A stretch of DNA of 13,112 bases from an uncultured Nitrososphaerales archaeon (GTDB taxonomy: Archaea > Thermoproteota > Nitrososphaeria > Nitrososphaerales > Nitrososphaeraceae): the NCBI GenBank assembly GCA_963709405.1, contig CAVPXM010000008.1, forward strand, positions 1 to 13,112, written 5' to 3'. The position numbers were made by a program, and so were the translations under genes. Below are positions 1-13,112 of the stretch, one piece after another. Under the pieces are notes generated by a model. That model ran no database searches. It had not been told where the DNA came from and saw only the letters and a list, made by a program, of their open reading frames with translations. How positions within the stretch are numbered: the first letter of the stretch is position 1; each line of letters begins with the position of its first letter.

Positions 1-33
1 ACATGAAATAGTACTTAATGTTGCTTAAAGTAT

Positions 34-333
34 ATGAAAGTGAGAATCTTTTTCTGTAATGAGCCTGATCCAGAAATCATTCTAAGAACTGACAGCCTTA
101 GCAGACAGGCTTTAGATACAATTTATGATTTAGTCTGGGAATGCGAGTTTAAGAATATACTTAACGTGGGTAGAATATGGATAAAGTTTAGACAAGAAGA
201 AAGACCATTTGGAATACCATTGAGGAAAAAGAGAAGTCATCATAAAATATCAATTGGCGACGTTATTCAACTTGCCAGTAATTTTTATATGGTCGATCAG
301 GTTGGCGCCAGACAAATTAGAATCATTGATTAA
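34..333 (+). CDS. Small hypothetical protein with YodL-like C-terminal motif
   Basis: 99-aa ORF. The C-terminal HKISIGDVIQL..FYMVDQVGARQI resembles the YodL-like consensus HSLSVxDVVxL..Y(Y/x)VDxxGFxxI, matched by eye. Confidence 0.55.
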   Translation: MKVRIFFCNEPDPEIILRTDSLSRQALDTIYDLVWECEFKNILNVGRIWIKFRQEERPFGIPLRKKRSHHKISIGDVIQLASNFYMVDQVGARQIRIID

Positions 334-566
334 GATCGCCATTAAATTTATCTATTTTATTATACGATTCTAATATAGTGGACAATTATTAAGATACCAG
401 AATTAAATCATAAGAAACAAGATCCACTGTACCGAACTCAGTTAACGTAAAGATATTTTAAAGTGACGTACGAATTGGTTTTATGTAATGCAATCTCTTT
501 CTTTGTATGCATGTTTTTATCCTATTACCAAAATTAAATCAAATTATATAGAATCGTACAAATAGG

Positions 567-573
567 AAAAAAA
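567..573 (-). terminator. Putative archaeal oligo-T terminator for the ccdA-thioredoxin transcript
   Basis: T7 run on the minus strand (A7 on plus, 567-573), 7 nt after the TGA stop at 581-583. Confidence 0.4.
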
Positions 574-580
574 TGTAGTC

Positions 581-1813
581 TCATCCGAATGTAAATGTAT
601 ACAACTGAAATCCTGTTCCTTCCACATTAATAATTATAGAATGTACTCCATAGCTATCATGCAAAGCCAGATTATACAATCTCTGTCCGTCCAATATGAA
701 TTTGCCATCTTTGTTTAAATCGGTACCAATTGACTTTGCTGAGATCTTTGCATTACCATCTTCAGTAACTATTCCAGTTTGACCTTTTCCTGACGCTACT
801 ATATTGATAGCCTTTGCATAATATGTTAGTATAATGCTTCCCCTATTACCTTGAAGTTCTATATTGTCACGATTGTTCTTCCATTGACCGTCTAAATATA
901 CAATATTAGGCTGTAAGTTGGTATTTGAAGGTATAGTGTATGTTACAATTTGTTCTGGCTCAAAGTTTTGAGGGTTTCCTAGAGGAGATCTTGCATAATT
1001 ATATCCTAGATATATTTCAGGGGTAGTTTGCTTTGATAAATCTATGTATTGAAGACTCTTTGAATCGATTGTGGGGGCTGTTTTTGTGCTAAAGCTTATT
1101 TGTTTGAAACCATCAAGGGCTGCTCTTTCTGCGAGCAGAGATTGAATTGTCTTCTCCGTCTCAGCATAACCTCCTTCACCTATGTGATCTTCTCTTATGT
1201 ATCCCTGTGCATCTATGAGGTAATGTCTTGGCCAATATTGGTTTCCATACGCATTCCACGTGCCAAGACTGTTATCTAACACAACAGGATACGTGATTCC
1301 AAACTTTTGAACTGCCGTTTTTACGTTGTCATAAATCTTTTCAAATTCAAACTCTGGTGAATGTACTCCAATTACTACAAATCCTTGGTCAGCATATTTT
1401 GCGTACCAGTCATTTAGATAAGGCACCGTTCTAATACAATTGATACAACTATATGTCCAAAAATCTACTAATACTACTTTGCCCTTATAATCTGCAAGAT
1501 GTATTGGTTGATTGTTGTTAGGAGTGTTGATATAACCAGCGATCTGAGCCAGATCGGGCGCTTTTTGAAACTGCGATTTATCAATATTCGTAAATTTACT
1601 TTTATCAAGAGTTATTGTTATCGTGTTTCCGCTCTTTGAGGTTGCTGCAGAAATGGTTTTCTCTATTTTTTGCTGCTGCATTAAAGATGAGGATTTGTTA
1701 AATGATGGATTGTTAAAATAGATAGCAAAACCCACGATTAAGGTCACAACAGCAACGGCCATTATCGCCGCACTAATGTTATCCTTATTTTTGAAAAAAG
1801 TCTGTTTTGTCAT
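581..1813 (-). CDS. Membrane-anchored redoxin/thioredoxin-like protein, homologous to the C-terminal half of DipZ (TlpA-like domain plus C-terminal beta domain)
   Basis: N-terminal TM helix (AAIMAVAVVTLIVGFAIYF). GKVVLVDFWTYSCINC (CxxC), GVHSPEFEFEK, YGNQYWPRHYLID, GEGGY, TPEIYLG and terminal FTFG are typical of the DipZ family. Lies directly downstream of ccdA. Confidence 0.9.
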   Translation of the reverse strand: MTKQTFFKNKDNISAAIMAVAVVTLIVGFAIYFNNPSFNKSSSLMQQQKIEKTISAATSKSGNTITITLDKSKFTNIDKSQFQKAPDLAQIAGYINTPNNNQPIHLADYKGKVVLVDFWTYSCINCIRTVPYLNDWYAKYADQGFVVIGVHSPEFEFEKIYDNVKTAVQKFGITYPVVLDNSLGTWNAYGNQYWPRHYLIDAQGYIREDHIGEGGYAETEKTIQSLLAERAALDGFKQISFSTKTAPTIDSKSLQYIDLSKQTTPEIYLGYNYARSPLGNPQNFEPEQIVTYTIPSNTNLQPNIVYLDGQWKNNRDNIELQGNRGSIILTYYAKAINIVASGKGQTGIVTEDGNAKISAKSIGTDLNKDGKFILDGQRLYNLALHDSYGVHSIIINVEGTGFQLYTFTFG

Positions 1814-1891
1814 ATTATTCTGAACTTCTCTCCAAATACACGTGCTGTAACCTATCTTTGATTGTGATCGATTGTATCCTCATCATCATAG

Positions 1892-2755
1892 TCATCCCTC
1901 TAATTTAATTAACTGATCTGCAAGTGGTATATTGGATAGCAATGTCAATTGATTTGTAAATAGCAGGATGCCGACTATTATCAATATACTGCCCATAACT
2001 AAATTAAAGTATTTCAAATGTTTTACCATTTTTCTGATTATTCCTGTAGCTTGAGAGAAAAACGCTCCAGTAATTAAAAATGGTATTCCTAAACCCATAG
2101 AATATGCTAATAATGAATTATATGCCGCTCCTGGTTGTGTGGCAGCTAATGCAAAGGTACTCCCTAATATAGGACCTACACATGGAGTCCATCCTGCTGC
2201 AAATGCAGCTCCAAATACGAATGACGTGATATAGCTTGTCTTAAATCTAGGTAATTTGGTCATCTTCTTTTCAAAGTTTAGGTTTCTTAGTTTTGTTGAA
2301 AGTATTAGATATGCTCCAAATCCTACAATTACGACTCCTCCAATGAATGTTAATGAGTGCTGAAAACCATTGGCCCCAACAGTTGATACAAGTACACTAT
2401 TTAGAATTACCCCTAGTACTGCAAATATCAAAGAAAAACCAAGGACGAAATAAACCGTATTAAGAAATATGTTAAGTCTGGTTCGTCTTCCAAGTGTTAG
2501 CGATGGTGATTTTACTGCACTACTCTTGGTAGTTGTTGCCGTAATTCTTGCGGTCCCTTCAATTCTATTTTCGTCAATATTTGCAATAGTAGGAGTAAGG
2601 TTATCGTTACCATTCGTTTCTAATCCTTTCACTTCATTAGCGGCTGAACCTGAGAGGTACGATATAAATCCAGGTAATATAGGAAGTATGCATGGAGAGA
2701 GAAATGATGCTAAACCAGCAGCTGCGGATACGATTATGTTTGCTTCATTTATCAT
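1892..2755 (-). CDS. ccdA: Cytochrome c biogenesis / DsbD-family transmembrane electron transporter CcdA
   Basis: Two conserved Pro-Cys motifs (AGLASFLSPCILP and FAAGWTPCVGPILG), YSMGLGIPF, about 6 TM segments, plus a long S/T/N-rich loop insertion after TM1. Confidence 0.92.
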   Translation of the reverse strand: MINEANIIVSAAAGLASFLSPCILPILPGFISYLSGSAANEVKGLETNGNDNLTPTIANIDENRIEGTARITATTTKSSAVKSPSLTLGRRTRLNIFLNTVYFVLGFSLIFAVLGVILNSVLVSTVGANGFQHSLTFIGGVVIVGFGAYLILSTKLRNLNFEKKMTKLPRFKTSYITSFVFGAAFAAGWTPCVGPILGSTFALAATQPGAAYNSLLAYSMGLGIPFLITGAFFSQATGIIRKMVKHLKYFNLVMGSILIIVGILLFTNQLTLLSNIPLADQLIKLEG

Positions 2756-3098
2756 TTCTACTTATTAATCAACTCCTGATATGATGATCTTAAACATAAA
2801 GAAACAACAACTGGCCTGATATCCATTGAAGTAAAATTAACTTTATTAATATTAATACTTATTTCCAATTTTGTTCCAAATCCCTTCCGGATGGTGATAG
2901 ATCAAATTGCACAACATCCTATCAAAATTATAAAAATGATCTAGATGTTAGATAATATATCAATGACACAATAAGTGAATGAGAACAAAGTAAAATACGG
3001 AGAAGATAATGAAAGTCCGGATCAGTTATTAAAACTCAATCTTGATAAGTATTACAGGAGAATTTCTTGATGCGACATAGAAAATATTTCATTTCCAT

Positions 3099-3185
3099 TT
3101 ACTTTTCTGCTTTTAATAATGAATAGGTCAAGGCAGTTGAAGATACAACAATAAACGAGATGAATATGACAAGAACTGAATCCAA
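3099..3185 (-). CDS. kdpF: KdpF-like single-TM small subunit of the Kdp K+-ATPase (28 aa, MDSVLVIFISFIVVSSTALTYSLLKAEK)
   Basis: Not in the ORF track; read manually. TTG start at 3185, 8 nt after a strong SD (GGAGGTGA) overlapping the kdpC stop. One hydrophobic helix ending in YSLLKAEK, similar to the KdpF tail Y(A/S)LxxxE(K/R/A)F. KdpF-like length. Confidence 0.7.
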   Translation of the reverse strand: MDSVLVIFISFIVVSSTALTYSLLKAEK

Positions 3186-3193
3186 TAATCAGA

Positions 3194-3201
3194 TCACCTC
3201 C
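3194..3201 (-). promoter_or_regulatory. Shine-Dalgarno site GGAGGTGA for the kdpF-like ORF (overlaps kdpC stop)
   Basis: Plus strand tcacctcc at 3194-3201; 8-nt spacer to the TTG at 3185. Confidence 0.7.
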
Positions 3202-3748
3202 GTTGCAACTTACTTAAGAATTCTTGGTAATGCTCAGGGTACTGTTTCATCAATTCAAGATTCACTTCCAACACATTGACATATTGTGGAGCAAAGAACA
3301 AACCATTGGTTATTTTATTTCTTTCTATATTAAGTTGAATCAATGTTTCTAGAACGTTTTGCGATATTCCAGTTGCTTTACTTACATTAGAAACTTGTGC
3401 AAAAGCGTTTTCAGGAGTAATATCCGGATCTACTGTTGACGCTGAATCTGCCGAAGGTCGTGAATGAAAGAATTTTGCAGATTTAAATTCTTGAGCAATC
3501 AGTTTTGATCCTACAATTTTCCCATCTAGGGTAAGAAGGCTGCCAGTAGATTGGTATGGCAATGTATATTCTCCTATCAACACTAAGACAATGGGATATG
3601 CTATACCAGTTATTAAGATCATTAATAGTACAACTCTTAGCGACGGCCGTATATTTTGAGCAAATAATTCTTTTAGTGAAGATCCAGTCGCAATTTGAGT
3701 TAGTAGGTGCTTAATCATACCACCATCATCTTTAGTACTTTTTGTCAT
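3194..3748 (-). CDS. kdpC: K+-transporting ATPase subunit C (compact form)
   Basis: N-terminal TM with ITGIAYP, PYQSTGSL, GSKLIAQEF, FHSRPSA, DPDITPENAFAQV, YVNVLEVNLEL; follows kdpB. Confidence 0.93.
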   Translation of the reverse strand: MTKSTKDDGGMIKHLLTQIATGSSLKELFAQNIRPSLRVVLLMILITGIAYPIVLVLIGEYTLPYQSTGSLLTLDGKIVGSKLIAQEFKSAKFFHSRPSADSASTVDPDITPENAFAQVSNVSKATGISQNVLETLIQLNIERNKITNGLFFAPQYVNVLEVNLELMKQYPEHYQEFLSKLQRR

Positions 3749-3757
3749 ATCGCTCGC

Positions 3758-3764
3758 TCACCTC
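3758..3764 (-). promoter_or_regulatory. Shine-Dalgarno site GAGGTGA for kdpC
   Basis: Plus strand tcacctc at 3758-3764, 9 nt before the kdpC ATG at 3748. Confidence 0.7.
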
Positions 3765-6148
3765 ATCTCATAAACGTAGATAGAATCATATCAATTGCCT
3801 TTATGCCCACAAATGGTAAAGCAGCTCCACCTAAACCATAAATTAACATATTTCTAATAAATGTCTTTTGTGGCGGTTCAGCTTTGAACTTGACTCCTCG
3901 TAATGATAATGGGATAAGAGCTGGTATGATTATTGCATTAAATATCAGAGTTGAAAGTATTGCTGTTTCAGGACTGTGAAGATGCATTATATTTAGGATT
4001 TGCAATTTGGGATTATTGCTCGCTGCAAACATAGCTGGAAGAATTGCAAAGTATTTGGCGGCATCATTAGCAATGCTAAATGTGGTAATGGCACCACGTG
4101 TCATAAGCAGCTGTTTACCTAGTTTTACGACTTTCATTATATTGGAAGGGTCAGAGTCCAAGTCAACCATATTTGGCAGCTTCTTTAGCTGCTTGCGGTT
4201 CCACTATTCATTGCTAGTCCTACATCAGCTTTGGCAAGTGCCGGAGCATCATTCGTTCCATCCCCTACCATTCCAATAACATGTCCTTTCAATTGCTCTT
4301 GTTCAACTCTGATTAGTTTGTCTGTTGGTTTTGCTTCTGCTATTACTTCATCAACATCGGCTTCTTTGGCAATAACTTGAGCTGTCAATTGATTATCTCC
4401 TGTAATCATTACCGTGGTTATGCCAGTAGCTACGAACTTCATTTAGCTTTTCTCGTATATTCTCTTTTAAATTATCTTTAAGAACTACAAGACCAATTAC
4501 TTCATTATTTATAGACACAGCTAATGGTGTTGCACCATTCTTGGATACTTCTTGTGCTTTCCATTTTATTTCCGCCTGATTTACATTCGGTCCTGCTAAA
4601 TCAATTATCATATCTATCGCACCTTTAAGAATCTTTACTTCGCTTTTTGTTTCTTCTAATTTTAGAAGCAGATCATGGACTCTACTTTTACTAGCACGAT
4701 CGACATCTCTTTCAATTTCTTCTATCGTTGGATTAACTGCTGCCTGTTCCGGCCTCGTCAGTGCTGCTAACAGCCTTACTACTACTACCACCTATAAAAC
4801 CTCTTGCTAATGATCTGAATTCTTCTTCTTGTTCCTTATTTAGTATTGCTTCTTTACTTGCAATAAATTCAATACCACTACATCTAGTTTCAGCTGTAAA
4901 TTCGATAGATCTAGCTGGTATTACTTTCTCCAAAAGTGGTGGAACAAATTTCTTCTCTTCTGCAAGATCGACTATTGACTTACCTTCATGTGTAGTATCA
5001 TGAATAGATGCTGCAAAAGCTGCTTGTCCTACATCTTTTTCAGTGTATTCACTCATAGGTATGAATTCTACAGCACTTCTACTACCTTCTGTAATTGTTC
5101 CAGTTTTATCTAATATCAAAACATCACAATCTCCAGCAGCTTCGATTCCTTTGCCAGATTTTGCTACAATGCTGTCCCTTCCTAATCTCGTTATGCCAGC
5201 AACACCTATTGCTGGGAGTAAAGCTCCGATTGTTGTTGGCATCAGTGCGACCAATAGAGCTACCTGTGTAGCAATATCAGCCTTAAGTCCAAGAAAATCT
5301 GTAAAGAATAAAAGTGTTCCAATTACCATTATGAAAATTAAAGATAATCCTGCAAGTAACATTGATAAAGCAATTTCATTTTTGGTCTTTGGTCTTGTTG
5401 AACTCTGTATCAGACTAATCATCTCATCTAGAAAGCTTCTACCAGCCTCAGAGGTAATTTCTACCACTAACTTGTCACTTGCTACTCTGGTCCCACCTAT
5501 TACATGATCACCTTCTTCTTTGAACACAGGATTTGATTCTCCTGTCATCATTGATTCGTCCACGAATGCTTTGCCATCATTTACAAGACCATCTCTCGGT
5601 ATTATTTCACCAACATATACCATTACTTCGTCTCCTGGTTTAAGGCTAGTCGATGTTACCGTGACCTCTTTCTCATTATGTACCATCTTGTGTGCTGATA
5701 CTTCTTTTTCTAAACTACGAAGCGAGTCCACTCTTGCCCTAGCTTGGGCTTCAGATAATGATTCTGAAAATGTAGCAAACCATACAGTCAAAATCAGTAT
5801 TATAGCCGTTTGAAAATACAGAGCATTACTTTGATTTACAAATTCTATTGATATATTAGCAGGAAGTAATGCTATGGCAAGGACTACGATAAATCCCACT
5901 TCTACTGTGAACATGACTGGATTATTTTTTGCTAAATAACGTGGATCAAGTTTAGTTATAGAATCTATAATTACTCTTTTATTTATCCAACCTAATGCAC
6001 TCTTGATTTTATGACCAGCATGACTATTCCCATTACCATTATTGTTACTGATAGTACGATTGTTATTGTCATTACCCAAAATAGCACTATCTTTATTTTT
6101 TTCGTTAGCTTGGTTCATTCTCATTTTAATATTTTCAAATATCTTCAT
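3763..6148 (-). CDS. kdpB: K+-transporting P-type ATPase subunit B, split into four ORFs by four +1 indels (probably sequence errors; pseudogene not excluded)
   Basis: Fragments 4733-6157, 4393-4791, 4185-4442 and 3763-4170 carry, in order, [47 protein letters not shown] and [13 protein letters not shown]. Removing single bases near 4735, 4431, 4193 and 4172 gives one ~793-aa frame. Start placed at ATG 6148 because of SD spacing; the track uses 6157. Confidence 0.93.
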
Positions 6149-6158
6149 TACTATCATA

Positions 6159-6164
6159 TCACCT
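6159..6164 (-). promoter_or_regulatory. Shine-Dalgarno site AGGTGA for kdpB
   Basis: Plus strand tcacct at 6159-6164, immediately after the kdpA stop and 10 nt before ATG 6148. Confidence 0.6.
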
Positions 6165-6165
6165 A

Positions 6166-7806
6166 CTAAAGTGAAAATGGTCCTATCACTATAAATGGGA
6201 AGAAAGTAAGCGCTGTAAGAAGAAAAGTTACTACTACCAGTACTGTGATGAATACCGGGCCTTGTGTTTTTATTGGTTCAACGACTTCTCTCCTATCTTT
6301 TTCTGTGAATGAACCTGCGATTGCTAGCATTAGTCCCATTGGAAGAAATCTACCAATAAAAATTACTATTGCAGTTGATATATTCCAAAATGGGGTATTT
6401 GCTGAAGTACCAAAATAATCAGAACCATTGTTAGCTGCGGCTGATGCATATTCGTACAATGTCTGAGTAAATCCCATAGGTGTTATATGATGTCCTGTTC
6501 CACCTGTTCCTCCCATAATAGCCTGAGTACTTCCAGTTGCAAATGCAATTACTGCTGGAATTAATATTATTGCAGGGTGACTCAAAAATACGAATACTAC
6601 TAATTTTACATCTCTTGGACTAATCTTCATACTTAAAAATTCTGGTGTTTTGCCCACCATCAGACCAACTACAAAAAGTGTTAAAATAACATACATAATC
6701 ATGTATGTTATTCCTACTCCAACTGCACCTGGAATTGATTGAACAAACATGGCAAGAAGGAAAGATATTATTGCATTTGGTGACATCCCCAAAAGTGAAG
6801 AATTCACCGCTCCTGTATTTGTGGAAATAGAGGCTGTATTAAATAGTGTGGTCCCAAAATTTCCAAATCTAGTTTCTAATAATGATGGTCCGCTTATTGC
6901 TGAGAAGGCTATTATAAGCAGGGCGCCAAATGAAATAAGTATAGCGATCAAAATTGATATGCCTCTCCATTTACCTATGAGTTTAGCATACGCAATTGGA
7001 AACGACAATGGAATTACAAGCATCAAAAATATTTCATACATATTTGAAAGGCCTGTAGGATTTTCAAATGGATGAGCAGAATTCGCGCCATAAAATCCTC
7101 CACCATTGCTGCCAAGTTGCTTTATAGCTAGCATAGAGGCTACGGGGCCAACTCTGATATCCTGCTTGTTTCCTTCCAAAGTATTTGCAGTTACTGTAGT
7201 ATTAAGAGTTTGTGGGAGTCCAGTTACCATAAGCACTACAGATGAAATCACTGCTACAGGAAGTAATAGTGTTACTATTACTCTTATAAAATCTACATAG
7301 AAATTTCCTAGACCAAAATTCTTTCTAATAAATGATCGGATTAAAGCAAAAGCAGCTACAATTCCAGAGGCAGGAGCAACAAACTGGGTAAATGTAAGGG
7401 CAATCATTTGTGATAAATTGGAAAGTTGTTGATCTCCTGCATAATGCTGCAGGTTAGTATCTGTTACAAATGAAATTGCCGTATTAAAAGCCAAATCTAA
7501 TGATAGTCCCTTGAAGTTTTGGTGCGACGGTAAATAATTCTGTAGTGTTAGAACTAAAATAATGAAAACCGCAACTATCATGTTTGTTAGAAACAGAGCA
7601 AAAAAGTACTGCTTCCAGGTCATCTGCTTGGATGCATCAATTCCAATTACTTTATAGAACCCACTCTCCACCTTGGCAAGTGTCTTTTCTAACGGTCTCA
7701 TTTCGAAGGAAATCATTCTGGCAATATAGAGCCCAAAAGGAATTGCCATACCTAATGTTCCTACCAATACAACAGCTAACTCTATTATTGTGTCCACATA
7801 GGTCAC
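6166..7806 (-). CDS. kdpA: K+-transporting ATPase subunit A (K+-binding SKT-family subunit)
   Basis: 546 aa with MTWKQY, AFNTAISFVTDTNLQHY, GNFYVD, GPVAS..AIKQLGSNGGGFYGANSAHPFENP, ETRFG, GAVNS, GLMVGKTPE, LYEYASAAANNGS, GRF and ALTFFP. GTG start. Confidence 0.96.
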   Translation of the reverse strand: MTYVDTIIELAVVLVGTLGMAIPFGLYIARMISFEMRPLEKTLAKVESGFYKVIGIDASKQMTWKQYFFALFLTNMIVAVFIILVLTLQNYLPSHQNFKGLSLDLAFNTAISFVTDTNLQHYAGDQQLSNLSQMIALTFTQFVAPASGIVAAFALIRSFIRKNFGLGNFYVDFIRVIVTLLLPVAVISSVVLMVTGLPQTLNTTVTANTLEGNKQDIRVGPVASMLAIKQLGSNGGGFYGANSAHPFENPTGLSNMYEIFLMLVIPLSFPIAYAKLIGKWRGISILIAILISFGALLIIAFSAISGPSLLETRFGNFGTTLFNTASISTNTGAVNSSLLGMSPNAIISFLLAMFVQSIPGAVGVGITYMIMYVILTLFVVGLMVGKTPEFLSMKISPRDVKLVVFVFLSHPAIILIPAVIAFATGSTQAIMGGTGGTGHHITPMGFTQTLYEYASAAANNGSDYFGTSANTPFWNISTAIVIFIGRFLPMGLMLAIAGSFTEKDRREVVEPIKTQGPVFITVLVVVTFLLTALTFFPFIVIGPFSL

Positions 7807-8384
7807 TCACTATTCGATTTGATTATCTTAGCACGACATCATTATCCGCAAATAAAAATCTTATGGTTAGCTTCATTTATTTTATCGAATGAATCTAATA
7901 AAATAATTTTAAACATTTCCATATAGACTAGAAAATCCATATTATAAAAAATATAATATTAAAAATTATCTCAATATCTATTATATTAAATATCTAATTT
8001 ATTTTAAATTAATAGCAAACTTGTAAAATATATGCTTCATGATTGAAAATGAATCTGGATTGGCATTACTGTTTTCAAATAGATCGATTATTATTGCTAC
8101 ATTAGCACCTTACCCGTCATGAGATCGATATTAAAGATTTAAATACTAATTTAGGAATTTTCCGGGGTAAGTATTATTTAGCCATGGTAGCCTGCCTACA
8201 ACATCGTACTCCAATTCTTTATAATTATACGAGTAATGTGAATTATTCAGATTTTTCACATTTTCCTGCAATTTACTTAAAGACCTTCATTTCGCCTTGT
8301 TATGCTATACAATACTTCGTTACTACGGTAAAATATAAATAGTCGTCTATTGTAGACGCTTAACAAATTGAGTGACCTATGTGG
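7794..8384. repeat. Perfect 16-bp inverted repeat (TGAGTGACCTATGTGG) at 7794-7809 (minus) and 8369-8384 (plus), each copy containing a GTG start codon
   Basis: ccacataggtcactca at 7794-7809 is the reverse complement of tgagtgacctatgtgg at 8369-8384. A further imperfect match (24/30 nt) lies between 7719-7748 and 8433-8462. Confidence 0.9.
8326..8341 (+). promoter_or_regulatory. Putative archaeal BRE/TATA promoter for the plus-strand cluster
   Basis: A purine-rich stretch followed by TATAAATA (8334-8341), about 30 nt before GTG 8372, consistent with a near-leaderless transcript. The AT-rich background lowers specificity. Confidence 0.45.
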
Positions 8385-8719
8385 TAACAACATTAAAAGA
8401 TGTAGGCGTTATCATAATGGGAATAATTGTATTGGCAATCCTTTTTGGACCGTATGTTGCCAATTCAATATCCATCGTAAATAAAACATGTAAAAGGCTA
8501 ACGAGAAAACTTAAGGTTAGTTGTGATATACTTCGCAGAAACATCAAAGGATCAAATAAGCGCAAATCAGATCATAGTTTGATATCAATAGCTTTCATTC
8601 CTGTCTGTGAAATTATCAGTATATTTATACTCATGAATTTGCCTGGTATACATATCCTTACATTTTCATTATTAAGAATACCATTGCTCTTGCATAAGGA
8701 AATGATAATAGCATTATGA
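8372..8719 (+). CDS. Small membrane protein; diverged paralogue of the KdpA N-terminus (no pore/selectivity filter)
   Basis: MTYVVTTLKDVGVIIMGIIVLAILFGPYVANSISI aligns with KdpA MTYV-DTIIELAVVLVGTLGMAIPFGLYIARMISF (15/35 identical), followed by a basic loop and a second hydrophobic segment. The stop overlaps the next start (ATGA). Confidence 0.65.
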   Translation: MTYVVTTLKDVGVIIMGIIVLAILFGPYVANSISIVNKTCKRLTRKLKVSCDILRRNIKGSNKRKSDHSLISIAFIPVCEIISIFILMNLPGIHILTFSLLRIPLLLHKEMIIAL

Positions 8720-9379
8720 TGAAAAAAGACGATATAGCTATCCTGAGTAAGAACACAACACAAGAAATAATATCGGACAAAATTAATGCATTAGGCACGA
8801 GACTACAGCTCACAGACAAGGTAATTCATAAAATCGAGTATATCTATGATAAAGCTAAGGAAGTAGGACTAGTTCGGGGAAGGGGTTCTTATATCAGTAC
8901 TTGCAGCTGCTGCATATGTAGCTTGTAGACAATTAGGAGTAACAAAAACAATGACTGATTTTACATCAATATTACATGTAGGACGAAAGCAGCTATCAAG
9001 GAATTATAGATTACTCATTAACAAACTCTCTCTCAAGATACCAAATAATGATCCTTTCATACTTCTTGATCAGTTGGCAAACAAATGCAATGTTGGAGAG
9101 GAAACAAAACGTCAAGCAAATATACTTATGAACTATTCATTACGAAATGATTTTCATGTTGGAAAGAATCCAATGTCGATAGTTGGTTCAGTACTTTACA
9201 TTGCGTGTGCCACTACATTAGAAAATCGTAGTCAAACAGCCGTTGCTAAGGCAGCGGGGATAACTAGTGTCACTCTTGGGAGTAGAATCAAGGATTTAAA
9301 AGAATTGCTTTGCAGTAGCAATAACAATAATAGAGCCTTATCGGATGGATATCAGCAGAACATCTTTAGTATCATTTAA
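8716..9379 (+). CDS. tfb: Transcription factor B (TFB/TFIIB) core-only paralogue, two cyclin repeats, with one +1 indel in G4 at 8882-8885
   Basis: ORFs 8716-8928 and 8951-9379 join after removing one G: ...GLVRGRVLISVLAAAAYVACRQLG...GKNPMSIVGSVLYIAC...SQTAVAKAAGITSVTLGSRIKDL (~220 aa). No N-terminal CxxC..CxxC Zn ribbon. Confidence 0.85.
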
Positions 9380-9397
9380 TGGATCTGGATCATTGAA

Positions 9398-9967
9398 TTG
9401 AAGTCAGGCGATACTGTTGTGAATTATCAACTAATTGATGACATCAATCTTAAAATTATTGATATTTTAAATAAAGATGCTTCAACATCATTTGTTGATA
9501 TAGCAAAACGAATAGGTGTATCAGATGCAACTGTGCATATTAGAGTTAGAAGAATGATTGCAGCAGGTATAATCAACAAATTTACAATATCTGTAGATAA
9601 TGACCTTCTAGGATATGATCACCTGGCATTTATGGGAGTAAATATTTCGCCTGGTTCTGCAGATCAGATCATATCAGATCTATTAAGAGTTGAGGAAGTT
9701 TTAGAAATGCATGAATTGCATGGTAAATTTGATCTATTGCTAAAGATACGTGCTAAGAATTTAAATCAGATGAGAGATATAGTAGAGAATAAGATTTGTA
9801 AAATCCCTCATATTTTTAAAATAGAGTTAATGACTGTACTAAAAACAAAAAAGGAAGAACAAACTGTATCTCTTGAGAAGGATATTGAATATAATGACAT
9901 GCTACATTTAAATGAGGATCACTTAAAATCATCATCATTTTCTAACTTGTCACTTATCAGGGGTTAA
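9398..9967 (+). CDS. Lrp/AsnC family transcriptional regulator
   Basis: IDDINLKIIDILNKDASTSFVDIAKRIGVSDATVHIRVRRMIAAGII HTH plus a RAM domain (ELHGKFDLLLKI). The true start may be GTG 9419, after AGGCGA. Confidence 0.93.
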   Translation: MKSGDTVVNYQLIDDINLKIIDILNKDASTSFVDIAKRIGVSDATVHIRVRRMIAAGIINKFTISVDNDLLGYDHLAFMGVNISPGSADQIISDLLRVEEVLEMHELHGKFDLLLKIRAKNLNQMRDIVENKICKIPHIFKIELMTVLKTKKEEQTVSLEKDIEYNDMLHLNEDHLKSSSFSNLSLIRG

Positions 9968-9972
9968 ATTAT

Positions 9973-10551
9973 TTGAATTTAGACGGGCAAGAGACTGTTA
10001 ATGAATTTGATCTCTTAAAGAATGTCATTGGCCTATCAAAGGTGACAATAGATAGGGCAAAATCTGTCGTCAGAGAAGCTAATAGAAGGAAGCTAATAAG
10101 AGGAAGGACTGCTTCAACACTAGTAACTTCAGCAGTATATAATCCATGTAGAGAAACAAACACACTACAGACTTTGCCTGATATTGCTGCAATACTTAAT
10201 GTGAAGCGAAAGAGATTAGGAAAGTGGTCTAGAATGCTAATGAATAGTCTTGACCTTAAAGTTCCTACAATTGATCCATTTGAATATATGATGAGACTAT
10301 CTGACATGATTAATGTTAACGAAAAGGTAAAACGCCTTGCAATAGATATATTGAATGATATTATCATCAAGGAGATACCTGCAGGAATAAATCCTATGGC
10401 TGTTGCAACATCCGTACTTTATATCTACTGTAAAAAGTCCGGACATCATACTACCCAACGCAATATCGCTAAAGCAGCTGGCATAACGGAAGTAACACTA
10501 AGAAATAGATTCACAGAACTTGAGAAGAAGAAGGTGTTGTATTTAAATTAA
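9973..10551 (+). CDS. tfb: Second TFB/TFIIB core-only paralogue (192 aa)
   Basis: LIRGRTASTLVTSAVYNPCRE, GINPMAVATSVLYIYC and the canonical C-terminal HTH TQRNIAKAAGITEVTLRNRFTEL. An in-frame stop at 9943-9945 precludes an N-terminal Zn ribbon. Confidence 0.88.
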   Translation: MNLDGQETVNEFDLLKNVIGLSKVTIDRAKSVVREANRRKLIRGRTASTLVTSAVYNPCRETNTLQTLPDIAAILNVKRKRLGKWSRMLMNSLDLKVPTIDPFEYMMRLSDMINVNEKVKRLAIDILNDIIIKEIPAGINPMAVATSVLYIYCKKSGHHTTQRNIAKAAGITEVTLRNRFTELEKKKVLYLN

Positions 10552-11291
10552 TGCAATTATTGGCAATAGTCACATTACATGATGCATGTCCTGCTTTTTC
10601 CTCAAGAACATTTGAGATTACTGAACAGCTTGAAAAACTGGAAGTAAGATATAATATTGGCCTTGTACCTTTCTTTAACGGAGAACAAGACCTCCCGAGG
10701 TTTCCTAAATTTGTAAAACAAATCGAGTGCTGTAGCGCAGAGATCGCTTTACATGGTCTTTATCATGAAAACAAGAGGCATCAGATTGATGACTTTAGTA
10801 CAAGGACGAAAGCATATGCAGAGCAAGAGATACGAGCAGGACTCCAAATATTCCAACAGGTTGGACTCTATCCGACTATATTTATTCCTCCGTGCTGGAA
10901 ATTAAACATTGATTCGATTGGAGTCTTGAGTAAACTCAGATTTAGACTAACAGAGATGCAGGAGCGATTAGTATTGCTATTTAAGAGAACATTTAGGAAA
11001 ATACGTGTTCCAAAAGTCCTGAACTGGGATTCTTGTGGAGACCCAGAAAAGAATATTGCAAATATTGATATAAACAGAAGACATTTCAAAATCTTAATCC
11101 AGGAAAAAGCAGAAATAATTAGAATTGCACTGCATCCTAGAGATCCACGTATTGCGTTTAGAGATCAAATGAATATGATATTGCAGTTGAAGGAACAAGG
11201 GTATCAATTCCTAACATACAGTGAACTTGTATCTAAATTTTCTATTTCTCATACTAGTGCTACAAGAAAGATCAACTTAACTTCCTTATAG
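10551..11291 (+). CDS. Polysaccharide deacetylase-like protein (CE4/NodB superfamily, DUF2334-type)
   Basis: TLHDACP, EIALHGLYH, FIPPCW and RIALHPRD motifs. Start overlaps the tfb stop (TAATG). Confidence 0.85.
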   Translation: MQLLAIVTLHDACPAFSSRTFEITEQLEKLEVRYNIGLVPFFNGEQDLPRFPKFVKQIECCSAEIALHGLYHENKRHQIDDFSTRTKAYAEQEIRAGLQIFQQVGLYPTIFIPPCWKLNIDSIGVLSKLRFRLTEMQERLVLLFKRTFRKIRVPKVLNWDSCGDPEKNIANIDINRRHFKILIQEKAEIIRIALHPRDPRIAFRDQMNMILQLKEQGYQFLTYSELVSKFSISHTSATRKINLTSL

Positions 11292-11388
11292 CCATTTTTA
11301 TGATAGATACATGTTCACCATCTTCAGGGTGTTAAGTCTCATGGCAACCTCTTCTTCAGAATCTGCCGTATGAGTTGGGGTAAGATAT

Positions 11389-12993
11389 TTGGAAATACTT
11401 GCAGCATTTATTCAATCATTAATCCAGACTAAATCAGCATTTTTTATTACAAATAACCTTTTGCTTCCACTCGTATTAATAATATTGAATGCACTATGGA
11501 TTTATTTATTTGCCATATCCCTGAGAAATTACTATCGTACTCCATCCATCGATCACAATCGGCAAGCCAAATCATCATCAACATGCAACAATTTGAATCA
11601 GATTAACATTAAAGATCGTTGTGGTGATACTGAATTACCATTTGTAAGTATAATAGTACCTGCCAGGAACGAGCAAAATCATATTGCAAGATGTCTGACG
11701 TCTTTACTCAGCCAAGATTATCCTAACTTTGAGATAATTGCAGTAAACGACAATTCTACTGATAACACCCTTAAAATCATGCATGAAATACAAAAGGGTT
11801 ATCTCTGCGAGGGTACAGGATCTCTATCTCAACAACGGCAAAAACTAGAATTCACCAATGGAAATTCTAATATTTTTTCCATTAATTCAAATACTTTAAC
11901 TTCAGTTAATGGTAATAGAAGAAGAAGAAGAACTGACGATGCAACTGTAACTGTATCGTTAGGAGAAAAAGATTTCATGCCAATTAGCGGCAATAATAAT
12001 AATAAAAATAGTCGCGAGAAACTAAGAATAATATCACTAAAAGATAAACCAAAAGGCTGGACTGGTAAGAGTTGGGCCTCACAACAAGGCTATATTTGTA
12101 GCAAAGGAGACATTTTGATTTTTACTGATGCAGATACTTGTTATATCAATAAGGATACTATCATATCATCTATCTCTTATTTCAAGAAAGAAAATCTAGA
12201 TGTACTTACGGGTTTTCCTTTCGTTGAGCTACGAGATTTCTGGTCAAAGATGGTAAATCCAGTCTGGAATCTAATTGGTACCCTTTTCGGATATAGTGCA
12301 TTCGATATTAACAATCCTGAATCTAAGGCGGCTAGTCTCATGGGTTGCTTCATTGCAATAAAAAGAAAAGTCTTTGAAGATATCGGGACCTATAAAGTGA
12401 TCCGTAGTAATATCAGAGAAGATGAAGCACTTGGAATAAGAACAAAAGAAGTGGGCTATAAAATTGGAGGCGTGCAAATGGATAAAAGCTTAACTGCTTT
12501 ATGGTCTAGCGACCTCCTTACGTTGTGGCATGGTATAGCGAGAACAATAGTGCCAGCACTTCTTAATACGAACGGAAAGAAGAAGAGAAAAGTGATTCGT
12601 AATCTATTGGTTATATTTCTTATGACCTTATTCCCTTTTATTTTGCTTCCATACAGTTTTGGTATCGCGAGAGTTCCAGACTCAAACCCAACATTATATA
12701 ATTATAGGGTTGATAATTCAAACTTTATACTGGATCAATCATCTAAACTCTTGGACCAAATACATTTCATGATACTATTGTTGAATTTATCTGCATGTAT
12801 TGGATTGTTTGCTGGATCGAGTGCGAAAGCATGGAGATTCAAGATCTCCCTTGTTTATGCTATTATCTCACCATTTGGAGCTGCATTTCTTGTTGTTGCT
12901 TACGTTACCAATATTATATTGTCTTTAATGATACAGATTAAAAAAAATGGACAGTCGGTAGTATGGCGAGATAGACAATATCTGCTTAGATAG
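11389..12993 (+). CDS. Membrane-bound family 2 glycosyltransferase (HpnB/CrtQ-like architecture)
   Basis: N-terminal TM, VSIIVPARNE, NDNSTDNT, PKGWTGK, FTDADT (DxD), GCFIAIKR, IREDEALG and three C-terminal TM segments. Confidence 0.9.
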   Translation: MEILAAFIQSLIQTKSAFFITNNLLLPLVLIILNALWIYLFAISLRNYYRTPSIDHNRQAKSSSTCNNLNQINIKDRCGDTELPFVSIIVPARNEQNHIARCLTSLLSQDYPNFEIIAVNDNSTDNTLKIMHEIQKGYLCEGTGSLSQQRQKLEFTNGNSNIFSINSNTLTSVNGNRRRRRTDDATVTVSLGEKDFMPISGNNNNKNSREKLRIISLKDKPKGWTGKSWASQQGYICSKGDILIFTDADTCYINKDTIISSISYFKKENLDVLTGFPFVELRDFWSKMVNPVWNLIGTLFGYSAFDINNPESKAASLMGCFIAIKRKVFEDIGTYKVIRSNIREDEALGIRTKEVGYKIGGVQMDKSLTALWSSDLLTLWHGIARTIVPALLNTNGKKKRKVIRNLLVIFLMTLFPFILLPYSFGIARVPDSNPTLYNYRVDNSNFILDQSSKLLDQIHFMILLLNLSACIGLFAGSSAKAWRFKISLVYAIISPFGAAFLVVAYVTNIILSLMIQIKKNGQSVVWRDRQYLLR

Positions 12994-13112
12994 GTAGATC
13001 TAATGCTTTTATTGTACTCCTAAAACTTTCCTATAAGGTATAGACACGATACATACATGGTTAATTAATCCTTTAATGTTCTCTTTACTTGTAAATTAAC
13101 ATATAGATTAGA

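Follow-up and report, generated by a model that had tools for sequence, protein, structure and literature searches.

A rare cassette pairing a small membrane ORF with core-only TFB paralogs, divergent from kdpABC in a Nitrososphaeraceae archaeon

The bacterial KdpFABC complex is a P-type K+ uptake ATPase that is under KdpD/KdpE control. TFB3 of Sulfolobus retains the N-terminal, polymerase-contacting part of the protein and is without the core. It is a described case of an archaeal TFB paralog serving as an alternative or accessory initiation factor (PMC6101594). In the Nitrososphaerales, kdpABC has already been reported, and kdpA and kdpB of N. viennensis respond to growth conditions, according to the available portions of two papers (PMC7603488, PMC11561398); those portions name no kdp regulator in this order.

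The window analyzed here is the whole of contig C8 (13,112 nt) of a genome assembly (G000) from a soil ammonia-oxidizing archaeon of the Nitrososphaeraceae. As in bacteria, kdpA, kdpB, and kdpC follow one another in the usual order, and each has Pfam matches at the family level:

3194..3748, minus strand: kdpC (Pfam KdpC PF02669, E 2.1e-36; full-length matches in relatives)
3763..6157, minus strand: kdpB, in four pieces (E1-E2_ATPase and HAD Pfam matches on the pieces)
6166..7806, minus strand: kdpA, 546 aa (Pfam KdpA PF03814, E 5.9e-173, over positions 2-544 of a 548-position profile)

A first-pass annotation took this for a complete kdpABC(F) operon with no kdpD, kdpE, or USP regulator adjoining it. 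kdpA, kdpC, and the domains of KdpB are present, but kdpB lies in four ORFs as assembled, and no kdpF-like hydrophobic ORF (≥20 aa) was seen upstream of kdpA, a weak negative for so tiny a protein. The lack of adjoining regulators holds, with no KdpD, KdpE, or USP domain within the window, and for KdpD and KdpE it extends to the genome. Unlike the bacterial system, the 91%-complete G000 has no matches to KdpD (PF02702) or DUF4118 (PF13493), for which controls matched, or to the OmpR-type winged-helix output domain of KdpE (PF00486). A PF03814 search of the genome returned the real kdpA as its sole match. Translation of kdpA probably begins at codon 4 of the listed ORF, a GTG at 7797; among 15 kdpA loci from other genera, at least 6 have a stop within the three codons preceding the corresponding GTG or TTG.

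The four kdpB ORFs (4733-6157, 4393-4791, 4185-4442, and 3763-4170) occupy three frames, and comparison with the intact kdpB of relatives, which is a single open frame of ∼800 aa in G002 and G065, places the breaks at ∼4743-4760, 4431, 4194, and 4176, as single-base or 3n+1 insertions. Comparisons inside the same assembly show that positions 1-5734 of the window repeat the end of contig C18 (99.0%) and positions 10200-13112 repeat the end of contig C61 (99.2%), with 77 differences between the duplicate ends, of which 17 are indels. Nine of the 17 are in AGCT or GCWGC contexts (read by eye), a pattern that looks systematic; GCWGC alone as the context of every genome-wide frame break was rejected, since of 13 junctions elsewhere in the genome only 2 had the motif. 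In independent public contigs (from four runs of four studies), the extra base is absent at 4172/4175, 4193, 4430, and 4743/4746, and in the first of the two TFB genes described below, the extra base at 8895 is absent in all three covering runs and that at 9347 is likewise absent. Judged against these independent contigs, the frame breaks in kdpB and the first TFB gene are therefore most likely errors in the consensus of C8, which is noisy and redundant.

A true kdpB pseudogene, with the kdp operon decaying and the neighboring cluster irrelevant to K+ uptake here, would account for four frame breaks within 2.4 kb, for the break near 4743-4760 that is common to the C18 copy, and for the broken kdpB of the same-genus genome G044, interrupted near the 4194 site as well. 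This is nonetheless exceedingly improbable given the independent contigs. Moreover, apart from the shared break, the C18 copy of kdpB breaks elsewhere than the C8 copy, the two disagreeing at 4430 and 4957; of 42 long genes of G002 that have a close G000 ortholog, 10 are divided between frames in G000; and the indel contexts are seemingly systematic. As a practical warning, the assembly has frequent single-base indels, many at AGCT/GCWGC, and its apparent pseudogenes are therefore not reliable at face value.

Divergent from kdpA is a plus-strand array of genes, which with the intergenic region is organized as follows:

7795..7808, minus strand: start element of kdpA, GAGTGACCTATGTG, with a Shine-Dalgarno-like GAGTGA, a 5-nt spacer, and GTG; an arm of inverted repeat I1
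7807..8371, no strand: shared intergenic region, 565 nt (alignments show conserved blocks within it)
7850-7859: TATA-like AAATAAAAAT, kdpA side
8330-8341: AAAATATAAATA, small-ORF side of the intergenic region
8344-8358: palindrome/hairpin CGTCTATTGTAGACG in the intergenic region
8370..8383, plus strand: the start element repeated exactly, at the small ORF (inverted-repeat and 14-mer search)
8372..8719, plus strand: small membrane ORF (miniA) of 115 aa, probably starting with the GTG at 8381
8716..9379, plus strand: core-only TFB type 1, 227 aa in its intact form (TFIIB repeats on both pieces; start in an ATGA overlap)
9398..9967, plus strand: Lrp/AsnC-family regulator (HTH_AsnC-type PF13404, E 7.7e-13; AsnC_trans_reg PF01037, E 2.5e-13)
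9973..10551, plus strand: core-only TFB type 2 (TFB2), 192 aa (two TFIIB repeats)
10551..11291, plus strand: DUF2334 protein (Pfam DUF2334, E 5.1e-19)
11389..12993, plus strand: family-2 glycosyltransferase, GT2 (Pfam Glycos_transf_2, E 2.3e-24)

The array is as tightly packed as had been described, with the ATGA overlap at 8716, a 5-nt gap between the Lrp gene and TFB2, and a 1-nt overlap between TFB2 and the DUF2334 gene.

The start sites of kdpA and the small ORF form a 27-nt inverted repeat, and the exact 14-mer start element occurs only twice in the 4.83-Mb genome, at these two genes, on which it is kept at synonymous sites. An exact 12-mer, GTGACCTATGTG, is present at 19 of 21 kdpA and small-ORF starts, in lineages with diverged neighboring codons, and at none of 15 other-genus kdpA starts. 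Conservation of the 12-mer and 14-mer beyond descent alone hints at a shared control site of kdpA and the small ORF, and hence at coregulation of the latter with kdp. An Rfam scan of the window (E up to 0.1) matched no family, and thus no known riboswitch explains the leader. A sigma-70 promoter scan of the window was set aside as meaningless for an archaeon, with the hairpin at 8344-8358 alone retained. Contigs from an RNA library (run X19) span kdpC to kdpA, continue upstream of kdpA for 333 nt (as far as 8139), and also cover 8410-8887, although contigs from such a library are no proof of transcription.

The small ORF had been read as a KdpA-derived mini-KdpA, which stands only in part. It carries the exact copy of the kdpA start element and shares ∼45 weakly similar residues with kdpA, and a profile comparison aligns its residues 1-47 locally with KdpA 1-46 (46 columns, probability 66%, E 5.7e-5), but no Pfam family matches it, KdpA included, and BLASTP against KdpA is insignificant. 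A homology to KdpA would rest on the 27-nt repeat and this profile match. The frame is open in every copy in relatives (113-124 aa, but 75 aa in lineage B), with dN/dS of 0.38-0.53. A complex prediction for the small ORF product with TFB type 1 scored 0.00 and was counted neither for nor against their interaction.

Both TFBs are atypical, as the first-pass annotation proposed, and the N-terminal third, comprising the zinc ribbon, B-reader, and B-linker, is missing from each. When aligned with G002 TFBs of 290 and 296 aa, both types start near residue 105-115 of the canonical protein (TFB2 at ∼115), and a stop codon lies just 5' of each start. As assembled, type 1 is split into 8716-8928 and 8951-9379, with the extra bases near 8895 and 9347, and P0007 is an intact, near-identical protein; both TFB2 and the intact ortholog of TFB1 have two cyclin-like repeats (PF00382, two stretches). 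Neither type matches the zinc ribbon profile PF08271, to which the canonical paralog itself has a weak match (E 4.3e-4, 20.2 bits, under the curated cutoff of 29 bits), and homologs of both types have PF00382 as their only precomputed domain. The helix-turn-helix (HTH) at the C terminus of TFB reads the BRE, with a role there for the arginine of the VT(I/V)RNR motif. TFB2 retains AAGITEVTLRNR in this HTH, and type 1 of this genus has VTLANR or VTLASR in place of VT(I/V)RNR.

Each TFB type is a family in its own right. At 90% identity, type-1 proteins form 15 clusters of 210-256 aa (14 of them at 210-230 aa) and type-2 proteins ∼20 clusters of 181-189 aa (nearly all 189), none with a zinc-ribbon domain. 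The 189-aa family is 52 to 58% identical to TFB2 of the window and forms one clade with it. In a tree built by a quick method, each type is an internally diversified clade (SH-aLRT 100 and 98), and the two together lie on one side of a branch with a value of 93, which is unstarred in a tree whose root is arbitrary. By length and phylogeny, the two types are sister subfamilies of core-only TFBs with conserved length, and both are present in this genome; genomes of this genus have 7-16 TFB-like matches each. As with TFB3 of Sulfolobus, these are extra TFB-family genes diverged from the general factor, but the arrangement is the reverse, with the core retained alone. Full-text literature searches, in the portions of text that they returned, revealed no paper describing natural core-only TFBs.

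The Lrp gene product has the full HTH and ligand-binding architecture of archaeal Lrp/AsnC (FFRP) regulators, but differs in belonging to a set of at least seven near-copies that this genome has (six further copies at 75 to 95% aa identity) and in being part of the cassette only in genus g1, the genus of this window. DUF2334 genes also follow a core-only TFB in L087, L182, and L162, with a truncated 58-aa remnant in L181, and downstream GT2 matches are found in L087 (as fragments) and L182.

The region is a mosaic. Positions 9268-10311 recur on contig C73, where TFB2 is cut after residue 114; C61 has an Lrp fragment and a GT2 fragment near 100 kb; IS fragments adjoin Lrp copies in this genome; independent contigs have loose ends at 9268 and 9433; and an IS insertion is seen in G065:C421. 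These features would suit functionless rearrangement debris, in which segmental duplications left behind a 5' piece of kdpA and a pair of truncated TFB pseudogenes. That origin is very improbable, however, as the frames are open and of conserved length in many 90%-identity clusters, the dN/dS values are well under 1 (0.22-0.44 for TFB type 1, exceeding 0.32 only in the 54-codon N-terminal piece, and 0.15-0.29 for Lrp), the overlap architecture of the small ORF-TFB pair is kept in two genera, and both TFB types form well-supported and diversified clades. By these measures, the cassette is real and under selection.

Adjacency to kdpA was proposed to be more than chance, and it is: the pair is divergent from kdpA in seven of eight informative contigs (those long enough to tell), spanning genus g1, genus g16, and one metagenomic lineage, and the linkage has survived though the surroundings of kdp are reshuffled. 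The small ORF is directly upstream of the TFB in all four type-1 metagenome loci and all four genus-g16 type-2 loci, and all observed core-only TFBs follow a small ORF bearing the start element, except for TFB2 of the window and its partial C73 copy, which are each preceded by an Lrp gene. By gene order, linkage of the cassette to kdpA is thus real. The same survey of kdp neighborhoods also shows the cassette to be absent from 16 of 18 kdp loci of relatives. A TFB or Lrp gene is beside kdp in none of 14 other-genus loci and in neither same-genus locus (G002 and G044). kdpA is present in 35 of 101 family genomes, versus 2 of 101 for the small ORF and 3 of 238 for the second TFB type, and there are four cassette carriers among all genomes searched; when the 189-aa TFB was searched across the family under permissive settings, the matches were mostly canonical TFBs, plus G051:C757, and the count for the second TFB type is from a stricter repeat.

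These distributions bear on the proposal that the cassette is a dedicated, KdpDE-independent switch, in which K+ or turgor is sensed by the membrane protein, which retains or frees the core-only TFB in the manner of an anti-sigma factor, with TFB and Lrp then gating the kdp promoter and the glycan genes together. The KdpD/KdpE parts missing from the genome, the divergent pair in three lineages, the genome-unique start element common to kdpA and the small ORF, and the overlapping stop and start codons of membrane protein and TFB, which imply coproduction, are all consistent with such a switch. It is nonetheless unlikely, since the cassette is so much rarer than kdpA. G002 has the same kdpA promoter and flanks with the 3.8-kb cassette precisely missing, and the kdpA-proximal promoter is the same in cassette-free G002 and G044. 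In lineage B, the pair lies three genes away from kdpA, and therefore there is no shared promoter region; one copy in G126 does not adjoin kdpA; and G065 has a copy without the TFB and half of the Lrp gene (deletion and IS insertion) beside an intact kdpABC. Together with the multicopy Lrp, this argues against a dedicated kdp control module, and a regulatory role of the cassette for kdp is unproven.

The interpretation we favor, with slightly better than even confidence, is an ordinary, intact kdpABC operon accompanied by a rare accessory cassette of promoter-occupying core-only TFBs, linked to kdpA largely by descent, with the frame breaks as artifacts. kdpABC would encode an ordinary high-affinity K+ pump, with its operon unbroken in the organism itself and independent of the cassette, which is absent from most loci, including that of G002, and is decayed beside an intact kdpABC in G065. 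The cassette core would be a translationally coupled pair of a small membrane protein and then a TFB paralog that keeps both cyclin repeats and the C-terminal HTH but is devoid of zinc ribbon, B-reader, and B-linker. The pair is usually followed by DUF2334 and glycosyltransferase genes, and the Lrp gene appears to have been added in this genus. The cassette probably arose once beside kdpA and stayed there largely by descent, because the small-ORF start is an inverted copy of that of kdpA and the TFB subfamilies are sister clades. The core-only TFBs are predicted to still bind TBP-promoter complexes without recruiting RNA polymerase, which would make them promoter-occupying competitors, and together with Lrp they may tune the operon that encodes them and the envelope-glycan genes downstream; an influence on kdp would be optional and is unproven.

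With its overlapping genes, one for a small membrane protein and the other for a factor that recognizes promoters, the pair resembles bacterial ECF sigma/membrane anti-sigma pairs, but there is no homology, and binding of the membrane protein to TFB is only putative here. A core-only TFB without the polymerase-recruiting part would, on release, repress or compete rather than activate as an ECF sigma does. A bolder form, which we consider quite unlikely, is that a monophyletic TFB family lacking its polymerase-recruiting end and a translationally coupled membrane protein, whose start element exactly copies that of kdpA, form an archaeal, membrane-tethered anti-sigma/sigma-like promoter-occlusion switch, with the 14-nt element joining kdp and the cassette under one K+/turgor signal.

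The locus bears on the control of kdp in archaea without KdpDE and on the use of the many TFB paralogs of the Nitrososphaeraceae. A conserved TFB that binds promoter and TBP without recruiting polymerase would, if true, be a simple new way of repressing archaeal promoters, and its pairing with a membrane protein suggests a signal input from the envelope. If a common K+/turgor signal is indeed involved, it would link K+ uptake with envelope-glycan remodeling in some soil ammonia oxidizers.

Contig C8 (13,112 bp, all of it the window) is part of a 4.83-Mb genome (G000) assembled in 100 contigs, 91% complete and 3.7% contaminated, and is organized as two divergent gene groups.

Gene organization of the window
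Minus strand: thioredoxin-like gene and DsbD-like gene
3194-3748, minus strand: kdpC
3763-6157, minus strand: kdpB, four ORFs as assembled
6166-7806, minus strand: kdpA
8372-8719, plus strand: small ORF, 115 aa, no Pfam family
Start at 8716 in an ATGA overlap, plus strand: TFIIB-repeat ORF (first TFB), two ORFs as assembled
9398-9967, plus strand: Lrp/AsnC gene
9973-10551, plus strand: second TFIIB-repeat ORF (TFB2)
10551-11291, plus strand: DUF2334
11389-12993, plus strand: GT2 glycosyltransferase

A 565-nt gap separates kdpA from the small ORF and the plus-strand genes after it, and the ORF coordinates, with the ATGA overlap at 8716, bear out the close packing described in the first-pass annotation. 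The kdpABC operon is itself ordinary; it had been called complete, and kdpA, kdpB, and kdpC are all present, but kdpB is broken as assembled. KdpB of the window's genus has an N-/G-rich low-complexity N-terminal extension, and its nucleotide-binding domain contains a variable Ser/Gly-rich insert of unequal length among close relatives (window 4740-4800 and 5990-6157 for these KdpB features).

The breaks in kdpB and the first TFB are consensus errors, as shown by a noisy assembly, the redundancy of C8, and independent contigs that lack the extra bases. The same-genus genomes G002 and G065 have intact kdpB frames of 803 and 798 codons, relative to which the window has a 3n+1 excess at ~4751-4760 and single extra bases at 4431, 4194, and 4176. 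We compared 84 G002 ORFs (250 aa or longer, drawn from 21 loci) with G000: 75 matched and 42 had an ortholog at 70% identity or more. Of these 42, 24 match over the full length in one piece and the other 18 were flagged; we read 10 of the 18 as split across frames (13 junctions). C8 is a redundant bridge joining the ends of contigs C18 (window 1-5734, 99.0%; G000:C18:32604-38335) and C61 (window 10200-13112, 99.2%; G000:C61:107512-110422); the three contigs are one locus, and the genome therefore has one kdp operon, not two. The duplicate copies differ at 55 (C18) and 22 (C61) places, including 17 indels, and the C18 kdpB lacks the 4430 insertion yet is broken elsewhere (e.g., 4957). As we read the contexts, nine of the 17 single-base indels lie at AGCT or GCWGC (GCAGC/GCTGC), suggesting a systematic long-read basecalling error at a modified motif, perhaps methylation-linked. 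Examples across the window are 1124, 1675, 2721, 3825, 4430, 10477, 11403, and 12486, and many substitutions between the duplicate contigs also cluster at AGCT or GCAGC/GCTGC. Contigs from four public runs of four studies, 90-99% like the window, lack the base at kdpB positions 4172 or 4175 (4/4), 4193 (4/4), 4430 (2/4), and 4743 or 4746 (4/4), and in the first TFB at 8895 (all three covering runs) and 9347 (three runs). An intact 227-aa protein, P0007, in the protein collection is near-identical to both pieces of the first TFB. The kdpB of G044 (~4.9 Mb, ~90 contigs), at L032 (G044:C12, 11533-13915), also has a frame break, in the 10-nt stretch that contains window 4194, which suggests the same kind of error.

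Both TFBs are atypical, as the annotation had it: they align from approximately residue 105-115 of canonical TFBs of 290 and 296 aa, and lack the zinc ribbon, B-reader, and B-linker while retaining two cyclin repeats and the C-terminal helix-turn-helix. They are members of wider families rather than isolated truncations. Type 1 (the first TFB) comprises 15 clusters, 14 of 210-230 aa and one of 256 aa, which share 48-94% identity with the ortholog in G065. Type 2 comprises ~20 clusters with lengths of 181-189 aa (189 aa in almost all) and 49-58% identity to TFB2; the domain content of every cluster is PF00382 only. A 60-row tree (quick search, midpoint-rooted, SH-aLRT as the only support measure) places the 12 type-1 rows and 13 type-2 rows in clades with support of 100 and 98, respectively. 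The two clades jointly make up one side of a further branch (support 93), with long stem branches; a single origin of both types is thus favoured. Between the window and G065 copies, dN/dS is 0.22-0.44 for the type-1 TFB (above 0.32 only in a 54-codon N-terminal piece), 0.15-0.29 for Lrp, 0.38-0.53 for the small ORF, and 0.06-0.14 for KdpA. These proteins are a form of TFB paralog, which is a known kind, and no paper on natural core-only TFBs is among the entries listed by full-text literature searches.

The cassette, built on the small membrane ORF and a core-only TFB, is real, conserved, and rare, and the pair is physically linked to kdpA in several lineages. The small ORF is present in 2 of 101 family genomes, and a scan of 185,579 species genomes found it in the G065 record alone, although the window's genome may be outside that set; of 238 family genomes, three have a type-2 TFB (G000, G051, and G126). 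The tallies of 101 and 238 count as scored three unpublished genomes, none of which gave a positive. A close type-1 relative is present in 4 of 72 returned metagenome loci (L087, L088, L089, and L125), all with the upstream small ORF; the small ORF is also upstream of the TFB in all four loci of genus g16 (L162, L181-L183). In every locus found, the gene immediately before the core-only TFB, overlapping it or within 8 nt, is a small membrane ORF that has the same start element, the exceptions being the window's type 2 and its copy on contig C73. Divergent kdpA is present in seven of the eight contigs reaching far enough upstream (the window, G065:C493, G065:C421, L087, L125, L182, and L162); in the eighth, L181, other genes occupy the 2.9 kb upstream. 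DUF2334 follows the TFB in L087, L182, and L162, and as a shortened 58-aa remnant in L181, and GT2 is downstream in L087 (fragments) and L182. Lrp is a cassette member in the window's genus (g1) only, and its family has six further copies in the genome (75-95% identity), several adjoining IS fragments. C73 repeats window 9268-10311 (the end of TFB1, Lrp, and the first half of TFB2), and independent contigs have loose ends at exactly 9268 and 9433.

Of the 101 family genomes sampled, 35 have kdpA (12 of 18 genera). Only two of 18 fetched kdp loci of relatives, both G065 contigs, have the cluster; it is absent from two same-genus loci (G002 and G044) and 14 from other genera. None of the 63 ORFs scanned, among 84 candidate flanking ORFs at 15 loci, matches TFIIB or AsnC. 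The kdp flanks are highly variable, with a histidine kinase, a K+ channel, a TrkH-CBS protein, and a CBS protein once each.

The small ORF had been proposed as KdpA-derived, and neither BLASTP nor Pfam relates it to KdpA, but the start sites of the two genes share a 27-nt inverted repeat (85%), and a weak profile match pairs its residues 1-47 with KdpA 1-46 (probability 66%, E 5.7e-5). The MTYV common to both is probably not a protein feature. Among 15 kdpA loci from other genera, at least 6 have a stop codon in the three codons before the equivalent of codon 4, so kdpA there must start at that codon. For this reason we interpret GAGTGACCTATGTG as a putative translation start, in which GAGTGA resembles a Shine-Dalgarno motif and is followed by 5 nt of spacer and the GTG start codon. 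This element, common to kdpA and the small ORF, is unique: the 14-mer has just these two exact sites in the genome, with nine further sites at one or two mismatches (~23 expected), six of which are followed at once by stop codons. Across three lineages, 19 of the 21 starts of kdpA and the small ORF have the 12-mer GTGACCTATGTG without a mismatch, as does none of 15 kdpA starts from other genera. In two g16 cassette loci (L182 418-570 and L162 568-723), a 50-51-aa ORF opens with the same element (MTYVETI/MTYVDTI) and ends at the exact start of a g16-type kdpA (MNSIAEL...), as though the 5' end of a g1-type kdpA had been placed ahead of it. A multi-copy family of membrane-anchored MDTAII... proteins without a Pfam match recurs around the cassette (L087 6630-7169; L125 395-1885; L089 582-1376; G000:C73:2340-3032; G000:C61:98835-99515; L031 3194-3739), and its start region GGGACCTGGTTGGACAC is similar to the GTGACCTATGTGGACAC of kdpA. 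Contigs of an oligo-dT soil RNA library, which are not evidence of transcription, cover window 6863-8139 (the kdpA 5' part and 333 nt upstream) and 8410-8887 (the small ORF into the first TFB), with none over 8162-8355.

The cassette is dispensable for kdp, because G002 lacks it, the promoter block is common, a G065 copy is decayed, and lineage B has it spaced away. G002 aligns with L087 over kdpB, kdpA, the kdpA promoter, and the small-ORF promoter to a degenerate start remnant, and picks up again 3.8 kb on at the next gene of L087, the difference being exactly the presence or absence of the cassette. Genomes that have the cassette and genomes that lack it share the promoter block proximal to kdpA, CATAAGGTTTTTATT ... 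AATAGTGAGTGACCTATGTGG. The kdpABC of G065:C421 is intact, yet its cassette has lost the TFB and half of Lrp and what remains contains an IS; in lineage B three genes lie between kdpA and the small-ORF/TFB pair. In G065:C421 (L033, 12537-13614) the IS-like element, with three transposase-like ORF pieces, is inserted in the Lrp gene, and the deletion joins the first 14 TFB codons to the C-terminal half of Lrp.

The 91%-complete genome has no Pfam match to KdpD, DUF4118, or an OmpR-type output domain, all matched in control genomes; KdpD/KdpE are thus not found at this completeness, short of proven absence. Of the kdp loci examined, only L039 (G073:C4), from a genome with two kdp operons, adjoins a two-component part, a co-oriented HisKA/HATPase_c sensor kinase (6832-8811) directly upstream. 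Elsewhere in the order, kdpABC occurs in several Nitrososphaerales (PMC7603488) and kdpA and kdpB are up in N. viennensis on floating filters (PMC11561398), and the passages available from these two papers name no kdp regulator.

The annotation is thus confirmed in part as observation and supported in part as interpretation. Control of kdp by the cassette is possible, the strongest hint being conservation of the start element; the strongest counter-argument is that nearly all relatives have kdp with the same promoter and no cassette. TFBs with N-terminal deletions keep TBP-DNA binding in vitro and lose RNAP recruitment. We propose that the cassette arose once, next to kdpA, through inverted duplication of the kdpA start, and that its core-only TFBs would hold promoters without recruiting polymerase, with its own operon and the DUF2334/GT2 genes as the likely first targets.

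What the first reader, a model, noticed from the sequence alone, without database searches (positions are those of the whole stretch)
8372..8719. Mini-KdpA: inverted, diverged duplicate of the kdpA 5' end heading the divergent operon
Seen: the same GTG-ACC-TAT-GTG start as kdpA, 15/35 aa identity over the first TM (AIxFGxYxAxxIS conserved), a 24/30-nt match (8433-8462 vs 7719-7748), and a similar TM-basic loop-TM layout. It has no pore helix or filter. Many substitutions are conservative, the frame stays open for 115 codons, and it is translationally coupled to tfb, which argues for a retained protein rather than debris. Inference: it could be an accessory or dominant-negative Kdp subunit, or a membrane tether/anti-factor for the coupled TFB core.
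Basis: partly seen in the sequence, partly recalled or inferred. Interest (0 to 1): 0.75.

Follow-up and report, generated by a model that had tools for sequence, protein, structure and literature searches.

The report
Small membrane gene born from kdpA
A short membrane-protein gene whose front end is an old, flipped copy of the start of the neighbouring potassium-pump gene kdpA is kept intact in a few soil ammonia-oxidising archaea, always just ahead of two transcription regulators, so it is a real young gene rather than debris, although its job is still unknown.

Summary
The ORF at 8372-8719(+) shares its start region and first transmembrane helix with kdpA (6166-7806, -). The DNA local alignment scores 55 against 20.3±2.3 for shuffles. 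The 24/30-nt match is exact. The profile-profile E-value is 5e-6 over 45 columns. Only about the first 47 residues are KdpA-like. The rest matches nothing.

It is a retained gene. Relatives of 50-97% identity exist. All five lineages with DNA keep the frame open, and indels are in-frame. dN/dS is 0.37-0.57 with bootstrap intervals mostly below 1.

The family is narrow: 2 of 41 related genomes, against 14 of 41 with kdpA. It always precedes a zinc-ribbon-less TFB paralogue by a 4-nt overlap, usually followed by Lrp/AsnC, and it lies divergent from kdpA wherever flanks are available.

The predicted layout is TM1, a polybasic cytoplasmic helix, then TM2. Shorter variants of about 75 aa keep only TM1 and the basic part.

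Function is inferred. My best reading is the membrane component of a kdp-linked regulatory cassette. Binding to either TFB or Kdp is untested.

In this window kdpB and the TFB gene carry frameshifts that close relatives lack.

The parts
8372..8719 (+). Mini-KdpA ORF. 115 codons from the GTG at 8372, or 112 from the second GTG at 8381. Predicted TM1 at about residues 10-36, a polybasic segment at 37-69 (12 K/R against 2 D/E), TM2 at 70-90, and a hydrophobic tail at 91-115.
   Evidence: ORF. Hydropathy and charge. AlphaFold2 model with helices 2-61 and 71-114, mean pLDDT 61. Orthologues and selection. No Pfam family.
8369..8482 (+). The arm of the inverted partial duplication that lies in the mini gene. 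It runs from 3 nt upstream of the first GTG to about codon 37.
   Evidence: Local alignment score 55 against shuffles 20.3±2.3. All mini lineages against all genus-type kdpA 5' ends score 25-67 against shuffles 16.6±2.5, max 27.
7700..7809 (-). The matching arm: the kdpA start region and first transmembrane helix.
   Evidence: (I1).
8369..8384 (+). A 16-nt string identical at both gene starts (its twin is at 7794-7809, -). It is likely the translation-initiation region. It is invariant in the mini genes of the window, L021, L023 and L026/L027, and in all five genus-type kdpA genes examined. L022/L025 differ at 2 positions.
8316..8341 (+). Conserved promoter block of the mini operon: a 13-nt conserved box at 8316-8328, then an A-rich BRE-like stretch, then a TATA-like octamer at 8334-8341, about 31-38 nt before the first GTG.
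   Evidence: Alignment of 4 intergenic regions and the upstream strings. The reading as BRE/TATA rests on general knowledge of archaeal promoters and was not tested.
8696..8706 (+). Shine-Dalgarno-like purine-rich string inside the last codons of the mini ORF, 10 nt before the TFB ATG. It is conserved in the other lineages.
   Evidence: The match to the 16S 3' end is recalled, not tested.
8716..9379 (+). Zinc-ribbon-less TFB paralogue (two cyclin repeats only). Its start overlaps the mini stop. In this window it is broken by at least two frameshifts: pieces 8716-8928 and 8951-9379, plus a shifted C-terminus.
   Evidence: Pfam TFIIB hits on both pieces. Three-frame reading. Intact 227-aa close relative P0024. 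Intact 235-aa open frame (229 aa from its ATG) in L021.
9398..9967 (+). Lrp/AsnC-family regulator, the third gene of the cassette.
   Evidence: Pfam. Same order in L021 and L023.
6166..7806 (-). kdpA, 546 aa, the donor of the duplicated 5' end. It is transcribed divergently across a 565-nt AT-rich spacer.
   Evidence: Pfam KdpA E=5.9e-173. Spacer lengths 565, 486 and 534 nt in three lineages.

Best explanation
SHOWN. 8372-8719 is a real, lineage-restricted protein-coding gene. It arose when the 5' end of kdpA was duplicated in inverted orientation on the other side of the kdp promoter region. The duplicated piece was the start region plus the first transmembrane helix and about 10 further codons, roughly 145 nt. 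This piece was extended by about 70 codons of unrelated sequence. The duplication is older than the split of the lineages that carry it. There is no sign of later gene conversion.

INFERRED FROM SEQUENCE. The product is a small inner-membrane protein: a short outside N-terminus, a KdpA-type TM1, a strongly basic cytoplasmic helix, a second TM, and a short hydrophobic tail. A shorter natural form keeps only TM1 and the basic helix, so that part is the functional core.

INFERRED FROM CONTEXT. It is the first gene of a three-gene cassette: mini, a zinc-ribbon-less TFB, and Lrp/AsnC. It is expressed from a conserved BRE/TATA-like promoter facing kdpABC. This genome has no recognisable KdpD sensor.

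My most likely reading is that the cassette is a kdp-linked transcriptional control module and that the mini protein is its membrane-resident component. It would place or hold one of the two regulators, or their mRNA and nascent chains, at the membrane, where K+/Kdp status can be read. The shared start region would put its synthesis under the same initiation signals as kdpA.

My odds: real selected gene of this origin about 0.9. Membrane protein about 0.75. Membrane component of a kdp-linked regulatory module about 0.35-0.4.
For: Origin. DNA and profile similarity is confined to the first ~47 residues. The remaining 234 nt match nothing in kdpA or in the window: scores 21-25, at or below shuffle means of 20-27. 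Mini 5' ends of every lineage resemble every genus-type kdpA 5' end, with no within-genome excess: win-win 55, L021 kdpA against the window's mini 67.

Real gene.
- 8 database relatives at 57-97% identity among 29 candidates.
- 10 representatives at E<=0.001 among 1.84 billion. I set one aside as a spurious repeat protein.
- 3 full-length open copies in G006 and 4 metagenome loci.
- 0 stops in frame against 7-15 in the two other forward frames, in each of 5 lineages.
- P(open for 78 random codons) is about 0.002.
- Only in-frame indels.
- dN/dS is 0.37-0.45 for the window against the three G006 copies, with bootstrap 95% intervals of 0.21-0.74. It is 0.27-0.39 in the non-KdpA part, columns 39-108.
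- Neighbours for scale: kdpA 0.12-0.14, TFB core 0.21-0.31, Lrp 0.29.

Topology. Hydropathy and charge. Two long helices in AlphaFold2.

Cassette.
- The stop/start overlap with the TFB core is seen in the window and L004/L021. L014/L022 and L026/L027 have the same close-packed junction with the SD-like string. L017/L023 has lost the stop.
- Lrp follows in the window, L021 and L023.
- In the 7 genomes of the genus, the mini gene and this TFB subfamily (>=69% identity, no zinc ribbon) are both present in G000 and G006 and both unmatched in the other 5.
- kdpA lies divergent and adjacent in the window, L021, L022, L024 and L025. In L027 it is on the same contig with three other genes between.
- No KdpD (PF02702) match in the genome, which is 91% complete.
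Against: - Selection is weak compared with the neighbours, and codon-position periodicity in the novel part is faint: 21/20/27 differences at positions 1/2/3 for the window against L021.
- dN/dS against the short form is not clearly below 1: 0.57, interval 0.31-1.05.
- The structural model is of low confidence: pLDDT 61, pTM 0.32.
- No direct evidence of transcription start, translation or membrane insertion was obtained.
- Both the mini loop and the TFB core are basic (pI 10.1 and 9.6). That gives no electrostatic reason for them to bind.
- Kdp-bearing relatives do without the cassette: 12 of 14 kdpA genomes have no full-length mini match. It cannot be the general kdp regulator of the family.
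- In L022/L024 the TFB and Lrp genes are reduced to a fusion remnant, yet the mini ORF is still open. That fits a role independent of the TFB, or a recent deletion.
- In this very window kdpB and the TFB gene are frameshifted. The module may be non-functional here, or the assembly may be faulty.
Confidence: 0.4

Rival explanations
1. Leader/coupling ORF. What matters is that the ORF is translated, not what it encodes. The duplicated kdpA start region gives the regulator operon the same initiation control as kdpA. Ribosomes finishing the mini ORF then re-initiate at the overlapping TFB start. The peptide would be a by-product.
For: - The 16-nt start string is identical in kdpA and in the mini gene across lineages whose proteins are only 50-56% identical, including synonymous positions.
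- The stop/start overlap and an SD-like string inside the last codons are conserved.
- The C-terminal KEM(I/M) motif can be explained by that string.
- ORF length varies between 72 and 124 aa.
- Selection on the peptide is weak.
Against: - dN/dS is below 1 when the first 6 and last codons are left out: 0.30-0.44, intervals below 1 for four of five pairs.
- The same holds in the novel middle part: 0.27-0.39.
- TM1 residues are conserved. Of the 9 invariant columns in 11 sequences, 6 lie in TM1: I14, I18, V20, A22, I23 and F25.
- The ORF stays open where the downstream TFB is deleted, in L022/L024.
- The TFB gene has its own SD-like site, so coupling is not needed.
Confidence: 0.2
2. Accessory Kdp subunit. 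The KdpA-type first helix lets the mini protein pack into the KdpABC complex. It would act as a KdpF-like stabiliser, or as a dominant-negative plug that competes with KdpA's own TM1 contacts.
For: - TM1 is homologous to KdpA TM1, with the P/L-F-G-x-Y-x-A motif kept.
- The gene always lies next to kdpA where flanks are known.
- No KdpF (PF09604) match in the genome at E<=1, and no TM-like small ORF on the kdpA strand in the spacer.
Against: - It is not in the kdp operon. It sits on the opposite strand and is tied to regulators.
- 12 of 14 kdpA-bearing genomes searched have no full-length match, including 4 of the 6 kdpA-bearing genomes in the same genus.
- Its presence follows the TFB subfamily, not kdpA.
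- No Pfam KdpF or KdpA hit in the ORF.
- Co-folding with KdpA/B/C was not run.
Confidence: 0.15
3. Non-functional relic. It would be a decaying partial duplication whose frame is open by chance.
For: - No known domain, and nothing usable in the language-model atlas.
- Narrow distribution.
- Neighbouring genes in this window are frameshifted.
Against: - The frame is open in all five sequenced lineages at dS 0.6-0.9, while the other frames carry 7-15 stops.
- Only in-frame indels occur.
- dN/dS is significantly below 1.
- A conserved promoter block lies upstream.
Confidence: 0.05

Closest known systems
KdpA, K+-translocating subunit of the Kdp ATPase (Pfam PF03814)
   Same: The start region, first transmembrane helix and the beginning of the following cytoplasmic loop are homologous (DNA z about 15; hhalign E=5e-6 and 3e-5). 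Orientation is likely the same, with a basic loop after TM1.
   Different: Only about 47 of KdpA's 546 residues are represented. None of the four pore repeats or the selectivity filter is present. There is no Pfam hit. The remaining ~70 residues are unrelated. In the KdpA literature the protein has 10 TMs, of which 8 form the four repeats (passage read in PMC6255902). That the duplicated helix is one of the two extra ones is my inference from its position.
KdpF, the small 'lipid-like' single-spanning subunit of KdpFABC (PF09604)
   Same: A small hydrophobic membrane peptide encoded beside kdpA. This genome has no recognisable KdpF.
   Different: No sequence match. It is 3-4 times longer and has a polybasic cytoplasmic segment. 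It is encoded on the opposite strand at the head of a regulator operon. It is missing from most kdp-bearing relatives.
Membrane anti-sigma factors co-transcribed with ECF sigma factors (bacteria)
   Same: A small membrane protein with a cytoplasmic segment, encoded in one operon and overlapping with a promoter-selectivity factor. TFB is the archaeal counterpart of sigma in promoter recognition. This is an analogy from general knowledge.
   Different: There is no homology. The gene order is reversed, with the membrane protein first. Binding is not shown. The partner lacks the zinc ribbon that recruits RNA polymerase, so it is more likely a competitor or repressor than an initiation factor. I found no archaeal anti-TFB in a full-text search for archaea, TFB, anti-sigma, membrane and sequester. 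That search returned 161 papers holding at least 4 of the 5 terms. I saw only the 10 listed titles and abstract starts, and none was on the topic.
Chimeric young genes made by partial duplication plus recruited new sequence
   Same: A duplicated 5' module (initiation region plus membrane anchor) fused to sequence of no detectable ancestry. The gene is taxonomically restricted and under relaxed but real purifying selection.
   Different: Here the donor and the new gene remain head-to-head neighbours and share a regulatory spacer. The new gene is wired to transcription factors.

Membership tests
KdpA (PF03814) | Match to the family profile above its curated cut-off | tested here: not met
   0 Pfam families for the 115-aa ORF at E<=0.01. 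kdpA itself scores 576 bits in the same call.
KdpA (PF03814) | Four M1-P-M2 pore repeats with a selectivity filter | tested here: not met
   Similarity ends at about residue 47. The remainder has no similarity to kdpA in either strand.
KdpA (PF03814) | Common ancestry of the N-terminal helix (partial homologue) | tested here: met
   DNA score 55 against 20.3±2.3. hhalign E=5.2e-6. Holds for all mini lineages against five genus-type kdpA genes.
KdpF (PF09604) | Profile match; about 25-30 aa single helix encoded at the head of the kdp operon on the same strand | tested here: not met
   No Pfam hit. No PF09604 match anywhere in the genome at E<=1. The gene is on the opposite strand.
Selected protein-coding gene (as opposed to pseudogene fragment) | Orthologues with intact frames, in-frame indels only, dN/dS below 1 | tested here: met
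   Five lineages have DNA. All are open in frame. dN/dS is 0.37-0.57. Bootstrap fraction with omega>=1 is <=0.003 for the four long-form pairs and 0.039 against the short form.
Integral membrane protein | Hydrophobic helices of TM length with positive-inside charge distribution | tested here: met
   Kyte-Doolittle 19-residue windows reach 2.1-2.5 at residues 4-31 and 70-88. 12 K/R lie in 37-69. Helices appear in the AlphaFold2 model. No dedicated topology predictor or experiment was available.
Anti-sigma-like membrane tether of a transcription factor | Encoded in one operon with its factor | tested here: met
   A 4-nt stop/start overlap with the TFB core in the window and L004/L021. The same close-packed junction in L014/L022 and L026/L027. 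Co-occurrence in 2 of 7 genus genomes, with neither found in the other 5. A single transcript was not demonstrated.
Anti-sigma-like membrane tether of a transcription factor | Direct binding and sequestration of the factor, released on a signal | not testable with these tools
   Needs pull-down, two-hybrid or structural work. No computational result here counts for or against it.

The most novel reading that the evidence does not exclude
The mini protein is an archaeal 'anti-TFB'. It would be a KdpA-derived membrane anchor whose basic cytoplasmic helix holds the zinc-ribbon-less TFB paralogue (or the Lrp regulator) at the membrane and releases it according to K+/Kdp status. That would give Nitrososphaeraceae a sensor-regulator pair for kdp that replaces KdpD/KdpE, and it would be the first membrane-gated general-transcription-factor paralogue in archaea.
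Probability: 0.12. Interest if true: 0.85.

Novelty: new variant of a known kind. Interest (0 to 1): 0.55.

Why it matters
The finding matters for three reasons.

1. It is a clean, datable example of gene birth in archaea. A promoter-proximal piece of a large transporter gene (initiation region plus one membrane helix) was copied, flipped and extended into a new small membrane protein that selection has kept.

2. How archaea without KdpD/KdpE control the Kdp pump is largely open. In Halobacterium only promoter elements have been mapped (passages read in PMC4299497). Kdp is induced in Nitrososphaera viennensis on air-exposed surfaces (passage read in PMC11561398). A conserved cassette facing kdpABC, made of a membrane protein, an RNA-polymerase-blind TFB and Lrp, gives concrete candidates to test.

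3. Zinc-ribbon-less TFB paralogues wired to a membrane protein would, if the tether idea holds, extend the anti-sigma logic to the archaeal and eukaryotic type of transcription machinery.

Tried and rejected
- Co-folding. The cytoplasmic segment of the mini protein (residues 31-72, alignment A1) was folded with the TFB core (alignment A4). The tool returned 'no answer' (score 0.02, mark 0.32). I use it neither for nor against binding.

- RNA evidence. Two runs on record as oligo-dT soil RNA-Seq (X17, X20) hold contigs covering 8410-8887 and 8671-8962. X17 also has a contig running across the kdpA start into the spacer (6863-8139). All data are contigs without strand or depth, and DNA carry-over is possible. 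I do not count this as expression evidence.

- Single-sequence BLASTP of mini against KdpA did not report the N-terminal match.

- The profile search of 1.84 billion representatives gave no KdpA at E<=0.001. It gave one 624-aa repetitive protein (P0016), which I discard as spurious.

- The search for longer or fused forms scored 7998 candidates and found none at E<=0.01. The tool itself calls this weak evidence.

- The protein atlas gave no usable hit.

- I did not run a fold search on the low-confidence two-helix model, because it would be meaningless.

- Gene conversion between kdpA and mini is rejected: there is no within-genome excess of similarity.

- Derivation of the C-terminal two thirds from kdpA in another frame or strand, or from elsewhere in the window, is rejected at the sensitivity of a local DNA alignment.

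- A second family next to kdpA in relatives also seemed to share the kdpA start region. It is not significant: DNA scores 18-19 against shuffles of about 20, hhalign E=0.008 with probability 5%.

- The palindrome at 8344-8358 between the TATA-like box and the start is not conserved in other lineages.

- Earlier-findings look-ups returned nothing.

- One paper id was not held. Supplementary tables of the papers read were not seen. The table in PMC11561398 may hold expression values for genes next to kdp in N. viennensis.
Full report
WHAT IS THERE.

The window is part or all of contig C8 of a 4.83-Mb, 100-contig genome, 91% complete. Related records are titled Nitrososphaeraceae archaeon MAGs.

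On the minus strand lie kdpA (6166-7806, Pfam E=5.9e-173), a fragmented kdpB (four pieces between 3763 and 6157) and kdpC (3194-3748).

Across a 565-nt AT-rich spacer, on the plus strand, lie these genes:
- the 115-codon ORF of the finding (8372-8719);
- a TFIIB-repeat protein without a zinc ribbon, in two frames (8716-8928 and 8951-9379);
- an Lrp/AsnC regulator (9398-9967);
- a second ribbon-less TFIIB-repeat protein (9973-10551);
- a DUF2334 protein and a family-2 glycosyltransferase.

Both kdpA and the ORF start with the same 16-nt string, which includes the three bases before the first GTG. In the whole genome that string occurs exactly at these two places, with one 2-mismatch site elsewhere and none for the reversed control.

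A gapped local alignment joins 8369-8482(+) to 7700-7809(-) with score 55. 500 shuffles gave 20.3±2.3, maximum 28.

At protein level a profile of the ORF's family aligns to the KdpA N-terminus over 45 columns at 36% identity, E=5.2e-6. Against full-length KdpA the only hit is again N-terminus to N-terminus (E=3e-5).

Single-sequence BLASTP missed this. The remaining 234 nt of the ORF match nothing in kdpA on either strand or elsewhere in the window.

So about 145 nt were duplicated in inverted orientation: the start region, TM1 and some ten further codons.

IT IS A GENE, NOT DEBRIS.

Relatives found:
- The word-indexed protein search found 8 relatives among 29 candidates, at 57-97% identity.
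- The exhaustive profile search of 1.84 billion representatives found 10 at E<=0.001. I discard one, a 624-aa repeat protein.
- Six-frame searches of 41 related genomes found full-length matches only in G000 and in G006 of the same genus, where three copies are 51-56% identical and all open. The other matches at E<=1 are weak hits, several of them to kdpA N-termini.
- Metagenome contigs added four loci.

In the five lineages for which I have DNA, the reading frame has no stop, while the two other forward frames have 7-15 each. A random 78-codon extension of this composition stays open with probability of about 0.002. All indels are in multiples of three.

Nei-Gojobori dN/dS values:
- 0.37-0.45 between the window and the three G006 copies, with bootstrap 95% intervals of 0.21-0.74;
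- 0.27-0.39 in the part that is not KdpA-derived;
- 0.57 (0.31-1.05) against the short form.

For scale, the same method gives 0.12-0.14 for kdpA, 0.21-0.31 for the TFB core and 0.29 for Lrp.

Constraint is therefore real but relaxed. The third-position excess of substitutions is modest.

AGE AND SPREAD.

Mini 5' ends from every lineage resemble the 5' ends of all five genus-type kdpA genes (scores 25-67; shuffles 16.6±2.5, max 27). Pairs from the same genome are no more alike than pairs from different genomes. The copy is therefore old and is not being homogenised.

The family is narrow. kdpA was found in 14 of 41 genomes, the mini gene in 2 of 41.

Two architectures exist:
- long forms of 104-124 aa;
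- short forms of about 72-82 aa that stop after the basic segment (L026/L027, P0008, P0010, P0013, P0015).

ANATOMY OF THE PRODUCT.

Hydropathy gives a TM helix at about residues 10-36, a segment 37-69 with 12 K/R against 2 D/E, a second TM at 70-90 and a hydrophobic tail.

AlphaFold2 on the 11-sequence alignment gives two long helices (2-61, 71-114) at low confidence: pLDDT 61, pTM 0.32.

Of the 9 invariant columns, 6 lie in TM1: I14, I18, V20, A22, I23 and F25. The KdpA-like F-G-x-Y/H-x-A motif is largely kept.

WHICH START CODON.

In L022/L025 the first codon is GTA. Gene callers started 7 of 8 database relatives at the second GTG. A divergent kdpA (L027) changes the second and third codons synonymously, which suggests that in kdpA these codons are translated.

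For the mini gene, 8381 is at least as likely a start as 8372. Part of the shared string may then act as leader or ribosome-binding site. Its invariance at synonymous positions hints at a nucleotide-level role. With so few lineages this is only suggestive.

CONTEXT.

Upstream of the ORF all four aligned lineages share a 13-nt box, an A-rich stretch and a TATA-like octamer 31-38 nt before the first GTG.

The ORF's stop overlaps the TFB start (ATGA). An SD-like purine string sits in its last codons, and both features recur in other lineages. L023 has lost the stop and reads 9 codons further.

The TFB partner belongs to a distinct subfamily of 210-256 aa without the zinc-ribbon domain. Canonical 300-aa TFBs with the ribbon are only about 45% identical.

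In the seven genomes of the genus, this subfamily and the mini gene occur together in G000 and G006. Neither was found in the other five, although each genome has at least four canonical TFB matches.

kdpA lies head-to-head with the mini gene in the window, L021, L022, L024 and L025. In L027 it is on the same contig with three other genes between. L023 and L026 are too short to tell.

The genome gave no KdpD and no KdpF profile match.

HOW IT MOST LIKELY WORKS.

Shown: origin, conservation, operon position.

Inferred: the gene encodes a small membrane protein made together with a TFB paralogue that can presumably bind TBP and promoter DNA but cannot recruit RNA polymerase (no ribbon), and with an Lrp regulator, all facing the kdp promoter.

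I read the three genes as a kdp-linked control cassette, with the mini protein as its membrane-resident part. I put that at 35-40%.

The rivals:
- A coupling or leader ORF whose peptide is irrelevant (20%). This is weakened by dN/dS below 1 outside the start and SD regions, and by persistence of the ORF where the TFB is deleted.
- An accessory or dominant-negative Kdp subunit (15%). This is weakened by its absence from 12 of 14 kdpA genomes and by its strand and operon.
- A relic (5%).

No result here bears on physical binding.

CAVEATS FOR THIS WINDOW.

kdpB changes frame at least three times and the TFB gene at least twice. Contigs from four runs of three studies lack single bases at 4172 (2 runs), 4193 (3 runs), 4432 (3 runs) and 4746 (4 runs) relative to the window. 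A 227-aa near-identical TFB (P0024) is intact. The sites are not homopolymers.

I cannot tell assembly error from real decay. If the decay is real, the cassette and pump may be inactive in this strain, while kdpA, the mini ORF and Lrp remain intact.

NOVELTY.

The family has no name, no Pfam model and no annotation beyond 'hypothetical protein'.

I found nothing on it in print. The searches were:
- KdpFABC with Nitrososphaera: 2 papers;
- TFB, Nitrososphaera, paralogs and zinc ribbon: 11 papers holding at least 3 of the 4 terms, 10 listed;
- archaea, TFB, anti-sigma, membrane and sequester: 161 papers, 10 listed;
- kdp regulation in Halobacterium: 173 papers, 8 listed.

For all of these I saw the listings. 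I read passages only in PMC11561398, PMC6255902 and PMC4299497.

The kind of event, a chimeric young gene from a partial duplication, is known. The particular product and its wiring to a ribbon-less TFB next to kdp are new.

Noticed in passing
window 3763-6157 (-): kdpB is split over at least four ORFs by at least three frame changes, none in a homopolymer. Relatives have one intact open frame of about 800 aa (803 aa stop-to-stop). Contigs of four public runs lack single bases at 4172, 4193, 4432 and 4746 relative to the window. This is either assembly error or a decaying pump.
   Followed up: partly
window 8716-9379 (+): The zinc-ribbon-less TFB gene has a +1 shift near 8897 and another near its 3' end. 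A 227-aa near-identical protein from the database (P0024) is intact.
   Followed up: partly
L012:298-849, L013:147-683, L022:7162-7713, L026:585-1376 and 3226-3699, L027:398-874 and 1415-1885: A second unnamed family: an N-terminal TM helix plus a soluble domain with a faint DUF2171 hint (E=0.03). It sits next to kdpA in relatives. In G001 and G002 it occupies the divergent position that the mini cassette holds here. Its start region looks like kdpA's in the same register, but the resemblance is not statistically significant.
   Followed up: partly
window 9973-10551 (+): A second ribbon-less TFIIB-repeat protein (192 aa, Pfam E=5.4e-28) lies directly after Lrp, followed with a 1-nt overlap by a DUF2334 gene. 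Its relation to the first TFB core was not examined.
   Followed up: no
L022:5330-6440 and L024:1234-2345: In one lineage the TFB N-terminus is fused to the C-terminal half of Lrp (a deletion). ORFs that look like a transposase follow; I did not test them against Pfam. The mini ORF upstream is still open.
   Followed up: partly
G006 (contigs C245, C416, C421, C493, C648): This same-genus MAG holds four kdpA matches and three mini copies at 6% contamination. It may be a mixture of strains or may truly carry several kdp loci.
   Followed up: no
window 8344-8358: A 6-bp-stem palindrome lies between the TATA-like box and the mini start. It is present only in this lineage.
   Followed up: yes
L041 (G000:C95:20507-20522): The only other near-match (2 mismatches) to the 16-nt start string in the genome. 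It precedes a short ORF of about 35 codons of no evident relation.
   Followed up: partly
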